From Prevotella sp. (GTDB lineage Bacteria; Bacteroidota; Bacteroidia; Bacteroidales; Bacteroidaceae), in contig JAIJMN010000001.1 in assembly GCA_022735715.1 (NCBI GenBank), positions 1 through 51,732 of the forward strand: a stretch of 51,732 nucleotides of DNA. The letters are read 5' to 3'. Below the pieces are notes generated by a model. The model did not search any database. It worked only from the letters and a program-made list of their open reading frames with translations, and was not told where the DNA came from. Numbering within the stretch: the stretch's first letter is position 1; each line of letters begins with the position of its first letter. Positions 1 through 51,732 of this stretch are shown here, in pieces. The position numbers and the translations under genes were made by a program.

Positions 1-2
1 CC

Positions 3-1466
3 CACAACACCCTTATACGCCACGATGCGGGGCGTGTTCGGCCCCGTAGTCTCCAGTATCATGACGCCCTGGCGGTCACGCTCGTTAGGGTTCTGGTTGC
101 CGTCAAGCACTATTGTGTCGCCAGCCATGGGCACGTCGCTGCCCGTCTCGCAGTTGTCCTTCGCTATCTCTATCCACCCGAACTTCTTGCCGTCATACAG
201 CACATTGCCCACCTCGTCAGTCAGCGTCACATTCTCTTCGCTCACGGCCGTCACCAGTCGCCACCACGAGCGTGTCGGCTTCTGCTTGTCAGCCAGCCCG
301 AACGTCTGGCAGCGAGCCTGGTCGCCCACACGCCACATGTTCTGCGTCGCCGTAGTGCCGTCATCGGCCAGCAGCCAGCAGCGCCAGCCCTTCAACTTGT
401 CAGCCTCTATCAACTCCTCGGTTTTGAATATCCTGCCCCCCGAACCGCTCAGGTACACATTGCCACCGGCATACGACAGCTTCCTCACCTCAAGCTCTTG
501 GAAAATAGCCTTGCCCCACACTTGCAAGTCGTGAATGTCAAGTCTGAACTTGCCGTCACCACGGTCAACGATGCCAAACCCCTGCTGTGTCGCCCCGTCG
601 TAGCCCAGCGACACGATACGTCGCAGCACAGCATCCAGCATCTGCACGTCGCCCAGCACCGCATTGCCCTTAGCGTCGATGCCCTTCTCACCGTCGCCCA
701 GCTTCAAGCCTTGCATAAAGCGGATTATTCCCTGCGCAATATCTTCATGTACGCTCGACAACGAATTATCATCGAGATATTTAGGAGTCACAATTCTGTC
801 TTCAGAGTCAAGTGAAGTGCCCTCTTTAGCAATGCCGTTTAACGATCCCTGTCCATCAAACGTAATACTGCCTCCGGAAACGATATATACAGCCTTGGCA
901 TAGAAGTTCCGAAACCAAGTGCCCGCCTTCATTGTCATTTCCTTCAAGAAGGTTACAAGTTCAGTCACAGTCTCGTACTTGTACCAGACGGTATCGACCA
1001 TACCTGCCGAAAACGCCTCGTTAGTGGACAGATAGCCTGAGAATATATCAGACTTCCACGTACGTTGTTCCGTACCATTGTCGCCTGAAGAAGTAAGAAC
1101 GCCTTGCAAGAAGATATAATAGTACTTCTCGTTGCCGATCTGTTCTTCTTTCACGTTCTTGCCATAAATGTCAAGTTGCTCCGATGGGAACACGATTCGT
1201 GCCGACTCAGTAGAGCTAAAATCACGTGGAATAGCTGCATATACGTACTTCTCTGAATGACTATTAAATACAGTAGGTGATGCCTGTAATGGCCAACGAC
1301 GAAAATTATGTCCGACATCGTATCCGATAATGTCCTTGACGTACACAAGTATTTGTGCACCGCTCATGCACGATGCCTGAATATAGTCGGGATTGCCTAA
1401 CGCGTTCCGCTCTATATGTAGCGCATAAGGAGAAATCCAATAGTCTTGGGTTGTTGCTTGTGTCAT
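3..1466 (-). CDS. Tail fibre/tail tip-associated protein (3' truncated by window edge)
   Basis: Manual translation from ATG 1466 (MTQATTQDYWISPYALH...) stays open towards the window edge; contains KAIFQELEVRKLSYAGGN and WRVGDQARCQTF...WWRLV segments typical of Bacteroidota phage tail proteins. Missing from the ORF track because there is no stop in the window. Confidence 0.75.
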   Translation of the reverse strand, partial: MTQATTQDYWISPYALHIERNALGNPDYIQASCMSGAQILVYVKDIIGYDVGHNFRRWPLQASPTVFNSHSEKYVYAAIPRDFSSTESARIVFPSEQLDIYGKNVKEEQIGNEKYYYIFLQGVLTSSGDNGTEQRTWKSDIFSGYLSTNEAFSAGMVDTVWYKYETVTELVTFLKEMTMKAGTWFRNFYAKAVYIVSGGSITFDGQGSLNGIAKEGTSLDSEDRIVTPKYLDDNSLSSVHEDIAQGIIRFMQGLKLGDGEKGIDAKGNAVLGDVQMLDAVLRRIVSLGYDGATQQGFGIVDRGDGKFRLDIHDLQVWGKAIFQELEVRKLSYAGGNVYLSGSGGRIFKTEELIEADKLKGWRCWLLADDGTTATQNMWRVGDQARCQTFGLADKQKPTRSWWRLVTAVSEENVTLTDEVGNVLYDGKKFGWIEIAKDNCETGSDVPMAGDTIVLDGNQNPNERDRQGVMILETTGPNTPRIVAYKGVV

Positions 1467-1487
1467 GTACTCTTTTAATTTTCTACT

Positions 1488-1524
1488 GCGAATTTAGCAT
1501 AAAAAACTCTATTCGTGCGGACAT
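1488..1524 (-). promoter_or_regulatory. Phage promoter motif ATGTCCGC-N20-TAAATTCG
   Basis: One of seven copies with identical 20-nt spacing, each upstream of a gene start. Confidence 0.75.
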
Positions 1525-1530
1525 ACGCAA

Positions 1531-1565
1531 ACGACCCCAAGAGCTTATACGTCTCTTAGGGTCGT
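1531..1565 (-). terminator. Hairpin, probable terminator
   Basis: acgaccc/caagag ... ctctt/agggtcgt inverted repeat between the 1610 gene and the next promoter. Confidence 0.5.
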
Positions 1566-1609
1566 AAATCGGCTGCAAAAAAAACAATTCCTAAATCCTA
1601 ACTCCTAAT

Positions 1610-2638
1610 TCAGATGATTGTGCTGCCACAGAAACTGAGTCGTGCTGTGAACGATACGCTGTACATATCTGTCTTGGTATCGTCGGCATACTTTATGGTC
1701 TCTTCCGACTCGAAGATGCAGGGCAGGAACTTGCCGTTAATCTTCAGCCATACGTGTTCGGACATGAGCAATTCGTGGAGATACCAAGCGAGCCATGCTT
1801 CATCCAACGGGTCGGTCATATAGTTCCATCCTTCCTTGTCGCCCTGCTTGCGTACTGCCGATCGAGAGAAGGAGTGCAAGGTCTCCTTGCGTGTCACGGT
1901 GTAGTTGGTGGCTTTGATGCTTGTCTCCTGCGCATAACTCTTGGGTATGCTGATGCTCTCCAACACACCGAACGAGTTGATGAAGCGGAACTCCGTGCGT
2001 CGTACTGCCTCGGAAGCAGGTAGGGCAAAGAGCTTCTGTCCGCCAACGGTCTGTGCGCCTTCTGCCGTTATGTTGTAGGCTTTGGATTCGGGCGCATCCC
2101 ATGTGGCGGTTGCCAGACTTACAGCCGGACTGTACGCATCGGCATAGACGAGCTGTTCGCCTACGCACACCAACTGAGGTGTGGTGTTAGGTTTGCGTGT
2201 AAGTCTGCCCACCTTCATGTCCTGTTCGCCCATCAAGCGGTCGTAGTCGGAAAAGCCACCGAAGATGGTCTGCTTCACTTCTTTGCCGGCGAGATAAGAC
2301 ACAGGCTCCGACTTCTTCACTTCGCCGTCAGTCATATACTCGTCGTATGCCGATACGTTGAATTTTACTACGGGCATTACGCCTGGCTCAGGCGAATACT
2401 CGTAGGAGTCGCGGAAGGAGCGCAATGCCGATGAAACGTCTATCTGCACTGCTTTGCCGTTTTCTGTCAAGACGGGTTCGGTCAAACGTATGGTTTCGTA
2501 GTTACTCACGCCACACTTCACCTCAAACACCATACGATGAAATGAAGGCGAACCGTCAAGCACAATAGGATTGACGGTGAAGACGATAGGGTTGCCGTTG
2601 AATATAGAGCCGTCAACTAATTTCAGATTTGCTGCCAT
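1610..2638 (-). CDS. Putative tail/baseplate structural protein
   Basis: 342 aa, beta-rich, FINSFGVLESI and WYLHELLMSEHVWL segments seen in Bacteroidota phage tail proteins; tail context. Confidence 0.55.
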   Translation of the reverse strand: MAANLKLVDGSIFNGNPIVFTVNPIVLDGSPSFHRMVFEVKCGVSNYETIRLTEPVLTENGKAVQIDVSSALRSFRDSYEYSPEPGVMPVVKFNVSAYDEYMTDGEVKKSEPVSYLAGKEVKQTIFGGFSDYDRLMGEQDMKVGRLTRKPNTTPQLVCVGEQLVYADAYSPAVSLATATWDAPESKAYNITAEGAQTVGGQKLFALPASEAVRRTEFRFINSFGVLESISIPKSYAQETSIKATNYTVTRKETLHSFSRSAVRKQGDKEGWNYMTDPLDEAWLAWYLHELLMSEHVWLKINGKFLPCIFESEETIKYADDTKTDMYSVSFTARLSFCGSTII

Positions 2639-2703
2639 TGAATTTAGAATTTATAGAATTTAAAGAAGTTATAGAAGTTAAAGACATGTGTCTTACATTT
2701 ATA

Positions 2704-5541
2704 TTATATAGCGAAAACCTCCAGTTCCACCTCACCCAATCCGTCCTTTGCAGACACCTCAGCATTTACCTTGTTGATTAGGCATTTCTTGCCGTCGATG
2801 TGCCACCACTCTTTCCAATGGTTCTGAATGTCGGCTATTTGAGCTACGGAGGCGAGGCACTTGACGTAATACTTTTTGCGATGTAGGAGAAAATAGATGT
2901 AATCGACGAGGAAAACGTCTACGTAGCCACGGTTCTTTACTGACGGAGTGTTTACCACAAGCGGAGCATCTGCCCATTCGGGCTGCACCCAAGCACGAGG
3001 CTTTAGTGAGAAACGTTCCTCGTTACCGTTGTCCGGCTCAATGCCGTTATAGTCGTACTCTACGCCGTAGGGGTCAATAGAGTCGGTAGTCAGGGCATAG
3101 TCGCCAGCTTTTGTACGCCACTTCGAGTTGCCGAAGCCGTCATAGTTATAGTCGTAGGCTTCGTGTGTCGCATCGATGCCGCCACCTCGCATGATGGCCA
3201 CCGACAATCCCCAATCGTATGACTGAAGGGGGGAGTTGCCGTCGTCGGTGGAAGAAGGATCGTAGCTCTCACGCAGCGATAGCTCTTCGGTGACGTAGAA
3301 GTCTGCCACCATAGACGACATAATGTTCTTGATGTACTGCTTGACAAACTCATGCTCCATATCCTCGTCAACGAGAGCTGCCATCTGGGTTTTGGCATAA
3401 GAGCCGTTTATAGTACCAATTTCCAAGCCTTCATATTCCTTACCAATTTCAGAAGGCTGCGTGCTATCCTCGGTAGCGCATGTACTACCCGTGATTGCAG
3501 AAAGCGCCTTACGATAGTTTGCATCCACCATGCCGACAGGCACAAACGACGACTTGAATTCTCTGATGAAATCCTCATTGACAGTAGAGCAATCGCCTAC
3601 TTCTACTCCCTTCATAGCAGCGACTTCAAAAAGTCTCGGTTCCATATTACTGACATCGGTAAACTCCTTATCTATTTTGACACGATACTTGTTACCAGTC
3701 TGCAAGTCTACGAATACGCTCATTTCTCCATTATAAACACGATGGATAATGTCCTTATATGTAAGGTTAGTCACAGTGCGGTCTTTAGGATATTCAATAT
3801 AATCATAATCGGTGTTGTAATCCTTTACTTTATTCTTTATGTTATCCTTCTGTTCCTTGGATTCGCTCTCGGCTGCATATCCAGCACGCACTCCCGTTAT
3901 CTTCTCAGTGATGGGTAACATCGAAAGAACTTCGGCGTGGAACTTACGGGGTTCGGGATTCTGCTTGCGGAATACGTCACGAATGAGATAAGCGGTTACC
4001 TTCTTCTGCTCGTAGTCATAATGAAACTTAATACCAAACTGCTGCTCAAGCGAGTCTATTACGTCGGTTACCGACTCAGCGGGGAAATTCTCGCCATTGG
4101 CATACATACGAAAGATACTTGCGCTCATCTGAGCCTTATTGATAATACTCTTGCAAGTGATACTTGCCACTTTGTCTCTTCCTACTACAGCGGTAGTCCA
4201 ATTCTCGTCCTTCACTTGCGTAACCTCAGTATCCTTGAACATTCCCCTGTCATAGAATATATTACCAAAAGAATTATCCACTACCTTATAAATGAAATTC
4301 ACTTTACGATACTTCACCTCCTGTACGTTCTTGTCCTTCGGATGTTCGAGTTTCAACTGACCACCACAACCGCGCGAACTAAGCCAATTGTTCACTTCAC
4401 TAAAAAGATACTGAACTTCATTCTCATTATTAGCGGTTTTATGAAAAAAGGGTTCCTTTACATCACCCTTTTTTTTCAATCCGGCTTTTACTTCTTCATC
4501 CTTTTCGGTGTAAATTGACTTGGCGTAAAGAGGGGTTATGTCGTAAGCACATTTTGTAGTGAAGAAGCAGAGACGGTTTAAGTCGCCGATAGCTGTAAGA
4601 GCCGAATTGTCGAACTGTACACCAAGGTATTCAAAGAGGCAGTCGAGGAAAAATAGTACATAGAAACAAATGCCCGATTGCGGACGGTCGGCATCAAGCA
4701 CCCAGATAGGGCCACGGTCTTCGTACATCTCCTGCTCTTTATCAGAGTTTTCCCCCTTACGCTCGGAAAATTTCTGTACGATGCTGTCAGAAGTAGTACC
4801 ATCTTCGTTAAGGTCGTGATGAGCGTAGCATACACGGGCATTGCAAAAAGGTTTTATGGGGTAGGGGTCACTTACATTGATATACGATGTCAGTACATCA
4901 GGCACCTTTACGCTGTTGCCTTTAGGGTAGGTATAGGTTTTCTTTAATACAGCTTCGTGCTTGTCGCCAGTCTCCTTACACTGAGCAGGATAAGAAAAAC
5001 CAAGAGCTTGCGGTGAGAAGGTAGAATAAGTATAACCTCCACCTACCGAACCAAATTTTTTGTCGCCCTTCTTTCCTTCATATTTAATTACCACCTCTGT
5101 ATTATAACTTACGCTCACGTTCACCTCGTCAATTTTCTCTCCAATCAGGAGTTGGTCGTGGTATTTTGTAGGGATAGGCACCTCGTTGCACTTGAGGTCG
5201 CTAATGAGGTCGGAGAACGACTGTGTGCTTGCATCGACGTTGAGCGAGAGGGAGTCTTCCAGTCGCTCGTCTTCCTGGATGATGGCTGTGCCCGATGCAA
5301 AGGGCACTCCGTCGGCGATGATTTGCATCGGCGTGTGCTCGTAGATCACGGGGCGGATGTCGCTACTAACATCATCCACGTTTTTGAGGAAATGACGGTT
5401 GCCTTCGATGGGCAGCTCAACGGGATAGGAGAACATCTCTGTGTCGTTGAACAATGGGTTGCTCAACTCGATACTGATGGATGCATCTTCTTTTAGGGCG
5501 AGCGGCTTGCCGTCGGCAAGAATTGTAAGTTTGCTGTTCAT
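2704..5541 (-). CDS. Putative tail tip/baseplate hub protein
   Basis: 945 aa; N-terminus (ISIELSNPLFNDTEMFSYPVELP) typical of Bacteroidota siphophage tail proteins. Confidence 0.6.
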   Translation of the reverse strand: MNSKLTILADGKPLALKEDASISIELSNPLFNDTEMFSYPVELPIEGNRHFLKNVDDVSSDIRPVIYEHTPMQIIADGVPFASGTAIIQEDERLEDSLSLNVDASTQSFSDLISDLKCNEVPIPTKYHDQLLIGEKIDEVNVSVSYNTEVVIKYEGKKGDKKFGSVGGGYTYSTFSPQALGFSYPAQCKETGDKHEAVLKKTYTYPKGNSVKVPDVLTSYINVSDPYPIKPFCNARVCYAHHDLNEDGTTSDSIVQKFSERKGENSDKEQEMYEDRGPIWVLDADRPQSGICFYVLFFLDCLFEYLGVQFDNSALTAIGDLNRLCFFTTKCAYDITPLYAKSIYTEKDEEVKAGLKKKGDVKEPFFHKTANNENEVQYLFSEVNNWLSSRGCGGQLKLEHPKDKNVQEVKYRKVNFIYKVVDNSFGNIFYDRGMFKDTEVTQVKDENWTTAVVGRDKVASITCKSIINKAQMSASIFRMYANGENFPAESVTDVIDSLEQQFGIKFHYDYEQKKVTAYLIRDVFRKQNPEPRKFHAEVLSMLPITEKITGVRAGYAAESESKEQKDNIKNKVKDYNTDYDYIEYPKDRTVTNLTYKDIIHRVYNGEMSVFVDLQTGNKYRVKIDKEFTDVSNMEPRLFEVAAMKGVEVGDCSTVNEDFIREFKSSFVPVGMVDANYRKALSAITGSTCATEDSTQPSEIGKEYEGLEIGTINGSYAKTQMAALVDEDMEHEFVKQYIKNIMSSMVADFYVTEELSLRESYDPSSTDDGNSPLQSYDWGLSVAIMRGGGIDATHEAYDYNYDGFGNSKWRTKAGDYALTTDSIDPYGVEYDYNGIEPDNGNEERFSLKPRAWVQPEWADAPLVVNTPSVKNRGYVDVFLVDYIYFLLHRKKYYVKCLASVAQIADIQNHWKEWWHIDGKKCLINKVNAEVSAKDGLGEVELEVFAI

Positions 5542-5560
5542 GTTGGTTTGTTATTATGAT

Positions 5561-5628
5561 AAGCCTTACTGGGCCTTTCTGAGCCTTGCTGAGCCTTGCT
5601 GAGCCTTACTGGGCCTTTTTAAGCCTTT
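5561..5628. repeat. Tandem 10-bp repeat array (RRGCCTTWCT-like, 7 units)
   Basis: aagccttact gggcctttct gagccttgct gagccttgct gagccttact gggccttttt aagcctttg. Confidence 0.9.
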
Positions 5629-5632
5629 GTTG

Positions 5633-6274
5633 TTATACTATTATTTTGGCGTTGCCGTATAGCGTGATGTTGCGGTCGGTCTTGCAGAATACCTTGGTAT
5701 CGCCGTAGGCTTCGAGCTTGCGGTAGGAGAGAGCCTTTACGGTGCCTCCGTGTGCCTCGCACGTCACGCTGCCATTCAGAACGGCATCGGCGGTGGTCCA
5801 TAGGCGGGCGGCTGTGTCGGCATGTATACAGCCTTTGCTTACATGGCCATAGGCAAAGTCGTGAAGTCCTATTAGGGCTTGGTCGCAGCGGTCGCTATAC
5901 ACCTGACTATGATTCCACGCATGGACGGTGGCTTTGCCCAAGACGTAGCAGCGGGCATAGTCGTTGATGTCAACCACGAAGTCGTAGTCGGTAACGATAA
6001 CAAGCACGAACTCTGGCGCTGTCTTAGGACATTCGTTGACGTAGATGCCGGCAGCGTTCATCTCTTTGCGTAGGGTGGGGTAGATGGCAGGCAGACGGTC
6101 GTTGATGATGTCGGCATACTTGCTCTCTACGATGTCTTCCCAGTTGGCTCGCCACACAGCCATGAGCTGACTGATATTTTCGGTGGCGAGCATGGCACGA
6201 TAGCCTTCGGCGCAAGCGTGGCGGTCGTGGCAGGCGGTGGTGCAGATGTCTTTTAGTTGGTGGAATGGGGTCAT
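5633..6274 (-). CDS. Hypothetical phage protein
   Basis: 213-aa ORF in operon; C-terminal short beta-repeat character. Confidence 0.7.
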   Translation of the reverse strand: MTPFHQLKDICTTACHDRHACAEGYRAMLATENISQLMAVWRANWEDIVESKYADIINDRLPAIYPTLRKEMNAAGIYVNECPKTAPEFVLVIVTDYDFVVDINDYARCYVLGKATVHAWNHSQVYSDRCDQALIGLHDFAYGHVSKGCIHADTAARLWTTADAVLNGSVTCEAHGGTVKALSYRKLEAYGDTKVFCKTDRNITLYGNAKIIV

Positions 6275-6287
6275 GGGTCTTGTTTTT

Positions 6288-6327
6288 AAGCCTTACTAAG
6301 CCTTTTTAGGCCTTTCTAAGCCTTTGG
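6288..6327. repeat. Tandem 10-bp repeat array (4 units)
   Basis: aagccttact aagccttttt aggcctttct aagcctttgg; overlaps the stop of the upstream gene. Confidence 0.9.
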
Positions 6328-7378
6328 TTGAAACTTCGCTTTTTACTTTCTCCAATATTGCCTCGTAGCCTTTCAATTCGTCCTCAGTCACGATGTCGGT
6401 GTAGTCTTTGCGGAGTTGGGCGATGCGGTCGGTAAGGCCTTTTGCACGTGCTTTAGTGGATGGCTTGTCCTTTCGCATGATGTACTTTATGAGAGCGTCG
6501 GCTTCGGATTTGTGCTTGGCTGCTGCATCGCGGGCGGCTTTCACCTCGGGGCGGTCGTTGGCTATCTTGTCGGCTACCGACTGGGCGAAGAGAGGGTCAC
6601 GGGCGAGTGCCTTGTCATAAAAAGGACGGAACTGGGCGCGTAGGTTCTGCGGTGGCACGTTGCACGCCTTTTCTATTCGGGCGATGTATTCGGGGTCGCC
6701 AGTGCGTGGGGATAGGCGAAGGTAAGCCTCGCCAATTTCGCGGTCTACGTTGATGTAGATGCGTGGCAGGATTTCGCTCTCTATCTTCACGGCACGGGTG
6801 GCGAGAAGGGATATCTCTTCTTCGGTGTAGATAGGTCTGCCAGCCTTCTCGTTGGCTTCGGCCATGATCTTGGCTTGCTCAGCCTTTGCTGTCATCTCAT
6901 TGCGCAGGGAACGCACGGTATTGACTTGCTCTTGCAGACGTTCGGAGAGAAACGGTCGGAGCTGCATGAGGTTGGGCATGGTGGACGCAATGGTCTCGCC
7001 GTTGGGGTTGGCCACGATGCCGCCGTAGGTGAGAGGCTGCAAGGTGAGGTCGGGCTGCAAGTCGGGGAAGAGCGAGCGACGCGCTTCCTCAAGAGCCTTC
7101 TCCTTCTGAGCCTGAGCGTATGCAGCCTGCTCCTCCTTTGTGGGGCGGCCTACGTGTCGCCTTATCTCCGTGCAAGAGGTCTGCATGGTTTGTAGATAGG
7201 TGAGGAGCTGACGTACACGACGATGATAGTCGCGGAAACGTCGGCTCTCCTTTACGAACGACATTGCCCGTGGGTTCTGCTCAAGAAGAGTAAGACCGCG
7301 CTCGAAAGCTTCACGCTGGTCGGTGGTGAGCATACGAGCGGAGAGGGCAGGGGTTAGAATGCGGATTATTTCTTCCAT
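6296..7378 (-). CDS. Hypothetical helical phage protein
   Basis: 360-aa ORF in portal operon. Confidence 0.75.
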   Translation of the reverse strand: MEEIIRILTPALSARMLTTDQREAFERGLTLLEQNPRAMSFVKESRRFRDYHRRVRQLLTYLQTMQTSCTEIRRHVGRPTKEEQAAYAQAQKEKALEEARRSLFPDLQPDLTLQPLTYGGIVANPNGETIASTMPNLMQLRPFLSERLQEQVNTVRSLRNEMTAKAEQAKIMAEANEKAGRPIYTEEEISLLATRAVKIESEILPRIYINVDREIGEAYLRLSPRTGDPEYIARIEKACNVPPQNLRAQFRPFYDKALARDPLFAQSVADKIANDRPEVKAARDAAAKHKSEADALIKYIMRKDKPSTKARAKGLTDRIAQLRKDYTDIVTEDELKGYEAILEKVKSEVSTKGLERPKKA

Positions 7379-7398
7379 AATGCTTTGGTGTTTTTGAT

Positions 7399-7438
7399 GG
7401 GCCTTACTGGGCCTTATTGGGCCTTTCTAAGCCTTTGG
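7399..7438. repeat. Tandem 10-bp repeat array (4 units)
   Basis: gggccttact gggccttatt gggcctttct aagcctttgg. Confidence 0.9.
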
Positions 7439-7443
7439 GAAAA

Positions 7444-8499
7444 CTAATACAGCAGTGGCGACACGAATATCTTGCTGTCTGGTTGGTTGTTTTCGTAGCC
7501 TTTGCTTGTTGAGTCGGTGGTGTTGGTTGAGGGCTTGTCTGGGGTGTTGTTGGCAGCGTCCGCTGCCTTGCGCATTTCCATGAGCCGGAGCACCGAAGTG
7601 CGTAGGGAGATGGCCTCGTTGTGGGCAGCGGCTCGGCGTGCCTTGTCAATAGTGAGAATTGTTGTGCGCTCTTCGAGGTGAGCCACCATCAGGCGACGAA
7701 CCTTGCGAAGGAGTGGCTTGTCGGCAGGGTCGTCGGTGTGGAGCAGACGCTGCACCGTGTCGTCGCCGATAGCCTCGCTGATGTATTCGTCCTGGATGAA
7801 GTGGAGATCGGGCAGAAGACGGATGAACTTCTCACGGCTTTCGTAGATGTCGAGGTAGTGCTGAAGGTCGGCACATGTGGCAATGAGGAGGTCGTGGTGG
7901 AGGTAGTAATAGGTGCTCTCTTTCCATAGATTCGTGATTTCCTCAATCTCAGTCGTTTGCACACTTTCGTCCGTTTTCGGTACACTATTGTCGGTATTCG
8001 GTACGCTTTCGGCTGTTTTCTGTACGTTAGAAGCCTGTTTTTTAACACAATCCTTTGCCCAACCTTCGAGCATTACGAGCATCTGATTGAGCGACACCAT
8101 TGCCTCGCGCTTATAGCCCTGCACACCCTTGTCGAGTAGGTCTTTGGATGCCGTGGCGTAGTCGTCGCTTGAAGCCACGTTAATGCCAGTGCCGTTGATG
8201 GAGAGGGCCTGTGTGTAGGCGAAGCGCGACATGGCATCGTATGTCACCATGCGCTGTGCAATAAGCAGGAGTTGCATCCAGGGTTGCTGAGTGTGTTCGC
8301 CGTTGCTGACTGCCATGTAGAAGTCGTCGGGCGAGACGGTCTGATAATACTCGCACAAACGGTTGTAGAGCGAGTCGCCCAACTTGTCGCGCAAAAAATC
8401 TTTCTCGCTGTTGTCGAGTATACCTTGAAGAGAACTTATCTCGTCGATGGCGTTGCTGGGAATGTGGAGCCGAAGCTCCTTGGTTGTTGATAGTATCAT
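7444..8499 (-). CDS. Putative head-tail adaptor (DUF6712-like)
   Basis: 351 aa downstream of portal; helical two-lobed pattern recalled from Bacteroidota phage DUF6712 proteins. Confidence 0.5.
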   Translation of the reverse strand: MILSTTKELRLHIPSNAIDEISSLQGILDNSEKDFLRDKLGDSLYNRLCEYYQTVSPDDFYMAVSNGEHTQQPWMQLLLIAQRMVTYDAMSRFAYTQALSINGTGINVASSDDYATASKDLLDKGVQGYKREAMVSLNQMLVMLEGWAKDCVKKQASNVQKTAESVPNTDNSVPKTDESVQTTEIEEITNLWKESTYYYLHHDLLIATCADLQHYLDIYESREKFIRLLPDLHFIQDEYISEAIGDDTVQRLLHTDDPADKPLLRKVRRLMVAHLEERTTILTIDKARRAAAHNEAISLRTSVLRLMEMRKAADAANNTPDKPSTNTTDSTSKGYENNQPDSKIFVSPLLY

Positions 8500-8573
8500 G
8501 CGCTATGCGAATTTTGAGTTTTGATTTTTGAGTTGTCGCCGTTGGCGATTAGGAATTATCCATTTTTGAGTTG
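8498..8573 (-). repeat. AACTCAA-heptamer element with central hairpin
   Basis: Reverse complement aligns with 49128-49195; hairpin TCGCC-AAC-GGCGA. Confidence 0.8.
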
Positions 8574-9344
8574 TCAGAACAGCGTGAGCTGCGCTTGCTC
8601 CTGCTTAATGCGCTTACAAGCCTCGTCGTAATACTCCTTGTTGAGTTCAAAGCCGATGAAGTTGCGCTTCTCGCGAATGGCTGCAATGGCGGTGGTGCCG
8701 CTGCCCATACAGTTGTCCAAGATGGTGTCGCCCTCGTTGGAGTAGGTGCGAATGAGGTACTGAATAAGAGCTACGGGCTTTTGAGTGGGGTGCATATCAA
8801 GATTCTTTTCTTTGTCGAAGAACAATACAGATATAGGATATTTCTCAGTTGATGCTTCTTTTGAGTAAGTCTCAATATTATAGTTTCCATAACAGACATT
8901 ACCCTTTGCTTTTCCGTGTTTATGCCCTCGTGAGTGAGTGGGGAAACCTTGTCTCATCTGCGGATTGTATGTAGGTAGCGCACGATAGAACACAGCAATA
9001 TCCTCATGGATCCGCATAGGCATTCGCTTCGCATTGAGAAATCCTGTTGGTCTGTCTTTTTGCCAAATTAGATTATATCGCCATGTGTCAGGTTCTGCCA
9101 TCATTAACTGTGCCGTAAACATTCCTTGACCGAAGAGAATAATAGGAGCGTTAGTTTTTGCTATTCGCCAGTATTCTTTGAATAGAGGCTCCATCGGGAT
9201 AATGTTATCCCATCGTGCCTTTTCATTGCCTTTGTTCAGAACTTCATACGGCAAATCGCACACAATGCAATCCACGCTCCCATCCGGAATCCTTTTCATT
9301 CCTTCGAGGCAGTCTTCATTATATATCTTATTCAGTTCAATCAT
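8574..9344 (-). CDS. Beta-class N4-C/N6-A DNA methyltransferase
   Basis: Motif IV DLPY near the N-terminus, HPTQKP, motif I DNCMGSGTT near the C-terminus. Confidence 0.9.
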   Translation of the reverse strand: MIELNKIYNEDCLEGMKRIPDGSVDCIVCDLPYEVLNKGNEKARWDNIIPMEPLFKEYWRIAKTNAPIILFGQGMFTAQLMMAEPDTWRYNLIWQKDRPTGFLNAKRMPMRIHEDIAVFYRALPTYNPQMRQGFPTHSRGHKHGKAKGNVCYGNYNIETYSKEASTEKYPISVLFFDKEKNLDMHPTQKPVALIQYLIRTYSNEGDTILDNCMGSGTTAIAAIREKRNFIGFELNKEYYDEACKRIKQEQAQLTLF

Positions 9345-9366
9345 TCTCTATATCATTTGTTCGTTA

Positions 9367-11127
9367 CTATTCCTGCATCGTCACCCCCGTTTTCGAGTTA
9401 TCCAGCGTGGTGAGCACTTCGCGGTCTATCTGCCATACCAGGTGAGGGTCCCAACCATTAAACTTGCTTATCACCTCCAATGGACGGAGCATGAGCTGCT
9501 GCAATGGGGCGAACTGGATTTGCTTTACGAGGAAACGCTCGCGGAGGTCGGTGCCGCCCGATGAAGTAGCGTCGCCTGGGGTGTTGCCTATGAGCTTCGA
9601 GTCCAAGCCCATGGCAAAGAAGATGATGGATGATATTTCCTGAAGCTCGGTCTTCTCGGCTTGTGCTTGCGAGTTGGCCTTGGTCTCAATCTCCACAATC
9701 TCCCACGCCTTGTGCTCCTTACCGTCCAGTCCGGTGAACACGGCAGAGATAAGAGCCTGACCTGCGTTGTCGGGGTTAGACAGCCAGCGGTTGATGTCGG
9801 TGAACACCTCCTGCTGTATCTGAGCCATCGTCTTGCTCTTGTTTTCGCCCTGCTGGGTGTAGAGCTGCTTGAGATATTCCTGATGGATGTAGATCACGCG
9901 ACCGATGATGTTGCTGTTGCGCTTGCGAGTGAGTCGGTCGTCGATGATAGTAAAGGCATACTCAAAGATGCTTCCGGCAAAGATGCTGTGCCACATGGCA
10001 TCGGCATAGTAGGGGCCGCCAAAGTCGCGTGGCGACATGATGAAGCGTGTGGGGCGGTTCTTGCGGCTCACTCGCTGTTGGCGAGCCTCACGCACATGGC
10101 GGTTGAGGTCAGCTACGGCTGTGTCGGCTGCGAGATAAGGCACGGCGGCAATGCGACGGTCGGTTTCGGTGAGCGTCTGGGTGGAGTCGAGCCACTGGTT
10201 AGAGAGGTAGGCATAGTTGATGCGATACTGACTGTCCATGCGCTCCAGTCGGGTGGTGAACACCGAGCGAGGCTTGATGCCGACAATCTTCGGGTTCCAC
10301 TGTGACGTAGGCACGGGGCGACCTTCAGAGTCCAACTGGCGTTGGTTGAGATGCAACTCGCAGAAGCATTGCGACATGAGCGACATATCGCCTGCCATCT
10401 CAAGATAAGTGCGCATAAGGCCGTTGTTCTCGATAAACTCTTGCAGCTCCTTATTGGTGCGCTCCCATTCTTCCAATGCGGCCTTGAGCGACTTCATCTC
10501 TTCGCTGTCCTCATTCTCAGAATTGTTCGCCGATTGAGAGAATTTATTATCCAACTCTGACGTTTGATTTACCGAACGTGACGTTTGGTTTTCCGATTCT
10601 GACATTTGCTTTTCCTTAGCCTTGAGGTCGGCTATCTGTCCGCGGAGCAGGGTGCCAGCCGAAGCATAGGGGATAGACTTCTCGGTGATATTGCCACCGA
10701 CATACTGCGTATAGTGATACTTGGGCGAAGGACCACGGCCTACGAGAATTTTCTTAACGAAATCCACTCCTGCTGCCGGAAAGGGCGACAGCTTGGAGAG
10801 CAGATACACGAGGTTGGGCAGTTGGTTGCCCACGCCCCACTCCATAAATCCCAGTCCAGGCGTACCCACACCTTCGGGTTTGGCTTTGTTCTCGCCGCCC
10901 GACGAACCGAACACGGAGGAAATCTCCCGTCGTGCCGCATTGCCATCCGCTCCGGTCATGGTGGCCGAAGCCGTGAGCTTCTGGTGAACGTACTCGCCCC
11001 ACGAAAACACGTTGCTGCCTCCCTGCTTGGGCGCACAGAACGCGCCAGGCAGAACTGCCTCGTAGCCTTGCGACTGTAGCTCCTCACTACGCTGTTGGAG
11101 CTCGCTGATGTTGCTAACTGTTATCAT
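9367..11127 (-). CDS. Portal protein
   Basis: 586 aa; WGVGNQLP, GGPYYADAMW, SGGTDLRE..QQLMLRPL pattern of Bacteroidota phage portals; preceded by the phage promoter. Confidence 0.75.
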   Translation of the reverse strand: MITVSNISELQQRSEELQSQGYEAVLPGAFCAPKQGGSNVFSWGEYVHQKLTASATMTGADGNAARREISSVFGSSGGENKAKPEGVGTPGLGFMEWGVGNQLPNLVYLLSKLSPFPAAGVDFVKKILVGRGPSPKYHYTQYVGGNITEKSIPYASAGTLLRGQIADLKAKEKQMSESENQTSRSVNQTSELDNKFSQSANNSENEDSEEMKSLKAALEEWERTNKELQEFIENNGLMRTYLEMAGDMSLMSQCFCELHLNQRQLDSEGRPVPTSQWNPKIVGIKPRSVFTTRLERMDSQYRINYAYLSNQWLDSTQTLTETDRRIAAVPYLAADTAVADLNRHVREARQQRVSRKNRPTRFIMSPRDFGGPYYADAMWHSIFAGSIFEYAFTIIDDRLTRKRNSNIIGRVIYIHQEYLKQLYTQQGENKSKTMAQIQQEVFTDINRWLSNPDNAGQALISAVFTGLDGKEHKAWEIVEIETKANSQAQAEKTELQEISSIIFFAMGLDSKLIGNTPGDATSSGGTDLRERFLVKQIQFAPLQQLMLRPLEVISKFNGWDPHLVWQIDREVLTTLDNSKTGVTMQE

Positions 11128-11164
11128 TGTTATGAATATGTGTTTTGTTGAATGTTTTTATGAT

Positions 11165-11201
11165 GCAAATATAGGGAAAGACGGGGAGAGGGGGCGGACA
11201 T
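11165..11201 (-). promoter_or_regulatory. Phage promoter motif ATGTCCGC-N20-TATATTTG
   Basis: Motif copy upstream of portal. Confidence 0.8.
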
Positions 11202-11220
11202 GCTCCGGGAGAGGATAAAC

Positions 11221-11253
11221 AAAAAGCCCTGCTATCCTCACGGACAACAGGAC
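11221..11253 (-). terminator. Rho-independent terminator
   Basis: GTCCTGTTGTCC-GTGA-GGATAGCAGGGC followed by TTTTT on the minus strand. Confidence 0.8.
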
Positions 11254-11316
11254 CATGCCTAAATTTAAATTTGCGAATAAAACATCCAGTCAAAGTATAT
11301 TGTTAGTTGCGTCTGC

Positions 11317-11697
11317 CTACATGTCGTAGTCGCACATTTCGTTGCCCGAGCACATCTCGTAGTTCTCCACGTTCTCAATCACCATATCCTCATTACAGAA
11401 CTGCTTGATAATGATCTTGCGGTTCTTCGGGTCAGGGTGCACGCTGCGGATATTGTTGTTAGAGATCCATATAGGGTGGTTGGCTTCCTTGGTATATACC
11501 ACAAGATACCACGGGCCAGCTTTGTACTGATCCATCACCACGGCGATTTTGGAAGTAAGGAGCGATGAAACCTTGTCAATGGCTTTCTCAATAAACTCCT
11601 CCTTGTCCTTCCGTCCAAACCTGTCGAGCCAAGCGGCGAAGATGGAAAACAGCAGGATGATGAGAATCACGATGAGTGTTGAAAAAATGAAATCCAT
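11317..11697 (-). CDS. Hypothetical membrane-anchored protein
   Basis: 126 aa, N-terminal hydrophobic helix. Confidence 0.7.
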   Translation of the reverse strand: MDFIFSTLIVILIILLFSIFAAWLDRFGRKDKEEFIEKAIDKVSSLLTSKIAVVMDQYKAGPWYLVVYTKEANHPIWISNNNIRSVHPDPKNRKIIIKQFCNEDMVIENVENYEMCSGNEMCDYDM

Positions 11698-11728
11698 AAT
11701 TGTTTTTGTTTAATTGTTATTGTTTATA

Positions 11729-12826
11729 CTAATTTTTATAATTGTTGGTTACTACCCATACGCTTAAGCCGATGTTGAGCAAGAGCATGAAGATAATAAT
11801 AGCCCAATACTCCTTGTTGCTCAGTTCTACCGAGAGATACTTGAAGTCGGAAAACTCCTTTCGTTTCCACTCCTTCTGCACAATCGGTTCGATGTACGAG
11901 GCAAAGGCGCAGAGGTCAAGCCGGTGTGACATAAACCAGTCGCGGCTCTTCACGGCAAGCACGGGCGAGTCGCACCATGAGAAGGCATCGCTCCACATCA
12001 CGCGGTTACGACTGTCAAGGCCTACGCACACCACATGTTCGTTCTTGTTGCCTCCCTGCCAGTAGGAGCGTTGACGGTCGGCAATGGATAGCGGCTTGTT
12101 GCGGTAGAAGAGAAGGTAAAGGCGAAACTCCTTTTTCGGTCCGTATTGGGCGTTGAGCACACGGATGGCTCGCTCCTGACGGGCAGAGAACTTTGCTCCG
12201 ATGATAGGCGACTGGTCGCAAAAACGTATCTTGGGATAGTCGTGCAAACCAAGTCGGCGAGCCTCCTTTTCGCTGATGTCCTCAAACTTAAACACCGAGC
12301 GCGAAGCCTTCACCTTGTTCTCGTATTCATGTTCACGGGTAACGGAATAGAGCGTAGCGGGCTGAGCGTTCCATCGGTATTCATACGCATCGCCATCACG
12401 GGTGTAATAGTGGCGGTGCATATCCACGAACACCGAAGCCACCGACAAGCGACGCTTCATAGCCGAAAAGTCTTCATTGGAACATTTTCGCTCACGTCCC
12501 GAATGGTCGTAGTAGGTCCAACGTTCGGGGTGGTTTACCGTGGTGTAATAGGTTCGGGTGTGACTCTCGCCTTTGTCGTCGGTGTAGGTTTCGGTATGCT
12601 CCTCCTGTTCATTCCACGGCTCATAATAACGTATCTTCGTGACGTAGCTGCCTAAGTATTCTGTGTCACTCGACTCTACGCGCTCAAACGCCCATATCAT
12701 CGCTGCGCCCACAAGGAGCGAGGGGATGATAAGTATGGCATGTTCCCACCATGTTGTTTGCTTGCGGAAGAATATCAGCAACACTGCCGACACAAAGAAG
12801 GGGATGAGAAAAACGAGTAGTTCCAT
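11729..12826 (-). CDS. Membrane protein with large extracytoplasmic domain
   Basis: 365 aa, two N-terminal and one C-terminal TM helices; WQGGNKNE motif; paired with the LemA-like gene. Confidence 0.7.
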   Translation of the reverse strand: MELLVFLIPFFVSAVLLIFFRKQTTWWEHAILIIPSLLVGAAMIWAFERVESSDTEYLGSYVTKIRYYEPWNEQEEHTETYTDDKGESHTRTYYTTVNHPERWTYYDHSGRERKCSNEDFSAMKRRLSVASVFVDMHRHYYTRDGDAYEYRWNAQPATLYSVTREHEYENKVKASRSVFKFEDISEKEARRLGLHDYPKIRFCDQSPIIGAKFSARQERAIRVLNAQYGPKKEFRLYLLFYRNKPLSIADRQRSYWQGGNKNEHVVCVGLDSRNRVMWSDAFSWCDSPVLAVKSRDWFMSHRLDLCAFASYIEPIVQKEWKRKEFSDFKYLSVELSNKEYWAIIIFMLLLNIGLSVWVVTNNYKN

Positions 12827-12832
12827 ACGCTT

Positions 12833-13384
12833 TTACTCTTTCTTGCCGAACAGATTCACGTCATTGTCTTCGCCTTCCGACATCACTTCCTTGGAGCGCG
12901 ACGACGAAATGACCTTATACTCGATAGGCATGGTGTTCGACACAAACCATCGGGCAGGGTAGGTGCGAGTAAGCGTTTCGTGTTCGCGGATGATGTCAAG
13001 CATACGTTCCTGAGAGGTCTGAAACTCGGTGCGCTGTATCTCGATGGTCTGCATGAGGTCGCGGTAGAGCGATACATCAAAGTTGGGGTTGCTCTCCTTT
13101 ATCCACTTCATCATCGTACCCTTGTCGTTCTGATAGCGTCCGGCAATAAGCTGCGGATAAATCTTCTCGAAGGTCTGCTTATACTCGTCGGTGACCTGCG
13201 CCTTCTGCTGAATGATTTTCCACATCTTGTCGTGAACACCATCAATCTTTCCACGCTGCGCTTCGGCTTGCTGGCGAAGGGCAATCTCACGGTTGTTATA
13301 ACTAAAGTAGGTGGCTACCAGCGAGCCGATAACAATGGCAACCACAAGTAGTAGGGATGCCATAACAATTTTCTTTGTTTTCAT
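12833..13384 (-). CDS. LemA-like membrane-anchored helical protein
   Basis: N-terminal TM helix followed by YNN...coiled helices and a ...TYPARWFV C-terminal pattern resembling LemA. Confidence 0.5.
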   Translation of the reverse strand: MKTKKIVMASLLLVVAIVIGSLVATYFSYNNREIALRQQAEAQRGKIDGVHDKMWKIIQQKAQVTDEYKQTFEKIYPQLIAGRYQNDKGTMMKWIKESNPNFDVSLYRDLMQTIEIQRTEFQTSQERMLDIIREHETLTRTYPARWFVSNTMPIEYKVISSSRSKEVMSEGEDNDVNLFGKKE

Positions 13385-13553
13385 AAATTACATTGTTTAT
13401 TTGTCTATAAATTCTCAAAAAGATGTGCAGTGGTTGAGTTTTCCTTCTCCTCGCTCGTCTGCACCAAAACCCGTTAAATACGTTGGACGGAGTGGCGACA
13501 TGCGGTACACTGAGTACGGTCCCTTGGCCTTCGGGATGAGTTGTTTTGTTTGG

Positions 13554-13907
13554 CTACAGCCGTTTGAGAAGCGTGCAGCATCGGTAATCGAACGCCTTCC
13601 CTTCGTAGCCCAACCTTTCATACCATTGCAACACCCACGGTGGAGAGTCGCGTCCGTCCCACGATATTGCGACGGTCGCTATGCCGCAACGCTTCAGCTC
13701 CCTTTCGGCTGCCTCCATCAGGAGTTTTGCCACTCCACGGCCACGGTGCCGTTCGCCCACCCACAGCGAATAGATGAGAGCGCCAGCTTCGCCATCCAAG
13801 GGATTGTCTTCGGTGCGCTTGGGGATGAACACCTGTATGCTGCCATGATGCTGCTCGTCGGTAATGAGTATGCGAGTGGAATCTTCCCAATGTTGATGTT
13901 GTATCAT
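13554..13907 (-). CDS. GNAT acetyltransferase
   Basis: LWVGERHRGRGVAKLLM acetyl-CoA motif A and WYERLGY; start set at ATG 13907 after an A-rich leader. Confidence 0.85.
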   Translation of the reverse strand: MIQHQHWEDSTRILITDEQHHGSIQVFIPKRTEDNPLDGEAGALIYSLWVGERHRGRGVAKLLMEAAERELKRCGIATVAISWDGRDSPPWVLQWYERLGYEGKAFDYRCCTLLKRL

Positions 13908-13989
13908 AGATGAAATGTTGTTTTTGTTTGTCACCAGACGAAACAAATGAAAACGATGTTAGTCTCATTCGTATCATTCAGTGATATGT

Positions 13990-14026
13990 GCAAAGATAGG
14001 TGTTGTCGGCGATATGGTGCGGACAT
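13990..14026 (-). promoter_or_regulatory. Phage promoter motif ATGTCCGC-N20-TATCTTTG
   Basis: Motif copy upstream of GNAT. Confidence 0.8.
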
Positions 14027-14028
14027 TC

Positions 14029-14193
14029 TTACAGCTCCACCAATACCTTAATCTCTTGGTTCCCTCCCCCTTGTGTATGCAGCGTGGGCGATATTCCCTT
14101 TGCGGAATACACACGGCGGCTCTGCTCAAACATGCGGTCGTAGGGTGTGGTGAGCAGGAGACCGAGGCAGAGGGTGTGAATGGGGCTATTCAT
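14029..14193 (-). CDS. Stand-alone C5-MTase TRD-like peptide T13 (54 aa)
   Basis: MNSPIHTLCLG...FEQSRRVYSAKGISPTLHTQGGGNQEIKVLVEL; RVYS..GISPTL.T..GG..E.K pattern of phage MTase variable regions; ATG overlaps the upstream stop. Confidence 0.75.
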   Translation of the reverse strand: MNSPIHTLCLGLLLTTPYDRMFEQSRRVYSAKGISPTLHTQGGGNQEIKVLVEL

Positions 14194-15004
14194 CGGTTGC
14201 CATTCTTTCGTGTGCGTCATGTTCCTTTTTTTTGTCGTAAAGATAAGCACACACCAAGAAATCCATGTCGAACACATTCGCTTTCATAAAGTGAGGGCAG
14301 GTGCGACACTCTTCTTCTCCAATCTTTCGCTTGGTCTTTTGGAGGGATTTATATTTATACTTACATTCCTGTCCCATTTCAATGGGCTCGGCTGACTTAA
14401 AGCGATTTATGAACGCCTCTTGCTCGTCTCTTTTCTTTCGCGAATCCTCTTTGAGACTTTCGATTGTCTTAAACCTTTCGTTCAGTTCATTATACATCCG
14501 TTCTAAGTTTCTGTTTTCAGCCGCAAGTATCTTGTTGTCCTTTTCCAACGCCTCGCATTTATCCAAGGCTTCAGTCAGTTCACCAAGAGTGTAGCCTTCT
14601 GTATTAGGTTCATGTTTTTCCTTTCCGCGCAACTGGCGTACCACGTTGTTGTAGTCGTCCGTGAGCTGATGCACGCGCTCCGTCATCATCATGTTCTCTG
14701 CCTTCAAGTCGGCGATGATATAGGCCAATACCTCCATACGGTTGTTTTTAGGCAGATTTACATACTTGCATACTGCCAGATTTCTCTCCATATACTTGCG
14801 CTGTTCGTCGGTGGCAGGGACATAGGCTTCGGCTGTGTGTGTACCTATGCGATAGGGTGGAGGTACGGTCTTGAATATATTTTGCATGTCGGTGTATGCC
14901 GAACATTTAACCACTCCGTCTTCATCTACTCGAGCCACCTTTACCAACAAATTTCGCTCTTTTTCGTAAAGGATGTCACCAGGGTTAATTTCTTCTGTTT
15001 TCAT
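14186..15004 (-). CDS. Hypothetical coiled-coil protein with C-terminal Cys cluster
   Basis: 272-aa ORF. Confidence 0.7.
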   Translation of the reverse strand: MKTEEINPGDILYEKERNLLVKVARVDEDGVVKCSAYTDMQNIFKTVPPPYRIGTHTAEAYVPATDEQRKYMERNLAVCKYVNLPKNNRMEVLAYIIADLKAENMMMTERVHQLTDDYNNVVRQLRGKEKHEPNTEGYTLGELTEALDKCEALEKDNKILAAENRNLERMYNELNERFKTIESLKEDSRKKRDEQEAFINRFKSAEPIEMGQECKYKYKSLQKTKRKIGEEECRTCPHFMKANVFDMDFLVCAYLYDKKKEHDAHERMATDE

Positions 15005-15030
15005 TGTCTCTATTGTTTTACGGTTTTTTT

Positions 15031-15198
15031 TTAATTATTCAACATACTCATTAATGCCGCAGCCCTTCGCTTGTCGGTAAATCCTTTGATGTTTACCCAC
15101 TTGCCGAAGATACAGTCTCCGACATATTTCTGAACCATATATACGGCCACAGGGATGCAACCTGTATAGACCTCCATGGAAATTATTCTTAATTTCAT
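15031..15198 (-). CDS. Small hypothetical protein (55 aa)
   Basis: Manual translation MKLRIISMEVYTGCIPVAVYMVQKYVGDCIFGKWVNIKGF...; fills the operon gap. Confidence 0.6.
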   Translation of the reverse strand: MKLRIISMEVYTGCIPVAVYMVQKYVGDCIFGKWVNIKGFTDKRRAAALMSMLNN

Positions 15199-15201
15199 CT
15201 C

Positions 15202-15381
15202 TTATTCAAATTTATATACTATATGCGGTGTAGTGTTGCCCAGTCCGTCGCGAGGGTCGGCAATACCTCTTCCGACCATTGTCGTCACGGCATTGGCTAT
15301 CCGCTTGCGCGGTCGACTCTTTACGAAGCCCTTGCCGTCCTTGCCGCTGCGCACCCAGCCGATGTAATACTTGTCAGTCAT
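15202..15381 (-). CDS. TRD-like peptide T12 (59 aa)
   Basis: MTDKYYIGWVRSGKDGKGFVKSRPRKRIANAVTTMVGRGIADPRDGLGNTTPHIVYKFE. Confidence 0.7.
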   Translation of the reverse strand: MTDKYYIGWVRSGKDGKGFVKSRPRKRIANAVTTMVGRGIADPRDGLGNTTPHIVYKFE

Positions 15382-15517
15382 ACTCTATCAATACAATGGT
15401 GTGCTGTCCGTGCTCGTCGTAGAGTCCTGCCCATCCGTCGTAGCGTGCGGACAGGGCGGTGGAGTACCCCCGACGTGGGCAGAGCTGGGATGTGCGTTGC
15501 ACAAAAGGAATTTTCAT
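15374..15517 (-). CDS. TRD-like peptide T11 (47 aa)
   Basis: MKIPFVQRTSQLCPRRGYSTALSARYDGWAGLYDEHGQHTIVLIEYD; TAATG overlap upstream, IEYD/ATG overlap downstream. Confidence 0.7.
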   Translation of the reverse strand: MKIPFVQRTSQLCPRRGYSTALSARYDGWAGLYDEHGQHTIVLIEYD

Positions 15518-15711
15518 TACCAACAATCAGGATTAAGATCTCTGCCATTAACACCTTCAATATCAATGGCGTTTTTGTAACTGTAAAAACAAACATCTAA
15601 AATCTCGTCGTCATTGACTGTTACTTCCAATTCGCCATGTTCTTTACGCAAAAGCTCAAGGCGGTTTATAAGTTCGTTTATATTCATATTCTTTTCTTTA
15701 TAGATATTCAA
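15517..15711 (-). CDS. Small hypothetical protein
   Basis: MNINELINRLELLRKEHGELEV..., a common small phage protein pattern; not TRD-like. Confidence 0.6.
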   Translation of the reverse strand: MNIYKEKNMNINELINRLELLRKEHGELEVTVNDDEILDVCFYSYKNAIDIEGVNGRDLNPDCW

Positions 15712-15850
15712 TATATGCCATATTATCCTTGCCTACTGACGTAAGCGTGTTGGTTGTCCCCCCCCCGTTTATCTCCATGCGCTGAATGTTGGGCAATCGT
15801 TCACCATTCAAAGGGCGGCCACGAAAGGCTGCAATTCTTATTCGTAGCAT
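15698..15850 (-). CDS. TRD-like peptide T10 (50 aa, G9 tract in frame)
   Basis: MLRIRIAAFRGRPLNGERLPNIQRMEINGGGTTNTLTSVGKDNMAYIEYL; RGR...QRLE...TNTLTSV.KDN pattern. Confidence 0.8.
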   Translation of the reverse strand: MLRIRIAAFRGRPLNGERLPNIQRMEINGGGTTNTLTSVGKDNMAYIEYL

Positions 15851-16014
15851 ATTGCTATCAGATTGTCTGTAGTGAGAAACGTTCCTATACATTGCATCAT
15901 ACGTCCCTGCCGCAGATGCCATTCCTTATCGCGAAAATCGTTAGTGCCGGTTCTGTGGCGCACGGCTTTTGCGTGCTCGGTTCGGGCTTCGTGTATCAGA
16001 TGAATGTTACGCAT
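15838..16014 (-). CDS. TRD-like peptide T9 (58 aa)
   Basis: MRNIHLIHEARTEHAKAVRHRTGTNDFRDKEWHLRQGRMMQCIGTFLTTDNLIAICYE; paralogous to T8. Confidence 0.7.
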   Translation of the reverse strand: MRNIHLIHEARTEHAKAVRHRTGTNDFRDKEWHLRQGRMMQCIGTFLTTDNLIAICYE

Positions 16015-16178
16015 AGGAGGTTGTCTTTGGTTGCTGTGCTGATGGTGTTGCTCCACGGCCACGGACTGGGACGATGCAGCTTGTCTTGGTATTTACACCC
16101 TCCCCGGTCTCCATGCTCACGGCGGAAGGCTTTTGCTTCCTCGGTGCGGTAGTGGACGAGGACGGAACGGTCAATCAT
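15996..16178 (-). CDS. TRD-like peptide T8 (60 aa)
   Basis: RTEEAKAFRR...SNTISTATKDNLL pattern. Confidence 0.75.
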   Translation of the reverse strand: MIDRSVLVHYRTEEAKAFRREHGDRGGCKYQDKLHRPSPWPWSNTISTATKDNLLCVTFI

Positions 16179-16323
16179 ACTCTATCAATATTTTCGGTTT
16201 ATCCACGTCGTGCCCCTTACCTCCCCCAGCAATACACAGGGCTATGCCGTGTGGTGACACAATGATGCCGTTCTGCGAGGGGCTGTAAGTGCCGAGGATG
16301 ATGGGGCGAGGGTTGTTATTCAT
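16171..16323 (-). CDS. TRD-like peptide T7 (50 aa)
   Basis: MNNNPRPIILGTYSPSQNGIIVSPHGIALCIAGGGKGHDVDKPKILIEYD. Confidence 0.75.
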   Translation of the reverse strand: MNNNPRPIILGTYSPSQNGIIVSPHGIALCIAGGGKGHDVDKPKILIEYD

Positions 16324-16462
16324 ATATCACGATTACGCCAGTGGCTTTAAAGTTGGCTCCATCAAGCGAAAGGTCAAGCACATTCGCTACTCCCATTTTG
16401 AAATATTGGGATTTGATAGTGCGAGACGTGCCGTCGGATTCGGTATTGAAAGGGAGTGTCAT
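16316..16462 (-). CDS. TRD-like peptide T6 (48 aa)
   Basis: MTLPFNTESDGTSRTIKSQYFKMGVANVLDLSLDGANFKATGVIVIYE; ATGA overlap with the MTase stop. Confidence 0.8.
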   Translation of the reverse strand: MTLPFNTESDGTSRTIKSQYFKMGVANVLDLSLDGANFKATGVIVIYE

Positions 16463-17766
16463 TTTTTCCTCTTCATATTCTCCTTAAACAATTCCTCAAA
16501 ACCTTCGCAAGGGAAAGTATGGCATTCGCTGAAACTTGCGAAATCGCTGTTTAATACATCTCGCTCGTTCTCGATACAATCGTGCAGTTCGTCCAACTCC
16601 ATATTCCACCCGTTGAGAGTGTTCATGCGCAGCGTGAGCCATGTCTTGAGGAACATTGCCGCCTCGTGTGTCGGTGGCAGATCAAACTGAAGGAATAAGG
16701 CATTGTCAGAATCGTTCGCCTTAAGGAACTTGCTCACGGCATCGTCCTTGAGGAAATAGCGGTCGGGCGCTTCTTCTTCGAGCACGTCTTCCAGTCGGGT
16801 GCGCAGCTCGAAAGGTTCGGGAAACTGATAGTCGAAGGCTACGTCCTGGCGCATGGAGATGCAGAACACTCTGTCGCGGTTCTGCGGCACACCGTAGTTC
16901 TTGGCGTTGAGTCGCGCCCAACGGCTCACATAGCCGAGCGACGAGAGTTTGTCGAGCCATTTCTGGAAGTCGGGCATGAACTTCTGGCTAACCAATGCCG
17001 CCACGTTCTCCTGCAAGAGATATTTGGGGCGCAGCACCTCCACGGCATCTGCCACACGCCACAGCAGGGCACTTCGGGTGTCGCTGCCCTCCTGAAGACC
17101 CATCTGCTTGCCGGCTTGCGAGATGTCCTGACAGGGAGAGGAATAGGTGAAGAGGTCCACTTCGCGTCCTTGGAGCGAGCTTTTTACCTCGTGCCAGTCT
17201 ATTTTGGTGATGTCGCCCAAGGCGCAGTCGGCAAACTGAGGGAAGACAAGGTTGTGCATCTGACAGGCGTATTTGTCAATGTCGCTCCATCCCTTGCACG
17301 TCCAACGGAAGTCGGGATGCCACTCGCGTAGCACGTCGGCTGCCATGAGCTGCGAGTCGTAGCCGGAGAACGTGGTGAGGAATATCTTCTCCTCGTTCTT
17401 GTTGGCTGCGGTGGTAGGCAGGTCGGGCAACGTGTCTTCGAGGTCGTCGAAGAGCGAAAGTTGTTCGCCTGGGCGAGGCTTAGGTGGTGCGGGGTAGAAA
17501 AGCTGCTCGTAGATGTGGGCCAACACGTCCACCACAATGCTATTTCCTGCTTGCTTGTACTGTTGTGAGGCAGATATGGCCATGTCTTCGGGTTTGCCCT
17601 TGCCCTTCCAGTCGAGCAGTCGTTCGGCTGCTTGGGCATTGCTGCTCTGCATCGTGCCGATTACGTTGTCGCGAACGCCCATCAGTCGGAAACACTCCTT
17701 GGGCGTGAGCTTGCGGATGGCATAACTCTTGATAGTGCGGTCGGTGAAGTTGAGTTTTGTGATCAT
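16459..17766 (-). CDS. Circularly permuted DNA (cytosine-5) methyltransferase lacking an obvious TRD
   Basis: N-terminal motif IX (IRKLTPKECFRLMG) and X (QYKQAGNSIVVDVL), then I (FSGYD), IV (SPCQDIS), VI (ENV), VIII (QNRDRVF). Start placed at ATG 17766 (MITKLNF). Confidence 0.9.
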   Translation of the reverse strand: MITKLNFTDRTIKSYAIRKLTPKECFRLMGVRDNVIGTMQSSNAQAAERLLDWKGKGKPEDMAISASQQYKQAGNSIVVDVLAHIYEQLFYPAPPKPRPGEQLSLFDDLEDTLPDLPTTAANKNEEKIFLTTFSGYDSQLMAADVLREWHPDFRWTCKGWSDIDKYACQMHNLVFPQFADCALGDITKIDWHEVKSSLQGREVDLFTYSSPCQDISQAGKQMGLQEGSDTRSALLWRVADAVEVLRPKYLLQENVAALVSQKFMPDFQKWLDKLSSLGYVSRWARLNAKNYGVPQNRDRVFCISMRQDVAFDYQFPEPFELRTRLEDVLEEEAPDRYFLKDDAVSKFLKANDSDNALFLQFDLPPTHEAAMFLKTWLTLRMNTLNGWNMELDELHDCIENERDVLNSDFASFSECHTFPCEGFEELFKENMKRKK

Positions 17767-17789
17767 ATAGTTGCAGTTTTTATTCGTAT

Positions 17790-18026
17790 TCAATCATAAC
17801 GCCAGTCCTCGGGTTTTATAAAACCCAACTCCTTCTGTAACTTCTCAAGAGATTCTATATTCTGTCGTCTACATTTTACAGCCTTAGCGTTACTGAATCC
17901 TTTGTACCAATGTTTGAAGTCTTCCCAAGCACTGTTTCCGTTTGTCACATTTACCTTTTTATCCATGATTATATTGTTGTTTTGTTTAATGGGTTGGATG
18001 TGGCAATCAATCTTGATGTTATTCAT
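17790..18026 (-). CDS. Small hypothetical protein, apparently inserted into a TRD cassette
   Basis: Likely start MDKK near 17966; a TRD-type tail TGVMIEYE* persists in another frame at about 17780-17806. Confidence 0.5.
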   Translation of the reverse strand: MNNIKIDCHIQPIKQNNNIIMDKKVNVTNGNSAWEDFKHWYKGFSNAKAVKCRRQNIESLEKLQKELGFIKPEDWRYD

Positions 18027-18161
18027 ATTCTATCAAAATTGCCCCCCAGTTGTGCCATAATCGCCCAGCAGAAGTGTGCGTGAGCCGAACTTGTAATATC
18101 CGGCAAGGACGGTCGGGGCGCAATGGTCGCGGTCGGTGTTTAAGAGTTGGATGTTAGTCAT
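18019..18161 (-). pseudogene. TRD-like peptide T5, out of frame at a G6 tract (phase OFF?)
   Basis: MTNIQLLNTDRDHCAPTVLAGYYKFGSRTLLLGDYGTTGG then QF*; one extra G at 18042-18047 restores AILIEYE*. Confidence 0.75.
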
Positions 18162-18285
18162 ATTCTTCAATCAAAAATACATTTTGCTGAAACGAGTTGA
18201 TTGTTATGGTTGGGCAAACGTCTGTGCCTAATTTACCTCCATCGTTATTGCCACGAGGATATTGGTAGAAGTCAAGATTAGTCAT
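18154..18285 (-). CDS. TRD-like peptide T4 (43 aa)
   Basis: MTNLDFYQYPRGNNDGGKLGTDVCPTITINSFQQNVFLIEEYD; PRG.N.GG...CPTIT.NS pattern. Confidence 0.8.
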   Translation of the reverse strand: MTNLDFYQYPRGNNDGGKLGTDVCPTITINSFQQNVFLIEEYD

Positions 18286-18286
18286 A

Positions 18287-18580
18287 TCAATCCTTTTCAA
18301 CCTCCAAATCCCAGTTCTTTCCATCGTGGGAAGAATAGACGTTATAGGGATATTCGCAACAACTGATAGCCACACGCATTTCATTCAAAATGTCTCTTGT
18401 ATAGAAACATCTCCTCATAAGATAAGCCAAAGCCTTAAACTGGTCTTGAGTAAGAAAAACCTCCTGGTCGCCGCAAGTGATACCTACGTTGTCAGTAATG
18501 GTAGAATAGAACAGCTTTACGTCTTCATCCTTTCCTGTGTCCTCGTTCTTTACGATTATCTTTTTTGTATTGTAACTCAT
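18287..18580 (-). CDS. Hypothetical protein
   Basis: 97-aa ORF in operon, not TRD-like. Confidence 0.65.
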   Translation of the reverse strand: MSYNTKKIIVKNEDTGKDEDVKLFYSTITDNVGITCGDQEVFLTQDQFKALAYLMRRCFYTRDILNEMRVAISCCEYPYNVYSSHDGKNWDLEVEKD

Positions 18581-18599
18581 AATTCATTTCTCCTTTTAT

Positions 18600-18917
18600 T
18601 TATAATTCAACAAACACGCAGATTCCGCCACTTGCAGCGGTCAGTGCGTTTACGAGCTTACCCCCCCCGACTGTGCGACTGCGCCTCAGAGCCGAGGACG
18701 GATAACTTAGGTCGGCGGCTCCTGGACAGGGACAGTCGGTGTAGCCCAGCTCGGTGGCTTGGCGTATGCGAAGGAACGTCTCGCCGTCTACGTCCACCAA
18801 CTGAAGGAACGGTCGGTCGGTGGTGGAGTAGATGCGATAGAGTGAGCCGTCAGGATAGCGTCCATACAGTTTGCCGTCCTTGCGGATAATGCCGCGCTTG
18901 TAGTAAGGGTCAGTCAT
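18600..18917 (-). CDS. TRD-like protein T3 (105 aa, G8 tract in frame)
   Basis: IRQATELGY...ADLSYPSSALRRSRTVGGGKLVNALT pattern of phage C5-MTase variable regions. Confidence 0.8.
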   Translation of the reverse strand: MTDPYYKRGIIRKDGKLYGRYPDGSLYRIYSTTDRPFLQLVDVDGETFLRIRQATELGYTDCPCPGAADLSYPSSALRRSRTVGGGKLVNALTAASGGICVFVEL

Positions 18918-19044
18918 ATTCAATCATTAATCTCCATCCGTGACGAGGTGCAGGATTACCCCATTGTTGAGTTACGGTTCCGATGCAGGTTCCGCTCCAA
19001 TGGATGCGCTGATGAAAATCGTCGAATGGATGCTGCTTAATCAT
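18910..19044 (-). CDS. TRD-like peptide T2 (44 aa)
   Basis: MIKQHPFDDFHQRIHWSGTCIGTVTQQWGNPAPRHGWRLMIEYD. Confidence 0.7.
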   Translation of the reverse strand: MIKQHPFDDFHQRIHWSGTCIGTVTQQWGNPAPRHGWRLMIEYD

Positions 19045-19169
19045 ATTCAATCATTATACAGTGTGGCATTTGTAGTCCGTGGCTCGAAGGGTGGGCGAGA
19101 AGTTTTCCCCCATCCTCGCCATTCGAGCCGATGGCTAACGGGATTCACGGAAATGTAGATGTGGGTCAT
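19037..19169 (-). pseudogene. TRD-like peptide T1 with two single-base deletions
   Basis: Reconstructed MTHIYISVNPVSHRLEWRGWG/ENFSPTLRATDYKC/PHCIMIEYD across three frames; breaks at G5 (19107-19111) and CC (19065-19066). Confidence 0.7.
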
Positions 19170-19462
19170 TGTATCGTTTTGGTAGACTCTGACATTTCTC
19201 GCTCAAACTTCTCCCTTTCCTTCTGCATCTTTTTCAAGCGAATAGCAACCTCGTTGTCGGTGCCATACTGCTTAAAGCGAGGAAGCAACTTGTACAACTT
19301 TACGCAAGCGATAAGAAGGTATACGAGAACGTTTATCACAACAACCCAGAGTATGGGCAGCAATACTAACCACCACGACCAACTGATTACTCCGCAGAGT
19401 TTCATCACAAGGAAGGCAACCTGAAGCGATGCCATCATAAAATCAATAATATCAAATTTCAT
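19166..19462 (-). CDS. Small membrane protein
   Basis: KLCGVISWSWWLVLLPILW two-TM pattern common in phages. Confidence 0.75.
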   Translation of the reverse strand: MKFDIIDFMMASLQVAFLVMKLCGVISWSWWLVLLPILWVVVINVLVYLLIACVKLYKLLPRFKQYGTDNEVAIRLKKMQKEREKFEREMSESTKTIQ

Positions 19463-19469
19463 ATCTCGT

Positions 19470-19931
19470 TTATAATTTTAGTTCTGCATCCAAGCCCAGC
19501 ACCCCCCAAAGGGTATTTTGGAGCTCGTGGACGTATTGAATGCGGCGTATCAGAACATGGTCAGGCAATCTACAATACCTTATGTATACGGCCCAATTGC
19601 CACTTTTTAACTCTACTGCCAAATCTCTCGCAAGAGGATATTCCTCGTTATCAAGAGGCTTTGTATAATATTCGCCAACGACTTCTTCTTTAAAATCGTT
19701 CTTGTTAAGTATTTCAAGCGTGATAGGTATGCCTTCGACATAGTTGCACCAAACGCCCCAAGGTCCGTCGTCTTCATCGTTGATAGCATATAGAGTGACG
19801 ACTCCTTTTTTATCGTCAAAGACTTTTAGGGGATTTATATCGGTAACAACGCACATTGTGCCTTTCGGGAACATGCAATCGTGGTTTACCCTTACAAGGT
19901 TGCCCGTTCTAAGATCTTTTGCTTTTATCAT
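19470..19931 (-). CDS. Hypothetical phage protein
   Basis: 153 aa; IPITLEIL..N.F and IQYVHELQN pattern common in Bacteroidota phages. Confidence 0.75.
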   Translation of the reverse strand: MIKAKDLRTGNLVRVNHDCMFPKGTMCVVTDINPLKVFDDKKGVVTLYAINDEDDGPWGVWCNYVEGIPITLEILNKNDFKEEVVGEYYTKPLDNEEYPLARDLAVELKSGNWAVYIRYCRLPDHVLIRRIQYVHELQNTLWGVLGLDAELKL

Positions 19932-19950
19932 CGGTTAACTCCTTTTCTTC

Positions 19951-20415
19951 TTACAAATACTCGCCGTATAGCTTCCATTCGGAGTTATAGATATTGCCGA
20001 CAACCTCGAAGTCCTTTAGCTCGTTTTGCGTAATAAAATCGGAAATACCGTCCGAAATACCTTTTACACTTGCTTCGGGATTTTTTACCGTCAGTAGACA
20101 AAATGCCGATACTTGCTCGTTATAGAACACTACACCGAAGTAGTTGTCGCGCTTTCCGTCTTCGAGACAACTGTACGGATATTCATCAGAGCGCAACACG
20201 TCACCCTCATAAATCTCCTTGCCGTTCTTGTCAAGGGCACCGATGAACTGGCAGACGGTGGTGGGGTCGATTGGATGTGCCCCAGTGAAACCAATTTTGC
20301 CTTCTTCTTCAACAAATCCCAATATGTTTAATTTACCATCAAGAGAATGGATCAAATCACCTGAGACCCATTGTTCCTTACATTCTCTCTTTGCCTTAAA
20401 CTTAATTGTTCTCAT
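19951..20415 (-). CDS. YopX-family protein
   Basis: MRTIKFKAK...TVCQFIGALDKNGKEIYEGDVL...EVVGNIY. Confidence 0.85.
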   Translation of the reverse strand: MRTIKFKAKRECKEQWVSGDLIHSLDGKLNILGFVEEEGKIGFTGAHPIDPTTVCQFIGALDKNGKEIYEGDVLRSDEYPYSCLEDGKRDNYFGVVFYNEQVSAFCLLTVKNPEASVKGISDGISDFITQNELKDFEVVGNIYNSEWKLYGEYL

Positions 20416-20436
20416 TGTTCTCTATATTTTAGTTAA

Positions 20437-20700
20437 TTATCTCTTTCTTCGCTTCGTCTTACGTCGTTCTTGCAGGTTATGCCGCACAAGTGGCGTAATG
20501 GTGAACGATGGCGACCCGTCGGGCAAGATATAACGGGTTATCCACTTTATCTTGCCTTCAATGAACTTGTCAATAAACTCCAATACTTCCTGCAAAATCT
20601 GCTGCTGCGATTTTTTCTTGTCGGTCTGCTGCTCATACAACTGGCGGATGTATTCCGTATTGACGGTTACGATGTATTGTCTTTCTTTATGTATCTTCAT
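20437..20700 (-). CDS. Hypothetical protein
   Basis: 87-aa ORF in operon. Confidence 0.6.
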   Translation of the reverse strand: MKIHKERQYIVTVNTEYIRQLYEQQTDKKKSQQQILQEVLEFIDKFIEGKIKWITRYILPDGSPSFTITPLVRHNLQERRKTKRRKR

Positions 20701-20747
20701 TGTCCTCTATATTTTCGTGAATACTTACGTCGTTTCACTTAAATCCC

Positions 20748-21077
20748 TTACAAATCAGATAGACGATTGTCCATTTCCTCCACATCCTTCAACGACTGTT
20801 CTATCATCGCCCTGTATACAGTCGGGTCGAGTGCCGGAAGCTTATAGCTGATTGCGTTTGCGGTCAGATGTGGAGCAAAGGGATTATTGAATACTGAGAA
20901 GCTCGCTACTTCCGCACGCTTTTTAATATCGGCAAAAGCATCGTCGATGGTGTCGAAGCGGCAGGTGCAGACGTGCTCGGCGGAAAGGTTTACGAAACAC
21001 CATTTCTTTGTGGTGCGGTCTTGACAGAGCATTACGATGCAGTCGGGACGGTTGTGGCGTTTTATCTTTAGATACAT
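20748..21077 (-). CDS. Hypothetical protein
   Basis: 109-aa ORF in operon. Confidence 0.65.
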   Translation of the reverse strand: MYLKIKRHNRPDCIVMLCQDRTTKKWCFVNLSAEHVCTCRFDTIDDAFADIKKRAEVASFSVFNNPFAPHLTANAISYKLPALDPTVYRAMIEQSLKDVEEMDNRLSDL

Positions 21078-21080
21078 AAG

Positions 21081-21689
21081 CTAATCTATTAATTCAAAAT
21101 CATAAACAAATACATAAGGGTTGGATTCCCATGTACCTTTGCCAGATATGCGGTCTATCAGATTGGCATAAACTTCACGTGGCGTTGTTGACAACTCAAA
21201 CTTTAATGCTGCGCCCTTGATGTAAGAGAATCCCCACATATAGTTATGCACATCTGGATATTTCTGTATGCCTTCAGCTATACAATCCTCGTCGCTAATA
21301 TCCTGCAAACGTTCAATACGAATTTTGGTTATACGGATATGATGGGGCATATCTTCGGTACGAACAAACATTTTGTTATTCCAACCTATTTCCTCTTTGC
21401 GGATCATACAGTTTGCCCAATCTGCTTGAGGCGTAATGTCGGCATACGATTGCGCAATAGCTACGGTCTCGTTCTTTTGATAGCGCATCACTCTGCGATT
21501 GTAGATGAATCGTTCTCTTAAATCAGGATTTAATAAAAATCGAAAGTAAAAAGAGCGCCCCAACGTATCGTACTTCTTGATGACTTTAAGCATCTCCTTG
21601 TTGGTGATAATTCGCCTTGTCTGCGTCTTTCGCTTTGCAAGCACGGCATCAGTCAGTCCGTACTTGTCATTAAACATAATCTTTAACAT
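21081..21689 (-). CDS. ASCH/PUA-like phage protein
   Basis: KTQTRR, IRITKIRIERLQDISDEDCIAEG, WESNPYVFVYDF. Confidence 0.7.
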   Translation of the reverse strand: MLKIMFNDKYGLTDAVLAKRKTQTRRIITNKEMLKVIKKYDTLGRSFYFRFLLNPDLRERFIYNRRVMRYQKNETVAIAQSYADITPQADWANCMIRKEEIGWNNKMFVRTEDMPHHIRITKIRIERLQDISDEDCIAEGIQKYPDVHNYMWGFSYIKGAALKFELSTTPREVYANLIDRISGKGTWESNPYVFVYDFELID

Positions 21690-21737
21690 ACTCTATAATT
21701 TCGTTAATAAGCCATTGGATTTTTCGCTTTTTCCTTT

Positions 21738-22814
21738 TCACTTCGCCTTGCGAATCTTCTCCATTTCCTCATTCTCCTTGCTCAGCCGCTCCAAGTGCTC
21801 CAGCACGAGCGAATACGACTGGTTGTTCACCTGGTCTTCATTCAGTCCAGCGTATTTCTGCATGGTGGCGATGGTGGCGGTGTATATCTCAAGAGGGGTA
21901 GAGGGTCGCTGTGTGCGGTCGAGCTTCTGCACCTTGAACACATGAGGATAACGCCGTGAGAGGATGTTCATCATGCCGGTCCACCAGAAGAGGATGGGTT
22001 GCCATTGGTGGTCGGGGAAGTGACGGAAGAGTGGGGCTTGGGTGTCGAACTGGCGGGTGTCGTAATGGAAATCGTGCACCTTCATGTTGGTGTTGGTGTC
22101 GATGAAGTCGATACGACGGTTGAAGTTGGTGGCGAGGAACATAGAACGTGCCTGGTCTACGCTGTCGGCTTGCAGTGCTATCTGCTCGGCCGTGAACTTA
22201 CCCATCTGCTTCATCTTGACAAGATTGTTGGCGAGCGAGGTGTATTGTCCCATGAGATCGGAGGCAAAGCGATACTGCTGCCAGGAAAATCCGTCCATAT
22301 CCTGCGCCGGACCTTCATAGTCGGTCTTGTGACGTAGCAGACCACGCTTGTTGCGTAGGCGAAGGGTGGGGTAAGGAAAGCGAGTGAGGTGAGCTCCACG
22401 CTCATTGTCGAGCCAGTCGAGCAGTCCGGCACCAGAAGCAAGATACTCAGCCGAGTTGCGGTCGTCGGTCTTCGGCTTGGGCGTTAGCCAATAATTGAGC
22501 TGCCATAAGTAGATGGGGAAGTTTTCTTCCTTCTGCTGTTTGCGACGGAAGAAACGGTTGCGACGGCTCGTGGTGGAGAGTCGGCAAGTGTAGTGTTGCT
22601 CTTCAAGAGGCTTCGACTCGTCTATGCCTTCCACTATCTCCATGCCCGACAGGACAAAGAAGCACGCTATCTTGACATTGCGCATGTCGAAAGGATGATA
22701 ACGGTCGGCTCGCTGTATCTGCTCAAGCATTATGCGGGAGATGAGCTCCAACTGCTCGGTGCTGCACTCGTTCCATGAACGAGGCAGCGTAAGGTTGATG
22801 TTTCGTTGTGTCAT
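21738..22814 (-). CDS. Conserved Bacteroidota phage protein, possibly tail assembly chaperone
   Basis: LPRSWNE N-terminus and WWTG...RRYPHVF; preceded by the phage promoter. Function inferred only. Confidence 0.45.
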   Translation of the reverse strand: MTQRNINLTLPRSWNECSTEQLELISRIMLEQIQRADRYHPFDMRNVKIACFFVLSGMEIVEGIDESKPLEEQHYTCRLSTTSRRNRFFRRKQQKEENFPIYLWQLNYWLTPKPKTDDRNSAEYLASGAGLLDWLDNERGAHLTRFPYPTLRLRNKRGLLRHKTDYEGPAQDMDGFSWQQYRFASDLMGQYTSLANNLVKMKQMGKFTAEQIALQADSVDQARSMFLATNFNRRIDFIDTNTNMKVHDFHYDTRQFDTQAPLFRHFPDHQWQPILFWWTGMMNILSRRYPHVFKVQKLDRTQRPSTPLEIYTATIATMQKYAGLNEDQVNNQSYSLVLEHLERLSKENEEMEKIRKAK

Positions 22815-22835
22815 ATTTTCGGGTTTCTTTCATGA

Positions 22836-22872
22836 GCAAAGGTAGGAGTTTTTAATTTGGTGGGGCGGACAT
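22836..22872 (-). promoter_or_regulatory. Phage promoter motif ATGTCCGC-N20-TACCTTTG
   Basis: Motif copy with the same spacing. Confidence 0.8.
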
Positions 22873-22972
22873 GATAGGGAGCATATAAAGCGAAGATACA
22901 AATGAAGCCACTCTGCGATTTGTGTAATTGGCGCAAAGTGGCTTTGAAGAAAACAAATGTAAAATTCAAAAA

Positions 22973-23476
22973 TTAGAGGGTGGCGTGTAGGGCATTATAG
23001 TCCCACACCTTAGTGCAGTCGTCTTCGCAGGGCTGCCAATCGTCATCACAAAAGTAGAAGGCGTAGGCGGCTTTTATTATCTCCTCTTCGTTCATGCAAG
23101 CGCAGAGGTCGGCATACATAGAGTTGAAGGCGACGTATTTGTCCCAGGCATTGACATTGGCGTGAAACTTCATGCCCTTAGTCAGCTCGTCTACCTTGAT
23201 ACGAGTCCAATGTGCACCTCCGTCGGTTGGCGTACCCTCTTCATCGTACATGCCGCTATAGACAAGAGCGTTCACATCGTGGTTGGCCATCTTCTCAGAA
23301 TAGTGTCGTCCGTAGAGAACGGCGTGCTGACGGCGCAATATGTGCCAGTAGAGCTTAGGGTCGGTCTGCTCAAGCGCAAGGAGGTCGGTAGAGAGAGTTT
23401 CTACTGCTGCCCACATCTTCTTCTCGGTGGCCATGCCGTTGGCACGTGCCTGTTCAATCATCTGTTTATAATTCAT
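22973..23476 (-). CDS. Helical hypothetical protein (last gene of Cys-rich module)
   Basis: 167 aa; GAHWT...WDKYVAFNSMYAD...FCDDD...KVWDY. Confidence 0.75.
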   Translation of the reverse strand: MNYKQMIEQARANGMATEKKMWAAVETLSTDLLALEQTDPKLYWHILRRQHAVLYGRHYSEKMANHDVNALVYSGMYDEEGTPTDGGAHWTRIKVDELTKGMKFHANVNAWDKYVAFNSMYADLCACMNEEEIIKAAYAFYFCDDDWQPCEDDCTKVWDYNALHATL

Positions 23477-23496
23477 TTTGTTTGAGTTTTATATGT

Positions 23497-23649
23497 TTAA
23501 CATGTGGGGCAAATACCCCGAAAATGTGGGACAATCAGGCTTTTTTGCACAGAGACATGCAATATAGGATAGAATGTCTGCGCTTGGGGCTTGCTTTCTA
23601 CCTTTGCCTCAGTGGTCGAGGCGATCGGTTGTGTGTCTTTCTTTTTCAT
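23497..23649 (-). CDS. Small protein ending in CPTC (50 aa)
   Basis: MKKKDTQP...FRGICPTC; overlaps the upstream gene. Confidence 0.5.
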   Translation of the reverse strand: MKKKDTQPIASTTEAKVESKPQAQTFYPILHVSVQKSLIVPHFRGICPTC

Positions 23650-23908
23650 ATAGCTTTGTGAATTTACGTTGAAGGATAAGCAACAGCAACACGAACCAGT
23701 TTGACAGATAAGCCACCACAATAGCCGCCAGTGCCGATGCGTAGACATCGTGGCCGAGATAGAGCAATGCCGACATTGTGGCCCAGAAAGTGAAACACTG
23801 AGGGCACGATGCTACCTTATCAACAACGCGCGCAATAGCTTCGGCCAGTCCGAGGTGTTGGGCAAGCGTGGCAGCTATCATGGTGACTATAGCTATCAAA
23901 ACTATCAT
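23609..23908 (-). CDS. Membrane protein with CxxC (DUF1360-like)
   Basis: Hydrophobic, SCPQCFTFW motif. Confidence 0.6.
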   Translation of the reverse strand: MIVLIAIVTMIAATLAQHLGLAEAIARVVDKVASCPQCFTFWATMSALLYLGHDVYASALAAIVVAYLSNWFVLLLLILQRKFTKLYEKERHTTDRLDH

Positions 23909-23912
23909 GGTT

Positions 23913-24341
23913 TTATGTAGTTGCAAGAGTGAGAGTTACGGGGCAGTCGGAAACGAAAGTCTTGGAACAGTTGCAGCACGACATGCGTGCTATGCCGTTC
24001 TGTACGGTTCCCACTGCTATGTTTACCGAATTGATAGCGGTGGCGCTGAAAACAGGAATGGTGAAGTCTTGCGACACCACTTGTGAGCGTGTGCAGCACG
24101 AGCCGCAGTTGCAAGGGATGTAGTTAATCACGCCTTCAACGTGAATGACGATGATATACTGTGATGTGCCTACGTTGGCAATGCTCTTTACGGAGAACTG
24201 CGGAGCGAACACGGGTGTCTCGTCTACGCAAGCCGGTGTGCAGAGCTGCTGTGTGATGTTGACATCATAATAGGGTGCGGCGGCGGTTGCACCTGCCGCA
24301 AGTGTGGCTATAATGATAGCCGGAATGGTACGTTTGTTCAT
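23913..24341 (-). CDS. Cys-rich beta protein
   Basis: 142 aa with CTPAC, PCNCGSCC, SCCNC clusters. Confidence 0.7.
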   Translation of the reverse strand: MNKRTIPAIIIATLAAGATAAAPYYDVNITQQLCTPACVDETPVFAPQFSVKSIANVGTSQYIIVIHVEGVINYIPCNCGSCCTRSQVVSQDFTIPVFSATAINSVNIAVGTVQNGIARMSCCNCSKTFVSDCPVTLTLATT

Positions 24342-24399
24342 AATCGTTTCTGTTTTATTATAGCGACGATGCTTGCCGCCGCTGGTGTTGTTACTCTGT

Positions 24400-24822
24400 T
24401 TAATGTTTTACCTGATAGCCTTGCGTCTGCCCTACGGGTAGGTTCTTATCAAGAAGATCGGCAAGCTCGTTGAAATCTTCTTCTTCAAACGTCACCATGC
24501 CTTCGAGCACAGACAGCGGTCCGTTATCGCGCATCTTCTCCACGATGTCGTGTGCCATCTGCGGTATGCTCTCTTCGGGGATCTGCCCAAAATATCGGGC
24601 AAGCATAGGGGCGACGAGCGAGTTGATGATTGGTTGGATGAGTGGTTCGATGTCCTTCTGTAGGGCATAGTTGCCACTGACAATGCCTAACGAACTGATG
24701 GTGGCTTGCAGAGACTGAAGCATGGGTAAGCGCATGAGGTTGCCTGCGGCTATCTGCGAAATGGCGGGTCGTGCCCATTCGGACACGACTGCCGCCAAGA
24801 TTTGCGAATTTTTGTATTCCAT
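24400..24822 (-). CDS. Hypothetical helical protein
   Basis: 140-aa ORF in operon. Confidence 0.75.
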   Translation of the reverse strand: MEYKNSQILAAVVSEWARPAISQIAAGNLMRLPMLQSLQATISSLGIVSGNYALQKDIEPLIQPIINSLVAPMLARYFGQIPEESIPQMAHDIVEKMRDNGPLSVLEGMVTFEEEDFNELADLLDKNLPVGQTQGYQVKH

Positions 24823-24846
24823 ATATAACAGAATTACGTCATTCTC

Positions 24847-25356
24847 TTACTGATTGCATCCGCAACCGCAACCAGTCTGGCATACGTTGGTTGAAGGGAT
24901 GAACAACTTGGTTACGCTTGACAACGATGCCACCTGCGACTTGAGCACGTCGATGCTGGCGTTAGCTGCCGCATTGTAAGCCATCTGCTGTGCGTTGACG
25001 GCTTGCTGCGCATCCTTGTTTGCGTCTACCTTGTCTTCCACACGGCGCAACTTCGTGTCAAGATACTGTGTCACTTCCACGAGCTTCTTGTCGGTGTAGT
25101 TCTCGCTCTTCTGAATAGCGAGTTCGGTCTTCAGAGTGCTGTTCTCCTGAATAAGGTTAGTCTCACTCTTAGTGACAAAACGCGCATCAGGGTCGGACGG
25201 GTTGGCGGTCATACCGTTGTTTCTTCCGAGGCCCAGAAGCGAGGCACTGCCTCCCAATAGGCTCGTTGCCAAGCCTGCGATGCCGAGACCCAAGGCTGTG
25301 TTGCCAAGTCCCTTGCTGGCAACGTCAAAGTTGCCGTCATTAGTTTTAATCTGCAT
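24847..25356 (-). CDS. Gly-rich hydrophobic N-terminus, coiled coil, Cys-rich tail
   Basis: ASKGLGNTALGLGIAG...CQTGCGCGCNQ; start set at MQIKT after an A-rich leader (alternative ATG 25386). Confidence 0.75.
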   Translation of the reverse strand: MQIKTNDGNFDVASKGLGNTALGLGIAGLATSLLGGSASLLGLGRNNGMTANPSDPDARFVTKSETNLIQENSTLKTELAIQKSENYTDKKLVEVTQYLDTKLRRVEDKVDANKDAQQAVNAQQMAYNAAANASIDVLKSQVASLSSVTKLFIPSTNVCQTGCGCGCNQ

Positions 25357-25399
25357 AGTTGTTTGTGTTTGGTTGGTTTCGTTCATTATTGAACTTGTT

Positions 25400-25408
25400 G
25401 CAAAGGTA
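25400..25408 (-). promoter_or_regulatory. Bacteroidota -7 box (TACCTTTG) without the TGTCC element
   Basis: Matches TAnnTTTG just upstream of the module. Confidence 0.6.
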
Positions 25409-25491
25409 GGGGAGAAAGTGGTGGGAGCGAAGTGTTTTTTATTAAGTGTTCTTGAGGTGATATAACGTATAATTTCGACTAATACTTAAAT

Positions 25492-25521
25492 AAAAAAGCC
25501 TCACGCTGCTAACGTGAGGCT
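25492..25521 (-). terminator. Rho-independent terminator after LysR
   Basis: AGCCTCACG-loop-CGTGAGGCT followed by a T run on the minus strand. Confidence 0.8.
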
Positions 25522-25550
25522 CGGTTCGGTATAAGAAAATCTAATGACTA

Positions 25551-26477
25551 TCAAGGTGGTGGCGTAAACTTCTTTTGCGAATCTTCGACTACGGAAATGT
25601 ATGGCACTACCTCGTCGCGGATGATGTCGAGGAAGAGTTGTGCAGCTCGCTTCTTTGGTACGTCCTGCATACAGTGGGCGTTGCTCATCAACTGCTGTTC
25701 GAGTCCTACGATTGGACGTGCCACAAGGGTAGGGTGGTTGCGCAGATAGAGCTTAGGCATAAAGGTGACGTACTTGGTTTCTTCCGCCGAAGCAAGAGCT
25801 TCGTCAGGGTCGCTGATGATGCACTTGATGTTGAGCCTATATAGGTCGCGCTGTATGTATTGATGAAAGGTCTCAATGGCACGTTCGCCTATGTCGGGCA
25901 TGATGATGGGGTGCTTCAGAAGGTCCTCATACGACACCTTTGAGAGCGAAGCAAGCGGATGGGTGTCGCGCATAATAGCATACACATTAAAAGGTATGCA
26001 GGGTCTCGACTCTATTCCTTCGTGGCGGTATGCCATATTCATGGTGAAAGCAAGGTCTAACATGTGCGCTCTTAGCGATTGGTTGAGGATGTAGGCTTTA
26101 GTAAAATCAGCATTGATACGCACGTTAGGGTATCTCTCCATAAAAATCAATGCTGCCATGCGGACGTACGGAGCAATAAACGAACCTACGCCTATACGCA
26201 GTTCGCCCGTCATGCAGTTGTTGAGGGCGTTAATTTGCTCTTTGCAGTCCTCGGTCTGCTTCAGTATTTCTTTGGCACGAGGCAACAGGGCTTCGCCGCT
26301 TTCGGTGAGCATAATACCGTGTGATGTACGGATTAGCAGTTTGCAACCCAACTCGTCCTCCAGGGCGCGAATGTGCTGGCTTACCGCCGACTGGGTGACG
26401 CAACAACGTGTGGCAGCCGTACTAAACGACTTTGTTTCGGCGACATAAACAAAGGAGCGTAAATGTCTTAGTTCCAT
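25551..26477 (-). CDS. LysR-family transcriptional regulator
   Basis: MELRHLRSF...SFSTAA...VTQSAVSQHIRALEDELGCKLLIR wHTH plus substrate-binding domain. Confidence 0.95.
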   Translation of the reverse strand: MELRHLRSFVYVAETKSFSTAATRCCVTQSAVSQHIRALEDELGCKLLIRTSHGIMLTESGEALLPRAKEILKQTEDCKEQINALNNCMTGELRIGVGSFIAPYVRMAALIFMERYPNVRINADFTKAYILNQSLRAHMLDLAFTMNMAYRHEGIESRPCIPFNVYAIMRDTHPLASLSKVSYEDLLKHPIIMPDIGERAIETFHQYIQRDLYRLNIKCIISDPDEALASAEETKYVTFMPKLYLRNHPTLVARPIVGLEQQLMSNAHCMQDVPKKRAAQLFLDIIRDEVVPYISVVEDSQKKFTPPP

Positions 26478-26635
26478 AAATCCTATAAGTTTTAGTTATT
26501 CTACATTTACAACAATGCTATTAAAAAAGCTTTTCTAATTGCAAAATTAACGATATTTATCTTATTTGGTTTACATTTGGTATTAAAATAGCTAATTTTA
26601 GTATAACTTTGTCAGAAAACTAATATGTATATAAT

Positions 26636-26688
26636 AAAAAATCCCTGCATCTATACCTTTTGTATATAAAGGATAGATGCAGGGATTT
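26636..26688 (-). terminator. Terminator of the capsid/tail-tube operon
   Basis: aaatccctgcatctat ... atagatgcagggattt inverted repeat with a T tail on the minus strand. Confidence 0.85.
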
Positions 26689-26722
26689 GTCGTATGACAA
26701 AAAATCTTTCTCGTATGAGCGA

Positions 26723-26854
26723 TTATTTCTTGCTCTTCTTTGCCGTTGTTCCTTCTTCGTCGCTTACGCTGAAGAAAGAAGAGTCGGCATCGTCGAGCAC
26801 TTCTTTTGCGATATTGTCCTCGCTCTGTGCGTCAATATCGCTTACCCTTTTTTT
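26723..26854 (-). other. Predicted -1 ribosomal frameshift signal and 41-aa extension of tail tube protein
   Basis: A-AAA-AAA slippery run, 6-nt spacer, GCGATATTG/CAATATCGC stem, -1 frame open to TAA at 26723. Confidence 0.65.
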
Positions 26855-27396
26855 GAAGCAAGGAGAGAGTCCCAACCCGCGTCTTCCGCTGGTTCCGTTA
26901 CATAGAGGTTCGGATAATACACAGGAGAGAGCTTAGCCTCGTAAGTGGTGATACGGTCGTCGCTGGCTGCTGCTCCAGTATCGGTAGTGATAGCACCCGA
27001 ATCAAACTTCACCTTACGGCTCGGATCGTAGATAATCTGCGAAACATCATCGTCCTTTGCGATAATGAAGATGTCGTTGTTGTTGATTGCACGCGCCAAC
27101 TTTCCTGCCGCAGGATTAACCGAGTCTACAACGAAAGTACATGTGAGCTCGAAACCTTTGCGGCGACCAAGCGATGAACCCTTAATCTGCTGCTTCTCGT
27201 CAGCACACTGTACCTTATACAGACCCTTTCCCGCTGCGAAGGTAGGAGTTGAATAACTGTTATCGGTTGCGGTAAGAGGAGCAGTGAGCTCACTCTTCAG
27301 TCCAATGTATATATCAGTGCCAAGACCTGCGAGGTTCTCCAGGCACTCGTCTTCGTTGAGCACATCAACGAGCTGTGGACATGTTACTGATCCCAT
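26842..27396 (-). CDS. Major tail (tube) protein
   Basis: 184 aa directly after capsid; C...ENLAGL...TTDTGAAASD pattern of Bacteroidota siphophage tail tubes. Confidence 0.6.
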   Translation of the reverse strand: MGSVTCPQLVDVLNEDECLENLAGLGTDIYIGLKSELTAPLTATDNSYSTPTFAAGKGLYKVQCADEKQQIKGSSLGRRKGFELTCTFVVDSVNPAAGKLARAINNNDIFIIAKDDDVSQIIYDPSRKVKFDSGAITTDTGAAASDDRITTYEAKLSPVYYPNLYVTEPAEDAGWDSLLASKKG

Positions 27397-27515
27397 ATTC
27401 TTATAAGTTTTTGTGTTGTTGTTTGGAAAAGAAGGGCGACGGGTTAGCATGTTCCTTCAGGTCAGCCACGACCGCCGCCCAGAAAATATAGAGTGAAAGA
27501 AACTCCGTTGAAAGA

Positions 27516-28808
27516 TTAGCCGTTCTTCTTGAAGAAGGCTGTCAGGCCCATGTTCATGCCGGAAGCGGTGAGCTGAATCTTCTTCTCGGTCTTGCCGTTG
27601 TTCCAACCAGTAAACTTATAGGTAGTACCATCGGCTGCCTCAAGAGAGAGAATTTGGTTAGGCGCAGTTTCAAGCGGCTTGGTGTAAGCAGTGCCGTTCA
27701 CCTTCACTGTACCGTCCGGCTTCTCACCATCAGAACCAGCAAGGGTAATCACGAGCATAGTGTTGTCGTAGTCACCGGCTACATACTCAGGAGCAACGAG
27801 ATTACCGTCGCTGACGCAAAGAGCATATTTCAGGAAATTGCGGATACCTGCTCCCTGTATTGACTGAATTTGGAAAGACAGGTCTCTGTGATCTCGGTCG
27901 GAGCCGAGGCGAACACTTACATACTGCTGGTTGCTCTGGGTGTCAACACCGTAGACAAAGTTATTGTCGATGGTTGCGTACATACGGTCGCCTTCGCCGA
28001 AGTTGGCAATAGGACAGATAGTAACCTTAGAGAGACCCGGCAGCTTGAAATTGTCGCCCTGGTTGTACTCTACACGGAAGTTGCCATGGAACTTGTTAGC
28101 ATAACCTGCTGCAATGTTCATGGCAGTTGCCTCATTCATGTAAACACGTGTTGGAACCTTGCGAAGACGCTCGTCCCACTTGGCGTGCCACTCGATGAAG
28201 TTGTCGTAAGGAGTAGAGTCGTTGTTGTCAGCAGGAGCAGAAATAGCCTTACAAGGAACGAGGTTGCCGTTAGCCTCTGAGATAAGACCGTCTTCGATGT
28301 CGTGCTTGATGCAAGTGTGGAAGCCATTGTAGAGAGCCATTGCCTGGTCGCGAGCCGGAACGGAGTCGTCGCCATTGTCAAGAGAGATGTCGCCGAACCA
28401 CAAGTTAGCTGCAAGGTTGTCGGCATAGTCCTTGAGGATTGCCTCTACAGCCTGTGAAGAGAGAGGGAACTGACCCTGAGCATCTGTGCCGAATACTGTC
28501 TCACAGAAGTCGTCTATATTGCCTGGAAACTTATCCCAGGAGAGCTTCGAGACAAGCGTACGCTCTTTCAAGAATCCGGCTTCGCTGTTGATTTCGCGAT
28601 GAACGTCCTTACGACGTGTGGTGCCACCTTTACGGATGAACAAGTGGAAAGTGCGCTTGAACTGAACACCAGTGATGATGTCAATGCCAAGGCGATCCAT
28701 CTCTTCGGCATCCGAATAGCCAGGACCCATCACAATCTCCTTTGACACCTCCTCGGCTACATGCTGAAGAGCGTCAAGACCGATAAAATCTTTAGGTAAA
28801 TTTGCCAT
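27516..28808 (-). CDS. Major capsid protein with C-terminal InlB-B/Ig-like domain
   Basis: 430 aa immediately after protease/scaffold; C-terminal LEAADGTTYKFTGWNNG...LTAFF. Confidence 0.7.
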   Translation of the reverse strand: MANLPKDFIGLDALQHVAEEVSKEIVMGPGYSDAEEMDRLGIDIITGVQFKRTFHLFIRKGGTTRRKDVHREINSEAGFLKERTLVSKLSWDKFPGNIDDFCETVFGTDAQGQFPLSSQAVEAILKDYADNLAANLWFGDISLDNGDDSVPARDQAMALYNGFHTCIKHDIEDGLISEANGNLVPCKAISAPADNNDSTPYDNFIEWHAKWDERLRKVPTRVYMNEATAMNIAAGYANKFHGNFRVEYNQGDNFKLPGLSKVTICPIANFGEGDRMYATIDNNFVYGVDTQSNQQYVSVRLGSDRDHRDLSFQIQSIQGAGIRNFLKYALCVSDGNLVAPEYVAGDYDNTMLVITLAGSDGEKPDGTVKVNGTAYTKPLETAPNQILSLEAADGTTYKFTGWNNGKTEKKIQLTASGMNMGLTAFFKKNG

Positions 28809-28873
28809 AATCGTTTGTGTTTTGTGTTGTTAAATCTTTGTATTGTTTGTGTTGGTTGAGGGCAGCGAGGCTT

Positions 28874-30556
28874 TTATTCCTTACCTTGTAAGAAACGCTT
28901 GAAAGCAGCCTTTCGCTCAACATTGGTCTTGTACTTGCTACCATCGAACGAGCGCAGCTGCGGAGTTTTCACACCTTCGCCATTGTTCTCAGGAGCCTCG
29001 CCGCTGTTCAGCTCTTCGCCAGCCTCATTGGTGAGGGCAGCAATCTGAGCCTGCTTGTCGGCAATGGTTTGCTCGGCTGTAGCAAGCGCGTCCTTAGCAG
29101 TCTGAAGGTTTGCCTCGACATCAGTCTTGTCGGCTGTGAGCTGAGCAATCTCCTTGTTCTTTGCCTCGGCAAGAGCTTTCAGCTCGTCGTCCTTCTTGGC
29201 AAGAGCCTCGATGTGCTGTGCGTTAAGGTCGCTTAGTTCTGTACTATGAGCCTCGTTAGCCTGGGCGAGTGCGGTCTCCGCGACTTCCTTAGCTTCATTG
29301 GCTGCGTTTACATTGGCGGAGAGTTCATCAAACTTGCCCTGCAATTCTGCGAGAGCGTTCTCCGCTGTGGTGACTTTCAGCTCGGCATCAGTCACCTTCT
29401 GCTCAGCTTCCTTCATGTGGGCTTCGAGAGAGTCAAGAAGCGAGGCGTTCATATACGCGCCCTCCTCAGTAACGGCAATCTCGCCAGCCTGCAATCCACA
29501 AGCTTTGCAAATAAGAGGATATTTCTCCATATTGATATTAGTGTTTGTGTTGGTTGCGGTGGGTTTTTCTGGCTCCGGATAATTCTCCGGCTCGTTCTGT
29601 GGCTCAACCGTCTGCTCGCGGTTGATAAGTTCGGCTCTGCCATCATAAAGTTCAAAGGCGCGCTGAACCACTTCCATAAACGACGACTGACCGTCCATCA
29701 GAATACCCTTCACGTCCTCGGCATTGAACACCTTGCCATGCAGATGCTCGTCGGTAGCATTAGGACAAGCCTTCTGAACGTCGGAACGGAACTCAACGCC
29801 AAGTTCGGCAAGTTCCTTTACAAGCTCCTCGTCCTTGCCATCGTTGGCAATATCACGGAAGGCACGGTTCTTGTCGAACGACTCGGGGTCGTAGAGTTCG
29901 TGATAAGTCTCGTTAGTGAATTGGTTGGTGCTTCCGTCTGCCTCAGTATAAAATGCCGCCATGACACCTATACAACCGATTTCGTTCTTGGGGTGCATGT
30001 AGTAGCGTTCATCACATAGCGAAGCAAGGTACATTCCGGCAGAATCACACATGCCATCGACAAAAGCGATGACAGGCTGACCCAAAGAACGTGCATACTG
30101 GATAGCCTGTTCGTAATCGTTCTTGGCCCATGCCGATCCGCCAGGAGTGTTAATGACGAAAACGTGTCCACGGCAAAGCGGATGGTTGGCAGCTCGCAGC
30201 ATCATGTCGCGATGGTCGATAGATCCGTAAGAGCAACCGCCACCGTTGCGAGTGATGGGGCCGTCGATAGTAAGAACCGAAACGAAAGGAAACGTCTGCG
30301 CATCCTCGTCATCAGCAAGGATGTTCAGACACCAGTTGCCTCTCACCTGCTTGCCATCCTCCGAAATCTGATATTCCTCCGGGTAATAGATTGAGCCGTC
30401 GGCAGACACTGCTGTGACATATCCACAATTCTTCTCCGGCTTGCTGAAAGCCGCATGAGTGTTTAGGTTGTGCTCAAGCGACTTGCGAATACCATGCACA
30501 AAGTCGGGACTGACCATCCACTTCTTTTCGGTAAGTATTTCAAATAAGCCTTTCAT
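28874..30556 (-). CDS. S49 (SppA/ClpP-like) prohead protease fused to coiled-coil scaffold
   Basis: INTPGG, CDSAGMYLAS, EIGCIGV; acidic linker then a long coiled coil. Confidence 0.85.
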   Translation of the reverse strand: MKGLFEILTEKKWMVSPDFVHGIRKSLEHNLNTHAAFSKPEKNCGYVTAVSADGSIYYPEEYQISEDGKQVRGNWCLNILADDEDAQTFPFVSVLTIDGPITRNGGGCSYGSIDHRDMMLRAANHPLCRGHVFVINTPGGSAWAKNDYEQAIQYARSLGQPVIAFVDGMCDSAGMYLASLCDERYYMHPKNEIGCIGVMAAFYTEADGSTNQFTNETYHELYDPESFDKNRAFRDIANDGKDEELVKELAELGVEFRSDVQKACPNATDEHLHGKVFNAEDVKGILMDGQSSFMEVVQRAFELYDGRAELINREQTVEPQNEPENYPEPEKPTATNTNTNINMEKYPLICKACGLQAGEIAVTEEGAYMNASLLDSLEAHMKEAEQKVTDAELKVTTAENALAELQGKFDELSANVNAANEAKEVAETALAQANEAHSTELSDLNAQHIEALAKKDDELKALAEAKNKEIAQLTADKTDVEANLQTAKDALATAEQTIADKQAQIAALTNEAGEELNSGEAPENNGEGVKTPQLRSFDGSKYKTNVERKAAFKRFLQGKE

Positions 30557-30618
30557 TAGTAAAATCTGTGTTTTGTGTTGTTATCCTGAATACAACCTGT
30601 TTACCTGGTTGCTAAACG

Positions 30619-30692
30619 TTGCGGAGAAAGGACTCGAACCCTCGACCTCTTGGTTATGAACCAAGCGAGCTGCCATCTGCTACCACTCCGCT
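30619..30692 (-). tRNA. tRNA-Met(CAT), initiator-like
   Basis: Cloverleaf AGCGGAG/CTCCGCA, anticodon arm CTTGG-TTCATAA-CCAAG, GGTTCGAGTCC T-loop; 1:72 mismatch; no encoded CCA. Confidence 0.85.
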
Positions 30693-30709
30693 GTGTGAGT
30701 TATTCGTAT

Positions 30710-30746
30710 GCAAAATTACGGACCGTGGTTAAAAAAATTAGGACAA
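30710..30746 (-). promoter_or_regulatory. Degenerate phage promoter TTGTCCTA-N20-TAATTTTG
   Basis: TGTCC core at the same spacing, upstream of the tRNA/capsid operon. Confidence 0.7.
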
Positions 30747-30776
30747 AAAAAGCCGCCATTCTCACGAACAGCGGCT
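30745..30776 (-). terminator. Rho-independent terminator
   Basis: AGCCGCTGTTC-GTGA-GAATGGCGGCT followed by a T run. Confidence 0.85.
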
Positions 30777-30820
30777 CTAAACAGTATAATATAATGTATC
30801 AGAAAAATGGTTGCGTAGCT

Positions 30821-31312
30821 TTATTCTCGAAGCGTGATAGGTATTGGCTCCGACAGGGCTTGCGTGGTGGCTGTGAAGGTTCGCGCCAACTCAGTCTGAC
30901 TATTGTCCGTGGTGCCACCAATACCGAATGTGTGGGGTAGGGAATAGCACAAGTGCAACGAGCCATCCATCTTGCGCAATACCACGTAATACTCCTTATC
31001 GCGCATAATTTGGTATGCTCTACGCACATTTTCGCCCCCAAACTCTATATTTGCACTAATATTATATGTATATATAGTGCCATTGCCCTGTTTTGCCGGC
31101 GTCACCTTCACACTCAGGCTCTCTGCAATGACAAAGTTCTCGCCACTCGTAGCCAAGCGCAAAGTTGACTCGGCGGGCAACTGGCAGTTGTTGATATATA
31201 ACACTTGTGCCATGCTGAACGGCACGGGGATTACACAATCTTCCTTCGGGTAAAACATTACATCGGTAATACCTTCGAGGAATAATTCTTTGCATTTATC
31301 GGGTAGTTGCAT
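30821..31312 (-). CDS. Hypothetical protein
   Basis: 163-aa beta-rich ORF. Confidence 0.7.
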   Translation of the reverse strand: MQLPDKCKELFLEGITDVMFYPKEDCVIPVPFSMAQVLYINNCQLPAESTLRLATSGENFVIAESLSVKVTPAKQGNGTIYTYNISANIEFGGENVRRAYQIMRDKEYYVVLRKMDGSLHLCYSLPHTFGIGGTTDNSQTELARTFTATTQALSEPIPITLRE

Positions 31313-31381
31313 TTTTGTACACCTAAAACGGCTGTTTTTTAACTTGTTTTAAACTTTGATTTAACTCTTGTTTACGTTATT

Positions 31382-32116
31382 CTAATCGTCAAACAATATA
31401 TCGTCTACGCAATAACGCTTTTCACTATCATCTATATACTGCATATCCGCACATGAATAAGCTTTGAAATTGCTATGATTCGAAGTTAGCCATCGGCTGA
31501 TGATGCGACGCAGGGCATCTTTTTCGCTCTCGTTCTGGTCTATGCCGTAACGCATCAAAAAACGCTCAAGCATAGCTGTTTGACGACGAAAAATGATACG
31601 CTTATCGGATGTGCAATAGTCAAATGTAGCTAAAGCCCATTCTACAACACTGCGCTTAAAATCATCGTTCAGCATGATAAGCAGCTGACGGATGCCGCGC
31701 GTACTAAGATTCCATACCGGCGTAACCTGACGAACTACGTCAATCACCTCTACCTCCGAAGGCAACTTTATGCACAAATAGTCTTCATTGTCACTCTTAG
31801 CGTCATCTTGTCTTCCACTAAAACGCTGAACCTCGCCAAAAGACAAGTATTCATGCGGATCGCGCTTTGTAACAACTTCACCACCATTGGGATGTTTGCC
31901 CTGCATCATGTTGCGCCACTGCTGGTGTGAGAAACATTGCGAATTAACTTTTTGCGTAACAGCAGGGATATTGGTTATATGCTTGCGCAAGACAAAGTGG
32001 TGAGGCATGTAGGGGCTAAACACCAACGGCTCGTCCTTGGCAAGCGTGTGCTTCGGGTCGCGATTGCGGAAGAACTGGCAACGACTCGTAGGTAGGCGAA
32101 GGTAAATGTTAGGCAT
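31382..32116 (-). CDS. Hypothetical protein, possible DNA-binding regulator
   Basis: 244 aa; C-terminal LERFLMRYGI...DALRRIISRW helical segment. Function speculative. Confidence 0.55.
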   Translation of the reverse strand: MPNIYLRLPTSRCQFFRNRDPKHTLAKDEPLVFSPYMPHHFVLRKHITNIPAVTQKVNSQCFSHQQWRNMMQGKHPNGGEVVTKRDPHEYLSFGEVQRFSGRQDDAKSDNEDYLCIKLPSEVEVIDVVRQVTPVWNLSTRGIRQLLIMLNDDFKRSVVEWALATFDYCTSDKRIIFRRQTAMLERFLMRYGIDQNESEKDALRRIISRWLTSNHSNFKAYSCADMQYIDDSEKRYCVDDILFDD

Positions 32117-32121
32117 AACGG

Positions 32122-33078
32122 TTATCGTTTTGGTTTGGGCCGTTTATATTGGCTCATAATTAAATCGGTAGCATTGAAACTGTAACGCAACTGCAAATCA
32201 TCAAACTTTACAGAGTCGATTTTAGGAGTGATATGACCAATTTTCTTTTGCTCGTCCTCACTTAAAATCTTCCATAAGTCCCCAACACTGATATAGCAGC
32301 CTCCTGACTCGGTATGTCCGATAAGACTCAAATCGAACTTATCGTTACGGCCAAAGAACTGATTAAGACCTTCCACAAGGTCGGCTTCAGTGTAAATAGG
32401 CGAGGCTGGGTGCATCTTGCGATACTTGGCAGTGAATGTGTGCAGACGTTTATCAACATAATTGTAGATTGAGTCGGCATATTCATAGAACAAATCTCCC
32501 TCACGAGAATCTACATCTTTAGGCCCTGCCGACCGGAAATAGCCACGTAATTGATGAAGCACCTGCGAGACAGTATCAAACTGATTGAACTCTATATTAC
32601 CCTTGAAAATGTCAAGCATATTGCCACGAATGTCAGTGGCTATACGGTCAAGACACTCTGCAAGAAATGTCAGTCGGTCGAGTCGGGAAGCAAGCAAGTC
32701 AACCTTCTCCTTCATACCTGGCTGTGAATAGTCAACATAATACTTTAGCAAGGTAGAGAAATTCATAAAGTCGTAACTGACATCAGAGCGCAAATTAGTT
32801 TGCACCATCGTAGCATACATTATATCAGCCAAACGACGGTCGTGCTGTTGGATGGTGCGCAACAGATTACTCATTTCGCTTGTGCCAACACGCATACGTT
32901 TGCTTGTTTCAACAAGACGGTTACGTTTTTCCACAGCGTCCAGATAATCGGGGTTGTGGAAAAGAGCATCAAGTGACTTGGCATATTGCGTTGACGGAAC
33001 ATCCTTGAAATGGAATTGATAGACCGTAGGTTGCAAACGCACAAATTCCTCTCGGTCGGGAAGCGGTTTTCTACTCAT
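32122..33078 (-). CDS. Hypothetical protein
   Basis: 318-aa ORF in operon. Confidence 0.75.
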   Translation of the reverse strand: MSRKPLPDREEFVRLQPTVYQFHFKDVPSTQYAKSLDALFHNPDYLDAVEKRNRLVETSKRMRVGTSEMSNLLRTIQQHDRRLADIMYATMVQTNLRSDVSYDFMNFSTLLKYYVDYSQPGMKEKVDLLASRLDRLTFLAECLDRIATDIRGNMLDIFKGNIEFNQFDTVSQVLHQLRGYFRSAGPKDVDSREGDLFYEYADSIYNYVDKRLHTFTAKYRKMHPASPIYTEADLVEGLNQFFGRNDKFDLSLIGHTESGGCYISVGDLWKILSEDEQKKIGHITPKIDSVKFDDLQLRYSFNATDLIMSQYKRPKPKR

Positions 33079-33120
33079 AATTTCTTCTATTTATCATAAG
33101 GTGCATTATCAAATAAGAAA

Positions 33121-33510
33121 CTAACGCTCGTCACCATCACCGGCAATGACATTTCGTTGCTGGCGCGAAGCAAGTTTTGCGAGGTTTTCTTCTGCCACTT
33201 CTTCAAGCGTAACACCCATAACCTTGGCGAGTCCGGCAGTCTGCCAGAGAATGTCGCCGATTTCAGAGAGCATAAGATGACGTTCCTCGTCGCTGACGTT
33301 CCACACCTGCGTATGCAGGATCTTGCCTTCCTCGTCGCGTTGTGTTGTGGTGATATGCAGTTTGCCCTTACGCATGTGCTTGCCGGCTTTGCTTGCAAAC
33401 TCGCCGACCTCGCCTACGAGATTGGCAAGCATATAGAAGAGATTGTCACTCTCAGGCATACAAGTACTCATTGCCTTGTCCTGATATTCGTTTAATGTTA
33501 AATTTGCCAT
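33121..33510 (-). CDS. MazG-like NTP pyrophosphohydrolase
   Basis: LVGEVGEF...EIGDILW...EENLAKLASRQQRNVIAGDGDER; start MANLTLNEYQ. Confidence 0.9.
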   Translation of the reverse strand: MANLTLNEYQDKAMSTCMPESDNLFYMLANLVGEVGEFASKAGKHMRKGKLHITTTQRDEEGKILHTQVWNVSDEERHLMLSEIGDILWQTAGLAKVMGVTLEEVAEENLAKLASRQQRNVIAGDGDER

Positions 33511-33535
33511 GATATATATATGTTTATATTGATGA

Positions 33536-34432
33536 TTAAATTTTAAACACTGCGAAGTACTGGCGCATACGCTCAAGGATGATGTTACGTATCTTCTCGC
33601 CAATAATCTTTGCATTGGGATGCGGTGTGCCCGTCTTACCATGATAGCGCAAGTCAAGAATATGCTTCCAGTCAGCAATAGTGTATGTATATGCCACAAC
33701 GGTATAGGTGTCAAGAGGCAGAACACCTCGTGCATCCTCCGGCTTCAATCCAGACTTCAGAAGTAGGTTGTAGCCCCACTCGCATACCCGGCATACAAAG
33801 CCGTACACCATGCGCTGCCAACGAGTGCCTTCATCGTACCAATGCGGAAGCGCTATCTGTACGCCTCCTTTCTTCTCCAGATTGCAATAGCGTGTGCTCT
33901 GCTCGGCTATGCTATTAGGCGATGTGCGGTTGAGTTCGCGCGATGTGCTTATCTGCGTGGTTACTACCAGCGTCATGCGGATAATGGAGAATGCCTCCTC
34001 ACACTCGTATTTCAGAGCCTTCTCGATAAACTCGCCTTCGCTTACACCATACGGGCTAAGCGCATCCATCAGGTTCTTGTTCTCAAGCAAGAACTGCATA
34101 TTAGTGCTGATCCATACCTTATGGTTCTTTGTGGCATAGTCGATGTAAGGCGAAGCATTCAGATACGCCCAGATGTAATTAGGGAGACCCTTTTCGTTGG
34201 GCATGAAAAAGTAGACGGTGCCGTGGCGATACATCGAGCGATGTCCGCTTTCCCAGAAGCCCTTGCAGCGTTCTTCGTCGCGCTTCTGAATGAAGGCTTC
34301 CACCTCCTCTTCGGTCATTCCTTCTTCGGGCTGCTTGCCCTTAGCCTTGTAGCATATTCTGCCCACTCTTGCTATGTGTTGTGCAAGAGAGGTCTGCTGC
34401 CACCATTCCACTCGTGGCTCTATGTATTTCAT
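33536..34432 (-). CDS. thyX: FAD-dependent thymidylate synthase (divergent motif)
   Basis: GRICY, GHRSMYRH, SRELNR..SIAEQSTRYCN, PEDARGVLP, LDLR...HP. Confidence 0.85.
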   Translation of the reverse strand: MKYIEPRVEWWQQTSLAQHIARVGRICYKAKGKQPEEGMTEEEVEAFIQKRDEERCKGFWESGHRSMYRHGTVYFFMPNEKGLPNYIWAYLNASPYIDYATKNHKVWISTNMQFLLENKNLMDALSPYGVSEGEFIEKALKYECEEAFSIIRMTLVVTTQISTSRELNRTSPNSIAEQSTRYCNLEKKGGVQIALPHWYDEGTRWQRMVYGFVCRVCEWGYNLLLKSGLKPEDARGVLPLDTYTVVAYTYTIADWKHILDLRYHGKTGTPHPNAKIIGEKIRNIILERMRQYFAVFKI

Positions 34433-34489
34433 TGCTTATGAATTTTAGTTTATTATTTAATAGATAGTGCATTTTCATATTCTCTATGC

Positions 34490-34987
34490 TTACACAATCA
34501 TGTATCTCACGCGCTGCACTTCTTCCAGCAAGTCGCTTAGCGAATCGTTGTTGAAGATTACCGTGTTGAAGAACGACAACGGCAGATACTTGCGTTCCTT
34601 GTCGCGGTCTATGCGTTCCTGCGACACCCCTCGGCGTAGTCGGGTTTCCTCTTGTGCCGACACACAAATAGAGAACATCTCTACGTTGGGGAACCTCTTG
34701 CGCAAGGCTCTCAGTCCGTCTTCGTCAATGACGTAAATAGCCTTGTCGCCCACCTGCTCTACAGTAGTCCAATACTCATAGCCGCCATATTGCGTGTAAG
34801 CCAACATATTGTCGTGTGGCACATCACACTTCTCCACAAAGTGGTGTTCCACACCATCAATCTCGCCTTCACGCTTCGGACGGGTGGTATAAGAACATAT
34901 CACTTTATAGCCGCCAAAGTCGGAAAGCATCTGAGCCACAGTGTCCTTTCCTGCACCACTCGGACCGGTAATTGTTATCAGTTTCAT
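34490..34987 (-). CDS. gmk: Guanylate kinase-like protein
   Basis: GPSGAGKDT P-loop, SYTTRPKREGEIDGVEHHF; start at ATG 34987. Confidence 0.85.
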   Translation of the reverse strand: MKLITITGPSGAGKDTVAQMLSDFGGYKVICSYTTRPKREGEIDGVEHHFVEKCDVPHDNMLAYTQYGGYEYWTTVEQVGDKAIYVIDEDGLRALRKRFPNVEMFSICVSAQEETRLRRGVSQERIDRDKERKYLPLSFFNTVIFNNDSLSDLLEEVQRVRYMIV

Positions 34988-34999
34988 AGAGTATAGAAA

Positions 35000-35304
35000 A
35001 CGAGGTGAGCCACATTCTTCATACGGCACTTCTGTGATAATGATGGCGATAGTGATAGCCATCGCAGTCGAGTGATAGTGATAGCGAAATAGAAGATGTT
35101 GACTGCGGAGTGATTTTTTGCGCAATACTTGCTCTATCCAGTTGAGCTACATTTCTCTTGAAAGAAAAGATAGGATTCGAACCTATAACCTCGTGAGACA
35201 CGTTTCGAAAAACGCATGATTCACTAAAAGAAAACTCCGTATGCTATCCGTGTGAGAGTCAGTTTCACGGTGCAAGACCTTCAGTCTGACCTTACCCACC
35301 TCGT
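35000..35304 (-). ncRNA. Structured ncRNA with permuted tRNA-like (YrlA-like) domain
   Basis: 5'/3' ends pair (ACGAGGTGGGT/GCTCACCTCGT); nested stems; T-arm, loop-closed acceptor stem, D-arm in that order at 35186-35131. Confidence 0.65.
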
Positions 35305-35324
35305 ATTATTTATTATTTTATGTT

Positions 35325-36218
35325 TTACAAACCGTTGACCTCCGCATATATTCCCTGGAGATCGTTAGGGATGATAATGCGTAGAGAAGTTATCTCTTTG
35401 ATTTCCTGCTGTTGCCACTCAACGAACATTGTCTGTAATCTCGACATTTCAGTATCGAAAATATTTATCTTTTCTTGATGCTCTGCATATTTTTTCTTGT
35501 ATTCAGCCAATCGCTTGCTGTACTCTTTTTCGGCTTCCATGCGGAAACGATGCTCAATGCCATTAAACTCAGCTTGCAATGCCCGATATTCGCCCTGAAG
35601 CTGGAAAAAGATTGTATTCAGTCGGTCAATGGTATTAGGTTCAACATTATAAGAGAACACAACCATATCACGGCCTTCTCCCTCTATCTCTGTAGGATTA
35701 GCCAGACGGTATGACACTTTCTTTAATGCCAGAGGCAATAGCCCGTCGGGATGAATATACTTACCATATACCGCCATCTTGGTTTTCAACTCAATATAGC
35801 GGTTGCGATCCTTTACATTCAAAATCTCATTGCCCACCTTATCAATATCGGAGACCGGATCAGGAACCACTGGCTTTTCAGGAAGAGTAATATTGTGTTC
35901 GTCAGCCCACACCATGAAGTTGCAGTCTTGCACGGCCTTCAAACCTTTCTCGCGTTCGTTGATAGCCTCACGCAGCCAACCGATAAGGGCATTACACTGA
36001 GCTACACGACGTATAACATAGGGAATAGCATCAAGAGTATCAAGAGGAGCTTCCACAATCGATGGCTGTGCATCGCCAAGCAGACGTGCGCTCTTGCAAT
36101 AAAGACGCAAGGTGTCAGCCTGCGCCGATATTCGCTGCGCATACTCCTTGGCCATGTTTGCAACATGATTTGCAGATGTGGCTGTCAAGCCTTCTTTTGC
36201 AAAAAATACTTTATTCAT
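35325..36218 (-). CDS. Coiled-coil hypothetical protein
   Basis: 297 aa, GLTATSANHVANMAKE; directly upstream of the ncRNA. Confidence 0.8.
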   Translation of the reverse strand: MNKVFFAKEGLTATSANHVANMAKEYAQRISAQADTLRLYCKSARLLGDAQPSIVEAPLDTLDAIPYVIRRVAQCNALIGWLREAINEREKGLKAVQDCNFMVWADEHNITLPEKPVVPDPVSDIDKVGNEILNVKDRNRYIELKTKMAVYGKYIHPDGLLPLALKKVSYRLANPTEIEGEGRDMVVFSYNVEPNTIDRLNTIFFQLQGEYRALQAEFNGIEHRFRMEAEKEYSKRLAEYKKKYAEHQEKINIFDTEMSRLQTMFVEWQQQEIKEITSLRIIIPNDLQGIYAEVNGL

Positions 36219-36257
36219 ATATATCGTTTTTTATTGGATTTTTGACATTAAAAAATC

Positions 36258-36298
36258 AGTGAATAACAAGTGAATATGAAGTGAATACGCAGTGAAGG
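36258..36298. repeat. Four AGTGAA(TA) units at 11-bp period
   Basis: Units at 36258, 36269, 36280, 36291. Confidence 0.8.
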
Positions 36299-36302
36299 TG
36301 TT

Positions 36303-37373
36303 TTAGCCTTTCAACTCACTCCAAACTCGCCTGCAAATATGCCTATATGTTTCCATTCCAAGCTCTGTTTTGCAGGCATGAATTAGGTAGTTATACGTCA
36401 CGGTCTTACTACTGCCTAACTGGGTCCATTTAACGTTTGTCTGACCTTCGTTATATTTCTGACTACATCGTGAGAGTTGATGAAACAAATCAAGACCGTA
36501 GGGATGCGAGCGCAATGCCCAACCTACCTTGGTCCACTCCTCATAACTCTCGGTGATATTTTTATGATTGGCTACCAACTCCAGCACAATAACCTCTATC
36601 AAGCGGTCTTGCACTCGCTGTTGTTCCCAAAACTGCGCTCCACCTTCATCATTGTAAGTAACCCCAACTTCAGAGCGATACAATTGTCTGACTGCTTGCG
36701 GCATGATCTGAGGCATATACTCAGCCAATCCTCGATACGGCACCACCCGCTCGTTTATATAGATATGTTCAGGATCATCCCATGACGCAAAGCGCACACG
36801 ACCTATATTGCTGCAAGCCTTGTCGAGCGTAATGCCCATTGCGGCGTATTCTTGCAAAAGAGCTTTGAACTGCGCCTTATGTCGGTCGGGATAAGCCAAG
36901 CGCACCAAGCCAAAATATCCGCTACCCGAGCATGACCGCATGAGCAGACCTATTTCTGGTCGGAACTGACAAACCATGCGGATGTTGTCGAAGTTGCTCA
37001 GCTGGGTATTGTCTGCCAAGTCGATGTCGATGGCGAGCCAGCCAGTATGTTGCTTTAGGTGGGTCTCCCGACGGCTCACCATTACCCGCTGCCCTGGATG
37101 TGTTAAGCTGTCGTCCTCATAGAGGGCGAACAAGCCGCTAAGAGTGGCACCAGGCAAATGCTTCTTTGTGTCGATGTAATCCTGCATCTTCTTCGCCTTA
37201 CTGCCAAACTCTTTGCGCATAGCGCGAAGGTGCTGCACATAGGGCTTCCATCTATCCGTAAGACAGAACTCGCGGATGGTCATCTGCTGGATGCACTCAC
37301 CCGTTTCATAATCAACAAAGCGGCCCTCGGCATCGGTAGCTTCTTTATATACTGAGCATATCTCGTCGAACAT
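36303..37373 (-). CDS. BT4734/VirE-N-like primase-polymerase domain plus PriCT-2
   Basis: KKHLPGATLSGLF, HTGWLAIDID, SCSGSG, DKACSNIGRVRFASWD; C-terminal YEEWTKVGWAL...LFHQLS...KW. Confidence 0.8.
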   Translation of the reverse strand: MFDEICSVYKEATDAEGRFVDYETGECIQQMTIREFCLTDRWKPYVQHLRAMRKEFGSKAKKMQDYIDTKKHLPGATLSGLFALYEDDSLTHPGQRVMVSRRETHLKQHTGWLAIDIDLADNTQLSNFDNIRMVCQFRPEIGLLMRSCSGSGYFGLVRLAYPDRHKAQFKALLQEYAAMGITLDKACSNIGRVRFASWDDPEHIYINERVVPYRGLAEYMPQIMPQAVRQLYRSEVGVTYNDEGGAQFWEQQRVQDRLIEVIVLELVANHKNITESYEEWTKVGWALRSHPYGLDLFHQLSRCSQKYNEGQTNVKWTQLGSSKTVTYNYLIHACKTELGMETYRHICRRVWSELKG

Positions 37374-37379
37374 ATATTA

Positions 37380-38060
37380 TAAGTAAAAGATAACTGGGTT
37401 ACTATAACGATTGCAAATTTAATAATTAAAATTGAAATAAACAATAGCTCGGATATGTTTTTTCGTATGTTACCTATGTTTAGACTTTTAAAACTTCAAA
37501 AGTCCAGTTTTTAGTTTTCGAGTCCATTTTTTCAGAAAATGTCAAAAAATGAAAAGTTCGTAATTTTGAAAAACACTTCTGCTGTCCACCCAAAATCCAC
37601 CTCGTGACCCCACAATGAATTTTTCAAAAAGTAATTTAACTTTCTGATTTTCTGCTATTTATCTATTAAAAGTTTAAAAATGGGGTAATTTTTTATATAC
37701 TTACATGAGCGCAAAGAACAAAAAATATATAAAGAATAGTAGAATTAGGGCATTATATAGCGTTTTCTCGCTCTTAGCTGCCTTTCCTTATATCCTATAA
37801 CTTATTGAATGTCAATGTTTACGCCATAGGCGTTAATGCTACTAACTATATTGTTAGAGTTCGGGAGTTTTGAAAATAGGGAAGAAAGAAAATTGGCGAA
37901 ATTTATATAAGGTAGTAGCCTTAATTAGTAGATTTTTGGACTTTTGGGGAGTAGACTTCAGATAAAGTCCATGATTATTAGGTAGTTACGAAATTTCGAG
38001 ATTTTGGACTTTTGGGGACAGAAGTTTATTCTTTATATGATAGAAAACAATAGAAGAATG
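37380..38060. other. AT-rich non-coding region, candidate replication origin/control region
   Basis: No ORFs; direct repeats TTTTGGACTTTTGGGGA near 37934 and 38002, inverted AAAGTCCA copies near 37499 and 37963; adjacent to primase. Confidence 0.45.
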
Positions 38061-38064
38061 ATAG

Positions 38065-38098
38065 AAAAAGGTCGCCACGCCTAACGGCGCGACGACCT
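38065..38098 (-). terminator. Terminator after tape measure gene
   Basis: AGGTCGTCGCGCC-loop-GGCGTGGCGACCT followed by TTTT. Confidence 0.75.
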
Positions 38099-38204
38099 AA
38101 TAAATGCTTTGTTGCTTGAGAATATATGCTTTGCTACTTGAAAAGATTGCTTGCGGAAGATATGTATCGCAGTCCGCTTGACGCGGACTGCTTGTTGCGC
38201 AAGG

Positions 38205-41200
38205 TCACTTGTTCTTCATAAACTGATTAGCCTTTGTCATGCTGTCGTAGAGTTTGCCACGGCCATACATATCAATCTTGGCTTCGATAGGCTGCTCCAG
38301 ACGTTGCAGGAGCGTGTTTACGGCTTGCAGGAGCGCAATATTAGTATTGGCTTGTGCAGATACCATTTCCTCGGTTGCAGGCGATTGTGGGGCGATTGTG
38401 ACGGACGTTTCCGCAATATTGCCGTTGTCATAAGCTCGGCGACCGGAATAGTTGCGGTCATAATTGACGAGAGCCTTCAGCAGTTGCGGATTGTTCATCA
38501 TCATAGCCTGGGTGGTCTCACGTCCAATTACCAACTCGGGACCATTCTCGGCTACAAGAGACGGTTGACCGTTAATGGTAGTGGCGGTAGGTTGCGTGAG
38601 GAGCGACACACCATTGTGAGGCTTGCTGTCCTCGGTTGCCCAATAAAGGCTGCCATCGTTGCCGACAAAAGGACGGAGGTCTTGCACGTTACCGGAGTCG
38701 TAGGTGAGCATGCCGGAAACAACTTTTGTATTTGGACCTTTGGACGAATTTTTCTTCTTTCCGCTACTAAATGCAGAACTGATAGCCCATTGCAACAAGC
38801 CATTCAAGGTTGCTGTGACAACAGCAGCAGCAATAGGACCGGCAATAGGACCAAGGAAATCGAAACACTTGGCAATAGCACCTGCAAGCGAGAGATTCAT
38901 ACGTTTCTCTGTGCTGTCAGCCTCACTCTCTACAGCCTCGTTGTCAGTGTCTTTCTTCGCTGTTATCGCTGTATTCAACGCCTGCTGGGTGCCAGCGAGC
39001 ATGGCATTTTGCGCAATGAGCGTAACCTGTTTCTGTTCCTCGCTACCCTCCTTGGTCGTCTGGGCCATATTCTCCTGACCCTTATCCACAACCTTTTCCT
39101 GCGCCTCGACACCCTTCTTTTTTATATCTGCAAGGTCTTTTTGATGTTTCTTTTCATCTCGAAGTTCCTTTTTGCGATTCTTCTTATCCTTGTTGCTTTT
39201 CTTACCAATCTCGATATTAGCGTTAAGGAGCGCATTTGCACCACTCATAGCAATGCCGGCAGCCGCCTCGCCCATATCACTATTACCAGTGGCAACATCA
39301 ACGGACGCAGATCCGATTTGTCCACCAAGACCGGCTACCTCCTTATTATAATCATCAATCGTTCCGTCAGGATGGCGTTTCTGCCATGCTCTTGGTGGTT
39401 CGTTGGTTTGAGGAACACTACCGTCGGGATTTGGCAATGGTGTGCCATCCTCCTTTGTATAAACAGCATCACCAGATTTATCCTCGTAATGGTCGCCCGT
39501 CCATCGCACCCACAAAGGATTAGACTCCGTGCCGAAATTGCGCCAATCAATACCATTGAAATCGGTATAGCTGGCTTTTGCATTGGCACGGGTTGCTTCA
39601 ATCTCTGCTTGCGCATTAGATTTGCCACGCTTGGCACCAGCATCGTTGATGGCTTTCCACATTTGAGTATTGACATCGTTGACAGTCATTTTGCCCCATG
39701 ATTCAAGCATAGACTTGAGGGCAGACTTTATAGCGTCATTTGCACTCTCAACATCATAGCGCATTTCGGCAAGAGCCTGGCCTACGGCTGCGCCAAAATC
39801 CTCAATGGGCTGCACAAGTTCCTTCATCTGCGAGAGGCGCGACTTCATAGCTGTTGCCATCTGATTGGCATAGGCAAGTTCCGCCTCCTGACGAGCACGT
39901 TCGGCTTCGTCTGTAAGCTGCTTGTTCTTCATGCTACGTTCTACAAAGACGTAATAGTCTTCAGCAGCTTGCATACGCGCCTTCATCAGTTCTATATCAG
40001 GGTCGGCCGTAAGGTTGGCAAGACCGAGATTAGAAAGAAGGTTTGTGCGTTTGCCAAACATCTTGCTTTCGTTCTCCATCTTGCGCAGTTTTGCTTGCTG
40101 GGCAAGATTGCGCTTGTTGGATGACCACCAAAAATCAACTATTTTCTTTGCAGAGTCGTATTTCTTTTTTTCAGCTTCCGCATAATTGTCCGAATACTGG
40201 ATAAGGTTCTGATAAAAAGCCTTCCAGCTATCTTCGCTCTCACCCAACGATGTCTTGATACGAGCTGCCATGCCATCGGGATCATCGCCAAAGAGCATCT
40301 TCATCAACATTCCCCTACCCTTTGTAGTAGTAACATCAATCGTATAGAGCTGGGCAATATTCCGGCGAGCCGCCTCAAACATCTCTTTGATAACCTTCTT
40401 GCGCTTCTCGAAAGCCGAGTTGTCAAGGACCTCCTTACCGTCAACCATCTTTTTTGTAACGGTTGTCTCCTCCTTTGTAGGCGCGGCATAACCCATTTCA
40501 TTGAAGTTGTCATACGAGTTTTGCTGAACAATACCCGTATAGTCGTGCTCCATAGCAATCTTGCGGCGTGCCTCCATCTGCTTGAACTGCATCTTCAGAA
40601 GTTCCTGCTCGCTGCGTGTGGCTTTTGCGAAGATTTGCGCTGTGATGGAGTTCATAGACAGACCGAGGCTGTTGCCCCACTGCTCCATAAGTTTGCGCAA
40701 ATTTTCGATGTTGTTGTTCAATATGCCGTCCAGCAAATCTTTTGAAAGGTTTACACCCGTCTCGTCCGCTTGTTCAACCATATCAGCAGCCATCATCTTC
40801 TTTGCGTCTTCCCATTTGTTTTCCTTGCCAGCCACAGCAAGGCGTACCTGAGAACGGGCTATTTCTTTGTTTTGTCTCAGAGGAAGGACGAACTGCTCCT
40901 GCTCAGTCTTGTCCATATTAAGAGATATAGCTTGAGCGATTTTTGCGTTAATCTGACGGTCATAGTAATTGTCCACGTCATCCATGATAGCCTTCGCCTG
41001 ATCTTGCTTCTGCTTCAGTTTCTCACGCCAAGCACGTTCTTGGTCGCGCATGTCTTGAGCCTCCTGACGGATTGCGTCATTATCCGGAGCGTCTTTTCCG
41101 AGAGTGCCTGGATCGTCTTCGGTATAATCCGTATATCCTACAGGCACCCAGTTTTTATAAGCCTTATCAATATTAATTAACGTATTCGATCTTCTTCTTG

Positions 41201-44200
41201 TCGCATTGACATACCAACGAGAAGCAGCAAGAAAATCGACGAGATCTGTTTGGGTCTGAAAGTCTGTAGAAGGAGCAGCCTTGCGGTTTTTGTCGTAAGT
41301 GTCACGATATATATAACCTTGCTTGCCTATTTTCCAATTAAACCCATCAACCAAGCCCGTCTTCTCCTTCGGAGCCATTTTCGCCAATTTCATAAACAGA
41401 GCATCGCCACCCATTCCTGCGGTTACCCATCGGTCTATGTCCTGGAATGTGACACCAAGTTTTGTCAACCCAAACTTCTCGGCATAAGCCATCAATGCGT
41501 TGGAAGCTGCATTTCTGTTGGAATCCAACTTAGGCAATGCTTTTTGTTTCGCTTGCTCACGCATACGGTAATAAGTAGCTCTTTGAGCCTCTTGTGCCAG
41601 TTCTGAATAATGGTCTCGCAAATCCTTGACGCTCTTAATCTCGATGCCAAGTTTAGTGATATAAGAGCGGAAATCTCTGTTAAATCGTGATATAATTCCC
41701 TGACGTTCCTTTTGCGAAAGGTTTGCCTCGCTTATCATCCGCTTATAGTTTGCAAGCTTTTTGTTTAGATTACTGGTCTCCACGGCGGCTTGTCCAAGAG
41801 TTTCGCGCCATGCGTTAGCTTGTCGCTGTGCTTCCTTCTCGGCCTGTGCTGCCTCCTTTGCACGTTGTGCATATCCATATATAGCTCCTGCCACACCGAC
41901 AATGATGCTCGCAAGGGCTATCCACGGATTCAGCTTCATTGTCTTATTCAACGTGCTTTGCGCTGCGTTAGCCGTGAAGAGAGCTCTCACATATTGGAAC
42001 ATGGCCTTTCCAGCCATACCGAGTGCTGCTACATATTGATAAAGAAGTCTCAGTCCAGAATATACACCTTGCGATGCCATATATCCGATAATCACTGGAA
42101 GAAATGTTGCGATACCTTTTAGCGAAATAAGGACCATCTGCAAAGCAATCTGCAACGTACCTTTCAACAACGGACTGTTTGTCATCGTTGCCGACATCTC
42201 ATACCAAAATTCTGCCAGACTCTTTACAGCATCCACACCGTCGGGATTGACAAACGCCTTTTCCCAAAGGTTATTGGCTCTTTCAAGTATGCCGATGGCC
42301 GACTGTTGCTGCATCGAGTATTCCTTACCTACGGCAGTGGCTTCCTCGAAGGCTTCCTGCGACTCGTAAAGATGGTCTTTCAGCATATCCACGTTCTTAG
42401 CCATAGTAACCATGGAAGAAATAAGACGCTGACCGTCGCCACCTACATCCTTGAAGATTTCGCCAAGGGCGTTCATGTTGCCCTTCTCCTTCATCTTCTC
42501 AAGAATAAGGACAATAGCATCCATAGCGTTACCTGCCTGATACATACTGTTGATGGTTCCGGCAGGGATAGCAAGGTCTTTTTCTATCAAGTTATGGTTC
42601 TTCTGCAACGCCACAATAAACTTAGACATAGCGGTGGCTGCAACTTCGGGCGAAGCCATCTGCGCACTGAACGCACTACCAAGGGCGAGCAACTGGTCGG
42701 TTGTTATACCGGCGGTTCGTGCCACACCCGTACATCGCTTTGCAAACTCAGTAATGTCACTGCTCGTGGCAGTAGATGTAGAAGCCAACTTAAACATGGA
42801 AGATCCTACAGCTTCAATGGATTTCTCGAGTCCCATCTTCGGAATAAGACCCATCACTTCCGTCATCTTCAACAATGAGGGAAGGGCCTTTTCACCCATT
42901 TCCTCGCCGATTGCTACGTTAATTTTATCGGCGGCTCTTACAAATTGAGCCATACCTTCCACTCCGTACTTTCCTACGCCGAGCTTAGATGCCTCATACG
43001 CGAGCTGTGCCAGTCCATCTACGCTTGTTCTGGTGTCAATTTTAGCCAGTTCGGTGGAGAGTTGTTTTACCTGCTCCATCGTTAGACCGCTGACTTTACG
43101 GATGTCAGTCAACGAACCCGAATACTCAAAGTTTTTCTTGATGGCACCCGTCACAAGGTCTTTTATCTGATTGAATACGGAAAACAATCCTACATAAGCC
43201 GTAAGATTTTTCAACGCCGTATGCCATGCTCCGCCCTGCTTGTTTGCCGCACCCGTCACTTCGTCGATGTTCTTCTTCAGCTCCTCCATCGACTTCTGCT
43301 TGTCGGCAAATTCCTTGCTCTTGGTGTTGATTTGGTTCAGTTCCTCTTCAAGCTGTTTGTAGGCACGGCGCAGTTCGTCGAGAGAAGCCTTGCCCTGCTT
43401 GCTACGGGCGAGAATGTCGTTGAGGGCACTCTGCGACATACGGGTACCCTTGAGGGTCTGTTCGAGCATGGAGTATTGGCGACGGAGGTCGGCCACATAC
43501 TTGCTACCAGCTGGGAGCTGCTGTATCTTCTGCTGTATCACTTCCATCGTGCGCTTGATGTCTTCGCCCGAAGCCTTGTTAGGTTCAGCCAACACCTGCT
43601 TCATCTGCTTCCAGCTCATAGATGCCTTTTGCGTCTTTCCCGATACAGCCTCCAGTCGCTTCTCTATCTCCTGAAGTTCGTTGTTATAAGCCTCAATGTT
43701 TCCTGTAAACTTAGTAGGAGTAGCATCGCGTGCTTCAGTAAGCGTAGTCTTGGCACGACGCAAATCAGATGCCGAAGCGTTTTGACTGGTTACAGTCTGA
43801 TGCGCCTCTGCTTCGCTCATCTTGCCCTTACGTCTATCTTCCTCGGCTTCAAGCTGCTTCAATGTAGCAAGGTTCTGCTGATACGACGCATCCGACTTCT
43901 GCAACGAGCCTACGAGGTCGCGCTGTTGCTTGATGGCCTTGTCGAGCCATTGGTCTGACTGGTTTGCAACGTTCTTCAGTCCTTCGGCTATCTTGACATA
44001 CTGACCCTCTATAAGGCGCATTTGGTCGCCCACCTGCTTCATCTCACTTCGTATCTGCTCTGCCCTCTTTAGGTCGGCATCCGAGCCGGTAAGTTTAGCG
44101 AGAGCCGCCTTACCCGAACCCATAGCGCGGCGAAGGTCGCGGAGCTTAGTGTTGGTGAGGTCTTGCACTACCTCGCCCAGTCGCTTCGTGTCCTCGATAT

Positions 44201-44399
44201 TGTCACGCTGCACTTGCGAGAGAGCCTTTAGTGTGCTCTCTGCCTTCTTACACTCAGCCGTATTAGCCTGTCCTGCGGCAGTCATCTTCTGAATGTCGGC
44301 AGTATATTTCTGCACAAGAGCGTCAATCTCTTCCAATACCTTCTTAGCTGTAGAAGCATTGGCCGTGATTACCACTTTTGCTAATCTTTGTGTCGCCAT
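38205..44399 (-). CDS. Tail tape measure protein
   Basis: 2064 aa, helical; TP901-type core (LTDIRKVSGLT...LAKIDTRTS...ITEFAKR). Confidence 0.9.
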   Translation of the reverse strand: MATQRLAKVVITANASTAKKVLEEIDALVQKYTADIQKMTAAGQANTAECKKAESTLKALSQVQRDNIEDTKRLGEVVQDLTNTKLRDLRRAMGSGKAALAKLTGSDADLKRAEQIRSEMKQVGDQMRLIEGQYVKIAEGLKNVANQSDQWLDKAIKQQRDLVGSLQKSDASYQQNLATLKQLEAEEDRRKGKMSEAEAHQTVTSQNASASDLRRAKTTLTEARDATPTKFTGNIEAYNNELQEIEKRLEAVSGKTQKASMSWKQMKQVLAEPNKASGEDIKRTMEVIQQKIQQLPAGSKYVADLRRQYSMLEQTLKGTRMSQSALNDILARSKQGKASLDELRRAYKQLEEELNQINTKSKEFADKQKSMEELKKNIDEVTGAANKQGGAWHTALKNLTAYVGLFSVFNQIKDLVTGAIKKNFEYSGSLTDIRKVSGLTMEQVKQLSTELAKIDTRTSVDGLAQLAYEASKLGVGKYGVEGMAQFVRAADKINVAIGEEMGEKALPSLLKMTEVMGLIPKMGLEKSIEAVGSSMFKLASTSTATSSDITEFAKRCTGVARTAGITTDQLLALGSAFSAQMASPEVAATAMSKFIVALQKNHNLIEKDLAIPAGTINSMYQAGNAMDAIVLILEKMKEKGNMNALGEIFKDVGGDGQRLISSMVTMAKNVDMLKDHLYESQEAFEEATAVGKEYSMQQQSAIGILERANNLWEKAFVNPDGVDAVKSLAEFWYEMSATMTNSPLLKGTLQIALQMVLISLKGIATFLPVIIGYMASQGVYSGLRLLYQYVAALGMAGKAMFQYVRALFTANAAQSTLNKTMKLNPWIALASIIVGVAGAIYGYAQRAKEAAQAEKEAQRQANAWRETLGQAAVETSNLNKKLANYKRMISEANLSQKERQGIISRFNRDFRSYITKLGIEIKSVKDLRDHYSELAQEAQRATYYRMREQAKQKALPKLDSNRNAASNALMAYAEKFGLTKLGVTFQDIDRWVTAGMGGDALFMKLAKMAPKEKTGLVDGFNWKIGKQGYIYRDTYDKNRKAAPSTDFQTQTDLVDFLAASRWYVNATRRRSNTLINIDKAYKNWVPVGYTDYTEDDPGTLGKDAPDNDAIRQEAQDMRDQERAWREKLKQKQDQAKAIMDDVDNYYDRQINAKIAQAISLNMDKTEQEQFVLPLRQNKEIARSQVRLAVAGKENKWEDAKKMMAADMVEQADETGVNLSKDLLDGILNNNIENLRKLMEQWGNSLGLSMNSITAQIFAKATRSEQELLKMQFKQMEARRKIAMEHDYTGIVQQNSYDNFNEMGYAAPTKEETTVTKKMVDGKEVLDNSAFEKRKKVIKEMFEAARRNIAQLYTIDVTTTKGRGMLMKMLFGDDPDGMAARIKTSLGESEDSWKAFYQNLIQYSDNYAEAEKKKYDSAKKIVDFWWSSNKRNLAQQAKLRKMENESKMFGKRTNLLSNLGLANLTADPDIELMKARMQAAEDYYVFVERSMKNKQLTDEAERARQEAELAYANQMATAMKSRLSQMKELVQPIEDFGAAVGQALAEMRYDVESANDAIKSALKSMLESWGKMTVNDVNTQMWKAINDAGAKRGKSNAQAEIEATRANAKASYTDFNGIDWRNFGTESNPLWVRWTGDHYEDKSGDAVYTKEDGTPLPNPDGSVPQTNEPPRAWQKRHPDGTIDDYNKEVAGLGGQIGSASVDVATGNSDMGEAAAGIAMSGANALLNANIEIGKKSNKDKKNRKKELRDEKKHQKDLADIKKKGVEAQEKVVDKGQENMAQTTKEGSEEQKQVTLIAQNAMLAGTQQALNTAITAKKDTDNEAVESEADSTEKRMNLSLAGAIAKCFDFLGPIAGPIAAAVVTATLNGLLQWAISSAFSSGKKKNSSKGPNTKVVSGMLTYDSGNVQDLRPFVGNDGSLYWATEDSKPHNGVSLLTQPTATTINGQPSLVAENGPELVIGRETTQAMMMNNPQLLKALVNYDRNYSGRRAYDNGNIAETSVTIAPQSPATEEMVSAQANTNIALLQAVNTLLQRLEQPIEAKIDMYGRGKLYDSMTKANQFMKNK

Positions 44400-44421
44400 T
44401 GTTATTGTTGTTTTTGTGTTG

Positions 44422-44949
44422 TTAGAGTGTGATATGAATATCCGAATCCTCGAAAGCCTTAATCATCTGTGCTTCACCCTGGAATCCATAGAAGTCAACG
44501 AGATAGTTTTGCATACGCGATTGTAGGTGTCGAAGCTCCATCATAATGGCAGGACGCTGTGACCGACCGGCTCCATAGCGTTTCCAGGAACGGACGTAGC
44601 GGCGAGAGTAGTTGGCCTTTCGTGCGCTATCCACATCGTTGTACTTAGTGCCGAGACCTACACCCATATCCACGAAGCGCATATAATCGTTGTAGGCAAA
44701 TTCGTAGGTCCAGCCTTCGGGAGTGTCGTTCACAATCCTGCCTTGGAAAGAGTTTACGCCCACTCCCTCGGCGTGCCATTGTCCGCGTGCTCCACGGGCA
44801 TCGTTTATTGCCCGAAAGCCGCTGTAAATCTCCTTCGGGAAGATGCACTGCGTCTCGGTGTTTATCTTGAGCTGACGCAACACGTCGCCAAGATACCATC
44901 GTGCGGTATCCTTAAAATCAAAAGCTGGGGCTTGTATTGGCTTTGGCAT
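44422..44949 (-). CDS. Putative neck/tail completion protein
   Basis: YMRFVDMGVG motif, position before TMP. Confidence 0.5.
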   Translation of the reverse strand: MPKPIQAPAFDFKDTARWYLGDVLRQLKINTETQCIFPKEIYSGFRAINDARGARGQWHAEGVGVNSFQGRIVNDTPEGWTYEFAYNDYMRFVDMGVGLGTKYNDVDSARKANYSRRYVRSWKRYGAGRSQRPAIMMELRHLQSRMQNYLVDFYGFQGEAQMIKAFEDSDIHITL

Positions 44950-44955
44950 GACGTT

Positions 44956-45558
44956 TTACTTTTTATTATCATCCGAGTTTTCATCTTCCGGCACGATATA
45001 CTTGCCGTTGCTGCCACACGCGAAGTTGTAGAGCGGTTGCAAGCTTTTCCAGTCAAGACCCGCCACGAGCCATTGTCCGGCGTAGATGTCGCCCACCAAA
45101 CCGAAGGAGATGGAACTGGTGTCGATGCTTTGCAGCTCTGCCATCACCACGGCATCGTCGGCAAAGCTACGCTGGGTGTGGGGACAGCGGCCTGTGCGTT
45201 TCACCTCGATAAGCCAGGCTATGAGGTCCTTGCAGTAGTCGGTGAGGTCGTTGGCCGTGCGCTCTATCTTGTTGCCGTCGTAACGGCCAAGGGTCTGCGG
45301 CGTGTCTTTTACCTTGGCGAGAAACCACACCTGGTGAGAGACAGACACCTTCTTTGCGTCAACGAGTTCGCCGGTGGTCAGTACGCTGTATAGCATACAC
45401 GGTGAGTGAACGATGTTGGCGTTTCGGGAAAAGATGTTCTCAAGGTCGATGTAGCGGATGCGGAAGAAACTCTGGTCTTCGAGGCGTTCGCTTTCGGGGT
45501 TGTGAGATAGGGGCTTGTAGATGGAAGCCCAATGCTCAAGAATGTTGCTTATTGTCAT
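44956..45558 (-). CDS. Putative tail terminator-like protein
   Basis: 200 aa in the holin-neck-TMP operon; function from context only. Confidence 0.4.
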   Translation of the reverse strand: MTISNILEHWASIYKPLSHNPESERLEDQSFFRIRYIDLENIFSRNANIVHSPCMLYSVLTTGELVDAKKVSVSHQVWFLAKVKDTPQTLGRYDGNKIERTANDLTDYCKDLIAWLIEVKRTGRCPHTQRSFADDAVVMAELQSIDTSSISFGLVGDIYAGQWLVAGLDWKSLQPLYNFACGSNGKYIVPEDENSDDNKK

Positions 45559-45577
45559 AATGCTGTTTTTTAATGGT

Positions 45578-45637
45578 AAGCCTTACTGGGCCTCTCTAAG
45601 CCTTTCTAAGCCTTTATGGACCTCTTTAAGCCTTTGG
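45578..45637. repeat. Tandem 10-bp repeat array (6 units)
   Basis: aagccttact gggcctctct aagcctttct aagcctttat ggacctcttt aagcctttgg. Confidence 0.9.
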
Positions 45638-45645
45638 GAGGAACC

Positions 45646-46173
45646 TTACTGCTCTTTCGCTGTCTCCGCTGTTTCCTCCGCTTCTTCCTTGTCCTTCATC
45701 AGCTCTTTCAGTTTCACATTGAAATGTCGCTCGGTTTTGTCTGCCACAATCTTTTGCAGCACTCTTGCCCAAGCCGCTCCGTTGCATGTGCTCTCGTTTT
45801 CGAGTATGCTTACGAACTGCACCAGACAGTACATGGCAGTGAGCTGGTTAGCAAGGTGAGTGTTCATGTAGCCGAGAATGTTGCGGTCGAGATATGAAGC
45901 AAGACAGATGCACATGATTAAGACCGAGAATGTCCACACCATCTTTGCCATCTTCTTGGAGCGCAGCTTACCGTCCATCTTACACTTCGGGTTACGCTTT
46001 ATCTCCTCGCGGTATTTTTGGTAGATACGTCGGTTGCATCGCCACGCCGTATAGCAGTCGATGATGAGGGCGAAGAAGCACACAGTGATAAAATTGATTG
46101 AGGGTTCAATGTGAACCCACAGCAAGCCGAGCACTGCGGCAATGGCTCGCGAGACATAGAATGGATTGTTCAT
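45646..46173 (-). CDS. Phage holin
   Basis: TM helices, IIDCYTA, SKKM, VSILEN motifs of the holin_4-like family. Confidence 0.8.
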   Translation of the reverse strand: MNNPFYVSRAIAAVLGLLWVHIEPSINFITVCFFALIIDCYTAWRCNRRIYQKYREEIKRNPKCKMDGKLRSKKMAKMVWTFSVLIMCICLASYLDRNILGYMNTHLANQLTAMYCLVQFVSILENESTCNGAAWARVLQKIVADKTERHFNVKLKELMKDKEEAEETAETAKEQ

Positions 46174-46215
46174 GTTTTGTGTTGTGTTTTGTGTTGTTGT
46201 CCTGAATTTTATAAA

Positions 46216-46312
46216 ACAAAGTTACTGATAAACTGCTACACACAGCGGACATGGTGGGGTACGGGGATATTGAAGATGTCCGCACGGGGGACGGGGAATA
46301 TTGTAACTTTGG
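46216..46312. promoter_or_regulatory. Back-to-back divergent phage promoters
   Basis: Minus copy 46216-46252 (ATGTCCGC-N20-TAACTTTG) and plus copy 46276-46312 (ATGTCCGC-N20-TAACTTTG). Confidence 0.85.
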
Positions 46313-46331
46313 CTACATAAAACACAAAACT

Positions 46332-47138
46332 ATGTCAGGAATCACGCAAAATACATTAGCTCGCATCGACAAGTGGCTCTCTTACGGCACGAGTATGCAG
46401 ACGGCGTTCCCGAAGCTGGAGCAACGCTACCGTATGCAGATATGCTCAGAGTTCTACAAGCGATGGGTGCAAAACAAAGACATCGACCCTCGGACGGTGT
46501 GCCGCAATGTTGCCCGACGCGACTATGAGATGTTCTTCAACCAGGCAGCGCAGGGCAATAAGGAGGCGCAAGATTATGTGCTTGCGCTGAAGATTACGCT
46601 CGATGACGATGGCAACATCTGTCCGCGCACGGTCACAGAGCTCAACAACGATGTACTGGTGTGCAACCATCTGATACGGTTCTTCCAGACCGACGAGAGT
46701 CCACGCCACAAGGCTATGTATCTGAGCAGTGCCGAGTGGTTGATACGCACGGGTAAGCAGCAGAACAACGATCGTGCAGTGGATAAGGGTATGCAAGCCT
46801 TAGCTAATGTGTATGGCAACTTCCAGGAGGAGAAGGATGCTACGGACGAGATGCCGGACATGAGTCGCATTGCCATCACGCAGGACGTGAGCATTGTAAA
46901 GCGCGACCGTGTGAACTACACCGAGGAGGAGAAGCTACGCATGGCCCGCAAATATGGTCTTACTACCAAGGACCTCCAGGAGATAGAGGACGACGAACTG
47001 CTGAGTGGGGAGAAGCCGGAAGAGCCGGACTACTTCGAGTATATGGAAAAGAAGGATTCGGAGGATGTGATTAGACACGGGTACATGAAAGAAAGCAAAT
47101 TGACAAATAATTCAGGACCAACGGATGATGCGGAATGA
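46332..47138 (+). CDS. Putative terminase small subunit
   Basis: 268 aa, helical, first gene of the terminase operon; context only. Confidence 0.45.
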   Translation: MSGITQNTLARIDKWLSYGTSMQTAFPKLEQRYRMQICSEFYKRWVQNKDIDPRTVCRNVARRDYEMFFNQAAQGNKEAQDYVLALKITLDDDGNICPRTVTELNNDVLVCNHLIRFFQTDESPRHKAMYLSSAEWLIRTGKQQNNDRAVDKGMQALANVYGNFQEEKDATDEMPDMSRIAITQDVSIVKRDRVNYTEEEKLRMARKYGLTTKDLQEIEDDELLSGEKPEEPDYFEYMEKKDSEDVIRHGYMKESKLTNNSGPTDDAE

Positions 47139-47293
47139 ACGGAAACAAAATAGAAGTATATATTGCCTGTAGGTGATAGGCATCACTTGATGAAGATAAT
47201 AGGTATTGTTGACATACAACAATTGGTATTGGACAAAATGGCTTTTCTGAAAAAAATATAGTGCATAAAAACTATAAAAATACTATAAAAAAT

Positions 47294-48145
47294 ATGTTAA
47301 ACGAACAACTACAGAAAAAGGTAAAACAGTCGATAAAACTCCTGCAGAGTGTGCAGAAACGACACGACGGCGAGATAGAGATAGCCTATTCGGGCGGTAA
47401 GGACTCCGACGTGATCCTTCAGCTGGCGAAAGAGGCAGGCATCAAGTATCGGGCCATATACAAGAATACGACCATCGACCCGCCAGGCACGTTGGGGCAC
47501 GTCAGGGAAATGGGCGTGGAGACACTGCGGGCCAAGACTTCCTTCTTTCATCTCGTGGCGCAGAAAGGATTTCCATCTCGCTTTAGTCGTTTCTGTTGTG
47601 AAAAACTGAAGGAATATAAGGTGCTCGACAAAAGTGTTCTCGGCGTGCGCAAGGCTGAGAGCAGAAAAAGAAACGAAAGATACGACGATCCGACAGCGTG
47701 CCGATACTACGGAGCGAAAAAAGAGGAAAATCACGTAGAACATATCTATCCTATTCTGGAATGGACCGATGAGGACGTGCGCGACTTCATCATAAACAGA
47801 AAGTTGAAACTCGCACCCATTTATTACAATTCGGGGGGGCAAATCGACGTGTCGAAACGTCTTGGCTGTATGTGCTGCCCTCTCGCCTCAAGGCGCAAGC
47901 GCATTATCGAGTTTCAGAAATATCCCAAGATAGCAAAGGCTTATCTCCGTGCGGGGCAACGATTTATGGAAACGCATCCTGACAGCAAGGCGTGCCAGAG
48001 ATACGACAACGTTTACGAATGGTTCACTCGCGACGTATTTTACAGCTCCGATGCAGATTGGAACAAGGTAAGCACAGGACTGTTCGGTAAACCGGACTTC
48101 AAGAAATTCTTGGAGGACAAGTTCGGTATTGACTTGACATTATAA
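47294..48145 (+). CDS. PAPS-reductase-family (PP-loop, Fe-S) protein
   Basis: AYSGGKDS, RFCCEKLKE, GVRKAES..R, RLGCMCCP. Confidence 0.9.
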   Translation: MLNEQLQKKVKQSIKLLQSVQKRHDGEIEIAYSGGKDSDVILQLAKEAGIKYRAIYKNTTIDPPGTLGHVREMGVETLRAKTSFFHLVAQKGFPSRFSRFCCEKLKEYKVLDKSVLGVRKAESRKRNERYDDPTACRYYGAKKEENHVEHIYPILEWTDEDVRDFIINRKLKLAPIYYNSGGQIDVSKRLGCMCCPLASRRKRIIEFQKYPKIAKAYLRAGQRFMETHPDSKACQRYDNVYEWFTRDVFYSSDADWNKVSTGLFGKPDFKKFLEDKFGIDLTL

Positions 48146-48156
48146 ACAACACAACT

Positions 48157-48438
48157 ATGATAACAATAAAAATCAAGACATGGAAGGACTGGAAGAAGGA
48201 CTTCATCGAGTGGGTAAAGGAGCCACGGCGCAAGACGTGCAAGGAGTATGTGGACTACATGGAGGTTTTGCAAAAACGGAATCTCTACAAAATAATAGAT
48301 GACACTTGTGATAAATACAACAATATGCGTGAGGATCAAATCCAAGACATCACCGAAGCAGTTGAAAAATGCGTGGCTGCTTGTGCTAAAGAAACACGCA
48401 AGTTAATCGATGATTGCCAGCCCGTAAAATTCTTCTAA
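48157..48438 (+). CDS. Hypothetical protein
   Basis: 93-aa ORF in operon. Confidence 0.65.
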   Translation: MITIKIKTWKDWKKDFIEWVKEPRRKTCKEYVDYMEVLQKRNLYKIIDDTCDKYNNMREDQIQDITEAVEKCVAACAKETRKLIDDCQPVKFF

Positions 48439-48479
48439 GGCTGTAACTTTCATTATAAGCAACAAATACTCTACGCAAC

Positions 48480-49088
48480 ATGAATAACAACATAAAAAGA
48501 AAGGACTGGGTAGGCGGCTCGGCCGCTGTCTTCAAGACATTGGGCGCAAGCAACCATACGGACGCAAATAGACAGCGTGAGGATTATTACGCCACAGAAC
48601 CGAGGGCGACGGAATGGCTGTGCAAGCTGGAGCGGTTCGAGGGCAGGATCTTGGAACCTTCATGTGGCGAGGGTCACATGAGTAGGGTGTTGGAGGCAGC
48701 AGGGTATGAGGTGGTGAGCCGCGACCTTGTGGATAGAGGTTATGGCGAGGTAGCCGACTTCCTCTCTATTGATAACTTGGCGTGGGATGGAAACATTGTC
48801 ACCAATCCGCCCTACAAATTCGCGCAGCAGTTTGTGGAGAAGGCTCTGAGCATCATCCCCGAAGGAAAGAAGGTGGCGATGTTCCTGAAGCTGACTTTCC
48901 TCGAAGGCAAGGCCCGACGCGCTCTCTTCCGTTCTACCCCCCCCATTCGTGTTTGGGTGAGCTCATCACGACTAAAATGCGCTATGAACGGCGATTTCGA
49001 TGCTTACGGCAGCAGCGCAGCGGCTTACGCATGGTTCGTGTGGGAGAAAGGATATAAAGGCGAGACAACTGTAAAATGGTTTAACTGA
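48480..49088 (+). CDS. Small N6-adenine DNA methyltransferase
   Basis: DYYAT, LEPSCGEG (motif I), IVTNPPY (motif IV), YAWFVW. Confidence 0.85.
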   Translation: MNNNIKRKDWVGGSAAVFKTLGASNHTDANRQREDYYATEPRATEWLCKLERFEGRILEPSCGEGHMSRVLEAAGYEVVSRDLVDRGYGEVADFLSIDNLAWDGNIVTNPPYKFAQQFVEKALSIIPEGKKVAMFLKLTFLEGKARRALFRSTPPIRVWVSSSRLKCAMNGDFDAYGSSAAAYAWFVWEKGYKGETTVKWFN

Positions 49089-49127
49089 ACAGGGAATAGA
49101 ACAAAAGAAAACACAAAACAACACAAA

Positions 49128-49195
49128 AACTCAAAATTGGATAATTCAAAATCGGCTTGCCGACCAACTCAAAAATCAAAACTCAAAACTCAAAA
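49128..49195 (+). repeat. AACTCAA-heptamer element with hairpin TCGGC-TT-GCCGA
   Basis: Aligns with the reverse complement of 8511-8573. Confidence 0.8.
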
Positions 49196-49408
49196 ATGAA
49201 AAAGTACTTCAACAAAATTCCGCCGTTCAAGCCGGACCCTGAGCATTACACTCGCAAACAGCACTCTTGGAAAGCGAAAGAGGCTTACGAGACCGAGGAT
49301 GATGCCTGGGAGTTCTTGCAAGAGAATCCGAAGCTCAAAGCACAGGGATATACGGTGTATCGGTGCAAGACCTGCAGCAAATGGCACGTGGGCCGAATTA
49401 GGAATTAG
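49196..49408 (+). CDS. Small protein with CxxC..H (Zn-binding?)
   Basis: 70 aa, YRCKTCSKWHVG. Confidence 0.75.
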   Translation: MKKYFNKIPPFKPDPEHYTRKQHSWKAKEAYETEDDAWEFLQENPKLKAQGYTVYRCKTCSKWHVGRIRN

Positions 49409-49413
49409 GAATG

Positions 49414-49556
49414 TTGAGTTTTGAATTGTCGCCGTTGGCGATTTTGAATTGTTCAATTAGGAATTGCAAGGTTCAGGATAACAACTCAAAAATCAAAAAT
49501 AAACAACTCAAAATGCGCAAAGCGCATAATTCAAAACTCAAAACTCAAAACTCAAC
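49414..49556. repeat. Two oppositely oriented heptamer/hairpin elements
   Basis: 49414-49466 (minus orientation, tcgccgttggcga) and 49482-49556 (plus orientation, tgcgcaaagcgca). Confidence 0.8.
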
Positions 49557-49557
49557 T

Positions 49558-51549
49558 ATGCAGCAAGCACATAATATATACTTAACTAAATTCCAGCAGC
49601 AGTCTCTATACATGGGAGCCAAGGATGAGCGAGTGATTGCTGCCCGCCGTGTGGGTAAGACCGACGGACTTGTGGCTCCTTACGTCTGGACGGCAAGCAA
49701 CTCCATGCCTGGTATGCTCGGCGCATGGGTGGCAGTGTCGCGCCAGCAGGGCTTCGGCAAAACCATTCCGAGTACGATGGCGGCGATGGAGCGTATGTTC
49801 GGATTTACGCAGGGCATTCACTTCGGTTGGGGACGACCGCCGAAGCACGCTCGCGAGAGTATCTTCAAGCCTAAGAACTACGATAATTACATCTGGTTTG
49901 CCAATGGTGCCGGATGGGTTCTTATATCGCTCTCGCAGACTGCCAGTGCCAACAGTTACACCTTCAGTGCTCTTGTGGGCGACGAGGCGAGGTTCTTTCC
50001 GCTAAAGAAGGTGACTGACGAGTTGATGCCGGCTCTTTCGGGACAGACGCATCCGTTGGGCGACATCAACTTCTCCGACTACAACCCGATGTATAAAAGT
50101 ACACGCTTTCTCTCAGACGCTGCGCTCACAGCCAAAGGGTCGTGGCTCGAAAAAGAGGAGGAGAAGTTAGACTTAACCGTTGAGACAGGTCCGTTCAAGG
50201 GCAAGACCTACAGATGGGTACAGAAGCAGTTAGAGGATTACGCCAACAAGGTGATACGCTACAACGACCTGCTGTATAACGCCAAGAAGACCAATCACTC
50301 GGTTCATGTAGTGCCGAAGGAGCTGCGCACGATGATCCGTGCCGTGGCTCTGAAGATGATGAAGCATGAGGGGCAGTTCAAGATAATGCCCAACCATGGC
50401 CAACACGTCACAAAAGGCATGGTAGAGATGGCTGTCAACTACAAGCTCATTCCGCAGGAGGATGCCGAACTGATTTACGATTACGAATACCTTATCACGC
50501 CGGAAGAGGATTTCGAGATGCAGATGTTCCTGCGCTCAAAGAAGTTCACGGACGGTTATCTGCGAGAGCTGCGCCGAGTGGCTTTCTGTGTGCGACGTGC
50601 TTCATCCCTCGACAATGTGGACGTTTTGGGTGAGGATTACATAAGGCAGATGCGCCGCGATCTTCCACCCATGACCTTCGCAATTTCAATCCTCAACATC
50701 AAAGTAAAGATTACAAACGATGGCTTTTACTCTAATCTCGACATCGACCATGTTCACGGGTATATTCCAGATGAGGATATTTTAAATCAAGCAATTTTTA
50801 GCACAAAAAAAGTAACGGGTATCATCGGCGGCAAGCGCGTCACAAGCGAGAGTTATCAACCAGACTTCAAGGAATTGAGCGAGCGCAACGACTCACGCAT
50901 GGACTCCGACTGCATCAACTCCCTACCTCTATATATAGCCCTCGACTACAATGCCAACATCAATACCTTGGTGGTGGGTCAGATGTACGAGCGTGACGGC
51001 ATGGAATGTCTGAACGTCATCAAGAGTTTCTATGTGAAGAACGAGCGCAAACTGCGTGAGTTGATAGCCGACTTTTCTGATTATTACGCACCGAAGCGAG
51101 CCATCAACCGCGACGTGACATACTTTTATGATGCCACAGCCAAGCAGGGCGCATCCTACGCTTCGTCGGACGAGCGATTCTATATGACCGTGATTGCAGA
51201 ATTAGAGAAGCGAGGTTGGAACGTGACGGCCATCGACATGGGCGCACCGGAGAAGCACGAGGTGAAGCACAAGATTATCAACGACGGCTTGGCTCACCTC
51301 TCCTACCCTGCCATCCGCATTAACCAGGTGAACAATCCCGACCTTATCATAGCCATGCAGCTATGTGATGTACAGATTTCTTACAAGGGATTCCATAAAG
51401 ACAAGAGCCAGGAGAAGAAGCCGGAGAGCGAGGACACGCTGCCCCTGCAGCAACGTACCGACTTCACGGATGCCTTCGATACGCTGTACTTAGGTTGCAA
51501 GTTCTTCCGTGGCGGTGGCGGTTGGTTTGTGCTTCCGAGTGGAAGATAA
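49558..51549 (+). CDS. Terminase large subunit
   Basis: Walker A AARRVGKT, Walker B LVGDE, RNase-H-like ALDYN...YD...TDAFD; start at ATG 49558. Confidence 0.85.
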   Translation: MQQAHNIYLTKFQQQSLYMGAKDERVIAARRVGKTDGLVAPYVWTASNSMPGMLGAWVAVSRQQGFGKTIPSTMAAMERMFGFTQGIHFGWGRPPKHARESIFKPKNYDNYIWFANGAGWVLISLSQTASANSYTFSALVGDEARFFPLKKVTDELMPALSGQTHPLGDINFSDYNPMYKSTRFLSDAALTAKGSWLEKEEEKLDLTVETGPFKGKTYRWVQKQLEDYANKVIRYNDLLYNAKKTNHSVHVVPKELRTMIRAVALKMMKHEGQFKIMPNHGQHVTKGMVEMAVNYKLIPQEDAELIYDYEYLITPEEDFEMQMFLRSKKFTDGYLRELRRVAFCVRRASSLDNVDVLGEDYIRQMRRDLPPMTFAISILNIKVKITNDGFYSNLDIDHVHGYIPDEDILNQAIFSTKKVTGIIGGKRVTSESYQPDFKELSERNDSRMDSDCINSLPLYIALDYNANINTLVVGQMYERDGMECLNVIKSFYVKNERKLRELIADFSDYYAPKRAINRDVTYFYDATAKQGASYASSDERFYMTVIAELEKRGWNVTAIDMGAPEKHEVKHKIINDGLAHLSYPAIRINQVNNPDLIIAMQLCDVQISYKGFHKDKSQEKKPESEDTLPLQQRTDFTDAFDTLYLGCKFFRGGGGWFVLPSGR

Positions 51550-51554
51550 TGGGA

Positions 51555-51610
51555 GTTTTTGAGTTTTGAATTGTGCGCTATGCGCATTTTGAATTGTTCA
51601 ATTTTGAATT
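51555..51610 (-). repeat. Heptamer/hairpin element (inverted copy of 49491-49550)
   Basis: ttgagttttgaattgtgcgctatgcgcattttgaattgttcaattttgaatt. Confidence 0.8.
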
Positions 51611-51664
51611 TTTAGGTTTGTATAAGAAAGGCGAAGAGGGCGTGTCAAAACTCCCAATATAAAT

Positions 51665-51710
51665 AAAAAAACTCGTTGTACGATCTTGTGTGGATGTACA
51701 ACGAGTTTTT
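51665..51710 (+). terminator. Bidirectional-type terminator
   Basis: aaaaactcgttgtac ... gtacaacgagttttt. Confidence 0.85.
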
Positions 51711-51732
51711 GTTTTTCTACAAAAAAGAGCCT

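Follow-up and report, generated by a model that had tools for sequence, protein, structure and literature searches.

How does a C5-cytosine DNA methyltransferase select its target sequence when no TRD is encoded in its gene? This question is raised by a gene array in the 51,732-nt stretch of DNA analysed here (the window), in which such a methyltransferase is surrounded by very short open reading frames. The array belongs to a tailed gut phage of about 90–100 kb. We consider it likely that the locus encodes a disassembled multispecific C5-cytosine DNA methyltransferase, with TRD mini-subunits acting in trans on one catalytic core, and that these interchangeable mini-subunits probably supply the enzyme's target specificities. 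No such trans-TRD system was found described in the literature searched.

An initial annotation of the window had described the core as a C5-methyltransferase with all catalytic motifs and without a TRD, and both Pfam and BLASTP searches confirmed this. The ORF at 16459–17793 (minus strand) matches PF00145 in two stretches (E 1.8e-50, 172.7 bits, cut-off 22), and the start conserved in relatives is the ATG at 17766, which gives a protein of 435 aa with the N-terminus MITKLNF. Core residues 159–349 align to residues 31–241 of the multispecific phage enzyme M.H2I (E 5e-25) and core residues 15–91 to residues 439–495 (E 2e-9), and no counterpart of M.H2I residues 242–438, in which its TRDs lie, was found in the core by this comparison. 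Because M.H2I aligns in swapped order and its TRD region is unmatched, the core is, judged by its sequence, a circularly permuted enzyme with motifs IX–X ahead of I–VIII, equipped with all catalytic motifs and devoid of a TRD. Along the chain, motifs IX–X and then I–VIII are followed by the initial ~50 aa of the variable region and by ~80 aa of helical tail. In 27 relatives the PCQ, ENV and QNRDR motifs do not vary, nor do tail residues H367, A370, M371 and K374, and the dN/dS of the core is 0.13. The circular permutation is an addition to the initial annotation, which had not mentioned it. Besides the extra conserved tail, the core has an N-terminal hairpin.

The core is flanked on the minus strand by 13 TRD-like mini-genes of 42–105 aa, each with an ATG (Table 1). 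The initial annotation had also counted 13 mini-ORFs; of the 13 found here, 11 are intact in the window and two are disrupted by frameshifts. The motifs GISPTL, CPTIT, SRTIK, SNTIST..KDN, TNTLTS..KDN and IRQAT..GY..DLSYP were located in the mini-genes, and the C-terminal strand endings IEYD, IEYE, IEYL, VIYE and VEL are all present; SPTLRATDYK was found too, but the gene that carries it is interrupted by two frame changes in the window. The ATG of T_14029 overlaps the g272 stop, and its 54 aa are counted from that ATG. The ATG of T_16316 overlaps the core stop codon (ATGA). The most widespread mini family is fam4 (T_16171), and fam6 (T_18600) is the largest TRD.

Table 1. Core, mini-genes and interspersed ORFs of the array, with assignments.
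Feature	Coordinates	Strand	Length (aa)	Assignment and sequence features	Evidence
Core	16459..17766	-	435	catalytic core, circularly permuted C5-cytosine DNA methyltransferase	PF00145, M.H2I BLASTP, invariant motifs, dN/dS
T_14029	14029..14193	-	54	fam152/15; GISPTLHTQGGG; C-terminus KVLVEL	tblastn to M.H2I, HMM
g272	14186..15004	-		non-TRD ORF (coiled-coil); no Pfam or PHROG family above threshold	family 12, 41 loci
g55	15031..15198			not TRD-like	
T_15202	15202..15381	-	59	fam3, TRD-like; ANAVTT; C-terminus HIVYKFE	58/81 loci, dN/dS 0.25
T_15374	15374..15517	-	47	fam9, TRD-like; YSTALSARYDGW; C-terminus VLIEYD	57/81 loci, dN/dS 0.14
g64	15517..15711			not TRD-like	
T_15698	15698..15850	-	50	fam0c; TTNTLTSVGKDN; C-terminus YIEYL	58/81 loci, dN/dS 0.30
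T_15838	15838..16014	-	58	fam0b; C-terminus IAICYE	33/81 loci, dN/dS 0.17
T_15996	15996..16178	-	60	fam0a; SNTISTATKDN	61/81 loci, dN/dS 0.13
T_16171	16171..16323	-	50	fam4; C-terminus KILIEYD	71/81 loci, dN/dS 0.10
T_16316	16316..16462	-	48	fam13; C-terminus VIVIYE	38/81 loci, dN/dS 0.19
g78	17790..18026			not TRD-like	
T_18033	18019..18161	-		fam90, disrupted; frame 18033–18161 of 42 aa	frameshift at G6 run
T_18154	18154..18285	-	43	fam7; CPTITINS; C-terminus FLIEEYD	59/81 loci, dN/dS 0.21
g97	18287..18580			not TRD-like	
T_18600	18600..18917	-	105	fam6; IRQATELGY..DLSYPSS..RRSR..; C-terminus VFVEL	59/81 loci, dN/dS 0.11
T_18910	18910..19044	-	44	fam36; C-terminus LMIEYD	23/81 loci, dN/dS 0.08
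T_19047	19037..19169	-		fam17, disrupted; SPTLRATDYKC..CIMIEYD	DNA alignment to intact L001 copy

In 80 related viral contigs the same core is again surrounded by these mini-genes, and intact copies occur in as many as 71 of 81 loci, with core identities of 69–95%. In their own frames, N-terminal parts included, the mini-genes have dN/dS values of 0.08–0.30 versus 0.9–4.2 for alternative-frame ORFs, and diversity at third positions is 1.6–3.9 times the mean of positions 1 and 2, whereas this ratio stays below 1 in overlapping alternative-frame ORFs. Since their own frames are conserved across loci under purifying selection, the mini-genes are, by this substitution pattern, real genes and not chance ORFs. 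At least 25 families occur in the lineage. Among the 69 loci with full 5-kb flanks, the number of mini-genes ranges from 0 to 17 (median 11), at least two are present in 68, and 64 distinct family combinations were counted; the sole such locus with none, in a 99-kb record, holds three intact mini-genes 5.5–9.5 kb downstream. Phages carry differing subsets of these families, and therefore the set of specificities would be gained, lost and shuffled gene by gene. The proposal that this set is expandable is thus supported by the comparison of cassettes across related loci.

Similarity of the mini-proteins to known TRDs was observed at several levels. Residues 51–81 of T_14029 match methyltransferase genes of four phage records including M.H2I in tblastn (58–62% identity over ~30 aa, E 4e-4 to 2e-3). 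Three TRD-like repeats are visible in M.H2I, and one TRD unit is covered by the match, closing hydrophobic strand included; the HMM of this family matches 33–34 long proteins above the reversed control. The T_18600 profile detects 314 proteins at E ≤ 1e-3, and PF00145 was present in 39 of 43 tested matches of at least 200 aa, the profile aligning to the variable region. A tblastn search of the phage collection with T_18600 as query gave no match. With local HMMs of the mini families (best reversed-sequence domain score 6.1 bits), 42 of the 54 long proteins were seen to carry at least two different modules in tandem, and in several of these the tandem modules precede motifs IX–X. The fam0c (T_15698) HMM matches long PF00145 proteins with up to 49 bits, directly adjoining fam6 modules, and that of fam0a (T_15996) scores above the reversed control in 18 long proteins, where other modules adjoin it in tandem; fam0b (T_15838) is a paralogue of fam0a at 94% probability in hhalign. 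Matches to individual proteins were obtained for fam17 (T_19047; P0143, 46 bits), fam36 (T_18910; P0143, 12 bits versus 0.7 reversed), fam7 (T_18154; P0127, 20 bits, and P0151, 14 bits) and fam13 (T_16316; variable region of the long methyltransferase P0151, 18 bits versus 3.5 for the best reversed), the last of which hhalign also links to fam27, fam134 and fam1b at 94–96% probability. The connection of fam4 (T_16171) to TRDs is indirect; hhalign links it to fam87 (72%) and fam66 (56%). For fam3 (T_15202), only weak matches to long methyltransferases were obtained. HMM and profile comparisons revealed no significant similarity to known TRDs for fam9, fam3, fam31 and fam1a/38; fam9 (T_15374) is TRD-like by position, size and the shared C-terminal strand. 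No mini-protein has a Pfam match at E ≤ 1, and PDB sequence searches with two of them retrieved no methyltransferase. By the M.H2I match, the T_18600 profile and the tandem modules of long proteins, the mini-genes are homologues of TRDs, as the initial annotation had supposed; taken peptide by peptide, the similarity to variable regions holds for several families but is weak or absent for fam9, fam3 and fam4.

Docking in trans was supported by structure prediction. The complex of the core with T_16171 (50 aa) reached ipSAE values of 0.86, 0.87 and 0.88 in three runs, compared with 0.01 for the best of three controls; the partner had a pLDDT of 74 or more, and 89% or more of the contacts were shared between runs. 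In calibration, the tool's pass mark was reached by 116 of the 157 solved complexes and 2 of the 215 mismatched pairs, counts that apply only roughly here, own alignments having been supplied. In the predicted complex, T_16171 residues 42–50 (KPKILIEYD) pair with core residues 13–20, the strand before motif IX, while residues 21–35 contact core residues 294–298 (PQNRD, motif VIII), 320–329 and 365–374. The contacted residues 365–374 are conserved tail residues. The interface of the model is the expected one. Because a split fold is being re-joined, the ipSAE may partly reflect what the predictor has learned from solved single-chain C5-methyltransferases, and it speaks for likeness and not for binding. 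An AF2 model of a natural core–TRD fusion was too poor for use (pLDDT 48.7).

We infer the translation, binding, activity, specificities and anti-restriction role of the mini-proteins, and picture them as follows. The core would be unable to read DNA sequence alone because its TRD is missing, and about a dozen same-strand genes, mostly stop/start-coupled, would each provide one TRD unit. Each mini-protein may dock on the core at the position that a covalent TRD would occupy. Its C-terminal hydrophobic strand (..ILIEYD or ..VFVEL), which is conserved, would pair with the core strand before motif IX, and its recognition loop would pack on motif VIII and on the first, conserved helix of the core tail. 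Potentially, the mini-proteins compete for one core site, resulting in a mixed population of holoenzymes, each of which would methylate a short target of its own in the phage genome. Methylation might then shield this genome from m5C-sensitive restriction enzymes of the hosts.

The start/stop overlap of the mini-ORFs reported initially was seen again. Of the 977 ORFs in the TRD-family and core clusters, which include some alternative-frame ORFs, 385 have the ATG of the next ORF 8 nt within the stop region and 78 have it 4 nt within. The junction sequence between mini-ORFs is conserved as TATGAWTRA. Such a strikingly uniform junction could also signify that the mini-ORFs are joined in translation, by serial programmed frameshifting or hopping at TATGAWTRA, to one multi-TRD polypeptide like the classical multispecific enzymes. 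Single-chain relatives with the same modules do exist, and the database protein P0013 is a core–fam4 fusion after a frame change. However, this is the only fusion cluster among 39 matches, each junction contains an in-frame stop and the next ATG in the usual form of termination–reinitiation coupling, and at least ten successive shifts would be required. Moreover, non-TRD genes (g97, g78, g64 and g272) break up the array, and mini-gene arrays are present to either side of the core, in one genome at a distance of 5–9 kb, which leaves a joined product only a slim chance. With an ATG in each mini-gene, overlapping junctions and no terminator-like site found on the minus strand between 13500 and 20000, separate translation is plausible.

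Separately translated mini-proteins could alternatively serve as modulators or decoys of the core, of host methyltransferases or of restriction enzymes, the core having relaxed or intrinsic specificity. TRD-derived peptides predicted to bind the core may equally inhibit it, fam9, fam3 and fam31 have no detectable similarity to functional TRDs, and the core alone might possess activity or specificity through its N-terminal hairpin and tail. We regard such a role as unlikely, since these families are found in long PF00145 proteins as TRD modules in line and in tandem, the core has no recognisable TRD, and the predicted complex places the TRD loop next to motif VIII, where an active small domain would need it; in addition, a dozen different inhibitors for a single enzyme are hard to rationalise. 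Hardly tenable is the view that the mini-ORFs are decay fragments of a single multispecific gene, or silent recombination-donor cassettes, with no function as separate proteins. Frameshifts in two of the 13 mini-genes of the window, truncated copies in some loci and homologous in-line modules in other proteins would agree with it, but the low dN/dS extends over the N-terminal parts, intact copies persist across the range of core identities given above, an ATG is conserved in each mini-gene, and no TRD 'expression site' was found within the core gene in any locus compared. Decay had already been raised as an objection in the initial annotation, and it failed against the purifying selection, the ATGs placed over the preceding stop and the recurrence in related loci.

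A multispecific methyltransferase with trans-acting TRDs, the reading we prefer, shares with M.H2I one catalytic core that serves several short TRD units, with one specificity presumably contributed by each; one unit of M.H2I is that similar to T_14029. In M.H2I, however, the TRDs are arranged in tandem in one polypeptide between motifs VIII and IX, whereas here each TRD is a separate gene. M.SPRI, M.Phi3TI and M.Rho11sI are, like M.H2I, multispecific C5-methyltransferases of Bacillus phages with such a tandem layout, and the presumed role of such enzymes is self-protection of the phage from restriction; compared with them, the present core is circularly permuted, and 11–13 units per phage are drawn from the families of the lineage. 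By analogy, Type I HsdS also represents recognition delegated to a separate, exchangeable subunit that changes specificity. HsdS proteins have ~400 aa and two TRDs each and serve N6-adenine or N4 methyltransferases, with one S subunit per enzyme; their fold and enzyme class are unrelated, and here a library of ~50-aa subunits would be used instead. M.EcoHK31I is a two-chain C5-methyltransferase, and locus L087 holds an alpha/beta pair consisting of a I–VIII half and a TRD+IX–X half. M.AquI is built from two chains as well, according to PMC5944983. As would be the case here, an active enzyme is put together from pieces that are translated separately, the split lying in the variable region. These enzymes comprise two fixed halves, however, whereas in the present array the TRD is detached at both of its ends, motifs IX–X are fused ahead of I–VIII, and many alternative TRD subunits would serve each core. 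Naturally permuted C5-methyltransferases (M.BssHII, M.Alw26I, M2.Eco31I, M.Esp3I and M2.BsaI) start, as the same source describes them, within the variable region, so that the TRD is in the same chain, in contrast to the TRD-less core of this phage (PMC5944983).

Both disrupted mini-genes of the window have intact counterparts elsewhere. DNA alignment of T_19047 (fam17) with the intact copy of locus L001 revealed two frame changes at short homopolymer runs, and intact fam17 copies are found in 32 loci with a dN/dS of 0.18. The frame of T_18033 (fam90) ends ahead of the AILIEYE strand, which is encoded in another frame (18019–18040) past the G6 run. The strand is in frame in the fam90 copies of five loci (L034, L038, L042, L051 and L053), and the shifted form occurs in five loci and in the window.

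The gene in the middle of the array encodes a C5-cytosine methyltransferase that lacks a target-recognition domain (TRD), hereafter the core. Its ORF matched Pfam family PF00145 in two stretches with 172.7 bits (cut-off 22; E 1.8e-50), and homologues with 69-95% protein identity were detected in 80 related viral contigs. In these relatives the protein nearly always starts with MITKLNF, which places the start in the window at the ATG listed in the table. Motif IV of these enzymes is PCQ with the nucleophilic Cys, motif VI is ENV and motif VIII is QxRxR, and I and X are the cofactor motifs. The core sequence contains SSPCQD, QENV, QNRDR and QAGNS as well as a motif-I variant, FSGYDS, and P211, C212, E253, N254, V255, Q295, R297 and R299 are invariant in 27 core relatives. 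BLASTP against M.H2I, the enzyme of Bacillus phage H2, aligned core residues 159-349 with H2I 31-241 (E 5e-25) and core residues 15-91, the IX-X part, with H2I 439-495 (E 2e-9); no counterpart in the core was found for H2I 242-438, which holds the TRD repeats. Since the IX-X segment precedes the I-VIII segment in this alignment, the core is circularly permuted. It consists of IX-X, I-VIII, ~50 residues from the beginning of the variable region and a helical tail of ~80 residues, and it does not have the canonical I-X order with a TRD between VIII and IX in one chain. The Pfam match and the unmatched TRD region bear out the TRD-less catalytic core that had been recognized in the initial annotation. 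The last ~55 residues of the tail fall into several unrelated sequence types among cores that are otherwise 70-95% identical, and the first tail helix is invariant.

Around the core, 13 TRD-like ORFs of 42-105 aa lie on the same strand, five upstream and eight downstream, and five non-TRD ORFs (g78, g97, g64, g55 and g272) are scattered through the array. Every mini-gene has an ATG start after start refinement. The mini-genes form independent ORFs whose frames differ, and each has an ATG and a stop of its own; the same applies to all 80 related loci.

Positions of the array and of other features in the window (intact copies were counted by tblastn of the window proteins in 80 related loci; fam numbers denote families of related mini-genes)
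Feature	Coordinates	Strand	Intact copies	Remarks
Methyltransferase ORF	16459-17793	-		query of the Pfam comparison
Core gene	16459-17766	-		ATG at 17766; 435 aa
Variable end of core tail	16459-16630	-		core residues ~380-435
Mini-gene T_14029	14029-14193	-		fam15/152
Mini-gene T_15202	15202-15381	-	54	fam3
Mini-gene T_15374	15374-15517	-	51	fam9
Mini-gene T_15996	15996-16178	-	59	fam0a
Mini-gene T_16171	16171-16323	-	66	fam4
Mini-gene T_18033	18033-18161	-		fam90; stops early
G-run at T_18033	18019-18045			six G
Mini-gene T_18600	18600-18917	-	54	fam6
Mini-gene T_19047	19037-19169	-		fam17; disrupted
Intact paralogue	15838-16014
Intact paralogue	15698-15850
DNA methyltransferase gene	8574-9344	-		phrog_67, E 1e-80
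DNA methyltransferase gene	48480-49088	+		phrog_799, E 2e-68
Nucleotide-metabolism cluster	33121-35125	-
PAPS-reductase-like gene	47261-48145	+

ORFs of this size might be pieces of a broken gene, products of recoding or remnants of decay. A single frameshifted gene at 15698-16062 was rejected, as this interval holds two intact paralogues. Stop-codon recoding was also rejected: the frames differ, TGA and TAA both serve as stops, and the reading frames of the long phage genes stay open with code 11. Decay of one ancestral gene, with no conservation in relatives, was already considered in the initial annotation, and two of the 13 mini-genes are indeed disrupted by frame changes, so that the array as described there is present but not intact throughout. 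T_19047 shows two frame changes at short homopolymer runs compared with the intact copy in locus L001, and its frameshifted N-terminal variant (family 164) recurs in eight loci. T_18033 ends just short of its AILIEYE strand because its G-run has six G. The shifted form is found in five loci and the window, and the docking strand is in frame in five others (L034, L038, L042, L051 and L053); L034 and L038 have a seven-G run at this site, and the G-run pattern was not matched in L042, L051 and L053. Such homopolymer frameshifts may turn single specificities ON and OFF by strand slippage, or they may be no more than decay. For the array as a whole, decay is contradicted by intact copies in up to 66 of the 80 loci and by the substitution pattern. 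Nei-Gojobori dN/dS was 0.08-0.30 for 15 mini families and 0.13 for the core, against 0.9-4.2 for three alternative-frame controls. When all plus-strand ORFs of the loci were clustered and nucleotide diversity was determined per codon position, the ratio of the third position to the mean of positions 1 and 2 was 1.6-3.9 for TRD-like families and 2.6 for the core; it was below 1 for ORFs overlapping real genes in another frame.

Neighboring genes typically overlap at their stop and start codons. The 977 ORFs of the TRD-family and core clusters include some in alternative frames; in 385 cases the following ORF (at least 30 aa) has its ATG 8 nt within the stop region, and in 78 it is 4 nt within. 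The 8-nt overlap means that the shared ending Y-[DE]-stop (TATGAWTRA) also encodes the Met of the next gene. No terminator-like site was found on the minus strand between 13500 and 20000.

The ORFs of all loci were classified with HMMs of 25 mini families. Where the 5-kb flanks are complete (69 loci), a locus carries 0-17 mini-genes (median 11), and 64 distinct family combinations occur, in agreement with the expandable set of specificities proposed in the initial annotation. Most families keep to one side of the core, and for fam51, fam63, fam1b, fam66, fam6, fam7 and fam17 the side differs between phages. The only one of the 69 loci with no mini-genes in its flanks is L071; a six-frame HMM scan of this complete 99-kb record located intact fam9, fam3 and fam15 genes 5.5-9.5 kb downstream of the core. 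A fam6 profile search of the L070 and L071 records gave no match.

Homology to known TRDs was detected for part of the library. T_14029 is similar, over its residues 51-81, to methyltransferase genes of four phage records (58-62% identity, E 4e-4 to 2e-3). The M.H2I match covers residues 322-353, one of three TRD-like repeats including the closing strand (local HMM, 38.6 bits). T_14029 represents the only family with TRD homology to characterized enzymes of the M.H2I type; others match modules of uncharacterized PF00145 proteins. From a set of 1.84 billion representative proteins, a profile built with T_18600 and 30 relatives retrieved 314 at E<=1e-3, and 39 of the 43 listed matches of at least 200 aa contain PF00145. 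In full-length enzymes the match lies at approximately residues 190-310, ahead of the part aligned to IX-X. With local HMMs of all 25 families, 42 of 54 long proteins contained at least two different mini-family modules in tandem (top domain score in reversed control sequences 6.1 bits). Protein P0143, for example, has the order fam134-fam17-fam36-fam0a-fam6 followed by IX-X, and P0151 has I-VIII followed by fam13-fam15-fam0a-fam6-fam7. Thus, in multi-TRD methyltransferases from other sources, these modules occur in-line as TRDs. The initial claim that the peptides resemble methyltransferase variable regions is therefore supported for T_14029, T_18600 and the families seen in tandem; for fam9, fam3, fam31 and fam1a/38, local HMMs, and for fam9 also a database search, gave no significant match to multi-TRD methyltransferases. 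The fam4 family is connected to the M.H2I-like fam15 only via fam87 and fam66 (hhalign 72%, 56% and 63%; best non-TRD control 14%). Other searches were negative: Pfam, queried with 19 ORFs from this region, returned no methyltransferase family at E<=1 for any of the 13 mini-proteins; in PDB sequences, T_14029 had no match and T_18600 only three chance matches to beta-propeller proteins; and tblastn of T_18600 against phages found no match. Longer homologues of fam9 comprised family members and a deletion chimera, P0202, but no canonical methyltransferase.

Several database proteins show further arrangements of these modules. P0143, P0170, P0175, P0123 and P0172 (300-470 aa) contain four to six different TRD modules and then IX-X only, without I-VIII. 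They look like multi-TRD 'beta subunits' of split multispecific methyltransferases, a layout that may itself be undescribed. P0108, P0160 and P0164 are C5-methyltransferases of 857-1029 aa with a fam6-like TRD and an intein (Intein_splicing, Hint, LAGLIDADG). P0026 (89 aa) has a fam4-like N-terminal half and a fam6-like C-terminal half; it resembles a natural TRD chimera and suggests recombination between cassettes. In P0202 (179 aa), the first ~147 core residues (IX-X and motif I) are joined directly to the C-terminal part of a fam9 TRD; this protein apparently arose by deletion or recombination inside a locus of this kind.

Docking in trans, as the initial annotation had proposed, was examined by complex prediction with the core and T_16171, each with an alignment of 27 sequences, and the prediction agreed with it. 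Three runs gave ipSAE values of 0.86, 0.87 and 0.88 and had at least 89% of contacts in common, with a partner pLDDT of at least 74; the best of three controls scored 0.01. In calibration, 116 of 157 solved complexes and 2 of 215 mismatched pairs had passed the threshold of the predictor, counts that are only approximate here because the alignments were self-supplied. In the predicted complex, the last strand of T_16171 (42-50) pairs with the core segment immediately ahead of motif IX (residues 13-20), the loop in the middle of T_16171 (21-35) contacts motif VIII (294-298) and residues 320-329, and further contacts involve the conserved first tail helix (365-374), in which H367, A370, M371 and K374 are invariant. 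In the model, this is the interface expected for a TRD put back in its place. Structures of single-chain C5-methyltransferases have already been solved, and the docking pass may therefore partly reflect memory of the fold. The score shows that the modelled pieces fit together like a split methyltransferase; it is not a demonstration of binding. P0013 (482 aa, one member) is a natural fusion of the core with fam4, with a frame change in the core tail ahead of the junction; the mean pLDDT of its AF2 model was 48.7, too low for the model to be of use.

The system differs from known C5-methyltransferases. In multispecific enzymes of the M.H2I type the TRDs are in tandem in one polypeptide, whereas here every TRD is a separate ORF. 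In the M.AquI type, alpha carries I-VIII and beta the TRD with IX-X, whereas the core holds IX-X and I-VIII together and the mini-proteins hold neither. Permuted enzymes of the M.BssHII type have IX-X N-terminal to I-VIII like the core, but, as far as their available description goes, keep the TRD in the same polypeptide. Passages of PMC5944983 describe both two-chain (M.AquI) and permuted (M.BssHII) enzymes, and place the N-termini of known permuted enzymes in the variable region. A distant core relative (40% identity) in a Clostridia MAG (L087, 4899-6055) has a canonical-order alpha/beta split, with a 247-aa gene for I-VIII followed after 20 nt by a 130-aa gene for one TRD and IX-X. Full-text literature searches, which covered neither REBASE nor subscription journals, did not find C5-methyltransferases described with TRD genes or TRD arrays of the free-standing kind, and an earlier description is therefore possible.

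Overall, the first observation was confirmed, with corrections, and a trans-acting role of the TRDs is supported by every available computational test, at the level of sequence and models. The mini-genes would be translated separately via termination-reinitiation coupling, and each mini-protein would dock on the core by strand addition beside motif IX. Alternative TRDs would compete for this single site, and the resulting methylation of many short motifs would shield the phage genome from m5C-sensitive restriction. In the layout TRDs-[IX-X-I-VIII]-TRDs, the upstream TRDs adjoin motif IX and the downstream TRDs motif VIII, as in the canonical order. We infer that this layout may be a remnant of the tandem duplication of a multispecific gene whose outer parts were then lost. 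On balance we lean, by a small margin of belief, towards a methyltransferase whose specificity comes wholly from a library of free-standing TRD subunits of ~45-60 aa, which would be the smallest subunits for sequence-specific DNA recognition known for a methyltransferase and would compete for one site on a permuted core. The library would comprise at least 25 families, of which each phage has 11-17 genes, and nearly all combinations would occur among relatives. Its genes would be swapped one at a time, perhaps via the TATGAWTRA junction, and single specificities may be switched off at G-runs. If this is true, a phage can re-tune its anti-restriction methylation pattern with the enzyme untouched, a C5-methyltransferase TRD can work as an autonomous protein of ~50 aa, and the modular TRD idea from the Bacillus phage enzymes exists as a natural plug-in system. 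It would also explain how large gut phages handle the diverse restriction systems of their hosts, and make the gene content of an array a readable record of the sites that a phage protects. Potentially, core and mini-TRD library could be used together as tools to place 5mC marks in a programmable or multiplexed manner, and since 64 natural combinations are available for methylome comparison, a rule set from TRD sequence to target motif might be derived.

The window covers contig C315 (51.7 kb) from end to end; this contig belongs to a MAG of 2.7 Mb that is fragmented, and it consists of phage DNA, with PHROG matches including a virion structural protein, a head maturation protease and a 2064-aa tape measure protein; nearly all genes lie on the minus strand. 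Megablast of the array region against GenBank phages gave no match. Inference of the host from MAG labels was rejected: the labels of related contigs (Prevotella, Oscillibacter, Clostridium, Oscillospiraceae) disagree, and the binning of this phage is therefore unreliable. Few Shine-Dalgarno motifs are typical of Bacteroidota-type translation starts. An SD-like motif precedes only 4 of 40 long window genes, and their leaders are rich in A; this is consistent with a Bacteroidota-type host but is no proof of one. Two more DNA methyltransferase genes are present (table), and the phage thus invests heavily in DNA methylation beyond the C5 system. The window further contains a nucleotide-metabolism cluster with a MazG-like pyrophosphatase, a thymidylate-synthase-like protein and a guanylate/dNMP kinase, which together with the PAPS-reductase-like gene may hint at an additional DNA base modification.
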